Origin: a virus
Direction: 5' to 3' (one strand)
DNA length: 64,000 bases
Virus record (IMG/VR): IMGVR_UViG_3300050821_002957
Coordinates: 79,192-143,191 of that record
Shown here: positions 1-64,000 of the stretch, one piece after another
Numbering within the stretch: the stretch's first letter is position 1
How the letters are laid out: each line of letters starts with the position of its first letter
Made by a program: the position numbers and the translations under genes
Notes under the pieces: generated by a model
What the model was told of the DNA's origin: nothing
Database searches by the model: none
What the model saw: only the letters and a program-made list of their open reading frames with translations

Positions 1-90
1 AATGAATTGAAATCCAATAATGGTGTTCCCTGTCAAAAACAACGAACTGGATATAGCTGTACCAGAGGTAAATGTCATCATAACCTGTAT

Positions 91-498
91 TTATCTCACT
101 GCAATTGTCTTTTGGTAGTTCTTTCCGTCAACCGTAGTCTGCCATCCAATATGATAAGCTACTGAACTAGTTTGAGCCTGGACGTATCCCAAAGTCACGG
201 CTTCTGTGCGCCGACGAAAATAGACTAGTCGATATTTGGCGTCAGGGGGCAAGTCTTCTTTGTCATGAATCGTAAAAGCCAATCCATCAATCTCAAAATG
301 TCCATCTCGAAGATCCACCGAGTAAGTGTGATTGGGGTCTACGATGCCAAAGACAATCACATCATCGATTCGCTGCATCACATCATAGAATGCAGATTTG
401 TGTTCTTCCGAAGATGCGATCTGTGAAACATCCTCTGCCGTCTGTTGAAGCATCGTGCCATCACTGAAGTGGCATTCAAAAAGGTATCCTAATTCCAT
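91..498 (-). CDS. hypothetical protein at the distal end of the fibre/structural operon
   Basis: 135-aa ORF co-directional with and immediately downstream of the repeat-bearing fibre gene 508-1605, with no gap. No recognisable motif. Confidence 0.4.
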   Translation of the reverse strand: MELGYLFECHFSDGTMLQQTAEDVSQIASSEEHKSAFYDVMQRIDDVIVFGIVDPNHTYSVDLRDGHFEIDGLAFTIHDKEDLPPDAKYRLVYFRRRTEAVTLGYVQAQTSSVAYHIGWQTTVDGKNYQKTIAVR

Positions 499-507
499 TG
501 CTCATAT

Positions 508-1605
508 CTATACGAGCGGATTTGGACCTCGAACCAAGAGAAGATTGTGAGCAAACTTAAACAAATGGCCCATCTGCCCGTTAGTAATGTCTCCTTGGAG
601 CAATGCAAAGTAAATCATCGTTCCACGAATGTTTCCTATCAGACCACTGTCACCAATGAACTTTGGTAGAGCTTCTTCAGACAAATCATAAATGCCGACT
701 TTTGTTGCAACATTAGAATTAACCGAAAGACGAGTGTCTAGCTGCTGGTCGGTTGGGTTGTAACGTTGAACTACGACAAAGGGAACATTCACGGTTGGAA
801 AAAATTTTCCGGTCCATGCTTCTACTTGAAGGTCAACTGCGAAGCCGATATCAGTGTTGTAACGTAGTTTGTAGTAACCATCTGTACCACCTTCACCCCA
901 GACAGCAATCACATCGTCAGAAGTATCCAATGTCTCTGGTTGAACAATTGCAAAGACCGTATACGTCGAAGTACTTGCCATGTGACCTGCAATCAAAGGT
1001 ATGTTCGACGATGTGATGTATTGTGATCCATCCAATCGTAATCCTAAATTCGTGTACACGCCTGGAGCCGACAACGTACCATCGATTCCATTGCCCGACA
1101 AATCTTTGATCGTAGTTGGGTTAGAACCTTCATAAAATCCGTATTCGACCAGCAAATTTGGAAGATTAATGGTATAGGCAATGACAGCAGAACCTAGTTG
1201 TGTCTGTTGTGTCGTCACTTGAACAGTGCTATTGGCTAATTGGGTCTGTATCGTCGTATTGCGAACCGACGTGTTTCCGATTTGCGGTCTGACCGTCGTA
1301 TTTTGAATATCTGCTCCACCAACTTGTGAAGCATCAAAAGTTACTTGAAATCTGGAAATACCCGGCTGTGTTTGGGCTGTTGTATTTTGAATTGCAGCCC
1401 CGCCAGCCTGTTGCTTTGGATTGGTAGTCTGAATACGTGCCTTGCCGGTCTGACAGCGTTGTAGCCCCGTTCCAGGCCCAACACGGTCCTCTTCTCCTTG
1501 CATGGCGACCAACAGTTCTCCGTTCGTCGAATCCAACCAACCTTGTTTCGTCAGTTCGGCTTCAGGATAGAACGTCGGTGGGGTGTCCAGAGTCCATAGA
1601 GGCAT
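508..1605 (-). CDS. tail-fibre-like structural protein with N-terminal TQxGxAxIQNTT-type tandem repeats
   Basis: 365-aa ORF. Its N-terminal third carries a repeated ~12-aa unit (AAIQNTTAQTQPG, ADIQNTTVRPQIG, TSVRNTTIQTQLA). The same repeat family occurs at the C-terminus of the 1343-aa protein 14356-18387. Confidence 0.5.
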   Translation of the reverse strand: MPLWTLDTPPTFYPEAELTKQGWLDSTNGELLVAMQGEEDRVGPGTGLQRCQTGKARIQTTNPKQQAGGAAIQNTTAQTQPGISRFQVTFDASQVGGADIQNTTVRPQIGNTSVRNTTIQTQLANSTVQVTTQQTQLGSAVIAYTINLPNLLVEYGFYEGSNPTTIKDLSGNGIDGTLSAPGVYTNLGLRLDGSQYITSSNIPLIAGHMASTSTYTVFAIVQPETLDTSDDVIAVWGEGGTDGYYKLRYNTDIGFAVDLQVEAWTGKFFPTVNVPFVVVQRYNPTDQQLDTRLSVNSNVATKVGIYDLSEEALPKFIGDSGLIGNIRGTMIYFALLQGDITNGQMGHLFKFAHNLLLVRGPNPLV

Positions 1606-1794
1606 TTGCAGTATTTAGAGTCAAACCCAATCAACTCTGCACGCATCAAAAAGTCTTCAAAACTAATTTGTAATCATCAAGATGCAGCGACCGAACATTG
1701 CACGAAGAGAAATTTTAAACAGAACACTTGACAGTATTTTAGGAATGTGAGACACTCGTGATTGTCGGACACATTCTGACACACAAAGGACAAA

Positions 1795-2814
1795 ATGACG
1801 CTTATTACTGATATTGATCTCGCTCAACGGGCAACGCACAGTAAAATCACCGTACATAAAGGATCAACCGAAAACATCCTTCGCACAATGCCCAAACAAC
1901 GGGACTTCCGTATCAATAGCTGTCTCGAATTAAAAACAGCTATTGAACAAGGAACCTTCCGATACTTACCCGGACAAGCGATCCACTTCGATAATGAAGG
2001 CCATCTGCGTAACGGACAACATCGTCTTTTAGCGCTCTCTATGGCAGACGGTGGCGAATCCGAACCCTTCATTGAAGTTGACGTGATTTCGGGTGCCACA
2101 GAAGACGAGATCGAAACCCTCGATCAAGGCGTCCCTCGAAACACCGCCGATGTATTGGCGATGGAATTAGCAAAACGTGGAATCATCATCGATGACCATC
2201 GAGTAATCACGGCTACTGGTCGGTGTATGATGTTGTTCGATACATTAATGACCAATGACTCGAACACCGCCACTCGGATCGGTATTGAAGCAGCGATTGC
2301 TGGTAAAGGTTCAGCAGGCGTTACGAAAGATCAGGAACTTAACTACATTCGTGAACATCTCAACGAATTGATTCCTGCCGCAAAGTATGCTAACCGTGGC
2401 CGGGGCGACCGCAAAGATGAAGAAGCCTCAAAAGTACCGTTAGCTCCCCGTATTGCTGGAATGGTGTATGTGTTACTTGCTCGCACCACAGATCAAACCA
2501 AAGCACTCGCATTCTTAGAATCACTGGCGACCGGCGAAAAACTAGAAAAGGGTTCTCCGGTTTTAGTTCTTCGCAACCGCCTGAAGGATAATCCGCCGAA
2601 GCCTCGTGAAACTGCATTACTTACGCTGAAGGCGTGGAATCAATTCTGCGAGGGGAAGGTTGTTGGGCAGACTAAATTGGCAGCAGAAGAGACTGTCGAA
2701 ATCACCAACATGCCGCAAACGCCTGCGACCAATATTCAGATCGTTTATTCCAGCAGTAAGACCAAAAAAGCACTCCGGGAAAAGCTCAACTCACAAATCG
2801 CAGTGAGTGCCTAA
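1795..2814 (+). CDS. ParB-like nuclease / DGQHR-domain (DndB-like) protein
   Basis: 339 aa. The motif ...HLRNGQHRLLAL... matches the DGQHR signature of the ParB-like superfamily. It is the only plus-strand gene in the first 23 kb and is convergent with the structural genes. Confidence 0.5.
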   Translation: MTLITDIDLAQRATHSKITVHKGSTENILRTMPKQRDFRINSCLELKTAIEQGTFRYLPGQAIHFDNEGHLRNGQHRLLALSMADGGESEPFIEVDVISGATEDEIETLDQGVPRNTADVLAMELAKRGIIIDDHRVITATGRCMMLFDTLMTNDSNTATRIGIEAAIAGKGSAGVTKDQELNYIREHLNELIPAAKYANRGRGDRKDEEASKVPLAPRIAGMVYVLLARTTDQTKALAFLESLATGEKLEKGSPVLVLRNRLKDNPPKPRETALLTLKAWNQFCEGKVVGQTKLAAEETVEITNMPQTPATNIQIVYSSSKTKKALREKLNSQIAVSA

Positions 2815-2824
2815 ATTACAACGC

Positions 2825-2871
2825 AAAAGAGCGCCGGGACCGAAATCCAAGCGCTCCTCTGATACCTTTTT
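2825..2871. terminator. bidirectional rho-independent terminator between convergent genes
   Basis: GAGCGC-16 nt-GCGCTC hairpin (2829-2856). It is flanked by AAAA on the plus side (a T-run for minus-strand transcripts) and by CCTTTTTG downstream on the plus strand. Confidence 0.4.
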
Positions 2872-2872
2872 G

Positions 2873-3433
2873 TTAGTTCTCGTCGTATTGTAATGTTACG
2901 GTGATGCTTGCCATGTCGCCTGCGGACGCTGAAGAAGTCGTCTGAAGCTGCGTTGCGAGATATTGAGTGAAACCACCACCAGATGCCAATGTTGCTCCCG
3001 GCGATGCGTTTGAAGGATCTGCTGCAAACTGAACCGTCTGACCTGAACCAATTGCAACTGCGGTCGTAAAGTTGACCGTCAAAGATGCGTTCGTTGTTGT
3101 GGACGGCGTTGCGTATGTGCTGGTGACTACACCCATCAAGGTCAAACCAGTTGCCAAAGATCCCGAAGGAGCAGTGTGTGCCGACCACTTTCCGTTCAAA
3201 ATTTCATTGTACGAACCAGAGAACTGACCGTATTGATACTTCGTGAACGAGTTGTTGCCTGCGACGATAGGAGATGCCGAATAAAGCGTTCCACCTGAGC
3301 TAGTCTTTGCGTCATCAGTATTTTTCCATGATACGTCGGTCGGAGGAGTCGATAACTGTGAACGAGTAGTTCCGTGTGCTGGAGAGCCTGTTGCTGCTCC
3401 GTTATCTTCGCACCAATTGAATGTTGCTGCCAA
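2873..3433 (-). CDS. hypothetical Ser/Thr/Gly-rich structural-module protein
   Basis: 186-aa ORF with low-complexity S/T/G-rich composition, typical of fibre-associated proteins. The overlapping ORF 2811-3188 is rejected as an alternative frame. Confidence 0.4.
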   Translation of the reverse strand: MAATFNWCEDNGAATGSPAHGTTRSQLSTPPTDVSWKNTDDAKTSSGGTLYSASPIVAGNNSFTKYQYGQFSGSYNEILNGKWSAHTAPSGSLATGLTLMGVVTSTYATPSTTTNASLTVNFTTAVAIGSGQTVQFAADPSNASPGATLASGGGFTQYLATQLQTTSSASAGDMASITVTLQYDEN

Positions 3434-3494
3434 TGTAGTTTTCCTTACTCTCAGTTAAAGAGAGATTTTGAATTGCATTGTATTGCTAAGATAT

Positions 3495-3887
3495 TTAGAT
3501 ACCACCAAAGTCGTCAGGAACGTATGGTGTGATGAGTGTGGTATCGGGTCTAGACGTTACGGCAGGGTTGACAGTGACAATTCCTTCAAAAATTTTGGTG
3601 ATCATTCCACTTCCAGTGTTGGTAACGATCAAATCATAGACCCATCGTGTAGAATTCAATCCCATTGTCTGGGCATGTGACAACGTAAGGGTTATGACAC
3701 CAGCAGTTGCATTGGTGACTGTCGCTGTAACTGCTACTGCATAGTTTGAACCATATGACAGACGAATCAAACAGGTGGCAGTGTATCCAGTGAGATTCAA
3801 AACCGACCCATCGGGGTTAGTCACAGGAGGCAACACGGCTACAAAATCGGAACCTTGATCAATATACAAGTCTAGTGATAGAGCCAT
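3495..3887 (-). CDS. hypothetical structural-module protein
   Basis: 130-aa ORF, co-directional within the structural operon. Confidence 0.4.
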   Translation of the reverse strand: MALSLDLYIDQGSDFVAVLPPVTNPDGSVLNLTGYTATCLIRLSYGSNYAVAVTATVTNATAGVITLTLSHAQTMGLNSTRWVYDLIVTNTGSGMITKIFEGIVTVNPAVTSRPDTTLITPYVPDDFGGI

Positions 3888-3909
3888 GTTGCCTCAATTG
3901 TGAGTTAAT

Positions 3910-4446
3910 TTACTTCTTCAAAGCGACGGCGGCGGCGAGTGTCTGAGCAGTCTTCGTCTTGATTTTCTTCAACATCGCTTTGTCAGCCCTGCCCATAGCC
4001 ATCTTAGGAGATACGTGCGGAGCCAATTTTGCTAACGACGTAACCGAAGACGAATTGAGTTGAGAGATAAAGATATTGATTGCTGCTGTAACTGCCTGGA
4101 TTGCTGCAAGGACTGTCGGTGCATTTGATCCAAATGCAGGTGCCGCAACCTGAGCGAAAGCTGACGTAATGACAGCGATCTTTTCAGCATTGGTATCCTT
4201 GGAATCTAGTTCAGTGGTGGATGTATTGACTGCCGTTGCTACGCTTGTTGCATAGGTGGAGACAAGATTTGCTGTTGCCTGATCGAGCTTACCTGTTGCT
4301 ACGAGAGCCTGAGTAACCACGACTGCAACCGAAGCTGCATCCGACACAGCGTTAAGTGCTACTACCAAATTCGACGCTGGTGTTCCGCATCCAACCGATG
4401 CCAGACCCATCACACACGCCATAAAAACTGCTAAAATGGACTTCAT
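3910..4446 (-). CDS. putative Ala-rich lipoprotein/secreted protein embedded in the fibre module
   Basis: N-terminus MKSILAVFMACVMGLASVGCGT has a signal peptide with a Cys near the cleavage site (lipobox-like). The mature part is Ala/Thr/Val-rich and predicted helical. Confidence 0.5.
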   Translation of the reverse strand: MKSILAVFMACVMGLASVGCGTPASNLVVALNAVSDAASVAVVVTQALVATGKLDQATANLVSTYATSVATAVNTSTTELDSKDTNAEKIAVITSAFAQVAAPAFGSNAPTVLAAIQAVTAAINIFISQLNSSSVTSLAKLAPHVSPKMAMGRADKAMLKKIKTKTAQTLAAAVALKK

Positions 4447-4497
4447 TTGTTTTTCCTCTTTTGTGAAGGACTGCCCTCACGTCAGAAGTATATAGCC

Positions 4498-5064
4498 CTA
4501 CTTCTTGGTCTTGCTTTTTGTCTTCTTAACTACTTTCTTCTTAGCGGGTTTCTTCTTTGCCGGTTTTTCCAAGTTCTTCTTGGTAGTTGGTTTTTTGGAT
4601 AGATTTTTCGCTACTGCGACAACAAGCGGATCTTTTTTCCTTGGTGCTGAAATTTTTGAGCTTAATTTCTCATGTTCGCTCTCTTTGGACAATTCCTTCA
4701 CAGTAGCAAGCAACAGAGGATCGGTAGTTTCGACTTCTTCTGGCTTCACTTCCGGTTTGTTCAAAAAAATATCAATGGAAGGCGGCGGGTCGGCTAGAGG
4801 TTCGACCTGTGGTTTGTCCGGTACATTGGCAAACATTTCTTCGACAGCACGGTCAATAGGCCCAGTGTAAGCAGATTCTTCATCGCAACAACGTGGATAT
4901 AAAATAGCTGGATTAGGAATGGTGAATGTAGGCGGTGCTGGCTTCACTTCTTCTTCGGTCTTGAGTTCTTTGGCTGCGTTCAATAAATCTGCGGTTGTGC
5001 CTTCAAAGACCACCGACGCTTCTTTCTTCTTCCAACCAAACCAATCTAAAATTTTGTCAAACAT
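4498..5064 (-). CDS. Pro/Glu/Lys-rich protein with poly-Lys tail
   Basis: 188 aa with a PEVKPEE-like middle and a C-terminal KKPAKKKVVKKTKSKTKK. The plus-frame ORF 4505-4870 is rejected as the mirror frame. Confidence 0.45.
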   Translation of the reverse strand: MFDKILDWFGWKKKEASVVFEGTTADLLNAAKELKTEEEVKPAPPTFTIPNPAILYPRCCDEESAYTGPIDRAVEEMFANVPDKPQVEPLADPPPSIDIFLNKPEVKPEEVETTDPLLLATVKELSKESEHEKLSSKISAPRKKDPLVVAVAKNLSKKPTTKKNLEKPAKKKPAKKKVVKKTKSKTKK

Positions 5065-5075
5065 AATATCCTGAT

Positions 5076-5393
5076 TTACGATTCTTCGTAACCGTAAGCT
5101 ATTGCATTGACGCCCGTCGCAGTGCTGAACACATAAATGAACTGTCCTTCATTAAGCACCAATCCAGAGCGTTCGTAAGTCTCATACGGATAGATCGTAT
5201 AATTGTAAGCGATGTATTGACCGTTTGAAACTGATGTCGATGTGGTCAGAGCGATGTTCACCTGGACCGGACTTGAAGTGCGGTTGACCATTGAGACTGA
5301 GAATGATGCAACCATTCCCGATGGGCAGGCATAAAGCTGCTCGTTTGTTGATGCATTTGGGATGTCGAGTGTTCCGAGAATTCCTGTAGCCAT
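5076..5393 (-). CDS. hypothetical small protein (tail fibre assembly/chaperone position)
   Basis: 105-aa ORF immediately downstream of the giant fibre gene region, co-directional. Confidence 0.4.
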   Translation of the reverse strand: MATGILGTLDIPNASTNEQLYACPSGMVASFSVSMVNRTSSPVQVNIALTTSTSVSNGQYIAYNYTIYPYETYERSGLVLNEGQFIYVFSTATGVNAIAYGYEES

Positions 5394-5402
5394 ATTTTCC
5401 TC

Positions 5403-5690
5403 TTAATACAAAATAGTCATCGAGCCTGCAAATCGCATACGACCCTTTGTCGTTCCAAGCCCACCACCAGTAACCGTCACAACACCAGATTCATTGATCG
5501 TGATGTCGCCAGAAGCAGTGACATTGGCATAGTTTGTACCGTTGAACACCAAAATTTGTCCTGGTGACGGACTGGAAGATGAAAGCAAGGTTCCAGCCGA
5601 TCCTAACGTGTTTACCACGTCGATCATATCGTTGTCTTTTTGGACCCATTGATCGAAGGTGTCAGTTATTAGAATCTGTGGTATCGGCAT
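5403..5690 (-). CDS. hypothetical small protein
   Basis: 95-aa ORF, co-directional, Gly/Thr-rich. Confidence 0.4.
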   Translation of the reverse strand: MPIPQILITDTFDQWVQKDNDMIDVVNTLGSAGTLLSSSSPSPGQILVFNGTNYANVTASGDITINESGVVTVTGGGLGTTKGRMRFAGSMTILY

Positions 5691-5946
5691 TCTTCTCCTC
5701 CAGCAATTTATAAACTAGCTTCTTTAATTCCGCTACGTCTGTTCGCAAACTATTTAGTTCTCTATCCTTTGCACGCTGGTCTGCGAGCTTCTTCATCGCA
5801 TTGTCATGTGCTCTCTGTGATTTTCTCAGAGCACCGACATTCGTATTAATCACGCCCATACTGAACGTGTCACGCACCAAAGAATTGTTACCATTGATGT
5901 TCAAGTACTTTGGAATAGATGACTTAGGTATTGGTCTTTTACTCAT
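5662..5946 (-). CDS. hypothetical small coiled-coil protein
   Basis: 94-aa ORF with a C-terminal heptad-like region (LNSLRTDVAELKKLVYKLLEEK). Its start overlaps the stop of the upstream giant gene (ATGA-type coupling at 5943-5946). Confidence 0.4.
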   Translation of the reverse strand: MSKRPIPKSSIPKYLNINGNNSLVRDTFSMGVINTNVGALRKSQRAHDNAMKKLADQRAKDRELNSLRTDVAELKKLVYKLLEEKNADTTDSNN

Positions 5947-8900
5947 GAATTTAGGGCAATTCCCTGGAAGTCTTGCATGGTCGGCGGCTGCGAAGAGTTT
6001 CCACCACGCATTACCAACTTTACCGAAAATGCTGTGAACGAACCAATGTCATTCGCCGAGAAGCTATAGTCTTTGTATTCATCCGGGTTTGACGAGAAGC
6101 CTTGGTCAACGGTATCGTCAACTGCAATGGCTGTCCACAAAATCGAATCGAATTGCTGTGTACTGTTCGTCGGTAATACTCGATAGTAACAATCGACGAA
6201 AGATCCCGGTGGACGATTGATTGCAAATAGAATGTGCAAACTGTTTGCCGGATTTGCAAGATTAAACTGTCTTGTGATGTAACGAGATGCTGTCGTACAA
6301 CCATCTGGACCACTTTCTGCAACGTAACGATTGTACTGAATAAGCGTCACGTTTGCTTGATTGGTTGCCGGAACGAATGGCTGAGAGACCCCAGTGTTGC
6401 AAGTCAAAGAATTCGGTCCTACAGCTAAGACCAAAACGGGATTGCTGAATGGATAAGGATTTGATGTTGCACCGTCGATCTCCATTACATATCCAGGTTT
6501 AAATCCGCTAAAGTCAAGAACAGAAGACGGATTGGTGATTGTGTTCACATATTGGAAATTGTTGACCGTACCGATTGCAGGTCCAGGAGGCGTCGAATCT
6601 GCTCCTGAAATTGCTTCCGATACAATAAAGTTTCCAGTTACATTTGACAAGGTTAGGTTTACCGAGTCCCATGCAACAACAGTTCCTTGTGCGCCGCTCG
6701 TCTGGCCGGTGACTGTATCATTCAAAACGAACGGACCACCTGTGACAGCGATAACCTGAACAATGACTTGACTATTGAAGACAAAATAATCTCCAGAGGT
6801 CGATGTCAATGTCGCACCAGCATCTAATGCCTTAATCGTTCTATTTGCAAATGTTGGATCATCAAGACGAGTGTTTACCAAAATGATCGATGTACGACCA
6901 AGGTCAATCTGTGGCGTCAAATTTTCTGTCGTCGTAGACATGGTTGCTTGCAATTTGAAAGAACGACGATCATAGACTGATGCACCGACAATGCTGGTAG
7001 CCTCATTGATATCGCTGGCTACCATTCGAGGAGTCAAAAACTCATTGGTAGTATTGATCGGAACCGGCACCCAAGAAGGATCTTGCAAGTATGGTTCCTG
7101 TGACGTATAAGAATTGTTATCTGGTGACTTACCAGAAATACCTTCAAAGGCCCAAGCAATATCAGTTCCGCTTACTGTCAACGTATTTGCAATGATGTCC
7201 AAGGCGTCATACTGAATGTTCTTGGTTGCAACAATTCCTTCCGGTCCAACACGACCTGTCCCGCTTGCTGCCGTTCCTGCTACTGTAATTGTGTAGTCAT
7301 CCAAAGTTACGTTGTCAATCGAAAATGTTCCATTTAATTGAACATCAGTCAAACCATTATAAGTTCCCGGAGGAATGTTCGAGAGAGTTACGACACTATT
7401 GACATTTTCGCCCTTTGGCATTCCATGATTTGGATGAAGCACACGAACAATGTTTTGTCCCGTTGCAGTCTGAAGCGGCAACGATCCCAATGTGTCTGGT
7501 TGTACAGATGAATTAGTAAAGTACACTTCACCGTCCACAGTTGGATCGAACTGTGCCTGATAGCAAGTGAACTTCATATTCTGTGTCGGATCAGCAACCC
7601 ATGTCGAAGCGTTCTGCGATTTAAAAATGCTTCCAAGATACGGAGGCGTGCTTACAATATTGGTCGAGCCGATGATTGTGTCACCTAAAACTGCGGTGTA
7701 GACATTATACTGAATCGAATTTGCAATCAAGACAATAGCATACTCTGTACCATCATTCAAATAGATCGGAGTATCGAAGACGAATTGTGTCGGCACCGAA
7801 GCATCTTGCGAAGTGTTAATTACAGCGTTAGTGTATGGCGACGGATAGTCAAGCACACCAGAAGAATTGATTGCACTCAAAATCGGATTATTTGGATAGA
7901 GTGTTTTCTGAGAATATGGAACAACATCCTGTGATGGATAACCATTGACCATACTACGAATTTGCATCGTGACGGGAACTGACGGATCAGCCGACTGGAA
8001 GTAAACATCGACCGCAGTCAAGAATAGACCGCCAGCCGACTTAACCAAGAACGACTGAGCAAGCGGATCAACCCACAATGTCAAGTCAACTACTTCAGGA
8101 CTACCACTTGTTTGTGCAACCGCAGTCTGTTGTGATGTTGTCGTCGTCGAACCGAGATTCTGAGTGACAATCTGTGACTGGCTGACCTGTTGTGTCTGAA
8201 TTTGTGGTGTGGCAATCGACGTAATGGTTTCTTGGTTCTGATCAACAATACCAGACGCATTGTAAGTAGCATCACCGTATGTCGAAGCAGTTGCAGCATT
8301 CGTCAAACTTGAGGTTAAACGGAACACACGAGCACCGACACGAAATTCATTTGCAGTATTGCACGGAATTTCAAAGAATAAAGTTATGCTTCCGGTTGCA
8401 TCGGTGACCAAAGGATCATTCAAAGCACCAACCAAAAGTGTAGCTGTCTGATCAGTATCGGTAGGATCTTCAGATACACCTTCGTCAATGTTGTCTTGAG
8501 GGCTATAATCTCCACCCCATGTAATCGTTATCGTTTCCCAATCTGCTGTTGACGGTGCATTTGGTGTGATTTGAGGATCAAGATAAGGACGACAGAAAGC
8601 CGACACCAATGTTCCATCAAAGAATGGATACAAAGTTGTACTTGGCTTAAAGTGCGTACCAATAACTTTGATACGGCGACTTCTAATGTAAGGAGTCAGG
8701 CTGACATTAACGACAGAATTGTTGACTGTCTGAGTAATATTAGCCGTGACCATCGTCTGAATACCAGTACGAGTTTGGCTGATTTGCTGTGACGTGCTGA
8801 CCGTTGTGTTCGTTGTTGTCGTAGACGATGTAGAAGCGCCTGGACCCTGAACAGTATAAGGAACCTGGACAGAGTTTTGACCATTCCATTCAGGACTCGT

Positions 8901-11900
8901 CGAATATGGAGAACCATTGATGTAAATGACGGTGTGTGAATACTCGTCTCCTTCGCTCGAACCGGCGTTTGCTGTGTTGTTCGTATAGGTCCAGCTACCA
9001 GGAGTTGCGATAAGATTTGCAATGACATCCTGAGGATTCGTGCTACCACTACCAGCAGTTGATGATGGTGTTGAAGAGGTCGATACCGTAGATGATGTGG
9101 TGCTTACAGGCGTACCGACCCAATTAGTCTGCCAGTCACCCCAAGTTACTCCGCTCCATTGATTGACGTACTGATAACCATCCATTGCCGAGTTATCTGT
9201 CAAATTAATAACTGGACGTTGGACCGTAGAATACCATGTATCAGTCGGCGGAACTAACGAAACACTGCCATAATACGTGAAAACGGCGAATGGATTGATA
9301 TTGATTGTGTCGGTAGCAAAGCCTTGCGTAATTGCCGGGATTTGAGTGTACGGCAAAACGCAGATGTTGTCTCGAACCACATATCCCGACGAACCTGTTG
9401 CATAAAAATCAAGGTTGTTAGAATTTTGAATAAAGGTTGGACGTAAAGTTCCCGAACCAGGATCTACAGAACATGCAAAGTCAGGATCAAAAACATCTCC
9501 GACACCCATGCCTTGGAAATTGTCTACGACGAATCCATTTTGGAAACGATCCAATCCAGTTGCCGTGTTTGTTACGGTATAATTGGCTGCGCTTGTCTCA
9601 AGTTGGTTTAAACTGACATAGTATTCAAGGTTAGCAATACGCTGTTCGAGCTTACCAATGTCCTGCATAGTGTATGAAGGGTTATTGGTCGTAATCCAAG
9701 AAAGGTCTGTTGTAGAAAGTGTGTACGGATTAAGAGTAATCGTGTACAACATCATACCATCGAGAGGATCTGCTGGCGGTAGAGGAGCCAACGCCGGGGT
9801 TCCTGTGATGTCATCAAAATTGCCGTATCTATCGACGTAAATTTTATCGATACGTCCGAGATAGTATTGGAAATCAGCAATGATATTATTCGATGTCTGG
9901 AGAGGAGCCGAATAGCTTCCGCCCGTTCCAGAGAATCCCAGTCCATCATCTTCGAGGCGAGGACGGAAATCCATACAGTCACGAAGGACCATAAAACTTC
10001 CATTAGAGGCCGGATAAACAGGGATATTGTTATAAGAAACTTGGTTAGTGTAGCTATCGACCGAGAAGTAGTCACCAGATCCCGAGTGGGCAAAGTATTT
10101 GAACGAAATCAAAACACGGCCACCTGGATTCGGTGCTCCCGGTGAAAGGATTATTCGACCGATGTCATAGTAATAGTCACGTTGACCACCATCCAAGACA
10201 TAACGACCGCTAATGTCCATGTCGCTTGTAGTTGCATCAACACCAGGATCTCCTGAGTCATAAACATTTAAAAGCGAATACACATCACCTTTTGAAAGTG
10301 ACATGATCGGAGTTGGATTTGGAAATGCAATTGTTGCTGTGGTTAGAGCCTTGAGTTTCTCTTGTGCTCCCGTCTTGTAAAGTGTAGCCATCAACTTTAC
10401 AGTCGTTCCGGTAATACCACCCAAGATTCCAGCATTGAAAATTGTAAACGTAAGCTGAGTGCCTGCTGGACTTCCGCCGAAATTCCCCGAGTTGATGTAC
10501 TGGTCAAGATCAATGATCTTACCAATCTGTCCCGAGTTGGAACATGCTACGATGACAGCCATATAATCAATGTTGTTATATGGTGCAAATGTTGCTGTTG
10601 GTGAAGTGTTGAAGATGTACTGTCCAGAACTGTTGCTGGTTGCAATGAAGGTCTGACGAACATAGTAATTGGTTCGGCAAGTAGTGTCAGATGCACGAAT
10701 GGTCGAAACCAATTGGATCGGCATTTGATAGACCAACAGAGCTAATGACGAATTGAAAATTTGACGACGATTAGCTAAAGTTCCTGTTGTAGAACTTGGT
10801 GCCGTGAACTGACCGCTCGACAAAATTTGAAGTGCGTTTGTATTGTTTGGTTCAGTGATGATGATATTGTTAATTGCATCGTACTCATCCAGAATTTCAG
10901 TTCCGATTCCACTTGGGCCGGTAATCGTTGCACCTGGAACTAGACCTGTACCGTTGATGTTTGTTGCATCGAACATGGTGCAAACGTCACCCCAGCACGC
11001 TAGACCATTGTTATTGTTGTGTGAGGAATCGTTTACTAAGTAGAACGAACGAACGTTATCGATGTTCACACCAGGGTTCAAATTGATGTCAAAAATGAAC
11101 AGCTTAAACAGAGCACTTGGATCACCAGCATTAAGTCCACTGTAGTATTCCATTGCATGAATTCTGGCTGTTCCTAATCCGTTCGTAGCAAGATCAAAAG
11201 AACCATTGCTCTTCCGATTTGAAAAATTGATTGTCAAAAAGTTTTTCGGAACGCTAGAATCCGGCAATGGGAAATTTGAAATGTTCTTGACCAGAAGATA
11301 ATTTCCAATGGGCGCTGCAACCTGAGCACTTACTGCCTGGGCTGTCGTTCTTGCCTTAGCAACTGTCACAAATTGGGTGGACAAAGTGTCGATACGATAA
11401 CCATCTACATATGCACGACCAGACTCCATTCCGACAGCCAACTTCGTAATGTCTCCGATTCCAAACGGTGGTGGAGGATAAACTCCGTTGTTAACCATCG
11501 TCGGATCAGACACAATGTACGTTGTAGTCGTGTCAGGAACTTTGTTTGCTGCAAAAGGATTGTCAATAACTGCTATCTTCGTTGCTCCAGTGTATCCAGT
11601 GATGGTGAAATTTTGTCCTGCACCTGTGCCATTGGAAAGGTAGATTTGATTATTGACATAAGCACCATCGACGGCTGAGGCTGATGTCGCCAACATGATA
11701 GATGCTGGTGCTGCCGGTCCAGGATTAGATCCTACAGCTTGCGTTGCACCGGCCACCTGTCCTTCAGTTACAAAGGATGTGTCTAAGTGTTCACGCACAT
11801 TGATTTGGAAATTACGAACTGCAAAGTCACCTGCGCTGTCGGCAACATATCCGGCAAGCTCTTGAGCAATAACACTGTAAGTATCAGTCTTTACCTGAGT

Positions 11901-12728
11901 CTGAGTAATGCTGTTCAAAAGACGAACAAGCTCGATGAAATTTGGATTTGTCGGTGGATTTAATGTCACCGAAGCAGAAACCGGAACGCTGGTCAAAATC
12001 AAATCAATTTTGTAACGATCCGCACCAGGAGCCGCATAATTTGGGCTACCGGCTGCATTGTCCAAAAGAGAAGAATCTGATGCCGATGTCACAATACTTT
12101 CGACAATCTGCAAACCTACTGCACAAGAAACAAGATTGCTGTACTTGTTCAAAAGAATATACTGTGCTTCTACACGAACAAAATAGCCCCAAATGTAGTA
12201 GACACCTTCGTCAATTTGAGCCGAAATACAAAGACCTGTTCCGTTCGATGCCTGAACTGTTGCCAATCCAGTGGTCGATCCTTGCAATGTCAAAACTTCG
12301 CCGCCAGCAAACACTTCTGCGCCTGCTATTCCAGTATTCAAATACTTTACAAATAGCGTCGGATTGTCTGAGTTGACAGCCGGGGTAGAATATACAACTT
12401 GTGCCTGAAGACCTGTGGTTTGTCCGACGACGATTTGACCTGTAAAAAGTGCAAGATTGACTGGAATCGGGTTTGGCCCAAGCATTCCATAAGTCGGATT
12501 CAAAATGACATAAGCAGTCATTGGATCAGTTGCAATCTGACCAGGGAGAACCATTGATCCATTTTGATAGATGGAATCGCCAAGATTTTTGATTTGTTGC
12601 TGGAGGATACTTTGTTCGGTCGTAAGTTCACGAGCCTGGACAGCTACCGCAGGCTTGAACAGCACTCGGTAGAAATGCTTCGTATCGCTGAAGTCATCAT
12701 TGTACGGCGAAATATTGAAATTTAACAT
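5943..12728 (-). CDS. giant virion structural protein (tail fibre/adhesin-like, 2261 aa)
   Basis: Uninterrupted 6.8 kb ORF that is Thr/Ser/Asn/Gly-rich with many beta-rich segments. It lies in a conserved N-terminal YNDDFSD...AVQARELT context within the baseplate/fibre gene order. Confidence 0.7.
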   Translation of the reverse strand: MLNFNISPYNDDFSDTKHFYRVLFKPAVAVQARELTTEQSILQQQIKNLGDSIYQNGSMVLPGQIATDPMTAYVILNPTYGMLGPNPIPVNLALFTGQIVVGQTTGLQAQVVYSTPAVNSDNPTLFVKYLNTGIAGAEVFAGGEVLTLQGSTTGLATVQASNGTGLCISAQIDEGVYYIWGYFVRVEAQYILLNKYSNLVSCAVGLQIVESIVTSASDSSLLDNAAGSPNYAAPGADRYKIDLILTSVPVSASVTLNPPTNPNFIELVRLLNSITQTQVKTDTYSVIAQELAGYVADSAGDFAVRNFQINVREHLDTSFVTEGQVAGATQAVGSNPGPAAPASIMLATSASAVDGAYVNNQIYLSNGTGAGQNFTITGYTGATKIAVIDNPFAANKVPDTTTTYIVSDPTMVNNGVYPPPPFGIGDITKLAVGMESGRAYVDGYRIDTLSTQFVTVAKARTTAQAVSAQVAAPIGNYLLVKNISNFPLPDSSVPKNFLTINFSNRKSNGSFDLATNGLGTARIHAMEYYSGLNAGDPSALFKLFIFDINLNPGVNIDNVRSFYLVNDSSHNNNNGLACWGDVCTMFDATNINGTGLVPGATITGPSGIGTEILDEYDAINNIIITEPNNTNALQILSSGQFTAPSSTTGTLANRRQIFNSSLALLVYQMPIQLVSTIRASDTTCRTNYYVRQTFIATSNSSGQYIFNTSPTATFAPYNNIDYMAVIVACSNSGQIGKIIDLDQYINSGNFGGSPAGTQLTFTIFNAGILGGITGTTVKLMATLYKTGAQEKLKALTTATIAFPNPTPIMSLSKGDVYSLLNVYDSGDPGVDATTSDMDISGRYVLDGGQRDYYYDIGRIILSPGAPNPGGRVLISFKYFAHSGSGDYFSVDSYTNQVSYNNIPVYPASNGSFMVLRDCMDFRPRLEDDGLGFSGTGGSYSAPLQTSNNIIADFQYYLGRIDKIYVDRYGNFDDITGTPALAPLPPADPLDGMMLYTITLNPYTLSTTDLSWITTNNPSYTMQDIGKLEQRIANLEYYVSLNQLETSAANYTVTNTATGLDRFQNGFVVDNFQGMGVGDVFDPDFACSVDPGSGTLRPTFIQNSNNLDFYATGSSGYVVRDNICVLPYTQIPAITQGFATDTININPFAVFTYYGSVSLVPPTDTWYSTVQRPVINLTDNSAMDGYQYVNQWSGVTWGDWQTNWVGTPVSTTSSTVSTSSTPSSTAGSGSTNPQDVIANLIATPGSWTYTNNTANAGSSEGDEYSHTVIYINGSPYSTSPEWNGQNSVQVPYTVQGPGASTSSTTTTNTTVSTSQQISQTRTGIQTMVTANITQTVNNSVVNVSLTPYIRSRRIKVIGTHFKPSTTLYPFFDGTLVSAFCRPYLDPQITPNAPSTADWETITITWGGDYSPQDNIDEGVSEDPTDTDQTATLLVGALNDPLVTDATGSITLFFEIPCNTANEFRVGARVFRLTSSLTNAATASTYGDATYNASGIVDQNQETITSIATPQIQTQQVSQSQIVTQNLGSTTTTSQQTAVAQTSGSPEVVDLTLWVDPLAQSFLVKSAGGLFLTAVDVYFQSADPSVPVTMQIRSMVNGYPSQDVVPYSQKTLYPNNPILSAINSSGVLDYPSPYTNAVINTSQDASVPTQFVFDTPIYLNDGTEYAIVLIANSIQYNVYTAVLGDTIIGSTNIVSTPPYLGSIFKSQNASTWVADPTQNMKFTCYQAQFDPTVDGEVYFTNSSVQPDTLGSLPLQTATGQNIVRVLHPNHGMPKGENVNSVVTLSNIPPGTYNGLTDVQLNGTFSIDNVTLDDYTITVAGTAASGTGRVGPEGIVATKNIQYDALDIIANTLTVSGTDIAWAFEGISGKSPDNNSYTSQEPYLQDPSWVPVPINTTNEFLTPRMVASDINEATSIVGASVYDRRSFKLQATMSTTTENLTPQIDLGRTSIILVNTRLDDPTFANRTIKALDAGATLTSTSGDYFVFNSQVIVQVIAVTGGPFVLNDTVTGQTSGAQGTVVAWDSVNLTLSNVTGNFIVSEAISGADSTPPGPAIGTVNNFQYVNTITNPSSVLDFSGFKPGYVMEIDGATSNPYPFSNPVLVLAVGPNSLTCNTGVSQPFVPATNQANVTLIQYNRYVAESGPDGCTTASRYITRQFNLANPANSLHILFAINRPPGSFVDCYYRVLPTNSTQQFDSILWTAIAVDDTVDQGFSSNPDEYKDYSFSANDIGSFTAFSVKLVMRGGNSSQPPTMQDFQGIALNS

Positions 12729-12771
12729 GGGTACTCAGTCGGTATTTAGGCTGCTTGAAAACGCCTGTCAA

Positions 12772-14328
12772 TCAGAACTGGATCAAAATTTTGGAATCCT
12801 CAATCTGATCACTTGCACGCTCTACTGGACGACGATTTTCAAGATAAAGAATTTTACCAGAATACGGTAAAATATCCGGCTTGATGATACTTGCAATCGT
12901 AAAGACACTAGTATTATCTGGCGGTGTAGTCCAAGTCGTGCTTACCGTTGCTGTACGACTGATGCCCACATAAGCTGAAATAAGTCTCGTTTGACCACTA
13001 CCTGTTCCTGCTGTAATCTTAATGGTCTGTCCGTTATAAAAACTATTGACACTCGATGCGCCAGCCGGAAACACAATGGTTGTTCCTGTGCCACTCGACG
13101 CTGTTGCTGCATAAGTCGAAAGAACACCTGTTGCATCTGCTCCAATAACCGTTTCGCCCGGTATAAAGGTTCCAAGACACTGAACCAGACGAAGAGTTTT
13201 TGCCGCAGGCCCATCAGGTACAACAGTAGTTGGGGTCCAATCAAGAACCACACCAGTCGCTCCACTAGTGCTGCCAGTCACAATTTCGTCAGGATTGAAA
13301 ATGGTTCCACTGACTGAACTAAAATTGAGTCGAACAGCCTGATCATAATCGGTAGCTGTTGCTGGATCGCCGCTGCCATCATTCAAAATTGGATTTGACA
13401 ACAAACCAAGTACACGATAGTCGTTCGATACCGTAAAGTTTCCGTTTTCGTCATAGATCAACTGAACGTCAACTAACACATTGAAACCACCAAGCTCAGT
13501 GACCGGATCTGATCCATGACCACCAAAAGGACTGATTGTTGCCGTCGCCGTCGCACCGTTGGAAGACACACCACCATTCGTAATCGCTACGTTTGCATAG
13601 GTGTAACCGGAACCTGTTGCCGTCATATTGATGCCTGTCACGTTGCCGCCTGCAATTGTTGCTGTGGCCGTTGCACCAGTTCCATCTCCAGTAATCGTGA
13701 TCGTCGGCACCTGAGTGTACGATGTGCCTGCTGTTACGATATTGATTCGATCAACTGTTCCGGGAACTGCTGCCGTCTGGACTTGCCATTGAGACGATCC
13801 ATCATTTGATGCCAAAGTTGAAACCGGAATCCAATTGGTCGTGACGAAACTTACTACATCGGCTGAGTTGACCGTGTACATGTACTTCCACTGATAGCCA
13901 TCTGCGCTCGTAACCACACTTGTCGAAGTTCCTGATGGTTGGACCGTCGAAGGCACTCCATTATTGTTGTTCAGACACTTATAAACCTGCAAATTGGTGT
14001 TGGTTACATAAAATGGCGGATTTGGAGAAGCTGGATCGAACAAATCGATGGTATTGTCGTATTGTGAATAAGTCGTGTTGACCACCCAGGTATTTCTTGG
14101 AATAGCCAAACTCACATTGTTTGCTGTGATGTTTTTAAGAGACAACATATTTCTATATGCTGTCGAAAGGTTTAACTCACAATCAATCGGTGACGGCGGC
14201 GAGTTATCATCAACCCACGGCAATGTGCCAGCGATAAAAAGGTACATGTACTCACCTGACGTGGCAAAGCTGTCTTCAAACTGTGAAGCGGCGTAAATTC
14301 GGCAATTGGTTGTGACTATAGCAGCCAT
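12772..14328 (-). CDS. baseplate/tail-fibre structural protein containing the ITGxGTGA...GYT domain
   Basis: 518 aa. It contains two copies of a ~55-aa domain (TITITGDGTGATATATIAGGNVTGINMTATGSGYTYANVAITNGG) that is also found in the secreted paralogues 25559-26182 and 26166-27038. Confidence 0.6.
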   Translation of the reverse strand: MAAIVTTNCRIYAASQFEDSFATSGEYMYLFIAGTLPWVDDNSPPSPIDCELNLSTAYRNMLSLKNITANNVSLAIPRNTWVVNTTYSQYDNTIDLFDPASPNPPFYVTNTNLQVYKCLNNNNGVPSTVQPSGTSTSVVTSADGYQWKYMYTVNSADVVSFVTTNWIPVSTLASNDGSSQWQVQTAAVPGTVDRINIVTAGTSYTQVPTITITGDGTGATATATIAGGNVTGINMTATGSGYTYANVAITNGGVSSNGATATATISPFGGHGSDPVTELGGFNVLVDVQLIYDENGNFTVSNDYRVLGLLSNPILNDGSGDPATATDYDQAVRLNFSSVSGTIFNPDEIVTGSTSGATGVVLDWTPTTVVPDGPAAKTLRLVQCLGTFIPGETVIGADATGVLSTYAATASSGTGTTIVFPAGASSVNSFYNGQTIKITAGTGSGQTRLISAYVGISRTATVSTTWTTPPDNTSVFTIASIIKPDILPYSGKILYLENRRPVERASDQIEDSKILIQF

Positions 14329-14355
14329 TTTTATTCTCCGTTCCTATTTAGTAAG

Positions 14356-17300
14356 CTAGGAAATGTGTGATACGCCTAAAATTGTCCGAGGCGTCGTGAT
14401 CTGAATTCTTGAAACTCCGAGTTGGATCTGCAAATCCGTCGTTCGGATATCTGCACTACCTGCAATGGTCTTCGGTCCAGTTGTCACCTGAAGACGAGCA
14501 ACACCGCTTTGTGTCTTGGCGGTTAAGATTGTGATTCTTGCTGTACCACTTTGTGTCTGAGTTGTTGCCGCAGTGATCAACGAGAGACCAATCATAGTTC
14601 TCTCATTACCAGCAATCTGAATACGAGCCTTACCCAACTGTGTCAAGAACTCTGTCTTGTAGATGTCGGCGCTGCCCATGATATTATGAGCGTTATTGGA
14701 AACTGTGATTCTTGTTACGCCGCTTTGAGTTTTGAGCGTCGTATTGCGGATTGCTGTATTTCCGATTTGTGTTCTATCTGTCGTATTGCGAAGGTTTGCC
14801 AATCCGGTAATGACATGAGGCGTTGTGATCTGAAGACGAGACAAACCAGTAAGGGTCTGTGTTGCTCCATGTTGAATGTTTGCTGCACCAATCTGAGTTT
14901 GAACTGTTGTAACTTGAAGACGAGTCAAACCAGTAATAGTGTGTAATTCAGCACCACGTTGAATACGAGCTACACCATTCTGAGTCTTGAGACGAGTAAG
15001 TTTGAGGTAAGCGCCACCAAGCTGAGTCTGTTGTGTTGTTCTTCTGATTGCAGCGGAACCCTGTTGTGTCTGGGAAACTGTTCCAGCATTGAGGTTAACG
15101 CCACGCTCATTGAACAATTCAACACTAAGCTGGTTATAAATGGTGTCTAGTTCATAATCAAACAAGGCACGATCATAAAAGAGCGCATAGGCCAAATATC
15201 CATCAAAATAGCCCATTGTCGTCGGACTTGCAGATACTTCGGTCTGACCAAATTTACTTGAACCAAAAGTCGAATTTTTAAACAATGCAGCATTCTGAGC
15301 CACCGGAACAAATTCTACCGAAGGCTGACCAAAATACCATCCATCTGAATTTGTAGTTGGATTGATCGGATAGGTAGAAAATGTCGCCGAAATACTATCT
15401 GTCGTCTGAAGAGTCTGAACCGTTTCGACGTTACCAGTGATAATCCCGTCATTGAAGCGCAAAGCCGCCATGAAGAAGTTTCCACTTCCGATGGATGCTG
15501 GTGGGAAATTAACGGTTTCTTCTACGCCGTCATATCGTGCTCGGAAAGAGACTGCGCCGCCTGTTCTTAGATCGATTGCAAATCCGTTATTACCGGAATC
15601 TGGAATCATGCCAACCAAAGTGGTGTTTTGGCTGACATCATTAGCACTGGCAATGACTACGACAGTGCATTCTTTCAAATTGACAGGAACACCAGTTGCA
15701 TTTACAATTTCGCTGTTGGTCGCATTAAGATGGACACCCTGACTTACAAAGGTTCCATCGTTAGACTCAGACAGAATACTTGTACCTAAAGTGCCATCAT
15801 ACGGCTCAGTACCGGAATAATTTGGGCTAACATTATAGACGATTTGCGGATTGATACCTTCCAAAAACGAATAGATGACTTGATTTCCAACGGCTGGAAT
15901 GGATTGTTGGTTATTAGTGATCAACAACGAACTGTCTATACAAATGTTCGAGCGAATGCTACGTGGGTCAGTGAGCACGTCGCCAATCACAAGATTTGCG
16001 AACATACTTAACTGTGTATTACCATAACCACCAAGACTTCCGGCCCAGTAATTTTGATTTGGCGATGGGTAAGTCTCGTTGAATCCTTCGTAAGGAGGGA
16101 ATCCTATGAAACGAAATTGAGAAAGCGTACCAAGATTCGGACCAAGAACACCAACTTCAGTGAGTGAGTTACCATTTGTGATCACCACGTAGGCGTCTGC
16201 ATTGATCTTCGTGCGGCGTTCTGGGAAATTGATGATCGAGCCAATGACTACGTTCTGAAAATTACTGATTTGCGTATTACCAGGACCATTAGTGCTCCAG
16301 TAGTTTTGGTTCGGAAATGGATAAATCCGATTGAACGTATAGTTTGGTGGGAATGCATAGAACTTCATTGCATCCAAATCTTTGTTTCGAGCACCTACCA
16401 CACAAGGAGTCAGAGTGTTGAATTGCAGCGTGAACGTATTGTCTACTTCAAGGGATAGATCAAAAAATTTAACTCCAATAAGAAGAGTAAAGACACGAAC
16501 AAGCTCCAAAAAATTGGTTTCTGGCTCATTGAACGAAACAACGGTTCCGAACATTTTAAGCCCAGCCGGATGCAACAACGTTTTTACGATGTCACGGTAC
16601 TTGTCGATAGTCTCACCAACTCGCAAGTCATATGAAAAATCTTGCCAGTAAAACGAATCTTGAATGATCTTATTTGAGCTTGCAAAGCTGTCCGTTGTGG
16701 TCGGTGCATCTCCAATTCCACCTGCTTTGCCCGGAAGCCACATTCCTGCGGTATTAGCAGTAATTCCCAACATCGGAGGTAAGACTGCGCCGGAACCTTC
16801 TGCTGTATGAATGGTCACCGTTGGATTGGTCAAGAAACCCAAACCAAAATTTGTAATTGCAATCGATTGAATTCCGCCCTTTACGTGAGTGATCGAATAT
16901 TCAGTAGTGCCATCCGGGATTACCGTCCAGGCCGTAGCGACCGTAGCTACCTTAGTTGTGCCATTGTACGAGACGATTGTATTGCGTTGGCCTTGACCTG
17001 TGCCGCCAATCAAATCGATTTCATCGCCTGCAAAAAAATTGTCTTGAGTAGGTGAATTGGCCGACAACAAAATTTGTGTTGCGTTTAAAAGATCACCACT
17101 GGAAAAATCTGAGTGTACATCCGAAAAATAATAAAGACCAGGGATACAAACACCATCCGTCTGTGGATCGGGATTTGTGTTCACAGTATCATCTGGACCA
17201 AAATATGGTTCCAAATAAAATGTCGTCGGAGGAGGCTGGCAACCACCGACATAGATCGTCTGAAAAATTGACGTAATGACAGCCGTCGCCGGGGCCAGTT

Positions 17301-18387
17301 CTCCACCACCACTGATCGTGATAGTTTCGCCTACCTGATAGTTTTCCCCTGGCGTGTTAATTAGAAGCTGCTGGAGCAATTGATAAGCCTGCTCCCACTG
17401 AACGTCCGTCGATGGCTCTTCAAGGTCTTGTACGTCGCCTAAATCGCTTTGCGGGGGTGGTGCGACAGGATAGGAAATCTTGACTTGTTCTGGAAGATTT
17501 GTATTTGGATCGATCTGAAATGTGCCATTGACGCTCGAAAGGGTCAATTCAGTAATCGTTCCCCCAGCGACATATTGTTGTGTTGCAGATTCGACACTTG
17601 CAGTTGCGCCCGAATAGACACCAACCAATTGACGATTTACGTATCCGAATGTATCCGTCGTTGTCGTGGTCTTCATGATGGTCTGAACGTACCAAACTCC
17701 ATCAGAAGCCCGGAACAAGTCAACCTTTGGATAGTAAAACTCCATCTCCTGGTTGAAAAGAATACGGAACAAGAAACGGAAAGAATTTTCAGTGCCTCGT
17801 GCTTGATAAAAATCTTTAATGTGTTTCAGGATGTTTCGTTTGTCAGCCAGGATGTTACCTGGAATCTCGTACATGAAATCATCACGGAAGTAGTCGATAA
17901 ACCGATCAATTGTGGTGTCAATGTCTCGGTACTGAAGCAAAGTTCGAGGATAGAGAGCATCACGAATCGAAATCCTGGTGTTCGGCAACGGAATAAACGA
18001 AGAGTCCCAGGCATCGACCGTCGCAATCATAGTGACAGGATCGTATGCAGTAATTTTTCTGGTGTAACCTTTCGTCGGGCCGTTGGTACAGACTACATGC
18101 ATTCCTACATAAGCGTCGATTTTCGTAGAAGGTGCATTCAAAGCGATATTTGATGAAACCTCTAGCGGAATAGGATTCAAAGTTACAGACGTAAGCGTGG
18201 CATCAATAATTTTGCAGGCGTATGCTTCTTCACCATTCTTTTCCAACCATTCATAATATGCTTTCAAAAACGCAATGAACGTAGGATCAGCATCACGAAC
18301 AAAGTCAGGAAGCTGTGTCTCGATGATTTGTGAGATCGTTCTTTGCGGATTAGGAAGACTCAGTGGGAGCGAAGGAATTGTTGGCAT
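14356..18387 (-). CDS. large baseplate/fibre protein (1343 aa) with internal ~60-aa duplication and C-terminal TQxGxARIQ repeats
   Basis: Tandem duplicated segments (PNQNYWSTNGPGNTQISNFQNVVIG and PNQNYWAGSLGGYGNTQLSMFANLVIG). The C-terminal ~230 aa consist of about 18 repeats of type TQ.G.ARIQ..T. Confidence 0.65.
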   Translation of the reverse strand: MPTIPSLPLSLPNPQRTISQIIETQLPDFVRDADPTFIAFLKAYYEWLEKNGEEAYACKIIDATLTSVTLNPIPLEVSSNIALNAPSTKIDAYVGMHVVCTNGPTKGYTRKITAYDPVTMIATVDAWDSSFIPLPNTRISIRDALYPRTLLQYRDIDTTIDRFIDYFRDDFMYEIPGNILADKRNILKHIKDFYQARGTENSFRFLFRILFNQEMEFYYPKVDLFRASDGVWYVQTIMKTTTTTDTFGYVNRQLVGVYSGATASVESATQQYVAGGTITELTLSSVNGTFQIDPNTNLPEQVKISYPVAPPPQSDLGDVQDLEEPSTDVQWEQAYQLLQQLLINTPGENYQVGETITISGGGELAPATAVITSIFQTIYVGGCQPPPTTFYLEPYFGPDDTVNTNPDPQTDGVCIPGLYYFSDVHSDFSSGDLLNATQILLSANSPTQDNFFAGDEIDLIGGTGQGQRNTIVSYNGTTKVATVATAWTVIPDGTTEYSITHVKGGIQSIAITNFGLGFLTNPTVTIHTAEGSGAVLPPMLGITANTAGMWLPGKAGGIGDAPTTTDSFASSNKIIQDSFYWQDFSYDLRVGETIDKYRDIVKTLLHPAGLKMFGTVVSFNEPETNFLELVRVFTLLIGVKFFDLSLEVDNTFTLQFNTLTPCVVGARNKDLDAMKFYAFPPNYTFNRIYPFPNQNYWSTNGPGNTQISNFQNVVIGSIINFPERRTKINADAYVVITNGNSLTEVGVLGPNLGTLSQFRFIGFPPYEGFNETYPSPNQNYWAGSLGGYGNTQLSMFANLVIGDVLTDPRSIRSNICIDSSLLITNNQQSIPAVGNQVIYSFLEGINPQIVYNVSPNYSGTEPYDGTLGTSILSESNDGTFVSQGVHLNATNSEIVNATGVPVNLKECTVVVIASANDVSQNTTLVGMIPDSGNNGFAIDLRTGGAVSFRARYDGVEETVNFPPASIGSGNFFMAALRFNDGIITGNVETVQTLQTTDSISATFSTYPINPTTNSDGWYFGQPSVEFVPVAQNAALFKNSTFGSSKFGQTEVSASPTTMGYFDGYLAYALFYDRALFDYELDTIYNQLSVELFNERGVNLNAGTVSQTQQGSAAIRRTTQQTQLGGAYLKLTRLKTQNGVARIQRGAELHTITGLTRLQVTTVQTQIGAANIQHGATQTLTGLSRLQITTPHVITGLANLRNTTDRTQIGNTAIRNTTLKTQSGVTRITVSNNAHNIMGSADIYKTEFLTQLGKARIQIAGNERTMIGLSLITAATTQTQSGTARITILTAKTQSGVARLQVTTGPKTIAGSADIRTTDLQIQLGVSRIQITTPRTILGVSHIS

Positions 18388-18395
18388 TGCTTACC

Positions 18396-20219
18396 TTACA
18401 AAACAGTGGTCGTCGGGACCGGAACAGCTACGACCGCAACATCTGTCGGCTGAATGAAGAGAATATTGTTGAGGCTTGGTGACACATCATTCAGTTGTGG
18501 AGTCATGATCAAATTAATGTTTCCATTTGCGTTCGCCTGATACGGCATGAACGAAGTCAAATTTAGAACTCCATTCGTATAATCGACAGTCCCCACTTTT
18601 CTGACCGAAGTCGTCGCAATACCAATTCCTTGCTGAAACAAAAGTAAATTACCATTTCTGTCGTCATTGATATAGTATGTGTTTCCATTTTGATACGGAA
18701 CCAAAAGCAATGGATCTTGAACGACAACGAATGTACTTGAAGTCACCGATCCCGGCAGAATTGCATTGTAAGTTTGGAACGTATAGTTCGTCGCAACGTT
18801 CAATACTGGCTGAAACTGTTTGTACATTTGAATCGAAGTCTGGTTATTGGTAATGCTCGGATCGCTGTTGTCGATTGCCGCCAGGAGCTTCGAGTAACGA
18901 AATTCCAAATTGAACTTATCCAGATCAGAGGTTGCATAGTTTACGATTGCATTGTACGCCCCGGTCTGAATGTCACCATCGGTCTTAAAAGTGTTCGCTG
19001 GGTTATACTTGACCGAACAATTTACGATAATGAACGTATAGTCAGGGTCAACAAACTCAGGAATTACGGAAACTATGTTGTATTGTCTGATGATATTATT
19101 GACGACCAAAGTCTTTGCTGCTTCAGTGATGACAAAACCATCTACTGGTTTGATCGAAATGAAAACTTTTCCATATTGTGGCGGAACTGCATCCTCGCCG
19201 CCCCACACCGTGCATGAGTCAGTATTTGTATATTGTTGAGTGATCGTCAGAATATAGTCAGACACCGTAACTGCTCGACCCTGCGCCTGATAGTTCTTGG
19301 GAGCCGTAAATCGAATTTCATCGGTTGTCTCGGGATCTAATCCGCCAGCCGCAGGAATAAGCGTCGTAACTGTCGTGAGATTTTGTGGGTAACCTGCCAA
19401 TGGTGCGGTCGGATAGAACGTCGTAGCACTATTTGCAACAGAACCATCTGACAAAATGTAATCGATGATGATAATGTTGCCGTCAACTAGAGCTTGACCA
19501 ATGACACCATCGCCAAAGACAAGTTCAAACTGCTGATTCTCAACTTCTTGTAAAAAGTAAGCCGTTGTTGTGCTGGTCAGCGTGATTAAGTCAGTCGCCA
19601 GAACAAAGGTCGTAAGCGTCGTGTCCGTCGTAGAATTTTGAACACGAACCGAAAGCGTAGAAGTATCGATACTCGGGTTCGGTAGAATAAATCTTTGGTT
19701 TGGAATCGAATTGTCTACCGTGATTCTGAACGTATAAGCCAATCCTTCGATCAACGTAATATTTGGAAAATAATACTTGCCGCTGGAAAGTGTCGCTCCA
19801 TAGGTCGCCGCCGCCACAAAATTGTAAGTCGTTCCGTCCACGTTTGCAGAAAATGGTGTGTTTTGCTCGATCACTGCGACCGGAGCCGAATTATTTGAAG
19901 TGATTGTTACACTGATGTTCGCCTGGGCGCTGGTGACCGAACGTGGTGTATAGTTCAACATCTTCGCCAATGAGACAACCGAAGAGCGCAAATTGGCCGA
20001 ATCCAAGAACATTTCATTACCAATCATGTTCATGTAAAAGCCAAAGTAATGTGTATTGTACGTCAGGATGTCAAGAAGTACGGCAAGGCCAGATCCTTCA
20101 AAATCATAATCTTTGAAGACTGCCTGACTACGAAGGTAATCTCGCAGCGACATCTTGATCGTGTCAAAATCAAGGTATCCAATATTCAGCTTTGAGGAAG
20201 TCGCAGGTGCATTAGGCAT
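18396..20219 (-). CDS. baseplate wedge protein (gp6/J-like)
   Basis: 607 aa directly downstream of the gp25-like gene. The N-terminal region resembles the Baseplate_J family. Position in the W-J-fibre order supports the call. Confidence 0.5.
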   Translation of the reverse strand: MPNAPATSSKLNIGYLDFDTIKMSLRDYLRSQAVFKDYDFEGSGLAVLLDILTYNTHYFGFYMNMIGNEMFLDSANLRSSVVSLAKMLNYTPRSVTSAQANISVTITSNNSAPVAVIEQNTPFSANVDGTTYNFVAAATYGATLSSGKYYFPNITLIEGLAYTFRITVDNSIPNQRFILPNPSIDTSTLSVRVQNSTTDTTLTTFVLATDLITLTSTTTAYFLQEVENQQFELVFGDGVIGQALVDGNIIIIDYILSDGSVANSATTFYPTAPLAGYPQNLTTVTTLIPAAGGLDPETTDEIRFTAPKNYQAQGRAVTVSDYILTITQQYTNTDSCTVWGGEDAVPPQYGKVFISIKPVDGFVITEAAKTLVVNNIIRQYNIVSVIPEFVDPDYTFIIVNCSVKYNPANTFKTDGDIQTGAYNAIVNYATSDLDKFNLEFRYSKLLAAIDNSDPSITNNQTSIQMYKQFQPVLNVATNYTFQTYNAILPGSVTSSTFVVVQDPLLLVPYQNGNTYYINDDRNGNLLLFQQGIGIATTSVRKVGTVDYTNGVLNLTSFMPYQANANGNINLIMTPQLNDVSPSLNNILFIQPTDVAVVAVPVPTTTVL

Positions 20220-20220
20220 G

Positions 20221-20634
20221 TTATCTCAATCTCTCAAGGAAAAAATCTACGGTCTGTAAGTCTCGAACATTCAACACATAAAATGTAATCGTTGCGTTGT
20301 ATCCGTTGTTGTCCGGGTCCGCAACTACCGCAACCGTTTGCAGTTGGACTCGCTTCTCAAAATTTGTGATCACATTTTGTATTGAAGTTTTAATGCCCAA
20401 TGCCGTGATCGGACTGATGTTTTCAAACAAAAGTGCTGTCGCATTGCAGCCGATCTCTGGATGAAACGGGCGCTCATAGTTTTTTGTCAAAACTAGATTC
20501 ACCACGGCTTGCTTCACAGCATCGGCATCGTACAGAATACCGATATCTTTTCGCACTGGATTGGCGATAAAGGAAAGGTTTAGATCAGAGTAACGATTGG
20601 TGATAGTCTGCGGCACAAGACTATTTAGTGCCAC
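20221..20634 (-). CDS. baseplate wedge protein gp25/W-like
   Basis: 137 aa with the typical gp25/GPW length and motifs (DAVKQAVVNLVLTKNYERPFHPEIGCN...LLFE). Confidence 0.6.
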   Translation of the reverse strand: MALNSLVPQTITNRYSDLNLSFIANPVRKDIGILYDADAVKQAVVNLVLTKNYERPFHPEIGCNATALLFENISPITALGIKTSIQNVITNFEKRVQLQTVAVVADPDNNGYNATITFYVLNVRDLQTVDFFLERLR

Positions 20635-20649
20635 TGACTTGCGAGGATA

Positions 20650-21102
20650 TTAAGGCTTGTACTGTTCCAAAATGTTAGGAAGCCAGAACATGTTGTGTCT
20701 GTCCCGGAGTGGTAGCCATTTGTTCACTTTGTCGGTGGTGTTGTGATTACCTACATCCAATAGCGCCATTTTTTCAATACCAACATCAAGAAGGGCCACG
20801 GCGAGCACACTTACAGGAACGTCGTTTGGATTTGCGTACTTTTCTTCAAACGGAGTTGCCATCAACCGTCGAAAGTATATGCCGATCTTACCAGAATAAA
20901 GATCCTGATCGAACTTTAGACATTCCATTAGCAATTTGTACGGTGGGGAATTACGTGCGGCCAGAATAAAATTTCTAGTTCCGGCAACCACTTCAATCTC
21001 GACCGCAAACTGAACTGTAGTAAGCTCTTTGATCGCTGCTCTCAGCTTCTCGTCGTACTCATCGGTGGGTAACATGATGTACCAGGGCAACGATGAACCC
21101 AA
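20650..21102 (-). CDS. hypothetical baseplate-module protein
   Basis: 150-aa ORF between the spike and gp25-like genes. Confidence 0.4.
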   Translation of the reverse strand: MGSSLPWYIMLPTDEYDEKLRAAIKELTTVQFAVEIEVVAGTRNFILAARNSPPYKLLMECLKFDQDLYSGKIGIYFRRLMATPFEEKYANPNDVPVSVLAVALLDVGIEKMALLDVGNHNTTDKVNKWLPLRDRHNMFWLPNILEQYKP

Positions 21103-21424
21103 TCACCGCTGCTGTCGTCAAAACTTTTGCGATCCGAACGCTCACGTCGCCATCCCGGTAGAAAAATCCGATGTCCGACACACGTAAGTACAAACCAGTC
21201 GCTTGATAGAACACAAATCGAAATACTCGAAATGGTATGCAGACAATCCACCAAATGATCCGAAACGGAAGTGTCACGAGAAACCAGAGCACTTCCATCA
21301 TATGGCTACCACACCACCAAAGACCAATCAACAAGATCGCAGCAAGCTCAAAAACAAATTTGAGGTTGAAAAGAATGACCAATCCAATGATAACAGCAAT
21401 GATGACAGATATCGTAAGCAGCAT
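21059..21424 (-). CDS. putative small membrane protein
   Basis: 121 aa with 3-4 predicted hydrophobic helices (MLLTISVIIAVIIGLVILF...). It overlaps the neighbouring ORF by 44 nt. Confidence 0.3.
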   Translation of the reverse strand: MLLTISVIIAVIIGLVILFNLKFVFELAAILLIGLWWCGSHMMEVLWFLVTLPFRIIWWIVCIPFRVFRFVFYQATGLYLRVSDIGFFYRDGDVSVRIAKVLTTAAVIGFIVALVHHVTHR

Positions 21425-21442
21425 GTTAACAATTATATCAGA

Positions 21443-23035
21443 TCAACAATCGCTTTGGTTTGGACAGGTCGTCGGATTCACATCAGGCTGCGTTTCCTTC
21501 ACCGGCTCTGGACCAGTTTCGTTTCTGGTTTCGATGATGCCAGTCGGGTCCGGGAAGGGAGGAATGACCGGCGCTGAAGGCGATCCAGGAGAAGATGGAC
21601 TGCTCGGACTGTGTGGCGAACCTGGATGCGGACTACCAGATGGAGTCACAATTGCATTTGCTAACCACGTCCATCCACCAGCACCACCAACAATAGCCGA
21701 AGCGGTCACACCAAACTGACCTCCCGCCGAAGATTCAATTTCACCATCGGCATTCATTTCAATCGTAGCGGCGCTTTCAGAATAGGAACCACCGATTTTC
21801 ACATCGTAACTGCCGCCAGCACTCAACGAATCAGAATCACCAATGTTCGTCGTTCTGGAATCGCCAATGTGCAACGTCTCTCCGTTACCAATTTTTGTAG
21901 TTCGACCATCACCAATATTCACGGTCTCCCCGTTGCCGATATTTGTGGTCCGTCCTTCGCCCACGTCCAATTCTTCCGATTCAGCAATTCGGACGATACG
22001 CTTTCCACCGATATCAGTAAAATAATCACCACCGATCTTCTCAGTATAGTCGCCCTGGACATGGACATTCATATCACCATCGGCTTGAACATTGATGGTA
22101 TCTTGGCAATAAAAATTCACTTCACCACGTACTGTGACGTTCAGCGTATTTTGGTGCTGGATGTATGAATTCTCCATGTGAATTTCAAAAGTCTTCCCGA
22201 CGATCTTCATTCCAAAATCGCCACTCAGACCAGGATTGTCTTCTTGTCCAGTTCCAATTTCGATGTACGTACCAGAACGATGATAGATGTGAATTCGTTC
22301 GGCATTCGGTGTATCGTCAACTTCCAAAATATGACCAGACTCCGATTCATAGACGTGATTGTACGGATAAGCAGAGTCGTACCCCGGCAATGGTTCGTTG
22401 AATTGTCGGCCAGGAGTCGTATGAGCAAATGCAATAGGAACACCAACTGCACGCTGTCTCTGTCGAACGCCAATGATCGTATCGCTAATATTTTCTGCTC
22501 GGGCGAGACGGTTCACATCCGATTCGCCAATGATGCAACCCCAAGGATGAGTTTGGCGGGGATACAACGATGCCTGTGACTCGTTTGTGTTCTGTGCGCC
22601 GGTTCCGTCATTCGGATAATAACGAATACGAGTCTTCCTTGGTGCATTTTGAAGATCGTGGAATGGTGTGGACGGATCGTAGAACCCAATGCAAGGTTGT
22701 GGCTGCTCTTCGGGAATGCCAGCAATGGTTCCAAGCACGACTGGATCTTGAGCACTTTCATTATCTTTGAAAAATCCCCAGACCCATGTTCCTTCTGCTG
22801 GTCCTGTCGGAGAGTGACCAAGGCCATTCATTGCCTGATTCCAAGTAATTGGCTGATAGACGTAAGCCCATTGCAATTCGCACGTCGGAATCAACTGCTT
22901 GTTTTCTGTATGTGCTCCCAAAATGCGAACACGTAGCCGACCCAACATAACTGGATCATTACGATCTTCGACAACTCCCATCCACCAGTAGAAGGAGTCT
23001 TTGCCCATAAAATTCGGCTCTATCTTCATGCACAT
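21443..23035 (-). CDS. baseplate central spike protein (gp5/VgrG-like, OB-fold N-terminus plus C-terminal beta-helix)
   Basis: 530 aa. The N-terminus (MCMKIEPNFMGKDSFYWWMGVVEDRNDPVMLGRLRVRILGAH) is gp5-N-like. The C-terminus has octapeptide-type beta-helix repeats (TTNIGNGETVNIGDGRTTKIGNGETLHIGDSRTTNIGD), then a Pro/Ser-rich tail. Confidence 0.6.
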   Translation of the reverse strand: MCMKIEPNFMGKDSFYWWMGVVEDRNDPVMLGRLRVRILGAHTENKQLIPTCELQWAYVYQPITWNQAMNGLGHSPTGPAEGTWVWGFFKDNESAQDPVVLGTIAGIPEEQPQPCIGFYDPSTPFHDLQNAPRKTRIRYYPNDGTGAQNTNESQASLYPRQTHPWGCIIGESDVNRLARAENISDTIIGVRQRQRAVGVPIAFAHTTPGRQFNEPLPGYDSAYPYNHVYESESGHILEVDDTPNAERIHIYHRSGTYIEIGTGQEDNPGLSGDFGMKIVGKTFEIHMENSYIQHQNTLNVTVRGEVNFYCQDTINVQADGDMNVHVQGDYTEKIGGDYFTDIGGKRIVRIAESEELDVGEGRTTNIGNGETVNIGDGRTTKIGNGETLHIGDSRTTNIGDSDSLSAGGSYDVKIGGSYSESAATIEMNADGEIESSAGGQFGVTASAIVGGAGGWTWLANAIVTPSGSPHPGSPHSPSSPSSPGSPSAPVIPPFPDPTGIIETRNETGPEPVKETQPDVNPTTCPNQSDC

Positions 23036-23046
23036 ATATAGTGGTG

Positions 23047-23589
23047 ATGCTTTACTACGTTTACGCTTACTACGATCCTATTACCAATTTGCCGTTCTAC
23101 ATCGGCAAAGGTCACGGCGCACGAGCGCACTCTCATTTGAGCGAATTAAAAACTACTACCAAAAACATTCGGAAATGGAACAAAATCAATTCTATCAGAA
23201 AACACGGCCACGAACCTGAAGTAAGAATATTGAAAACTGATCTTACTGAAGACGCTGCATACGACCTTGAAGAAAAACTCATCCGTACCTGGGGTCGGAA
23301 ACGAATTGATCAGAATGGTGTGCTAACTAACATCTGCCTTGATGCTCGTCCACCAGGAAATCCTACAGCACATCTAGGAAAAAAACATTCGACGGCGACT
23401 AAGAAAGTAATGGCAGAACGCAAAGCAAAAGATTGGCGCATCACTTCACCAGATGGCGTAGTGGAGACTATTACAAATCTTCGAGAATTTTGTCGTTCTC
23501 GACAATTGAATCAGTCAACACTCGTCAAAATTGCTCACGGCCAGCAACAGAAATCCCACAAAGGATACTACTGCGAATTGGTCACGTAG
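23047..23589 (+). CDS. GIY-YIG homing endonuclease
   Basis: YVYAYYDPITNLPFYIGKGHGARAHSH... is the canonical GIY-x10-YIG plus Arg/His/Glu/Asn motif. The ORF track starts at GTG 23041; an ATG lies at 23047. Confidence 0.65.
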   Translation: MLYYVYAYYDPITNLPFYIGKGHGARAHSHLSELKTTTKNIRKWNKINSIRKHGHEPEVRILKTDLTEDAAYDLEEKLIRTWGRKRIDQNGVLTNICLDARPPGNPTAHLGKKHSTATKKVMAERKAKDWRITSPDGVVETITNLREFCRSRQLNQSTLVKIAHGQQQKSHKGYYCELVT

Positions 23590-23668
23590 GATATCATCTC
23601 ACTTTCATTTAGACCATACAATTTTGAAGAACTTGACGAAAGATGCATCTTTGTGCTAGGGTCAGTTC

Positions 23669-24016
23669 ATGGACTTTCAAATTGAATTTCATGAAGCACC
23701 AAACGGAGACCTTTTGTTGTCGGTCGATTCCAAAACACAAATGATGCTTCAGGTGATCAAAGGTATCGATCCAATTGCGTTCGCCACCAGCGTTACTCAA
23801 TTTGACATCTTCGGTTGGTTCATTACAAATACTGAATATTCCTGGATTACACCGGAAGAGATCGACGCCTTTACCGATGCTCCGATTCTTGGTATCAAAG
23901 GATCGAACGAATATGGCGATGTGATCCGGGCCTGGGCGTTCATGGATTTTGAATCACGGTCACCCCAAGATGATTTGGCCGATAAAGGCCGGGTTCGATT
24001 TACTGGAAACGACTAA
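23669..24016 (+). CDS. hypothetical early-block protein
   Basis: 115-aa plus-strand ORF downstream of the GIY-YIG gene. Confidence 0.35.
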   Translation: MDFQIEFHEAPNGDLLLSVDSKTQMMLQVIKGIDPIAFATSVTQFDIFGWFITNTEYSWITPEEIDAFTDAPILGIKGSNEYGDVIRAWAFMDFESRSPQDDLADKGRVRFTGND

Positions 24017-24030
24017 TTTAGATACATCTA

Positions 24031-24059
24031 TTGACATTCGCACTCGATCCTGCTACTAT
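24031..24059 (+). promoter_or_regulatory. sigma70-type promoter (TTGACA-17-TACTAT) with upstream AATTTAGATACATCTA element
   Basis: TTGACA at 24031-24036, a 17-nt spacer, and TACTAT at 24054-24059. The upstream 17-mer TAATTTAGATACATCTA is repeated verbatim at 24521-24537. Confidence 0.5.
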
Positions 24060-24065
24060 GGATTC

Positions 24066-24218
24066 ATGAGCAACGAACTAGACGATCTGATCCGGTTGAG
24101 TCCTGAAGAAGTCTACGGCGCAGAGCCAACCGAACTCGAAAAGGCCGAAATGTTCAATGCCGCAGAAGACATTCGCATCGAGCGCTACATGATTGAACGT
24201 CACCTGGGAGGCAAGTAA
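24066..24218 (+). CDS. small hypothetical protein (50 aa)
   Basis: ATG at 24066 just downstream of the promoter, MSNELDDLIRLSPEEVYGAEPTELEK... It is the 3' part of track ORF 23949-24218. Confidence 0.35.
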   Translation: MSNELDDLIRLSPEEVYGAEPTELEKAEMFNAAEDIRIERYMIERHLGGK

Positions 24219-24524
24219 ATGCCAACCAAACACAAGCCTGACACCACGATTCCCTGCAACATCTGCAAAGGAACAAAGCGCAACGGCAACCATGAATGCG
24301 GGGCCTGCTTTGGCACTGGTCTTTCGACGGCATCTTACGATCAGCGCCGAAACGCCACCACGATTACGGTATGGGAAGGCGAAAAAATGCCCGATATGGA
24401 AGGGCTGGAAGTTCATTCTCGACGGGCAACCAATCGTACAAATGGCTCGACTGTGATGCCCAAAATTCAACACGGCGTCATCATGCTCATCTCCTGGACG
24501 AATAAGGATTATCGAGGCGAATAA
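24219..24524 (+). CDS. small Cys-rich (zinc-ribbon-like) protein
   Basis: 101 aa, CNICKGT...HECGACFGTG gives two CxxC pairs. Confidence 0.4.
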   Translation: MPTKHKPDTTIPCNICKGTKRNGNHECGACFGTGLSTASYDQRRNATTITVWEGEKMPDMEGLEVHSRRATNRTNGSTVMPKIQHGVIMLISWTNKDYRGE

Positions 24525-24538
24525 TTTAGATACATCTA

Positions 24539-24567
24539 TTGACTTAAAGACCTGAAACTGGTATTCT
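24539..24567 (+). promoter_or_regulatory. sigma70-type promoter (TTGACT-17-TATTCT) with the same upstream element
   Basis: TTGACT at 24539-24544, a 17-nt spacer, and TATTCT at 24562-24567. It is preceded by the identical ATAATTTAGATACATCTA element, and ATG 24574 follows. Confidence 0.5.
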
Positions 24568-24573
24568 TAACTC

Positions 24574-24939
24574 ATGAACAGCGCACAACGAGATTGGATG
24601 ATTCGGATGGAAGCGAATGTCGGAACGCTACGAGAACAGTATCACGGTGCCTCAGCATTTGATAATGAACTTCTCGCCGAAACGCTTCGCAAGGTTCGTG
24701 AAGCTGTGCGCCGCCTGAAGCTGAAAGTGGTCGATGAGGTACAAAATGCCATCGATAACGAATTCTGGGACGGCGAGGCCGATTCTCGTGTCGAATGGCT
24801 GGCCGAAGCTCTTCGCATCATCAGCATCTACACTGCGGAGCCGGATGACGACGGATTCAACGAAGAAGTAGAGTACGAACAGGAAATGGATCGCCGGTAT
24901 CATTTACTTCATGGCGGCGACCCGGAGTGGGCACAATGA
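24574..24939 (+). CDS. hypothetical early-block protein
   Basis: 121-aa ORF starting 7 nt after the -10 element. Confidence 0.45.
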   Translation: MNSAQRDWMIRMEANVGTLREQYHGASAFDNELLAETLRKVREAVRRLKLKVVDEVQNAIDNEFWDGEADSRVEWLAEALRIISIYTAEPDDDGFNEEVEYEQEMDRRYHLLHGGDPEWAQ

Positions 24940-25166
24940 CGGAACAAGAAACAGCCTTTGTCGAAATGGTCTCCAAGCACGATTTGACCTTCGACTACTC
25001 AGACGACTTTCGATGCTGGAAAGCTGGCAATGCTTCTCTGGCGGCGATCCACGAAGCTGCAAAATCGCTTCCTCGTGATTTCGTTGTTGAAACGTGGAAT
25101 GCTGCCGTAGACAAGAAGATCGTCCCCGGTCGGCGTGAACAGTGGTATTGGAAGGAAACAGTATGA
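24927..25166 (+). CDS. hypothetical small protein
   Basis: 79 aa, overlapping start/stop with its neighbours. Confidence 0.35.
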   Translation: MGTMTEQETAFVEMVSKHDLTFDYSDDFRCWKAGNASLAAIHEAAKSLPRDFVVETWNAAVDKKIVPGRREQWYWKETV

Positions 25167-25453
25167 AAGCAATTCGATGTGACAGTGGAAACCCTTTTGA
25201 AGTCCTGCGGTCGTTTGTGACGAAAAATCCAGACTTCTTGCCGGTCTCGATGATCATGGACATTGGTTATGCTTCGACGCTGGTGACGATCAACAAACTA
25301 GAAGACATAGACGGGATTGAGGCGTTTCAACAAAAAATGCGTGAGACCGATCCAGTCAGAGATGCGCTGGGAATGGCGATGAAAGCGAGCCAGCCGAATA
25401 CCGTGTACTCTTCCGATTTGAAACTCTTGGTGAAGAACGGGAAGTTCGTATGA
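25142..25453 (+). CDS. hypothetical small protein
   Basis: 103 aa, the last ORF of the plus-strand block. Confidence 0.4.
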   Translation: MVLEGNSMKAIRCDSGNPFEVLRSFVTKNPDFLPVSMIMDIGYASTLVTINKLEDIDGIEAFQQKMRETDPVRDALGMAMKASQPNTVYSSDLKLLVKNGKFV

Positions 25454-25558
25454 CCTGTTCCAAAAACTTCAAGAAGGTGCGTTGGTCGAACGTATTTGTT
25501 GACACAAGACCTCGGCCTACCTGTGTACGTATTGATCGGTGTCGCCGCAGGATACGTT

Positions 25559-26182
25559 CTAATCGAATTTCTTGATCGTTAAAGGCGGATCGGACGCAGC
25601 AAGAGGCATTGTCTGCCAGCTACCATTCGCATTTGTAATCATCAGAGGCGTAGCCGGAATGTTCACATAAGGTCCCAACTTCGTTCCATCGGCAAGCACA
25701 AGCTGGATCATCTGAAGACCGGCGCAATTCCATCCCAGAGGGCCATCCACAATCGTAACCGTCAAAACATCGCCGACAGTATACCCAGATGCAAACGGCG
25801 CAGCCAACCCAGTTATGACCCCATTCGTGAAATAAACTGTGATGCTTCCTGCTGTACCAGTCCCGCCCGTAATCGTTATTTGTGGATTGACGTAGCTGGA
25901 GCCGCCCGAACCGACAACCAGGGTCAACACTGAAGCAGACACCACCGACGCCGTAGCGCTCGCCCCAGTGCCAGCAGCAGGCTTTGTAACGCCACTTCCA
26001 ACACACTGCCACCGTTGGACAGAAGCGATTGGCGAAACCATCAAATTTTTGACTTGTGATTGTCCGTCAGCCAACGTTTGTGCATTGCTTTGCTGAATGA
26101 TGAGAACGATTAATGCAAGAAAAAGAATCAACCATACAACTCTAAGTGTTTTCATGTCGTCTTTCCTAATAGAGATAAGCAA
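25559..26182 (-). CDS. secreted protein with fibre-type ITGGTGT...GYT domain (paralogue A)
   Basis: N-terminus MKTLRVVWLILFLALIVLIIQQSNAQ is a signal peptide. The C-terminal domain ITITGGTGTAGSITVYFTNGVITGLAAPFASGYTVGDVLTVTIVDGP is paralogous to 26166-27038 and to the repeats in 12772-14328. Confidence 0.5.
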   Translation of the reverse strand: MLISIRKDDMKTLRVVWLILFLALIVLIIQQSNAQTLADGQSQVKNLMVSPIASVQRWQCVGSGVTKPAAGTGASATASVVSASVLTLVVGSGGSSYVNPQITITGGTGTAGSITVYFTNGVITGLAAPFASGYTVGDVLTVTIVDGPLGWNCAGLQMIQLVLADGTKLGPYVNIPATPLMITNANGSWQTMPLAASDPPLTIKKFD

Positions 26183-27038
26183 CTGTGATGTAATCGTCCA
26201 AATTCCACGCTACAAGCGCCCCAGAAGCATCTTGATAGAGAACTGGGATAATGTAGCCAGTCGTCGTATTGAGCGTATAGTCGGGACCGAGACGCTGTAG
26301 AAGGCCATTCCGCCAGACCTGGACGTTGCGCCCCGGCTTCGGATACTTCCATGTCTGTGGAATGTCCGTGATCGTTACTGTCAGAACGTCGCCAATCGTG
26401 TAGCCAGTGGCATTGGGTGCATTAATCGCTGTGATGACCCCTCCAACGACAGTAGCAGTGACATTCCCAGGAGTGCCGGTGCCGCCAGTGATCGAGACCA
26501 TCGGTAAAACGTAGCCACTTCCACCGCTGACACTTGTGAACGACAATGACGTGAGTGTTGTTGTTCCAGGCGGATTAAAAACAACTCCCTGGAAAACGGC
26601 ACCTGTCCCAAATGGACCGTTATTGACAACAGCAATTTGATTCACATACTGTGTCGGAAAAATCCCACGAAGCTGACCCCCAGAACATGCAGGCGAACAT
26701 GATGCACCTGATGCAAATTCAATCCAGACACCTAGTGGAAAGGTCTGAACAGTGCCATCACTCATGAGCACTTGAACACCAACTGGAGTAGGAGCAGCAC
26801 CACCAACAACTGCCCGAGACACTTTGTTCTCAAACATTCGCATGAACCAATTTGGTTTTTGAACCTTGGCCGGTGCTGGCGGTGCGATTGGCGGCGGCGG
26901 TTCTTCAGACGCAGCGACCACTAAGGGAAAGGGCGCTGTAATATTGCTTTTTTGTTTTGTCTGTTGTGCGCTCAGTGTAAGCGAAAGAATGGTCGCTGTG
27001 AGTCCTGTTGCTCGAAGTATGACTTTCATCAAAGACAT
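26166..27038 (-). CDS. secreted protein with fibre-type ITGGTGT...GYT domain (paralogue B)
   Basis: N-terminus MKVILRATGLTATILSLTLSAQQTKQ is a signal peptide, followed by a PPPPIAPPAP linker and the domain VSITGGTGTPGNVTATVVGGVITAINAPNATGYTIGDVLTVTITDIP. Confidence 0.5.
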   Translation of the reverse strand: MSLMKVILRATGLTATILSLTLSAQQTKQKSNITAPFPLVVAASEEPPPPIAPPAPAKVQKPNWFMRMFENKVSRAVVGGAAPTPVGVQVLMSDGTVQTFPLGVWIEFASGASCSPACSGGQLRGIFPTQYVNQIAVVNNGPFGTGAVFQGVVFNPPGTTTLTSLSFTSVSGGSGYVLPMVSITGGTGTPGNVTATVVGGVITAINAPNATGYTIGDVLTVTITDIPQTWKYPKPGRNVQVWRNGLLQRLGPDYTLNTTTGYIIPVLYQDASGALVAWNLDDYITVAYLY

Positions 27039-27496
27039 TTAGTTCGTTCCTTTTCTGATGGCAAGGATTCCCGATTCTCCACCTTGCATTTCCCGCTGAG
27101 AGATTTTACCCCTACTGGCCAACTCTTGACGGAGTGACATTAAGCTGCGGACGTGCTAATTTGTGGATCGTTTCTTACGCCCTGTGGATTCATGTATTAT
27201 CCCACAGTCCGTGCCGAGTCAAGCTCGATCTTTGCACCACATCAGGCTTTCATCTTCGCATAGAGTGGGTTAAGGTGTCAAGGCTATATACTGCCATGAA
27301 AAACCATCATCACCAAACAATGCAACTCAGAGTATGGCTGGAGAAAATTCTAGGACCAACCGCAAGGGTTTCTGAATGCTCGGATCGTCGAGTAAGAGAA
27401 CGGGCCTGGACAGTCAAGAATTTTTATGGCAGTTCGATCTTGGAAAAATGGGGATACCCGCTTCCATTTGACGAACCGATTTTGAATTAGAAATTT

Positions 27497-27571
27497 TGGA
27501 GCGAAGAGTGGGAGTCGAACCCACCTACACTTGATTGGCAACCAAGGGCACAGCCGCTATACCATCCTCGC
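27497..27571 (-). tRNA. tRNA-Gly (anticodon GCC)
   Basis: Manual fold. Acceptor GCGAGGA/TCTTCGC, anticodon loop TTGCCAA, T-arm GTGGG-TTCGACT-CCCAC, encoded CCA. Confidence 0.75.
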
Positions 27572-27937
27572 ATACCTACGCTTTCGACCTTTGCCTCTAT
27601 TCAGGCTACCATAAGTCGGCGTCAAACTATCACAACAAGGACAAAGCAATTCCAAATTTGACTCTGATGAATCTTCCGAATTGCCATCGATATGATTCAC
27701 AACGAGAGGGATCTTCCCAGTCGTAGGATTCACTTCTGCCCACCCACACTTACAACATTTTGAGTCATACTTCTCGAACAAGTAGCGCCGCACATGAGCA
27801 CTAATTTGTTCACTCACCATCGAGCCAGATTCCTCTCCCCGTTTCCACCTTGCGATGTACTCTGTGAATTGAAATCTCTGCTGACAGCGGTAGCTACAAT
27901 AGACATCCGCTGCTCTTGTACAGGGCGTGCGTAGCAC
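27557..27937 (-). CDS. HNH homing endonuclease
   Basis: ...VVNHIDGNSEDSSESNLELLCPCCDS... is an HNH motif. It lies between the two tRNA-Gly genes, and its stop overlaps the tRNA 5' end by about 15 nt. Confidence 0.6.
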   Translation of the reverse strand: MLRTPCTRAADVYCSYRCQQRFQFTEYIARWKRGEESGSMVSEQISAHVRRYLFEKYDSKCCKCGWAEVNPTTGKIPLVVNHIDGNSEDSSESNLELLCPCCDSLTPTYGSLNRGKGRKRRYARMV

Positions 27938-27957
27938 CGTTTAAGACACGGCAAAAT

Positions 27958-28032
27958 TGGAGCGGGGTACGAGAGTCGAACTCGTCTACTCTTACTTGGA
28001 AGGCAAGGGCACAGCCGCTATACCAACCCCGC
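27958..28032 (-). tRNA. tRNA-Gly (anticodon TCC)
   Basis: Manual fold. Acceptor GCGGGGT/ACCCCGC, anticodon loop CTTCCAA, T-arm ACGAG-TTCGACT-CTCGT, encoded CCA. Confidence 0.75.
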
Positions 28033-28040
28033 AATAAAAT

Positions 28041-28352
28041 CTATTTAGCACTGGACAAAACGACCGGCATCAAAGAGATTTGCCGCCAGATCGCAAGGAT
28101 ATTCCAGGCGACCAACACTAGAAATGCAATGTTGATCTTGGTCAGCTTGTTTCCTCGAAGATACCAGACGGTTCCGAAGACGATCCCAAACACTTTTACG
28201 AGAGCCAAACTGACGACCGGCGAGAACAAATGCAAAAGCATACGAACAGCCGGGTTACCTTCTTGGACGCCAATTGCAAGAAAAAGCAGAGTGGAAGCGA
28301 TGTCTGCCACCTGGAGAATCACGAAGAGCGTCAAGCTGTTCATGAGGACCAT
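28041..28352 (-). CDS. small integral membrane protein
   Basis: 103 aa with three predicted TM helices. Confidence 0.4.
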   Translation of the reverse strand: MVLMNSLTLFVILQVADIASTLLFLAIGVQEGNPAVRMLLHLFSPVVSLALVKVFGIVFGTVWYLRGNKLTKINIAFLVLVAWNILAIWRQISLMPVVLSSAK

Positions 28353-28383
28353 AGTACCAAAACAAAGGGTCTATGTCAAGAGC

Positions 28384-28752
28384 CTACTTGATCCATCGAG
28401 CGGCTGGCTTTGGATGGGAATCCCGATATTGTCTGCGCCACTCAGCTTCATCTGCATCCGTCGCTGGCTTCATGACAACGTTTGTGCATCCGCAGACGTT
28501 CAGAAAACATCCGCCAGCGATCAACGTCTTTCGAGCTTCGTCCAGCGAATGGATCAAATCTGGCTGATCACGTCCAGAAACTTCAATCAAAAATTTCATG
28601 GCTCTCGCTTTCGCAAACCCAATGTGAGAAAATGTCCCAGGCCAACCCACATGACTTTCGAGTAGTGAGCGTATCCCTTTGCATGAGTCCCCATGATCAA
28701 GTTCGTCAAAAAAGGGAGAACGAGCATGACCCCAAGAAATGCGAAGACCCAA
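28384..28752 (-). CDS. hypothetical protein
   Basis: 122-aa ORF, co-directional. The plus ORF 27916-28665 is rejected because it runs across a tRNA. Confidence 0.35.
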   Translation of the reverse strand: MGLRISWGHARSPFFDELDHGDSCKGIRSLLESHVGWPGTFSHIGFAKARAMKFLIEVSGRDQPDLIHSLDEARKTLIAGGCFLNVCGCTNVVMKPATDADEAEWRRQYRDSHPKPAARWIK

Positions 28753-28823
28753 TACAAAATATGATAAAGTAGTAGGCCGAAGCCGATCTGAAGCATAATA
28801 ATCTCCAGTCCAAGAATACCTTA

Positions 28824-29813
28824 CTACTCACCGATTGTCAAGCATTTTTGCGCCGTGATGGAATTGAACGAAGCGGCTTTCTTCACGATGTATGTACCCT
28901 GCTCGGTAACAATTTTTCCGGTCTTCTTGTTGGCCGTCTTGATGTAGCCGTAGTCGTGATACGTGCTGCCGAATTCCTTGAAGCGCAATTCGTACTGAAC
29001 ACGGAACGGGTCCAAGTAATCAGCGATAACATACTTCAATAGTTCATTGCCTTCTGCATCAAACACGTCCCAACGAACATGATTGTACATCGTGACGTTT
29101 AAAATGTCCTTGAACTTTTGCGGCGGTTCGTTAAACAGATTGACTTCTTTCACCACCGTCTTCACAATATCAATAGTAATGATGTCAAGAGCCGCCAAGT
29201 ATTCGACCACTTCGGTGCGAAAATCCTGGTTCTCTAACATGTCATCGACCACTTCACCGATCACTGGGATTCCAAGATTTGCAAATTTCTTCAAATAATG
29301 GATGCGGCTTGGCCGGTCGATCAGTGCCTCGGAGACATTCATCGTGTTGGCTGTGAGAACGAACAGACGCCTGGAAGGTGCATTCAGTGCTCCATCCATG
29401 ATTGCCAGCAATGCATCAGACTTTCCAAAAATTTTCTCGTACTCATCGATCATCACAACGACTTCCTGATCGATGTAACTGAGGAAGTTGATCAGATCCG
29501 CACCTTTGTTGTAGTCCTGCGCCACCAAGATTACAGGTAGCTTGGAGTAGTTGCAAATCTGTTCGGCTTGGACGGTCTTGCCAGTTCCCTTGAGGCCGCA
29601 CAACATCACACCAAGATTTCCCGTCTTGGCTTTGAACGATTTGATGACTCGATCAGGAAACCCATCACTACCGTAGAGCTTGTACGGAAAGACAAATTCT
29701 TCCTTCATCCTATCGAGATACATTGATCCAAAAGGACCGTATTCCAGAGTGTAGACGCCTACCGGCAATCTCTCTAGCTCTTCGCTCTTTTCAAAAAACC
29801 ATTTTGTGACCAC
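28824..29813 (-). CDS. AAA+ family ATPase
   Basis: Walker A GLKGTGKT and Walker B VVMIDEYE, 329 aa. It is the last gene of the MVP-containing gene string. Confidence 0.6.
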   Translation of the reverse strand: MVTKWFFEKSEELERLPVGVYTLEYGPFGSMYLDRMKEEFVFPYKLYGSDGFPDRVIKSFKAKTGNLGVMLCGLKGTGKTVQAEQICNYSKLPVILVAQDYNKGADLINFLSYIDQEVVVMIDEYEKIFGKSDALLAIMDGALNAPSRRLFVLTANTMNVSEALIDRPSRIHYLKKFANLGIPVIGEVVDDMLENQDFRTEVVEYLAALDIITIDIVKTVVKEVNLFNEPPQKFKDILNVTMYNHVRWDVFDAEGNELLKYVIADYLDPFRVQYELRFKEFGSTYHDYGYIKTANKKTGKIVTEQGTYIVKKAASFNSITAQKCLTIGE

Positions 29814-29830
29814 ATGTGTTCTATTCTCTC

Positions 29831-30280
29831 TTATTTTCCGGCGTTGTCAAGCAACTCTCGGATTTTTTCTGGCACAAGTTTCGGGTCCAATACTATCATC
29901 CGGCTAGGAAACTGAAGAGTCCCCTTTCGCAGGAGTGACGGTTCGTCATCTGGTGACCAATTATCGTTCATTTCTACGCCCTGTACTGAGATTCGATAGT
30001 CGGCAGTATCATAGTCTTCGTAAACGTTTTCTTGAGTGACAGGATCACGCCCTTTCCATCGCCGTGAGGTTTTTGGTATGACCTTAAGTGCCAGCACCTT
30101 GCCTAACTGGAGAGCGGCACACCGTCCTAGAGCGTGTCCATAGACGATGATTGAACCAATCTCAACCTTCTGCCCGATCTTATCGAAAACATCCGGTGCC
30201 TCCTTTTCCGGCTTGATTTCGTCTACTTCCTTGGCTGTAATCTCTAAAATTTTGTGGACTTTCCGATGGTCGAGTTTCAT
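29831..30280 (-). CDS. hypothetical protein
   Basis: 149-aa ORF; its stop overlaps the start of the AAA gene region. Confidence 0.45.
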   Translation of the reverse strand: MKLDHRKVHKILEITAKEVDEIKPEKEAPDVFDKIGQKVEIGSIIVYGHALGRCAALQLGKVLALKVIPKTSRRWKGRDPVTQENVYEDYDTADYRISVQGVEMNDNWSPDDEPSLLRKGTLQFPSRMIVLDPKLVPEKIRELLDNAGK

Positions 30281-39439: not shown

Positions 39440-39790
39440 TTAATCGTAGCTCGAAAAATCTACTCGAAGCCTCTCGAACTCGATATCCTGCCACTTCAAA
39501 TTCGACAAATCCGTCATAGATTCACCGAAGCTCACATCACAATTACATGAGCATCCACCTGAGTGGCACGAAAAAACCATTCCTTCAGCATCTACACCAA
39601 TGCCTTCATAGCAATGGTGGCCGTAACCCTCGTCCCAATTGTTGATCTCTTCTACGATGACCAACTCTTTTTCAGAACCATGATCAATAAAGGTGCTCTT
39701 CGGCAACTTGCCATAGTTCTTCTTCACATACGTCTGTATCGTCATATTCGTCTGCCTCCGAATCGTCAAATAGCTTTTCGTGTACTTCAC
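39440..39790 (-). CDS. hypothetical protein
   Basis: 116-aa ORF whose 5' end overlaps the HNH gene in another frame; the true start may be at the internal ATG 39745. Confidence 0.35.
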   Translation of the reverse strand: MKYTKSYLTIRRQTNMTIQTYVKKNYGKLPKSTFIDHGSEKELVIVEEINNWDEGYGHHCYEGIGVDAEGMVFSCHSGGCSCNCDVSFGESMTDLSNLKWQDIEFERLRVDFSSYD

Positions 39791-40502
39791 CCAACTTTCT
39801 CTCCAATGCCGCTTCAGACCGGAGCCAACGAGTTTTTACTCCATGACAATTTGAACAGCGAATCCTAAGATTCTCAAGTTCATTATTCATAGGATTACTA
39901 TCAATATGATCCAACTCAAGCGGAGCCGGATATCCTCTCCAGTCACTAATTCCACAATCCTCACATTTTCTTTGCTTGATACCTTCTTGTATCAAACGTT
40001 CTCGCAAAGCCGCTGAACTTATTGTGGAACCAATACACAAATATTCTGTAATTGCTTTTCGTTTATACGGCGGTTTCTCAATAAAATGAGAATGTTCTAC
40101 CCCCAGTTCTATAACTCTACGACGCAATTTGTTAAAATTGTTATTTCCTGGCTGGATCTTAACCAACGTACACAATTCTAACCATGTCTGTGATGCAGCT
40201 ACCAATGGAACCAAATATTCCTTTGTATATTTTCTCTTCGCACCCAGTGACTTAATAAGCGCCGCATCTAGATGTTCAAAAGAAATCCCAAAAAATTTAG
40301 CACGCCCTCGAAGATAGGTATACCGAGAACCACACACCTGCACTCCCAAAACTAAGCAAACTTCACGCCACGTTTGATTGCCAGAAATTGCTCTACTCAA
40401 TTCATCAAAAGAATATTTACGATTACGTGTGTGGTAACATGGTTGACACGTTTTCGCTTTTCCTGTTGATATGATCCTCCCACAATGCTGACATGTATTC
40501 AT
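39684..40502 (-). CDS. HNH homing endonuclease (about 272 aa from ATG 40502)
   Basis: LELDHIDSNPMNNELENLRIRCSNCHGVK is an HNH motif. Track ORF 39684-40568 extends into tRNA-Leu(GAG); the internal ATG at 40502 is preferred. It sits between tRNA-Leu genes. Confidence 0.6.
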   Translation of the reverse strand: MNTCQHCGRIISTGKAKTCQPCYHTRNRKYSFDELSRAISGNQTWREVCLVLGVQVCGSRYTYLRGRAKFFGISFEHLDAALIKSLGAKRKYTKEYLVPLVAASQTWLELCTLVKIQPGNNNFNKLRRRVIELGVEHSHFIEKPPYKRKAITEYLCIGSTISSAALRERLIQEGIKQRKCEDCGISDWRGYPAPLELDHIDSNPMNNELENLRIRCSNCHGVKTRWLRSEAALERKLGEVHEKLFDDSEADEYDDTDVCEEELWQVAEEHLY

Positions 40503-40538
40503 ATCAGCATTTAGACACCTAATTTCAGATGTCAAATA

Positions 40539-40624
40539 TGGTCGCCGAGGACGGATTTGAACCGTCACGTCCTTGCGGACACTAGGCCCTCAACCTAGCG
40601 TGTCTGCCGTTTCACCACTCGGCG
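40539..40624 (-). tRNA. tRNA-Leu (anticodon GAG), type II
   Basis: Acceptor CGCCGAG/CTCGGCG, anticodon stem CTAGG/CCTAG with loop TTGAGGG, long variable arm, T-arm GACGG-TTCAAAT-CCGTC, CCA. Confidence 0.75.
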
Positions 40625-40659
40625 AAAAATGTGCGGGAGCAATGGCTCAACCGCTAATG

Positions 40660-40735
40660 TCAGGAAGGTGAGATTTGAACTCACGAATTTCTCCAATCCG
40701 AATGGAGTGGGGCAACCAGACTCCCCTTCTTCCTG
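40660..40735 (-). tRNA. tRNA-Pro (anticodon CGG), no encoded CCA
   Basis: Acceptor CAGGAAG/CTTCCTG, D-arm GGGG...CCCC, anticodon stem CTCCA/TGGAG with loop TTCGGAT, T-arm GTGAG-TTCAAAT-CTCAC, discriminator A. Confidence 0.65.
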
Positions 40736-41014
40736 AAAATGGACCTGAGCATGGGCGGTGCTGTCCTAAGACCCACCATGATTCTCCAGCACCGTGTTTG
40801 CTGGCGGCATTCCTTTATGCCTACATCAGGATTTAACTCGGAATGTTGGTAGACCGTTCGGGTAGAAATCTATCCCAACGACGGTCCCTTACTGATTTCA
40901 TAACCAACATAAAAATGGCAGAGGGTAGAATAATCGAAATCCCATCCGGCTCATCACCGGAGCGACGGTTTTCAAGACCGTTGGCACACCAAGCGCCCGT
41001 ACCCTCTAAACTCG

Positions 41015-41176
41015 TTAAATGTCGTATGCACAACTGCGTTCACAATCAGGACAACAATTACACATCGTCACAGAGTTGGGATGAATTTCTTCGTCAAATG
41101 GGCAGGGATGTAACTCGACTGTACCCTCATGACCACACCCACTCGGATGCGTACAATAATAATTGTTATCAGTCAT
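41015..41176 (-). CDS. small Cys-rich zinc-binding-like protein (53 aa)
   Basis: MTDNNYYCTHPSGCGHEGTVELHPCPFDEEIHPNSVTMCNCCPDCERSCAYDI, with a GGAAG Shine-Dalgarno upstream. The plus ORF 40843-41313 is rejected. Confidence 0.4.
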   Translation of the reverse strand: MTDNNYYCTHPSGCGHEGTVELHPCPFDEEIHPNSVTMCNCCPDCERSCAYDI

Positions 41177-41417
41177 ACAACTTCCTTTCAAACTTTGGTT
41201 GCCAGGATGGGACTCTCCCTTACGGGCCGACGATCTCAACGTTGTGCGTCTGCCAAATTCCGCCACCCGGCAATAAACTTGTGGGAGCTTTTCACTCCAC
41301 TCGACTATTCTGACACATCAGTACAGCTACCCTGCTTACGGTCGTTACTCTGAGCCGCCGTAAGAACAAATTTAAATGAGTACGAACAAATAATCGAATA
41401 GTCGGATTAATACCGCT

Positions 41418-41533
41418 GCGTCTACCATTCCGCCAACACTCGAAAATTCTGCTTTCGCATGTCGAGTGCCCTGGACTTGAACCAGGACGCCCCAGAGGGA
41501 CGGCGGTGCCTGATAACCAACTACCTACGGCTC
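41418..41533 (-). ncRNA. noncanonical tRNA-like unit with permuted topology (T-arm/3'-acceptor, then 19-nt loop, then 5'-acceptor/D-arm)
   Basis: On the transcribed strand the order is: GAGCCGT...GGTTATC module, T-arm CCTGG-TTCAAGT-CCAGG, GCACTCG-A, a 19-nt linker, CGAGTGT (perfect complement), TG, D-arm GCGGAATGGTAGACGC. No contiguous canonical cloverleaf can be drawn. Confidence 0.4.
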
Positions 41534-41659
41534 GTACTCAAACTCATTGGCTTCGGGTAATGACGACATAAATGCAGTCTTCGCCTCTCTTCGATCCCAT
41601 CAGAGTTATCCTGATGAAATGCCTCACGCCGCTTATTAGACGGCCTACATCAAACTGTG

Positions 41660-41740
41660 TAGCCAAGGAGGGACTCGAACCCTCAACCCTTGCGGGAACC
41701 GCTTCTGAGACGGCTGCGTATGCCATTCCGCCACTCGGCT
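41660..41740 (-). tRNA. tRNA-Leu (anticodon CAG), type II, no encoded CCA
   Basis: Acceptor AGCCGAG/CTTGGCT, anticodon stem GCCGT/GCGGT with loop CTCAGAA, variable arm CCCGCAAGGG, T-arm GAGGG-TTCGAGT-CCCTC. Confidence 0.65.
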
Positions 41741-41906
41741 AAAATGAAGGTTGCCCAGTCCACAATACAGGTCATACCTACAATCCCTCTAGCTTCGATA
41801 AGCGGAGCACACTTCGCTCGACGCTTGATGTCAGCCTACTTCGATTCGCACGAAGAACCCCTGAATCCAAATCAGGAAGGATACTCTTTCCCCATAGACT
41901 GAAACT

Positions 41907-41982
41907 TGGTCAGCGTGCTCAGATTTGAACTGAGAATTTACCGCCCCAAACGGCAAGTGATACCAGATTTCACCACACACTG
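41907..41982 (-). tRNA. tRNA-Pro (anticodon TGG)
   Basis: Acceptor CAGTGTG/CACGCTG, D-arm GTGA-AATCTGGTA-TCAC, anticodon stem TGCCG/CGGTA with loop TTTGGGG, T-arm CTCAG-TTCAAAT-CTGAG, CCA. Confidence 0.75.
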
Positions 41983-42239
41983 GAATTTGTTCATGGTGTA
42001 CGCTGTCACTACAGACACACACGAAACGATATTTTTACTGTTTTGATTTAGCTGTCTCGAAGCAACTCAGGGAGAGTTACGACAGCAAACTAGGTAGGCT
42101 CGACGGGGACAACGGCAAACCTACCACAGTAAGTGGCGATGAGCTTGGCGTTGATAAGAGTACGTTTTTCATTTTCTTGTTTCCCAGTCGATCTTTAATG
42201 ATCTGACACTATTTATACTAGCAGTCTTTTGGAATCCTG

Positions 42240-42476
42240 TCAAGAGGTCTTTTCAGAATTCTTTTTCATAGCATTGAGAATTCGCTGGCGCACCATTCTC
42301 ATAGAGCCGTGCCCGAACCCACACGCCCAGTCGGTGTACTTCTGGCCGCATTGGGAGCAAAAGTTTCGCATCGCACGCTCCATCTCTTCGACGGTCAAAT
42401 CACCTTGGTATTCGGCGGCTTGTTCCAATTCGGCGCAGTTGGTCGTAAAATCAAAACTGGTCTTCTCTTCGGTCAT
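42240..42476 (-). CDS. hypothetical small protein
   Basis: 78-aa ORF, CSQCGQKYTDWAC. Confidence 0.35.
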   Translation of the reverse strand: MTEEKTSFDFTTNCAELEQAAEYQGDLTVEEMERAMRNFCSQCGQKYTDWACGFGHGSMRMVRQRILNAMKKNSEKTS

Positions 42477-42763
42477 TTTGTTGCGACTCCTGGAGGAAAT
42501 TTACAATCTTTGAGCTTAACACCAAACAGGTCACGAATAGGCACGCCACCTTTTGCTGTACACGTCTTGATCTCTTCTTCAAAATGCTGCCGGTACAGGT
42601 CGGCCTCGATGTCATGCTTGCTGGTAGAAGGATGATTACTGAGAAGATTCACCAAAGCAAAAACCAGAACAACGACACAACAAATTACCAGACCGGACCA
42701 TCCAATGATGCGAACGTTTCTTATGTCTTGTTCTGTGAAAGGCGATCCAGCCATCAGTCCCAC
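42473..42763 (-). CDS. small membrane protein
   Basis: 96 aa with one TM helix (LVICCVVVLVFALVNLL). Confidence 0.4.
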   Translation of the reverse strand: MGLMAGSPFTEQDIRNVRIIGWSGLVICCVVVLVFALVNLLSNHPSTSKHDIEADLYRQHFEEEIKTCTAKGGVPIRDLFGVKLKDCKFPPGVATK

Positions 42764-43053
42764 ACCATAGAAACCAAAAAGACCGCCCAGGCAATCAACG
42801 CAAAAACTTGAATGCCACCACCGATCCAGACGCCAGCACCGAAGACCAAAAACTTTTCGATGAAGTTGGATGGATCAAGAATTTTATAGACGATCAACCA
42901 GATCCAAGTAGGAACTAATGCAAGTACCAATGTACCAAGAGTCCAAAGCCATTGTTCCAATCTCTTTTTGAGAGACGGTCCACGACGAGGGCTAATGGTA
43001 ACATACTGACGATTTAATTGTGGCATTATCTCTTCCTGAATAAAAATACGCAT
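42754..43053 (-). CDS. small membrane protein
   Basis: 99 aa with two TM helices. Confidence 0.4.
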   Translation of the reverse strand: MRIFIQEEIMPQLNRQYVTISPRRGPSLKKRLEQWLWTLGTLVLALVPTWIWLIVYKILDPSNFIEKFLVFGAGVWIGGGIQVFALIAWAVFLVSMVWD

Positions 43054-43156
43054 AGACCGTCATACAAAAATGGGAAGCACCGTCGAGAAGAACGGATGAT
43101 CGAATTGCCAATCAACCTTTACATGTTCCCAATGACGAAGTGCTTCCCACATAAAA

Positions 43157-43822
43157 CTACTTTCGGCTGCTGCGAGACGAACTGGATGAGGCAGGCGATC
43201 TCGACGGTGATGGTGTCGATGGGCTGCGTGTCATACCGCCACTTTGAGAGCCAAGCTGCGGCTTGCCAGTCGGCTGCGATGACGCAGGACCACGAGTCAT
43301 TCCACCGGCTTGAGAACCGAACTGAGGCTTTGTGGTCGTGTTGTTCACCGTGGTGTTATTCACGACTGTCGCAGGACCACGAGTCATTCCACCGGCTTGC
43401 TGTCCGAATTGGGGTTTGCCGTCTTTCACAGGCGCAGTGTACAGAGGCTTGGAAGGCGCATTCGCAACGACCACCGTGCGCTGTGCAGGCGGAACGATGC
43501 GATCATGCTGGTAATTGTTAACGATGGTTGTGCGATATGTGGTCGAAGTGTGGAACACGCCGCCGACATAGTAACCAGGAACGCCACCGTACATCACCGA
43601 GGGATAGAAGACGTGGCCGGGACCGTAGTAACCGTTGACGCCATTCAGAATCGCCGCCGTCAAAATTGCATCGGCGATCACGTTGTCGGGATTGTAACCG
43701 GGATCGTAGACCGGAGCACCTTGTCCTTGTGCGACCGGCTGTTGAACGTAAGTCGTGCAGGCGGTGCTCAGAAACACAAGCGCCATGAGTGTTGCGATAG
43801 CGAATTTGTTTGTGGAGGTCAT
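43157..43822 (-). CDS. secreted/lipoprotein with tandem KPQFGxQAGGMTRGP repeats
   Basis: Signal peptide MTSTNKFAIATLMALVFLSTAC. Three repeats of (T)KPQ(F/L)G(Q/S)Q(A/S)GGMTR(G/S)P. Confidence 0.5.
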   Translation of the reverse strand: MTSTNKFAIATLMALVFLSTACTTYVQQPVAQGQGAPVYDPGYNPDNVIADAILTAAILNGVNGYYGPGHVFYPSVMYGGVPGYYVGGVFHTSTTYRTTIVNNYQHDRIVPPAQRTVVVANAPSKPLYTAPVKDGKPQFGQQAGGMTRGPATVVNNTTVNNTTTKPQFGSQAGGMTRGPASSQPTGKPQLGSQSGGMTRSPSTPSPSRSPASSSSSRSSRK

Positions 43823-43861
43823 GTGTTTTCCTTGATCGGAGATTTCGGAATGACGAAGCCG

Positions 43862-44359
43862 TTAGGCCGTCGCCACTTGCTGCTGCGGAGCCAGGGCATC
43901 CAAAGCGTCATATGCTTGACTGGCCTTTTCGAGGATGTACTTGCGGGTTTCGCCTTGCGGATCGGTGCTCAACCGCAATTCCACGCCGATGCCTTCGTCG
44001 AAGTTGGTTGCGAGATCGGCCCATTCGATGGAGTCGGTCGGAATGGCTTGGCCGTCGATGGTAACGATGCTGGAGACCTCTTCGCCGGGAAGCAGGAGGG
44101 ATACGGGATTCACGGAAGCGCCATTCACGGTCACGACGATCTTGCTGGGAGCGTTCGGCTTGGGTGCTGGAACGAAGCCCTGAAGCTCCTCATAGACACG
44201 AGCAGCAGCTTGGCCGTCAAAATCGAAAGTGTCGGTCAGAGCGAGAATGGCGACACGGACGATGGATTCATTTGGATTCTTCGGATCGGGCGGTGTGGTG
44301 ACGGACTTGATCTGATTTGCAGGCAGAATCAAATTTTCGAGTCGGAAAAATTCTAGCAT
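43862..44359 (-). CDS. hypothetical protein
   Basis: 165-aa ORF. An upstream TTGACA-17-TAAAGA promoter-like element lies at about 44385-44415 on the minus strand. Confidence 0.45.
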   Translation of the reverse strand: MLEFFRLENLILPANQIKSVTTPPDPKNPNESIVRVAILALTDTFDFDGQAAARVYEELQGFVPAPKPNAPSKIVVTVNGASVNPVSLLLPGEEVSSIVTIDGQAIPTDSIEWADLATNFDEGIGVELRLSTDPQGETRKYILEKASQAYDALDALAPQQQVATA

Positions 44360-44623
44360 TGTGTTCCTTTTGTTTTTGAAGTTCGGTCACCAACATCTTT
44401 ACATAATTTCAAAAACTTTGTCAAGTACTTTCGTGAAGGCCGACCAGAAATCAATGATCGGGTATTACGTTTTACGCCATACGACCCTTGCGGGGATACA
44501 CAATACACGTTACACAATACGCAATACGGTCATATGTTCGAGTATGTAATTTGTCACGCTTGGTTTACGTCGTAGCATCACTTCGACGGATCGTTCGCCT
44601 TTAAGCCCGACCTCCACGAAACT

Positions 44624-44800
44624 ACTCTAGCACACCTTTTTCGTTCTGTCTAGCGTCCCGTTCAGCGGCAATGGATTCCGATGTCGCTCCACAAGTCGGG
44701 CATGGTTTTCCGACGACGGTCTTACGAATTCCTTCTTTGTGCTTCGGGCACGTCCAGCGGCGGCGATGCACTCCATTTCTCCAGTGTCTATTTTGGCTCA
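44624..44800 (-). CDS. small zinc-ribbon protein (59 aa), translationally coupled to the Endo VII gene
   Basis: The ATG overlaps the Endo VII stop (caatcATGa). Sequence ...RRRWTCPKHKEGIRKTVVGKPCPTCGATSES. It is below the 60-aa cut-off of the ORF track. Confidence 0.35.
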
Positions 44801-45268
44801 TGATTGTTGTTTCTCCAAATACAATATTGCTTCTTTTAAAATCTTGGGATCATCTTGAACATTCCCCAACAATACATTACATGTTAGACACAAAATCCCT
44901 CTGACCTTGTTAGTTACGTGAGAATGATCCACATTAGGAATCGTTTTCCTAGTGACTCGATCCAATACCACCTTACAAATTGCACAGCAGCCACCTTGTT
45001 CTGCAAATATCAAATCGAAAGTTTCTGGTGTAATTCCATACTTATGCATTCGTCTAGATTTTGGACCGTTTACCTTACGCCAATGTGCAAGGTAACTTTT
45101 ATGTCTAGGCGTTTGTTTCGTTGCTCGTCGGCACGCCACACACTTTTTTGTGCTTACATATCGAGTTGTGGCACCACACTTCACACACGCATGTCCATCA
45201 AACGTTTCTAGTGGTTTTTTCGGTCTGTATTGTTTACACGGTTTGTATTCTTTCATTTTTTTCTTCAA
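44798..45268 (-). CDS. endonuclease VII-like (T4 gp49 family) zinc-binding nuclease
   Basis: DHSHVTNKVRGILCLTCNVLLGN matches the Endonuclease_7 signature DH.H..G.vRGlLC..CN..lG, plus an N-terminal CxxC zinc site. Confidence 0.6.
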   Translation of the reverse strand: MKKKMKEYKPCKQYRPKKPLETFDGHACVKCGATTRYVSTKKCVACRRATKQTPRHKSYLAHWRKVNGPKSRRMHKYGITPETFDLIFAEQGGCCAICKVVLDRVTRKTIPNVDHSHVTNKVRGILCLTCNVLLGNVQDDPKILKEAILYLEKQQS

Positions 45269-46403
45269 GCAAACTGTCGAACCTAGGACCGCCCTCCACT
45301 AAATGAGCCACGTATCCAGCGTCTTCGGGACCGATCTTTTTTGGTCGAATCGCAAACAGCACTGCCGGATGATAAACTGTCGTCGGCACCAACGGTATAG
45401 AAGATGGCATCGAAATTCCAGTTTCAGCCTTCACATTCAAATTGTAAAAAGCATCGAACACAATGAAGACCGGCCATTGCGTATCGGTACGAACGACGGC
45501 ACGCATTTTCACTTTTTTCAATGCATCTTCCAATTTCAAAGGGTCCAAAGTCCGATGCTGCCCCAAGTGCAACATGACGATCTTGATGTCTGAATCACCC
45601 TTTGTCGAATGAGTCTGCAAGAATTTATACACCGACTGTGACAACTTCCCGGCTGGCGACGAATTGAACAATTTTTCCGCTGTCTGATACGCCCATCCAA
45701 CGGCTTTCGCTACGGTTCCATGTGTCGGACTTTCGGTGATCAATTTCATGTACCGATCTTCATTGGTCTTGGTCGCCAGGGGAAGCATCAGGCCGACATC
45801 CTTCGACTTAGTTCGTTCGTTGTATCCTTCATTGAACAGGCGTAAAACCGAAGACCAAGAATTACCGCCAACTTGTCCCAGTGTCTTTCCTGATTTCTTG
45901 GCACCGGCTTTCAATGAAATTTTCTCGAAGATGTACTTGTCAGTTTTTACGGTAATATCGGCTTTGGTTCCAGTGTTGTTTGAAATTCCATCAACATCAA
46001 TCTCAAGTTTGTTGTCGATGTTGTTCTGATACATCGCTTCGGCCAGAGCTTCAATACGAGGAGAGTTGACATAAGAAGCAGCAGCATCACCGACACGAGC
46101 CAGGAGTTTCAGGTCCAATGCTCTTAAGTCGGCCATCATGCGTTTACCAAGATTCAGCAGGAAGACGATTTTGTCTTTAGCTGTACCGCCCATGTCCATT
46201 TTAACTTGAGACTTGGTGCTGCCTTTTGGTGTGAGAGGAGCCTTCTGCATGACCTTCAGAGCTTTCATGACATCTGAAGACGTGACTTTGCCGATTTGAC
46301 CGTTTGGCTTACGGAGAATGAGTTTGGCTACGATGGCGGCACCAAGCACACCTTCTGCTAGATTGCCTTCGTTGACTACTTTGTCTTTTTGTTTGAGTGC
46401 CAC
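45234..46403 (-). CDS. hypothetical protein (389 aa)
   Basis: Long ORF with no motif recognised by eye. Confidence 0.5.
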   Translation of the reverse strand: MALKQKDKVVNEGNLAEGVLGAAIVAKLILRKPNGQIGKVTSSDVMKALKVMQKAPLTPKGSTKSQVKMDMGGTAKDKIVFLLNLGKRMMADLRALDLKLLARVGDAAASYVNSPRIEALAEAMYQNNIDNKLEIDVDGISNNTGTKADITVKTDKYIFEKISLKAGAKKSGKTLGQVGGNSWSSVLRLFNEGYNERTKSKDVGLMLPLATKTNEDRYMKLITESPTHGTVAKAVGWAYQTAEKLFNSSPAGKLSQSVYKFLQTHSTKGDSDIKIVMLHLGQHRTLDPLKLEDALKKVKMRAVVRTDTQWPVFIVFDAFYNLNVKAETGISMPSSIPLVPTTVYHPAVLFAIRPKKIGPEDAGYVAHLVEGGPRFDSLLEEKNERIQTV

Positions 46404-46407
46404 ACGC

Positions 46408-47202
46408 CTATTTAGAAAGAGCGTGTACTACTTTCTGAGGATTGACGTGATACCAACCGGAACAATGCAGACAGTTGATTTCGCCGACTTTGAGTCCTTT
46501 GTCAGTCTTAAAAATGTCAATGACGTAGCTGTCAGTAGCGAAGGGGAACTTTTCTACCATGCGTTGGGCGTAGCTGGTGACGTACCAATTCTCGTCGGCA
46601 TTGGAATACTGAATGTCACCATTGCGGACGTATTGGGAAGCTGAGACTACTTCACCGTTAATGACCCAGACTCGCCATTCATCAGTGATCGTTTTGACCG
46701 GCGCAGTGACGAACAGAGAATCGCCATTGATCGGATGCCAGTCGTGATGATGTGGATTAGAATCGTTTTCTCGATCTTCTGTAAAACCACGAACCCAATC
46801 CGGCCATGCATAGGCGTTGATAACTTTGCCTTTGATGATGTTAAATCCGGCAGCTTCACGAATATAAATTTTGCCTTGGTCTGGAACCACCAACTTGTCG
46901 AGCGGACCAACCGTCATGTCGTAGTTGATGAATTCTTCGCCAAGAGCAAGCAGGCTGGAGTATTCGTAACTTTTGTCCCAGAACACTTTCCATCCTTGTT
47001 TCATTGCATAGGCGACGAAGGATCGTGTACCAAAAGGAATCAGTTCGCTTGGTACAGTGTCGGTGAGCTTGAGATCAATCGTGGATTCCCAGAACACATA
47101 GTCGAGTTGGATACGGCGGTCGCCAGTTGCATCGATAGCGGCTGTGAATTGGTCGATCCCAAATTCGTCACCAAACATTGCATTTTGTACGAGCCAGATC
47201 AT
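46408..47202 (-). CDS. hypothetical protein, possible ATP-grasp-like C-terminal fold
   Basis: 264 aa. The C-terminus ...IDIFKTDKGLKVGEINCLHCSGWY is reminiscent of ATP-grasp, which is a weak call. Confidence 0.4.
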   Translation of the reverse strand: MIWLVQNAMFGDEFGIDQFTAAIDATGDRRIQLDYVFWESTIDLKLTDTVPSELIPFGTRSFVAYAMKQGWKVFWDKSYEYSSLLALGEEFINYDMTVGPLDKLVVPDQGKIYIREAAGFNIIKGKVINAYAWPDWVRGFTEDRENDSNPHHHDWHPINGDSLFVTAPVKTITDEWRVWVINGEVVSASQYVRNGDIQYSNADENWYVTSYAQRMVEKFPFATDSYVIDIFKTDKGLKVGEINCLHCSGWYHVNPQKVVHALSK

Positions 47203-47333
47203 AGTGGGTCCTGAGATTTTTCAATCATGTCGATATTGCAATAGGGACAGGTCGCCGGGAAATTTGTAGATTCGCACTGACAGACGGGACAGGCCGAAAG
47301 AAAGGTCTGATTGAAAGTTGATTTAGTATCCAT
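47199..47333 (-). CDS. small zinc-ribbon protein (44 aa)
   Basis: MDTKSTFNQTFLSACPVCQCESTNFPATCPYCNIDMIEKSQDPL; the C-terminal part of track ORF 47199-47585. Confidence 0.3.
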   Translation of the reverse strand: MDTKSTFNQTFLSACPVCQCESTNFPATCPYCNIDMIEKSQDPL

Positions 47334-47700
47334 TTTTGGCAATAAAGTCCAATGTATCTTTGAGTGGCGTAACCAACAGAGGATGTCCAAGAGGCGTTTC
47401 GTAAAACCCTTTGCTGATTTCCATTCGCTTGATCGGATTGTGAAGGATCTTGAAATCGCCTTCGACTGGTTTCTTATTGACCGATTCAATTTTACCACAG
47501 ACCAGACACATACGAGTTTCAGGATGCCAGTCGTCGTTGTCCCAGGAATACGAACCACCGTAGTAGGAGTGTAGAGTAACAACAACTTTGTGCGTACACT
47601 CAGCCTTAAGAGCTTCGATCTCGGCGTTCAATTCCCTAGTAAGTTTTTGCTTGAGAATTTCTTTGGTACGAATCTGCTTGGCGAGAGATTTGTAAGTCAT
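47323..47700 (-). CDS. hypothetical protein (125 aa from ATG 47700)
   Basis: Track ORF 47323-47787 is trimmed to the internal ATG MTYKSLAKQ; a CLVCGK motif is present. Confidence 0.4.
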   Translation of the reverse strand: MTYKSLAKQIRTKEILKQKLTRELNAEIEALKAECTHKVVVTLHSYYGGSYSWDNDDWHPETRMCLVCGKIESVNKKPVEGDFKILHNPIKRMEISKGFYETPLGHPLLVTPLKDTLDFIAKNGY

Positions 47701-47834
47701 TGACAACCACCTGCATAAACCAGTAATACTGCTATGGTCAATGTTAACAAACCACCCACGCCGAAAGCTACTGGAATAGACCACCAAGGAACCGAATTCC
47801 TCTTCATGAATTCTTCAATCATGAAATCATTCTA

Positions 47835-48374
47835 TCACGATTGTTTGACAGGCGCAATCAGAGCGACAGCGAGTTTGCCATCTTGACGTGGAATCGATTC
47901 AGGCTTTCCAAATGGCTCCAGGTCGGCAATGAGACGTTTGAGAAGATCGTATCCAATGTTGGTATGAGCGATCTCTCGGCCACGGAACTGAACGACGGCT
48001 CGGACTTTGTTGCCGTCTTTCAGGAATTCAATTGCATGTTTCTTTTTGAAATCGTAATCGTGATCGTCAGTGTTTGGCCGGAACTTCAGTTCTTTGATGA
48101 CGGTGACGTGTTGGTGACGCTTTGCTTCTTGTTTTTTCTTTTTCTCTTCAAACAAATACTTACCGTGGTCCATAACTTTGGCGACGGGCGGCTTGGCAGT
48201 TGGAGAAATGCAGATGAGATCAAGGTTGAGTGCTCTGGCTCGTTGGATTGCTTGATTGGTTGGAAGGATGACGTTGGAGCCATCTGGGAAGATTGTCCGA
48301 ACTTCAGGAAACCGGATACCTTCGTTTACGTTATCTTTGATTTTTGGTCGTGGGGTTCTTGGTTGATATGCCAT
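47835..48374 (-). CDS. infC: translation initiation factor IF-3 homologue
   Basis: Collinear similarity to bacterial IF-3 across the N- and C-domains (INEGIRFPEVRTI...DLICISPTAKPPVAKVMDHGKYLFE...VIKELKFRPNTDDHDYDFK...FRGREIAHTNIG...). Confidence 0.7.
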   Translation of the reverse strand: MAYQPRTPRPKIKDNVNEGIRFPEVRTIFPDGSNVILPTNQAIQRARALNLDLICISPTAKPPVAKVMDHGKYLFEEKKKKQEAKRHQHVTVIKELKFRPNTDDHDYDFKKKHAIEFLKDGNKVRAVVQFRGREIAHTNIGYDLLKRLIADLEPFGKPESIPRQDGKLAVALIAPVKQS

Positions 48375-48395
48375 TAAGTGTAATTATTTAGACCT

Positions 48396-48794
48396 TTACC
48401 ACTTGATTAATAAAGTCCATTCGGTGTAGGCAGCATGAGAGTAGTCACCTTCACCACAACTGGCGGCAGTGTCCTTATATTCTGGATAGTATTTGGAAAT
48501 AAGGGCCACATGATACCCTTCGTTTTCTAGTAGTTGTCTAGCGGCAGTAGTGACAACCCGTCCATTATCATCTTTCCACCAATCAGGAGAGACTTCTAAA
48601 GATTGAAGACCTTTGCTGGCAGCTTCTTCAATTTTCTTGTGAATCTTTTCGACCATCTCTTTTGGATACTTGTCTTTCAAGTCCAATTGAAATTTTTTGG
48701 TTTCTTCTTCCCGCCTGATCCGGTCGGCCTCACTCTTTTCCCAGGCGAGTTGATTGGCTTTTTTGGTTGCGGCGGCAGCTTCTTTTGCAGTCAT
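48396..48794 (-). CDS. hypothetical protein
   Basis: 132-aa ORF. Confidence 0.4.
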   Translation of the reverse strand: MTAKEAAAATKKANQLAWEKSEADRIRREEETKKFQLDLKDKYPKEMVEKIHKKIEEAASKGLQSLEVSPDWWKDDNGRVVTTAARQLLENEGYHVALISKYYPEYKDTAASCGEGDYSHAAYTEWTLLIKW

Positions 48795-48851
48795 AGTTTA
48801 TAACGTGGCCGGATGCTATTAGTCACCCGGCTACGCCCACAGCGATGGATA

Positions 48852-49358
48852 TTACTCCACCAAATCGAATGCCCAGTTTGCCGCTTGAATCGACGTATCG
48901 AGCAGACGAAGTTCTTGACTCAGGTCATCGACGAGCTTGGTAAAATAGGCCAAGCTGACACCAGGAGCCACGAGCATTTTCGGAGCGTTCTCACCGTACA
49001 TGCGGCGAGACTGATTACGCCCACGAATTTGCTCTTTGATATTTGCAAAATGTTGGATCTGCGATTTCAAGGCATCACGATGAGCAAGCGCCTGCATCAT
49101 GGTTCGTTCGCCGACCATCGTAGAATTGTTGGAAGTGTTGATGGAAACCGTCAGTGCTTCCCAACGATGAAATGCACTATGAAGAGAGATTAACAGTGCA
49201 GCAGCGTCTTCTCTTTCATCGTCATCGGCTACAAGACCGGGTAGCCCGAGACCAATCGTTGGTTCTTCAACTAATGCTGCTTCTGAAAAACGACGGTTCA
49301 GGTCTGTAATACGTGCGCCCAAGGCTTTCTTTTCGAGCAATGCTTCTGCAAGTTTCAT
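48852..49358 (-). CDS. hypothetical protein
   Basis: 168-aa ORF. Confidence 0.45.
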   Translation of the reverse strand: MKLAEALLEKKALGARITDLNRRFSEAALVEEPTIGLGLPGLVADDDEREDAAALLISLHSAFHRWEALTVSINTSNNSTMVGERTMMQALAHRDALKSQIQHFANIKEQIRGRNQSRRMYGENAPKMLVAPGVSLAYFTKLVDDLSQELRLLDTSIQAANWAFDLVE

Positions 49359-49367
49359 AATGTCCTT

Positions 49368-49580
49368 TTAATCTCGTCCCGATCCCCAAGTGTTGTTTGG
49401 CTCGTATGAGCATTGTTCGACCGTTGCCATTGCACGAACAAAAACGATGCCACCATGTTCTACCTCTGGAAGAGAGAAATCAATATCTTTGATGTCACAC
49501 TTAAGATTTTTGCGGATTAGATATTGTTTAATTGCTAATTTGATCTCTGGCTCGTCAAGAGTTACTTGGTGTGTCAACAT
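49368..49580 (-). CDS. hypothetical small protein
   Basis: 70-aa ORF. Confidence 0.35.
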   Translation of the reverse strand: MLTHQVTLDEPEIKLAIKQYLIRKNLKCDIKDIDFSLPEVEHGGIVFVRAMATVEQCSYEPNNTWGSGRD

Positions 49581-49615
49581 GCTTTGATGATACTGTATTT
49601 TTGTTGAGTTGTAAA

Positions 49616-49641
49616 GGGGTGCTGCGAAAACACCCCCTTTT
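49616..49641. terminator. GC-rich hairpin terminator at the 3' end of the tRNA-like array
   Basis: GGGGTG-CTGCGAAAA-CACCCCC followed by TTTT on the plus strand and by TTTAC on the minus strand. It sits at the junction between the noncoding 49.6-50.0 kb region and the protein genes. Confidence 0.4.
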
Positions 49642-50056
49642 GATGGCCGCAGGATTCTACTGTTTCCAATCCTGCCAAAGTCAACCGCTAAACTTTCCCG
49701 GTTGGTCAGCCTACGTCTCGTGCAGGCTACGCTATTCTTTCACAGTATGTCACGATACTTGCCGAACCAATTAAGGCCGGGGAACTGACTGTCAGCTACT
49801 CGATAAAGAATAAATTTTAGTGGAAGCATCCGACCATCTTACGATGACTTTGCTGCCCCGTCCACAAGCGGGAACGTTTTAGCCTGTTTCGATTACTCTA
49901 ACAGATTACTCTTTCGAGAGACGTTCGTGACAGACTTTTTAACCCAGGTCTGCCAGCCGGATTCTCCTCAAATGGAGTTGTCGGCGAACCGATTCCATAC
50001 ACTCAGGAGTCGAGAAATTTTTGATCCGAACAAATGGGAGCAATGGATGTTGTTAG

Positions 50057-50161
50057 GTGCTCTACCATTGAGCTACGTCCTCCATAATAATTTTGGGAGG
50101 ACGATGGGACTCGAACCCATAACCACCCGCTTAATAGGCGATAACCCATCACGAACGGCTC
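50057..50161 (-). ncRNA. noncanonical tRNA-like unit with permuted topology (8-bp acceptor hairpin closed by a 12-nt loop, flanked by T-arm and D-arm)
   Basis: On the transcribed strand: GAGCCGT...GGTTATC, anticodon-like hairpin ATCGC-CTATTAA-GCGGG, T-arm ATGGG-TTCGAGT-CCCAT, CGTCCTCC, loop CAAAATTATTAT, GGAGGACG, TA, D-arm GCTC-AATGGTA-GAGC. Confidence 0.4.
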
Positions 50162-50870
50162 GAATCAAACTTGAATCGTGAACAAATAAGCGCCATCCGA
50201 GGTTTAGCATCTTAACCATTAGACGATACTAGTTTTACCCAGCAGCGGGACTCGAACCCACATCGCTCGTTTTATAGACGATAACGGACAACAAACGGCT
50301 CACGAAAATTTTGGTGCGAACAAATGGCGACAGTAGGGAATGCTCACTCTTTTCAAGTTTTGCTGAACTTCGCCCAGGCCGAGACCTTTACGAGCGGTGA
50401 GGATTCGACCCCACTCTTTCATTACCCTTGCGGATAATGACGTTCCAAACCAATAGATAACCTACCAATCAACGGCTCACACTAAACTCTTCTACTTGTT
50501 TTTATAATCGGTCTCGTAGAACCCCGATCCTTTGAAGTGAATCGCAACAGGCGACATCAACTTCTCCAGCTTACCACCGCACTCATGTCTGTCAAGCGGT
50601 GCATCATCCATTCGTTGTCGAACTTCAAATATTTCTCCGCACTTTTCACAAACGTATTCGTACAGTGCCATTCAAATTTATTGTCCGAACAAATGATCGC
50701 CTAAGGAAATTTGTGACGGTCGCTCTACCAACTGAGCTACATCCAACGTTAACGTTCGCACGCCTAGATGGAAGACAGGACTCGAACCTGCGGCCTACTG
50801 TTTGGAATGATAACCCTAAACTACGGCTCGAACAAAACTCTATCTCCCGAAAGGATCTTCCTTCACTTCT
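50162..50870 (-). ncRNA. array of at least four further tRNA-like repeat units sharing a 5' GAGCCGT-N7-GGTTATC module (units ending near 50300, 50478 and 50830, plus an isolated D-arm at 50717-50736)
   Basis: Each unit has a tRNA-type T-arm (GTGGG-TTCGAGT-CCCGC, GGGGTCGAATCCTCA, GCAGG-TTCGAGT-CCTGT) but no standard acceptor/D-arm arrangement. A canonical D-arm GCTCAGTTGGTAGAGC stands alone at 50717-50736. The perfect palindrome AACGTTAACGTT is at 50745-50756. Confidence 0.4.
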
Positions 50871-50935
50871 GGCTCCATATTACCGTTCGCACGACTTTTT
50901 AGCCATCGTTCTAGCTTAAACTACAGGAGAAAATC

Positions 50936-51012
50936 TGGTAGTCAGTCTCGGACTCGAACCGAGGGCCTTCTCCGTGTAAAGGAGTTGCTCTAACCAACTG
51001 AGCTAACCGACT
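50936..51012 (-). tRNA. tRNA-Val (anticodon TAC)
   Basis: Acceptor AGTCGGT/ACTGACT, D-arm GCTC-AGTTGGTTA-GAGC, anticodon loop TTTACAC, T-arm CTCGG-TTCGAGT-CCGAG, CCA. Confidence 0.75.
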
Positions 51013-51017
51013 AAAAT

Positions 51018-51094
51018 TGGTAGCGGATCTAGGAGTCGAACCTAGTATCTCAAGGTTATGAGTCTTGAATGGTTGTCCGTTCCACTCACCCGCA
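51018..51094 (-). tRNA. tRNA-Met/Ile2 (anticodon CAT)
   Basis: Anticodon stem-loop CAAGA-CTCATAA-CCTTG, T-arm CTAGG-TTCGACT-CCTAG, acceptor TGCGGGT/ATCCGCT (position 1-72 unpaired), CCA. The anticodon stem is not initiator-like. Confidence 0.65.
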
Positions 51095-51211
51095 AATCGA
51101 AACCGGAGCATACTGCGCTCTACGGTAAACTTGTATTCCTGCCTACGTCCTCTCGCCTTCAGTCATTATGGTACGAAACCCATGCATAGATTCCGCACTG
51201 AGGATCATCAG

Positions 51212-51661
51212 TCACCGTAAAGCTCGGTTCGCATCTACGAACAACTGCAACGCTACGGAATGCCGTTTTTCCGGCAGGAAATTCTCATATGTTTCTATCC
51301 TGTGGCAATTGGCACACAGAACTTCACATTTTGCAATCTCAGCACGTACCCTAGCTTCGCTCCAACATTTACGAACCGCATCGGCCACGTTTGCTACTTT
51401 ATCACGCAAATGATGAAAATCAAGAACTCTAAAATCCTTGATCCCACATTCTACGCATCCACTCGCCTCTTTCAAAGTTCTAACCAACAACAGAAGACGC
51501 TCTTTCGTAGCACGATTATGAATCAATGCCCTAGCTTTTAACTTGGCTTTGTTATTCAAATAATGCCGATGAGCACTCTCTTTCTGTTTGATCTTACACT
51601 TATGAGGCATTCTGGTTGCGGCAGATGGCTTCGATCCATCGACTTCTTGCTTATGAGGCAA
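51212..51661 (-). CDS. HNH homing endonuclease
   Basis: ...FHHLRDKVANV...CEVLCANCHRIETY is an HNH motif; it lies immediately downstream of tRNA-Met. Confidence 0.6.
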   Translation of the reverse strand: MPHKQEVDGSKPSAATRMPHKCKIKQKESAHRHYLNNKAKLKARALIHNRATKERLLLLVRTLKEASGCVECGIKDFRVLDFHHLRDKVANVADAVRKCWSEARVRAEIAKCEVLCANCHRIETYENFLPEKRHSVALQLFVDANRALR

Positions 51662-51984
51662 GCGTTCTACCGGGCTGAACTATACCGCAAAAACTTTCGC
51701 AATGAACAAATTTTTCAATGTCGGGTTTTCCTGGCATCTTAAAAGAACGCTGATAACCAACATCTTCGGCTCATCACTGCTTTACTATCTATACACGCAA
51801 AAATTGTGTAGAGCGAACAAATATGTAGGTCTCCGCTTGTAACTACCGCCCGGACGCAATCAATATTACTACTGACTGCGGTATGGAATCGAACCACATC
51901 GCCTTTTTTGCAGAAAGAGAACAGAAACCCAGGCGGCTCACTCTGACTTATTTAGAATACCACACCCAGTCACAGTGTCAAGTA

Positions 51985-52290
51985 TTATTTTCCGAGAAAG
52001 AACAAAGACGAATAGATGCCGGTCACCGTACCAAGAACACCACCGGCAGTATAACCGATCCATTGAATAAAAGTGTCCTCATCTTTGCCTTTCATCATTT
52101 TCTTGATCACAAAAAATGTCAATGAGGCCAGTGTTGTATCTGTGATGATAGCCGCCAGAACGTTAGCCTGTGCGACGGCTCTCCATGAGATTGTACAAAG
52201 ACCCCAATTGAAAAACTGCATGGCTCCAATTTCAAGTGCATCAATGATCTGTTTCTTGTTGACTGCTGGAAATCGGAAAATTACTTTCAT
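51985..52290 (-). CDS. small membrane protein (possible holin-like)
   Basis: 101 aa with two or three TM helices; the function is a guess. Confidence 0.35.
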   Translation of the reverse strand: MKVIFRFPAVNKKQIIDALEIGAMQFFNWGLCTISWRAVAQANVLAAIITDTTLASLTFFVIKKMMKGKDEDTFIQWIGYTAGGVLGTVTGIYSSLFFLGK

Positions 52291-52303
52291 GCTTGGATTT
52301 AGA

Positions 52304-52777
52304 CTAAGCTAAAACTGCAACATGCTTACCCAGGCGTGCAGAAAAATAACTTACAGCTTCTTCATACGAAGAGAAAATGTTCGCAGTCGGAAACCTTTCA
52401 CGAAGATCCTTTTCAGTCTTCTTCAGAGCTTTTAAGAGATGGCCGCTGTACTCTCTGTTGTCGAACACAATCACAGTAGTACTTGGCTTATCGTACAAGC
52501 CCATCACAGCCTCGACAATGCTGTAGACAGAAACATGTGTCGCATCGCCGGGGTTCGGAGAGCAGATGTAAAAGAGGTTATATTGCGCCTCACGTTTTGC
52601 CTGATCTTCTGCGACTTGACATTCCGGTGTCCAATCAGGAACTACAGGATTATAAAGGGATTCTGCCGGAACACCAGCAGCTACAAGATCATCAATGAAA
52701 GTGGACCGCCATGTGGTAGATCCGACAGTACCGCCAAGGAAAATGGATGTGTGTGACATGAATTTATCACACCACAT
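52304..52777 (-). CDS. hypothetical protein, possible nucleoside 2-deoxyribosyltransferase-like Rossmann fold
   Basis: 157 aa with IFLGGTVGST near the N-terminus. Weak call. Confidence 0.35.
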   Translation of the reverse strand: MWCDKFMSHTSIFLGGTVGSTTWRSTFIDDLVAAGVPAESLYNPVVPDWTPECQVAEDQAKREAQYNLFYICSPNPGDATHVSVYSIVEAVMGLYDKPSTTVIVFDNREYSGHLLKALKKTEKDLRERFPTANIFSSYEEAVSYFSARLGKHVAVLA

Positions 52778-52781
52778 ATTC

Positions 52782-53132
52782 CTATTCTGTCAACATTGAG
52801 GCGTAGATAAGAAGCTCTTCTTGAGATCTAAAGTAATGTTCGATTTTGCGAGAACATTCAAGATGACTCGGCATGAAACTACTGTACATGCATAAAGTAC
52901 AGCCCATATCATGCCGAGAGCGTAGAAACGTCGTCAGAGGCGCTGGAAGATCCTTTCGGTCCTCTAGGTCATACAAGTCCTGTTCAGCACGTCCTAACGT
53001 CTTCATGCGCTCGGCACACTCTTTCATCACACTATCTTTGAAATTCGATTCAGTAATCAGACGTGCATTCACACTGGCAGCTTTCTTTGCTACCATCCAC
53101 GTCCGTAATGTATCGAAAATCAGTTTATCCAT
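52782..53132 (-). CDS. hypothetical protein
   Basis: 116-aa ORF. Confidence 0.4.
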   Translation of the reverse strand: MDKLIFDTLRTWMVAKKAASVNARLITESNFKDSVMKECAERMKTLGRAEQDLYDLEDRKDLPAPLTTFLRSRHDMGCTLCMYSSFMPSHLECSRKIEHYFRSQEELLIYASMLTE

Positions 53133-53457
53133 TTATTGGGGTTGCCAAATACTTCAAAAGATCGGTCGGTGTTCTTGGACCGTCATATCGTGAAACTTCA
53201 ACCCCGCCTTTGAACAGAGCCAAGGCGGGAATGGACCGGATTTTGAACTGCTCGGTCTGGATTGGATTTTCGTCAATGTTCAATTTACCAACTTTCACTG
53301 CACCGGCAATATCGTTCGCTACGATTTCCAAAACTGGCGTCAGCTTCACACACGGACCACACCAGGGTGCCCAAAAATCCACCAGGACGGGTAACTCAGA
53401 CTTCAGTACTTCTTCCTCAAAATTTGCGTCAGTCAATTCTACAATGTTCTCGCTCAT
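53125..53457 (-). CDS. trx: thioredoxin
   Basis: WCGPC active site (DFWAPWCGPCVKL) and a full thioredoxin fold, 110 aa. Confidence 0.75.
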   Translation of the reverse strand: MSENIVELTDANFEEEVLKSELPVLVDFWAPWCGPCVKLTPVLEIVANDIAGAVKVGKLNIDENPIQTEQFKIRSIPALALFKGGVEVSRYDGPRTPTDLLKYLATPING

Positions 53458-53577
53458 GCTTTCCTTCCCTTAATTGGTTCCTTCCGATGATTCTTGCAGT
53501 AATATTGCCCGTTTTCCATGTGCCGGGTTACTTTACCGCAGCCAATAACACACGGTCTTGCTTTGTTTCGTCCAGTC
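53455..53577 (-). CDS. small Cys-rich protein (40 aa) translationally coupled to the thioredoxin gene
   Basis: MTGRNKARPCVIGCGKVTRHMENGQYYCKNHRKEPIKGRKA; its stop TGA overlaps the thioredoxin ATG (gcATGAgc). Confidence 0.35.
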
Positions 53578-53739
53578 ATTTGTCCTCTTGTTTAGTATAG
53601 CATTCCAGGCATCTTACCGTCGTCGTTCGATTGGTCAGGATGGTATGTCCACACTCGCCTCGCACCACGTTAGGATAACCATTTAGCGCCGGTCTGATCA
53701 CTTCAGTAATTTTCACCGAAGGCCAGTTCTTTAGAAACA

Positions 53740-54339
53740 TCATTCCCAATAGTTACGATACTCTGTGCCGTAAACTTCATTTAGCTTCTTGAAGTAGGCA
53801 TCAGTTTTGATCTTCACCTGGAAACCATCACCCTTTGCCACGACGCCTTCCCATACAGGATACACCCCTTTTCGCACATCGTCAATGAACTGCTTGTTGA
53901 GGTTGCCTTCGTAGACTACCTGTGCAGCTTGGGGCATGTCACCGAACGTCTTCAGGAATGTTCTAGGGGCCATGAAACCACGTTTGAACAAGAATGCATC
54001 GATCAGACGAAGTTCCATCAAATCGTTAGGATCATGTTGACCGGCAAAACTGTTGGGGCCGAAAAATTCTGTGAAAACTGTGATGCGTTGGATGCCTCGC
54101 TCCAAATGTTTCACCCGACGCACGATCTCATCGCCCAATGTGTCTTTGAAAATTGGAATTGCTTTGGCATACAACGGATCAGACTCATCGAACAACTGAT
54201 GCTTGGTGCCGTACTTATGCCAGCCTTGTTTCGGCGACCATTCCCAACGCAAGTTGCTTCCATCGTACTTGTAAAAAGCAATGCAAGGCTTTCCCAATGG
54301 TGCCTTAGCGCTGCCGTCGATGGAAGGGAACTGTTGCAT
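53740..54339 (-). CDS. nucleotidyltransferase-superfamily ligase-like protein (KxDG motif; putative RNA ligase)
   Basis: 199 aa with the lysine motif AFYKYDGSNLR near the N-terminus. Small size and tRNA-cluster context fit an RNA ligase or repair enzyme. Confidence 0.4.
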   Translation of the reverse strand: MQQFPSIDGSAKAPLGKPCIAFYKYDGSNLRWEWSPKQGWHKYGTKHQLFDESDPLYAKAIPIFKDTLGDEIVRRVKHLERGIQRITVFTEFFGPNSFAGQHDPNDLMELRLIDAFLFKRGFMAPRTFLKTFGDMPQAAQVVYEGNLNKQFIDDVRKGVYPVWEGVVAKGDGFQVKIKTDAYFKKLNEVYGTEYRNYWE

Positions 54340-54356
54340 TATTTTAGTGACTTTAG

Positions 54357-54512
54357 ATATTCCGAAATTCGTGCATCTCTTATGGCTTGATCCTGTTTGA
54401 ATGCTTTCATCTGAGCGTTGAACTTGCGTCGTTCTTCATTTGGCAAAAACCATCCAATTAACAGGCCGACGACAGCCGATCCTGCGAGAAACATCCAAAT
54501 TTCAGAATTGGT
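54357..54512 (-). CDS. small membrane protein (51 aa)
   Basis: MTNSEIWMFLAGSAVVGLLIGWFLPNEERRKFNAQMKAFKQDQAIRDARISEY; below the ORF-track cut-off. Confidence 0.3.
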
Positions 54513-54526
54513 CATTTATAAGTGAG

Positions 54527-54606
54527 CGGGTGCGGGAGTTGAACCCACATTTCCATCGGTGATCAAACCGGGCTAGGCGTCCTGTCCATTTAGACGAACC
54601 CTCTCA
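54527..54606 (-). ncRNA. tRNA-like element of uncertain identity
   Basis: Clear D-arm (TTCGTC-TAAATGGACAG-GACG) and T-arm (GTGGG-TTCAACT-CCCGC) with acceptor GAGAGGG/CCCGCTC (one mismatch). No canonical 5-bp/7-nt anticodon arm and no CCA. Confidence 0.35.
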
Positions 54607-54614
54607 TAACCTTT

Positions 54615-54998
54615 CTATCCCGTTGCCTTCATCATCAACGGGGCGGTGTCGATCTGCTTCGCACAGGCAGTCGTATAAAGCTGTCGAACGTTGGTCGCCG
54701 TAAATTCTTGATTGAACCGGGTCTTGAATCCATCATGATTTAGAATTCGTGCAATGGTATTGAACGACGAATTCACTTTACGGAGTGACATCATTCGCTC
54801 GGTCACTGCTTCCAAATTGTAATCAGGATTGGTCGGCTTCTTTCCGATGTTCACACCAGCTTCTTTTGAGACATGAGCACTCAATTCGAGAATCAAACCT
54901 TCGTGGTTCTTTTCCTCGAATGCAACGTCTTCTTTAAGATTGGCAATCCGATTTTTGGACTGCCGGATCTTATTCATGATTTCTTTGTACGATGGCAC
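54615..54998 (-). CDS. hypothetical protein
   Basis: 127-aa ORF. Confidence 0.4.
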   Translation of the reverse strand: MPSYKEIMNKIRQSKNRIANLKEDVAFEEKNHEGLILELSAHVSKEAGVNIGKKPTNPDYNLEAVTERMMSLRKVNSSFNTIARILNHDGFKTRFNQEFTATNVRQLYTTACAKQIDTAPLMMKATG

Positions 54999-55016
54999 TG
55001 TTGTTGTCCTTTCTTT

Positions 55017-55313
55017 TCAGATCAAAAGTTTACAGACTCGGGCCTTGACGAAGCCGGTTGTAATCTCACGTCCGGTGTCGGCACAAATCCTGTTACGAAT
55101 CAAAAAATCCAACATGGTTGCGTTTTCGCTCCAGGTCTTTATAATAACTTCATTAGCCTGAATGTCATGTTCGGGCAAGTTTACCGTGGCGCTGGCAACC
55201 TGCCCCTCCGCATCCATCAATACTAACGCCACTCGACCGTTGGCATATTTTTGTTTTTCCAACCACACGTTATAGACATCACTCGGCGTGGTGTACTTGT
55301 ACATTTGCTTCAT
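55017..55313 (-). CDS. hypothetical protein
   Basis: 98-aa ORF. Confidence 0.4.
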   Translation of the reverse strand: MKQMYKYTTPSDVYNVWLEKQKYANGRVALVLMDAEGQVASATVNLPEHDIQANEVIIKTWSENATMLDFLIRNRICADTGREITTGFVKARVCKLLI

Positions 55314-55359
55314 AACGGTAATCGTACCACATCTGAAACAGGATCAACAAACAAAATTT

Positions 55360-55434
55360 TGGGGTGCTATGAGAGGCTCGAACTCTCCCTAACAGGTTCA
55401 CAGCCTGTTGTGCTACCGCTACACTAAAAGCACC
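55360..55434 (-). tRNA. tRNA-His (anticodon GTG)
   Basis: Anticodon stem ACAGG/CCTGT with loop CTGTGAA, T-arm GAGAG-TTCGAGC-CTCTC, an extra 5' G consistent with His G-1, CCA. Confidence 0.65.
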
Positions 55435-55441
55435 ATAATGG

Positions 55442-55660
55442 TCAACGTCTGAACAATTTCTGACACTCAACATACCATCGATCAACGACTTTGTTGTTGG
55501 GCCAGCCTGCCGCCTCTAAAACAATTGCGGCTTTCATGTCATCAACGTCAACGAACTTTTCTTCAAGTGATAATCCAAGCTCGACCATTAACTTCTCGAG
55601 AACTTGAACCTCTTGAACAATCTCACCTTCAAACTCACCGAACAGCATGAATTGTCTCAT
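55442..55660 (-). CDS. hypothetical small protein (72 aa from ATG 55660)
   Basis: Track ORF 55442-55726 overlaps tRNA-Gln and is trimmed to the internal ATG. Confidence 0.35.
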   Translation of the reverse strand: MRQFMLFGEFEGEIVQEVQVLEKLMVELGLSLEEKFVDVDDMKAAIVLEAAGWPNNKVVDRWYVECQKLFRR

Positions 55661-55666
55661 AAATTT

Positions 55667-55740
55667 TGGCTCCCGGTCAGAGACTCGAACTCCGATTAGA
55701 GGCTTCAGAGGCCCCTGTCCTGCCATTAGACGAACCGGGA
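55667..55740 (-). tRNA. tRNA-Gln (anticodon CTG)
   Basis: Acceptor TCCCGGT/ACCGGGA, D-arm GTC-TAATGGCAG-GAC, anticodon stem GGGGC/GCCTC with loop CTCTGAA, T-arm CGGAG-TTCGAGT-CTCTG, CCA. Confidence 0.7.
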
Positions 55741-55744
55741 ATAA

Positions 55745-56305
55745 CTAAACTCGTTTCACATTGCGACCAGCAAACGTTTCTGTTTGACTGTTGCAATTCG
55801 GACATAACAGCCGAAGATTGTCCAGTCTGTTATCATCCTTCACCCCATTGATATGGTCAAGCACCATCACCAACATTTTTCCGTTCCATTCCGGCTGCTG
55901 GCCACAATCACTACACTCATTCGCCAGTATACCATCTCGGATCAAACGATTTTTCAAGTGTCCTCGATTGTATGTCGATCCCTCTACCAAAACATTCAAC
56001 AATGAAACTGATCGTTCCTCAATATTCGGTACGATTCGACCACACTCAACCGACTTATACCATGATGCCGGATTCATCCCAAATTTGTTAATACACTCCC
56101 GAAAAGAAGCTCCTCTATCAATCTCTTTTTGTACAGCAGTCCAATCATATCGCTGTGCGCCATCACGACCCATAAAGACTATGGACGGATTCTCAGCATG
56201 GCGGCGTGCATGATAACTAATCGTAGATCGAGCACAACCCAATTCTTTTTCAATCTCTCGATACGAACGTCCTTCTTTCAACAACTGAATAATACGATGC
56301 TTCAT
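55745..56305 (-). CDS. HNH homing endonuclease with N-terminal helix-turn-helix
   Basis: N-terminus ...EGRSYREIEKELGCARSTISYHARRH is an HTH; the C-terminus LDHINGVKDDNRLDNLRLLCPNCNSQ is HNH. It is adjacent to tRNA-Gln. Confidence 0.6.
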   Translation of the reverse strand: MKHRIIQLLKEGRSYREIEKELGCARSTISYHARRHAENPSIVFMGRDGAQRYDWTAVQKEIDRGASFRECINKFGMNPASWYKSVECGRIVPNIEERSVSLLNVLVEGSTYNRGHLKNRLIRDGILANECSDCGQQPEWNGKMLVMVLDHINGVKDDNRLDNLRLLCPNCNSQTETFAGRNVKRV

Positions 56306-56383
56306 AATCCTATTTAGGTAGGATCAAGATTTCACCACATCATCCATACTACTTTGGTTCGACCGCCACTCACATTTTAGTTT

Positions 56384-56617
56384 TCAAGCAAAATACCAAA
56401 ATAACCAGACGGTCAATACAGATGAGAGGGACGAAACAAAAATGGCCATCAACCAACTCATTGGACCGAACAACAAATACAGAAAAATGTATCCAGCGCC
56501 GCCGCCCATACTGCCGATGAAGTAAGCCAAAAGCGGAGCCTTCCAACTGACAACTGCTCCACTAGAATTCTCCGTCAACCTGTTAAACAATCTGTACGGC
56601 TCACGTTTCAAAAACAT
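56384..56617 (-). CDS. small membrane protein
   Basis: 77 aa with two TM helices. Confidence 0.35.
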   Translation of the reverse strand: MFLKREPYRLFNRLTENSSGAVVSWKAPLLAYFIGSMGGGAGYIFLYLLFGPMSWLMAIFVSSLSSVLTVWLFWYFA

Positions 56618-56635
56618 GTTTCCTCTTTCAAAATT

Positions 56636-56709
56636 GGCACCGGGGCGTGGTATCGATCCACGGTCTTGGGTTTCAAAGACCCACGTTCTACCATTGAACT
56701 AACCCGGTA
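56636..56709 (-). tRNA. tRNA-Gln (anticodon TTG)
   Basis: Acceptor ACCGGGT/CCCCGGT (one mismatch), D-arm GTTC-AATGGTA-GAAC, anticodon stem TGGGT/ACCCA with loop CTTTGAA, T-arm CGTGG-ATCGATA-CCACG (atypical loop), CCA. Confidence 0.65.
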
Positions 56710-56720
56710 TAAACTTTTTT

Positions 56721-56794
56721 GGTAGCCCTGGAGAGAATCGAACTCTCGTTCTCTGACTGAGAATCAGGTGTCCTCCCACTAGACGACAAGGCCA
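56721..56794 (-). tRNA. tRNA-Glu (anticodon CTC)
   Basis: Acceptor GGCCTTG/CAGGGCT with G-U pairs, D-arm GTC-TAGTGGGAG-GAC, anticodon loop TTCTCAG with a 4-bp stem, T-arm GAGAG-TTCGATT-CTCTC, CCA. Confidence 0.6.
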
Positions 56795-56802
56795 CAACAA
56801 AC

Positions 56803-57027
56803 CTAACCGAACGTTTCTTTCAACGTTGCTTTGGGATTTATAAACCCACTCATGAGACATACCAAACCATTCGAGCCGCCGACTGCAAGTAGCTCTTGGC
56901 TTTGTCTCCAGGGATTACCATCTTCATCCCGACTGGTTTCTACACTCACAAAAATCTTTTCGCCGGAATCATACTTCTCCAACAATTTCCGTAGATCCCC
57001 GACTGTCTCAACCTTTTCTGCCTTCAT
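56803..57027 (-). CDS. hypothetical small protein (74 aa from ATG 57027)
   Basis: Track ORF 56803-57135 is trimmed to the internal ATG just downstream of the AlkB-like gene stop. Confidence 0.3.
   Translation of the reverse strand: MKAEKVETVGDLRKLLEKYDSGEKIFVSVETSRDEDGNPWRQSQELLAVGGSNGLVCLMSGFINPKATLKETFG

Positions 57028-64000: not shown

What the first reader, a model, noticed from the sequence alone, without database searches (positions are those of the whole stretch)
47835..48374. Phage-encoded translation initiation factor IF-3
This is a full-length bacterial-type infC homologue with both N- and C-domain signature segments. It sits among unknown genes near the tRNA region.

Combined with the tRNA complement, this suggests the phage manipulates initiation fidelity. 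One possibility is that it favours its own start codons or leaderless mRNAs.
Basis: partly seen in the sequence, partly recalled or inferred. Interest (0 to 1): 0.5.

Follow-up and report, generated by a model that had tools for sequence, protein, structure and literature searches.

The report
Jumbo-phage copy of initiation factor IF3
A roughly 400-kb soil phage carries an intact, selectively maintained copy of the bacterial translation initiation factor IF3, apparently taken from an Acidobacteria-type lineage; this kind of gene is already known in giant phages, so it is a solid but not surprising find.

Summary
ORF 47835..48374 (minus strand, 179 aa, ATG start) is a full-length IF3. It matches Pfam IF3_N and IF3_C and the NCBIfam infC equivalog at 188 bits (cut-off 60), and the predicted fold matches solved IF3 structures.

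The window is part of a 404-kb T4-like jumbo phage contig with baseplate genes and at least 24 tRNAs.

The gene belongs to a well-supported clade of 28 phage IF3s. Its closest cellular relatives, at about 60% identity, are Bryobacterales/Terriglobia (Acidobacteriota). It has phage-like GC and dN/dS of about 0.12, so it is an old, functional acquisition.

Compared with those relatives, the phage copies lost the C-terminal tail. All 28 replaced a conserved Arg (E. coli R116) with a non-basic residue.

A CTAAATA motif of T4-late-promoter type precedes the gene in the window and three of four relatives examined (a one-base variant in the fourth), which suggests late expression.

Phage IF3 genes are already annotated or reported (GAP32, Atu_ph07, huge phages), so this is a new member of a known kind.

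Canonical IF3 disfavours leaderless mRNAs. Many motif-bearing genes here look leaderless, which leaves a modest novel possibility.

The parts
47835..48374 (-). infC-like gene, 179 aa, ATG start, full-length IF3
   Evidence: ORF list. TIGR00168 at 188 bits against a cut-off of 60. The identical protein P0001 lies on 404-405 kb contigs.
48123..48329 (-). IF3 N-terminal domain (residues 16-84)
   Evidence: PF05198 at 85.1 bits, full profile coverage. The model matches 1tif and 6o6d at rmsd 1.2-2.1 A. The tRNA-elbow residue R25 (E. coli numbering) is conserved as R26; R66 is K66, as in the acidobacterial relatives.
48102..48143 (-). Lys-rich inter-domain linker (about residues 78-91, KKKKQEAKRHQHVT)
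   Evidence: Read directly from the sequence. The model shows a long helix at residues 70-87 with a pLDDT dip to 72 in residues 81-90.
47850..48101 (-). IF3 C-terminal (30S-binding) domain (residues 92-175)
   Evidence: PF00707 at 100.9 bits. 1tig at TM 0.91, rmsd 1.5 A. R99, D106, Y107, K110, R131, R133, H137 and R147 are kept. R116 is E, R168 is K and R112 is K.
48385..48391 (-). CTAAATA motif 10 nt upstream of the IF3 ATG; a candidate T4-type late promoter (Aeh1-type)
   Evidence: The window has 13 copies, all on the minus strand, against 4.1 expected on both strands; 0 of 100 shuffles reach 13. The motif sits upstream of IF3 in L002 (+10), L087 and L088 (+32); L086 has ATAAATA at +11. CTAAATA at -12..-6 is the late promoter reported for T4-like phage Aeh1 (PMC1524935).
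48852..49358 (-). Upstream neighbour, DUF6847 / DIP1984-family protein, 168 aa
   Evidence: PF20935 at 79.8 bits. Adjacent to IF3 in L001-L003. Present elsewhere in the 375-kb and 400-kb relatives (P0167, P0158).
48396..48794 (-). Immediate upstream ORF, 132 aa, unknown function
   Evidence: No Pfam match. Weak match to phrog_5321, function unknown. Called as a gene on the contig.
47323..47700 (-). Immediate downstream ORF, 125 aa as called (the longest frame reaches 47787), unknown function
   Evidence: Gene call L001 10675-11052. No Pfam or PHROG match. Absent in L002, where the R2K gene follows IF3 directly.
46408..47202 (-). R2K-clade ATP-grasp peptide ligase, 264 aa, two genes downstream
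   Evidence: PF14243 at 58.3 bits and PF18299 at 45.4 bits; phrog_7313. In L002 and L003 it overlaps the IF3 stop codon by 4 bp. The family is predicted to ligate peptides onto proteins (PMC4431377).
50936..51689 (-). Nearest upstream tRNA genes: Val-tac, an extra tRNA found only by Rfam, and Met/Ile2-type cat
   Evidence: The cat tRNA is not initiator-like.
41659..41982 (-). Nearest downstream tRNA genes: Leu-cag and two Pro-tgg

Best explanation
This is a working phage copy of translation initiation factor IF3.

Origin (shown by sequence comparison). The common ancestor of a clade of roughly 370-405 kb T4-like soil jumbo phages acquired it once. The source was a bacterium related to Bryobacterales/Terriglobia (Acidobacteriota). 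The gene has since been kept under purifying selection and recoded to phage base composition.

Mechanism (inferred from established IF3 biology). The C-domain binds the platform of the host 30S subunit and blocks premature 50S joining. The N-domain contacts the initiator-tRNA elbow. Together they speed formation of 30S initiation complexes and check them.

Timing (inferred from motif analogy). The gene has its own CTAAATA late-promoter-type motif, the same motif found in front of baseplate genes. The phage therefore probably tops up or replaces host IF3 late in infection, when structural-protein synthesis is heaviest and host gene expression is presumably failing. This would keep free 30S subunits and initiation capacity available for phage mRNAs. 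It would act alongside the large phage tRNA set, which serves a 46% GC phage whose IF3 source lineage has infC genes of 58-63% GC.

Not shown: 30S binding, activity, timing of expression, and host identity.
For: Identity and integrity:
- Both Pfam domains and the infC equivalog lie far above their cut-offs.
- The fold matches solved IF3 structures.
- Core residues are kept: R25, D106, Y107, K110, R133, H137 and R147 are invariant or nearly so across the 28 phage copies.

Selection:
- dN/dS is 0.12 between the window and L002, at dS of about 1.0.
- Bacterial relatives give 0.03-0.09.

Phage, not host contamination:
- GC is 0.47 and GC3 0.47, against 0.58-0.63 and 0.68-0.78 in the acidobacterial genes.
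- The gene lies between phage genes on 370-405 kb contigs in four separate assemblies.

Origin:
- The best cellular matches in the large protein search are 60-65% identical, and those that carry names are Bryobacteraceae, Bryobacterales or Acidobacteriota.
- 79 of the best 80 genome loci are titled as Acidobacteriota (one is labelled Bordetella).
- NJ bootstrap: phage clade 92%; phage plus Acidobacteriota against E. coli, Thermus and other phage IF3s 100%.
- The N-terminal PRxRP.I[KR]ENVNE motif is shared.

Own expression signal:
- CTAAATA lies upstream of IF3 in the window and three of the four relatives examined (L086 has the one-base variant ATAAATA), despite otherwise unrelated flanks.
- The motif is enriched and strand-specific.
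- It also lies in front of baseplate genes and a tRNA gene.
- It is the late promoter reported for a T4-like phage.

Precedent:
- IF3 is annotated in GAP32, Atu_ph07, Phosso and others.
- It is discussed as supporting or redirecting translation in huge phages (PMC7162821; PMC7824862).
Against: - There is no functional data for any phage IF3 in the papers I found.
- Every phage copy replaced the Arg at E. coli position 116. That position is Arg in 92 of 92 acidobacterial relatives, in E. coli and in Thermus. The phage residues are non-basic: E 16, D 5, N 4, Q 1, T 1, S 1. In addition, 26 of 28 have Lys for R168, and all lost the 20-35 aa C-terminal tail. The protein may therefore not behave like a plain extra dose of host IF3.
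- If many late mRNAs are leaderless, extra canonical IF3 would be expected to hinder them.
- The host assignment rests on this one gene. The neighbouring DUF6847 gene gave no host signal.
Confidence: 0.6

Rival explanations
1. The phage protein is a specialised IF3 that changes start-site selection rather than just adding capacity. It would compete with host IF3 for the 30S platform but be more permissive, or differently selective. That would let the phage's leaderless or very short-leader late mRNAs, including its own 5-nt-leader mRNA, initiate efficiently.
For: - 11 of 27 CTAAATA sites in this phage clade are followed by an ORF start at exactly +5 or +6 nt, against 2.3% for 104 permuted heptamers (binomial p 7e-12).
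- With the motif at -12..-6 (PMC1524935), +5 puts the A of ATG at +1.
- There are clade-wide non-conservative changes in the C-domain (R116 to an acidic or polar residue in 28 of 28) and in the N-domain (Y70 to H/E/Q in 27 of 28). The C-terminal tail is also lost.
- The IF3 gene has no Shine-Dalgarno sequence between the motif and the ATG in the window or in L002.
Against: - Transcription start sites are inferred by analogy only.
- 4 of the 11 abutting starts are GTG, which is poor for leaderless initiation. At least one (46403) directly follows the upstream stop codon, so it could be translational coupling instead.
- In L087 and L088 the IF3 gene has a normal AGGAGA site and a 32-nt spacing.
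- The role of R116 is recalled from the older E. coli mutagenesis literature, which I could not retrieve.
Confidence: 0.15
2. The gene is a counter-measure. It would keep ribosomes recyclable and available when the host shuts translation down (hibernation, stress responses, loss of host IF3 synthesis after host DNA or mRNA degradation), or when a defence system targets host translation factors.
For: [quoted passage not shown]
- The region is rich in translation-support genes (24-25 tRNAs) and repair or anti-damage genes (AlkB-like, DNA ligase).
Against: - Nothing in the sequence distinguishes this from plain supplementation.
- No ribosome-rescue or hibernation-related genes were seen next to it.
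Confidence: 0.15
3. IF3 works together with, or is the substrate of, the nearby R2K ATP-grasp peptide ligase. That enzyme would add amino-acid tags to the phage IF3 or to a host ribosomal or initiation component.
For: - The R2K gene lies two genes downstream in the window and overlaps the IF3 stop by 4 bp in L002 and L003.
- R2K enzymes are predicted protein-modifying ligases. The eukaryotic member CDC123 acts on the eIF2 initiation complex (PMC4431377).
- At least six other jumbo phages carry both genes: XbC2, Kaldavass, LR756500, Phosso, Atu_ph07 and CBB.
Against: - Adjacency is limited to close relatives with 84% or more IF3 identity.
- L086-L088 have no R2K gene within 6 kb of IF3.
- In the other phages the two genes are 40 kb or more apart.
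Confidence: 0.07
4. The gene is a passenger or an artefact: a host fragment mis-assembled into the contig, or a decaying pseudogene.
For: Metagenomic origin; no isolate exists.
Against: - The same gene sits in the same phage context in independent assemblies.
- Its GC is phage-like.
- 28 full-length clade members exist.
- dN/dS is 0.12.
- The upstream motif recurs in three of the four relatives (one-base variant in the fourth).
Confidence: 0.02

Closest known systems
Bacterial IF3 (infC; TIGR00168, Pfam IF3_N + IF3_C), closest to that of Bryobacterales/Terriglobia (Acidobacteriota)
   Same: - Two-domain architecture, Lys-rich linker and fold.
- 57-63% identity to the acidobacterial proteins, including the N-terminal PRxRP.I[KR]ENVNE segment.
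- ATG start, as in those bacteria.
- Conserved R25, D106, Y107, K110, R133, H137 and R147.

   Different: - Encoded by a phage, with phage GC.
- Lacks the 20-35 aa Pro/Lys/Glu-rich C-terminal tail of the acidobacterial proteins.
- R116 is E, R168 is K, Y70 is H, Q72 is K and A19 is G, as clade-wide or near clade-wide changes.
- About 1.3-4-fold higher dN/dS.
- Preceded by a phage late-promoter-type motif.

IF3 genes of cultured jumbo phages: Rak2-like GAP32, CBB, fHe-Yen9; Atu_ph07 and Phosso; XbC2
   Same: A phage-borne IF3 in a genome above 300 kb that also carries many tRNAs; annotated as IF3 in GenBank.
   Different: - Only 32-38% identical, and several cover only about 70% of the query.
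- They branch separately from this clade, so they are independent acquisitions.
- Different neighbours: ClpX-like ATPase in Atu_ph07 and Phosso, ClpS-like in GAP32.
Translation genes of metagenomic 'huge phages' (Al-Shayeb et al. 2020; soil huge phages 2025)
   Same: IF1 and IF3, ribosomal proteins and large tRNA sets have been reported and interpreted as interception or redirection of host translation. Host phylum was inferred from phylogeny of such genes (PMC7162821; PMC11748809). LR7565xx genomes contain IF3.
   Different: - This lineage has no nucleotide match in the phage collection, and its IF3 is at most 45% identical to those.
- Its source lineage appears acidobacterial.
- The clade-specific substitutions and the promoter motif were not described in the papers I read.
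T4-family late promoters (TATAAATA; CTAAATA in Aeromonas phage Aeh1)
   Same: The same heptamer, strand-specific, upstream of structural genes in a phage with T4-like baseplate genes.
   Different: - Here the motif very often sits 5-6 nt from the start codon, implying leaderless transcripts.
- A gp55-type sigma factor was not looked for outside the window.

Membership tests
Bacterial translation initiation factor IF3 (infC) | N-terminal domain (Pfam PF05198) present and complete | tested here: met
   85.1 bits against a cut-off of 26.9; profile positions 1-70 of 70; residues 16-84.
Bacterial translation initiation factor IF3 (infC) | C-terminal ribosome-binding domain (Pfam PF00707) present and complete | tested here: met
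   100.9 bits against a cut-off of 34.8; profile positions 2-85 of 86; residues 92-175.
Bacterial translation initiation factor IF3 (infC) | Full-length match to the curated equivalog model above its trusted cut-off | tested here: met
   TIGR00168 at 188.3 bits against a cut-off of 60; positions 4-169 of 170.
Bacterial translation initiation factor IF3 (infC) | Two alpha/beta domains joined by a Lys-rich helical/flexible linker (fold) | tested here: met
   AF2 model with pLDDT 82.4 and a helix at 70-87. Foldseek: 5lmn_X at 5e-19; 1tig at TM 0.91; 1tif at TM 0.79; 6o6d at TM 0.86.
Bacterial translation initiation factor IF3 (infC) | Initiator-tRNA elbow contacts R25 (invariant) and R66 (E. coli numbering; PMC9723500) | tested here: met
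   R26 is present in the window and in 27 of 28 clade members. Position 66 is Lys in all phage copies and in 91 of 92 acidobacterial relatives, a conservative change.
Bacterial translation initiation factor IF3 (infC) | Conserved C-domain residues D106, Y107, K110, R131, R133, H137 and R147 | tested here: met
   All are present in the window protein. All are invariant across the clade except R131, which is R in 16 and K in 12.
Bacterial translation initiation factor IF3 (infC) | Basic residues at E. coli R116 and R168 (recalled as 30S-binding arginines; source paper not retrievable) | tested here: not met
   Position 116 is Glu in the window and non-basic in 28 of 28 clade members, against Arg in 92 of 92 relatives. 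Position 168 is Lys in 26 of 28. This is a conserved position, not a formal family criterion.
Bacterial translation initiation factor IF3 (infC) | Biochemical activity: 30S binding, anti-association, start-codon and initiator-tRNA proofreading | not testable with these tools
   Needs purified protein and ribosomes, or complementation.
Bacterial translation initiation factor IF3 (infC) | Cellular operon context (thrS-infC-rpmI-rplT) and AUU-type autoregulated start, as in E. coli | tested here: not met
   The start is ATG, and it is conserved as MA[FY].. in relatives. The in-frame ATT upstream is not conserved in L002. No rpmI or rplT nearby. The acidobacterial infC genes also start with ATG, so this is not defining for that lineage.
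T4-family late promoter | (T/C)ATAAATA/CTAAATA heptamer on the coding strand upstream of late (structural) genes | tested here: met
   13 of 13 copies lie on the coding strand against 4.1 expected. They lie upstream of gp8-like, DUF4815 virion and other genes, and of IF3. Motif identity comes from PMC1524935.
T4-family late promoter | Recognition by a gp55-type late sigma factor with gp33/gp45; mapped transcription start about 6 nt downstream | not tested
   No gp55 homologue was sought outside the window, and there is no transcript data.

The most novel reading that the evidence does not exclude
The phage IF3 is not a spare part but a re-tuned initiation factor. It would be co-expressed from late promoters with a set of leaderless or near-leaderless late mRNAs, in which the CTAAATA motif sits 5-6 nt from the start codon. 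Its clade-wide loss of a conserved C-domain arginine and of the C-terminal tail would relax or redirect the usual IF3 discrimination, so that host ribosomes prefer phage late messages. A further possibility is that its activity is adjusted by the neighbouring R2K peptide ligase.
Probability: 0.12. Interest if true: 0.7.

Novelty: new member of a known kind. Interest (0 to 1): 0.3.

Why it matters
Virus-encoded translation factors mark how far large phages go in taking over the host's protein synthesis. None of the papers I found reports a functional test of a phage IF3.

This example is useful in three ways:
- It comes with a clear set of nearest bacterial relatives. That gives a testable host prediction (Bryobacterales-type Acidobacteria, abundant but poorly studied soil bacteria with few known phages).
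- It provides a natural 'mutant series': 28 phage copies, all lacking a conserved arginine and the C-terminal tail.
- The promoter-abutting start codons, if confirmed, would make this clade a test system for how IF3 deals with leaderless mRNAs.

As it stands, the gene itself is an expected feature of a 400-kb phage.

Tried and rejected
1. Alternative non-AUG start. An in-frame ATT lies 9 nt upstream, with AAGG 8 nt before it, which resembles E. coli infC autoregulation. I rejected it. The ATT is absent upstream in L002, while the ATG and the MA[FY] N-terminus are conserved. The acidobacterial infC genes also start with ATG.

2. Phage initiator tRNA partnering IF3. The only CAT tRNA in the window is not initiator-like.

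3. DUF6847-IF3-R2K as a conserved functional module. The arrangement holds only in close relatives and not in L086-L088.

4. Second host marker. The DUF6847 search found only phage-clade relatives, then about 32% identity to Actinobacteria. It gave no host signal.

5. Nucleotide similarity to known phages: none. IMG/VR returned only two distant IF3 loci, at 41-47% identity.

6. Literature on which C-domain arginines bind the 30S. The relevant paper is not in the library, so that point is marked as recalled.

7. Generic sigma-70 promoter and terminator scan around the gene. Nothing exceeded chance.

8. The Biopython bootstrap timed out. I replaced it with a numpy NJ implementation.

9. The exact-sequence look-up of the 862-aa protein failed, although the gene appears in L095.

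10. The infC-rpmI-rplT context in the acidobacterial loci could not be read reliably from raw ORFs in high-GC DNA.
Full report
**Observation.** Its profile matches leave no room for chance:
- Pfam IF3_N at 85.1 bits (residues 16-84, whole profile) and IF3_C at 100.9 bits (residues 92-175).
- The NCBIfam infC equivalog TIGR00168 at 188.3 bits against a cut-off of 60, over 166 of 170 positions.
- PHROG 9787 'translation initiation factor' at E 1.7e-44.

It aligns end to end with E. coli and Thermus IF3 from solved ribosome complexes. An AlphaFold2 model built from 34 relatives has mean pLDDT 82.4. The model matches 30S-bound IF3 (5lmn_X, E 5e-19), the isolated C-domain (1tig, TM 0.91, rmsd 1.5 A) and the isolated N-domain (1tif TM 0.79; 6o6d TM 0.86).

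**Setting.**
- The window is 46.1% GC.
- It carries T4-type baseplate genes (gp5-like hub, gp25, gp6, a large wedge protein, gp8-like) and a 2261-aa DUF4815 virion protein at 5.9-23 kb.
- It also carries a DNA ligase, an AlkB-like oxygenase and HNH endonucleases.
- It has 24 tRNA genes by ARAGORN, all on the minus strand, plus one more by Rfam.
- The gp6-like protein is closest, at about 40% identity, to T4-like myoviruses of Pelagibacter, Methylophilales and cyanobacteria.
- There is no nucleotide match in the 50,697-record phage collection.
- The exact IF3 protein lies on contigs of 404-405 kb. Relatives lie on contigs of 370, 375 and 400 kb in other assemblies.

This is therefore a T4-like jumbo phage lineage known only from metagenomes.

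**Origin of the gene.** In the 5.8-billion-protein search, the first 25 or so hits (65-100% identity, 176-184 aa) come from phage-like contigs. Below them are hundreds of 190-220 aa proteins at 60-65% identity. Those that carry names are Bryobacteraceae, Bryobacterales or Acidobacteriota. The scan of one genome per species gave 554 confirmed relatives. The best 80 are Bryobacterales, Solibacteraceae or Terriglobia MAGs, apart from one bin labelled Bordetella that is probably mislabelled. That scan is seeded by exact peptides and is therefore biased, but the unbiased search agrees with it.

A neighbour-joining tree (Kimura distances, 500 bootstraps) gives:
- the 28 phage sequences as a clade: 92%;
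- phage plus Acidobacteriota against E. coli, Thermus and seven other phage IF3s: 100%;
- the sampled acidobacterial sequences as a clade excluding the phage: 97%.

IF3s from GAP32, Atu_ph07/Phosso and the LR7565xx huge phages branch elsewhere, so phages have acquired IF3 several times. The phage gene has phage composition (GC 0.47, GC3 0.47) against 0.58-0.63 and 0.68-0.78 in the bacterial genes. Its dN/dS is 0.12 at dS of about 1. The transfer is therefore old, the gene is not a contaminating host fragment, and it is under purifying selection. Because only the top bacterial hits were sampled, I cannot say whether the phage clade nests inside Bryobacterales or is merely their sister group.

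**What changed in the phage copies.** Column-by-column comparison of 28 phage and 92 acidobacterial sequences shows that the core is intact. Kept residues (E. coli numbering) are R20, R25, D106, Y107, K110, R133, E134, H137 and R147. R25 is the invariant initiator-tRNA elbow contact (PMC9723500).

Clade-wide differences from the bacterial relatives are:
- Loss of the 20-35 aa Pro/Lys/Glu-rich C-terminal tail. The phage tail is 1-5 residues.
- R116 replaced by a non-basic residue in 28 of 28 (E 16, D 5, N 4, Q, T, S), against Arg in 92 of 92 relatives, E. coli and Thermus.
- R168 to K in 26 of 28.
- Y70 to H, E, Q or A in 27 of 28.
- Q72 to K in 28 of 28.
- A19 to G in 28 of 28.

From memory of the E. 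coli mutagenesis literature, R116 and R168 are among the C-domain arginines implicated in 30S binding. I could not retrieve that paper, so this remains a lead and not a result.

**Expression signals.** The ATG start is conserved (MA[FY]...). An in-frame ATT upstream, which could have mimicked E. coli's autoregulated AUU start, is not conserved. The acidobacterial infC genes also start with ATG.

Ten nucleotides upstream of the ATG lies CTAAATA. The evidence that this heptamer is a functional signal is as follows:
- It occurs 13 times in the window, always on the coding strand, against 4.1 expected on both strands; 0 of 100 shuffles reach 13.
- It precedes baseplate and virion genes, a tRNA gene and several small genes.
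- It precedes IF3 in three of the four phage relatives examined, with L086 carrying the one-base variant ATAAATA, even where the flanks are unrelated: L002 at +10, L087 and L088 at +32 followed by AGGAGA, and L086 with ATAAATA at +11.
- It occurs only 8 times in 621 kb of acidobacterial DNA.
- CTAAATA at -12..-6 is the late promoter reported for the T4-like phage Aeh1, corresponding to T4's TATAAATA at -13..-6 (PMC1524935).

I therefore infer, but have not shown, that IF3 is transcribed from its own late promoter together with structural genes.

Across the window and four related loci, 11 of 27 motif copies are followed by an ORF start at exactly +5 or +6. The rate for 104 permuted heptamers is 2.3% (p 7e-12). 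With the published promoter geometry, those mRNAs would be leaderless or have a 1-nt leader, and the IF3 mRNA in this phage would have a leader of about 5 nt without a Shine-Dalgarno sequence.

There are caveats. Four of the eleven starts are GTG. At least one follows the upstream stop codon so closely that translational coupling is an alternative. No transcript ends are mapped.

'Phage-encoded full-length IF3' is correct. The step from tRNAs to initiation fidelity is not supported. The tRNAs are elongators, and the single CAT tRNA has a paired 1-72 position and the anticodon stem CUUGC/GCAAG, not the three G-C pairs that IF3 checks. Phage start codons are ordinary: 73 ATG, 5 GTG and 2 TTG of 80. 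About half of the genes have an SD-like 4-mer. [quoted passage not shown] The apparent leaderless late genes and the clade-specific substitutions keep a modified version of that idea alive at low probability.

**Most likely function.** The simplest reading is a functional IF3, made late in infection, that binds host 30S subunits and sustains initiation capacity and subunit availability for phage messages. It would complement a large tRNA set in a phage whose GC is 12-17 points below that of the bacteria closest to its IF3. I put this at about 0.6.

The rivals are:
- a re-tuned factor that alters start selection (0.15);
- a counter-measure to host translational shutdown or ribosome hibernation, as suggested for jumbo phages in PMC7824862 (0.15);
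- a functional pairing with the R2K ATP-grasp ligase (0.07);
- an artefact or pseudogene (0.02).

On the R2K pairing, the ligase gene lies two genes downstream here and overlaps the IF3 stop in L002 and L003.

**Comparison with what is known.** IF3 genes are annotated in cultured jumbo phages (GAP32, CBB, fHe-Yen9, Atu_ph07, Phosso, XbC2). They have a PHROG family. They are discussed in Al-Shayeb et al. 2020, Iyer et al. 2021 and a 2025 study of soil huge phages. The present gene passes every sequence and fold criterion for IF3 membership; activity was not testable.

It is a new member of a known kind. What is new here is the lineage, the acidobacterial affinity, the clade-wide substitutions and the promoter arrangement. 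One cultured jumbo phage of Acidobacteriota exists (Tunturi 5, 309 kb, on Tunturiibacter). It shares only a distant R2K homologue with this phage and was not among the 40 listed IF3 matches (25 further records were not listed).

**Verdict.** The finding is real and well supported, and it is biologically sensible, but as a category it is already known. Interest is 0.3. The most novel reading not excluded is a re-tuned IF3 serving leaderless late mRNAs, at about 0.12 probability. It would be notable if true.

Noticed in passing
window, minus strand, motif 5' ends at 56317, 51955, 48391, 46415, 34986, 33655, 28048, 20628, 14351, 12749, 5757, 3498, 1618; also L002, L086, L087, L088: The CTAAATA heptamer (late-promoter type of T4-like phage Aeh1) is strongly enriched and strictly on the coding strand. 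In 11 of 27 copies across the clade an ORF starts exactly 5-6 nt downstream. That implies leaderless or 1-nt-leader late mRNAs in a T4-like jumbo phage.
   Followed up: partly
window 30716..33304 (-); relative at L002 20270 onward: An 862-aa protein has precomputed Pfam hits to the major vault protein shoulder domain (MVP_shoulder) and Vault_3 (weak). It has no PHROG match. It is conserved in the 370-kb relative.
   Followed up: no
window 46408..47202 (-): An R2K-clade ATP-grasp ligase (PF14243, PF18299) lies close to IF3. Homologues occur in 32 phage records, mostly jumbo phages, and at least six of those phages also carry IF3. A homologue in the acidobacterial jumbo phage Tunturi_5 is annotated as a ribosomal protein S6 modification enzyme.
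   Followed up: partly
window 48852..49358 (-): A DUF6847/DIP1984-family protein is conserved throughout the phage clade, including the 375-kb and 400-kb relatives. Its nearest cellular relatives are only about 32% identical (Actinobacteria). Function unknown.
   Followed up: partly
L005, L006, L007, L011, L016, L019, L021 (Bryobacterales loci), about 40-90 nt upstream of infC: A conserved element ATCTGNTACNATTTGGTCAT(ATGA) lies upstream of infC in several Bryobacterales MAGs. It has no Rfam match and no consensus fold in a quick alifold run. It could be a promoter or a regulatory leader.
   Followed up: partly
window 51021..51094 (-): Rfam calls an additional tRNA (39.6 bits) that ARAGORN did not list. 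This brings the window total to 25.
   Followed up: no
window 39684..40568 (-) and 55745..56305 (-): Two related HNH endonuclease genes (phrog_10822) are interspersed among the tRNA genes. This is typical of mobile homing elements in phage tRNA regions.
   Followed up: no
L028 (CALQCC020000009.1): A MAG titled 'Bordetella parapertussis' carries a Bryobacterales-type IF3 at 61% identity to the query. This is probably a mislabelled or contaminated bin.
   Followed up: no
window 28042..28048 (-) and tRNA-Gly 27958..28032 (-): A CTAAATA copy sits 9 nt upstream of a tRNA gene. This argues that the motif acts in transcription and not translation, and that at least some phage tRNAs are expressed with late genes.
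   Followed up: no
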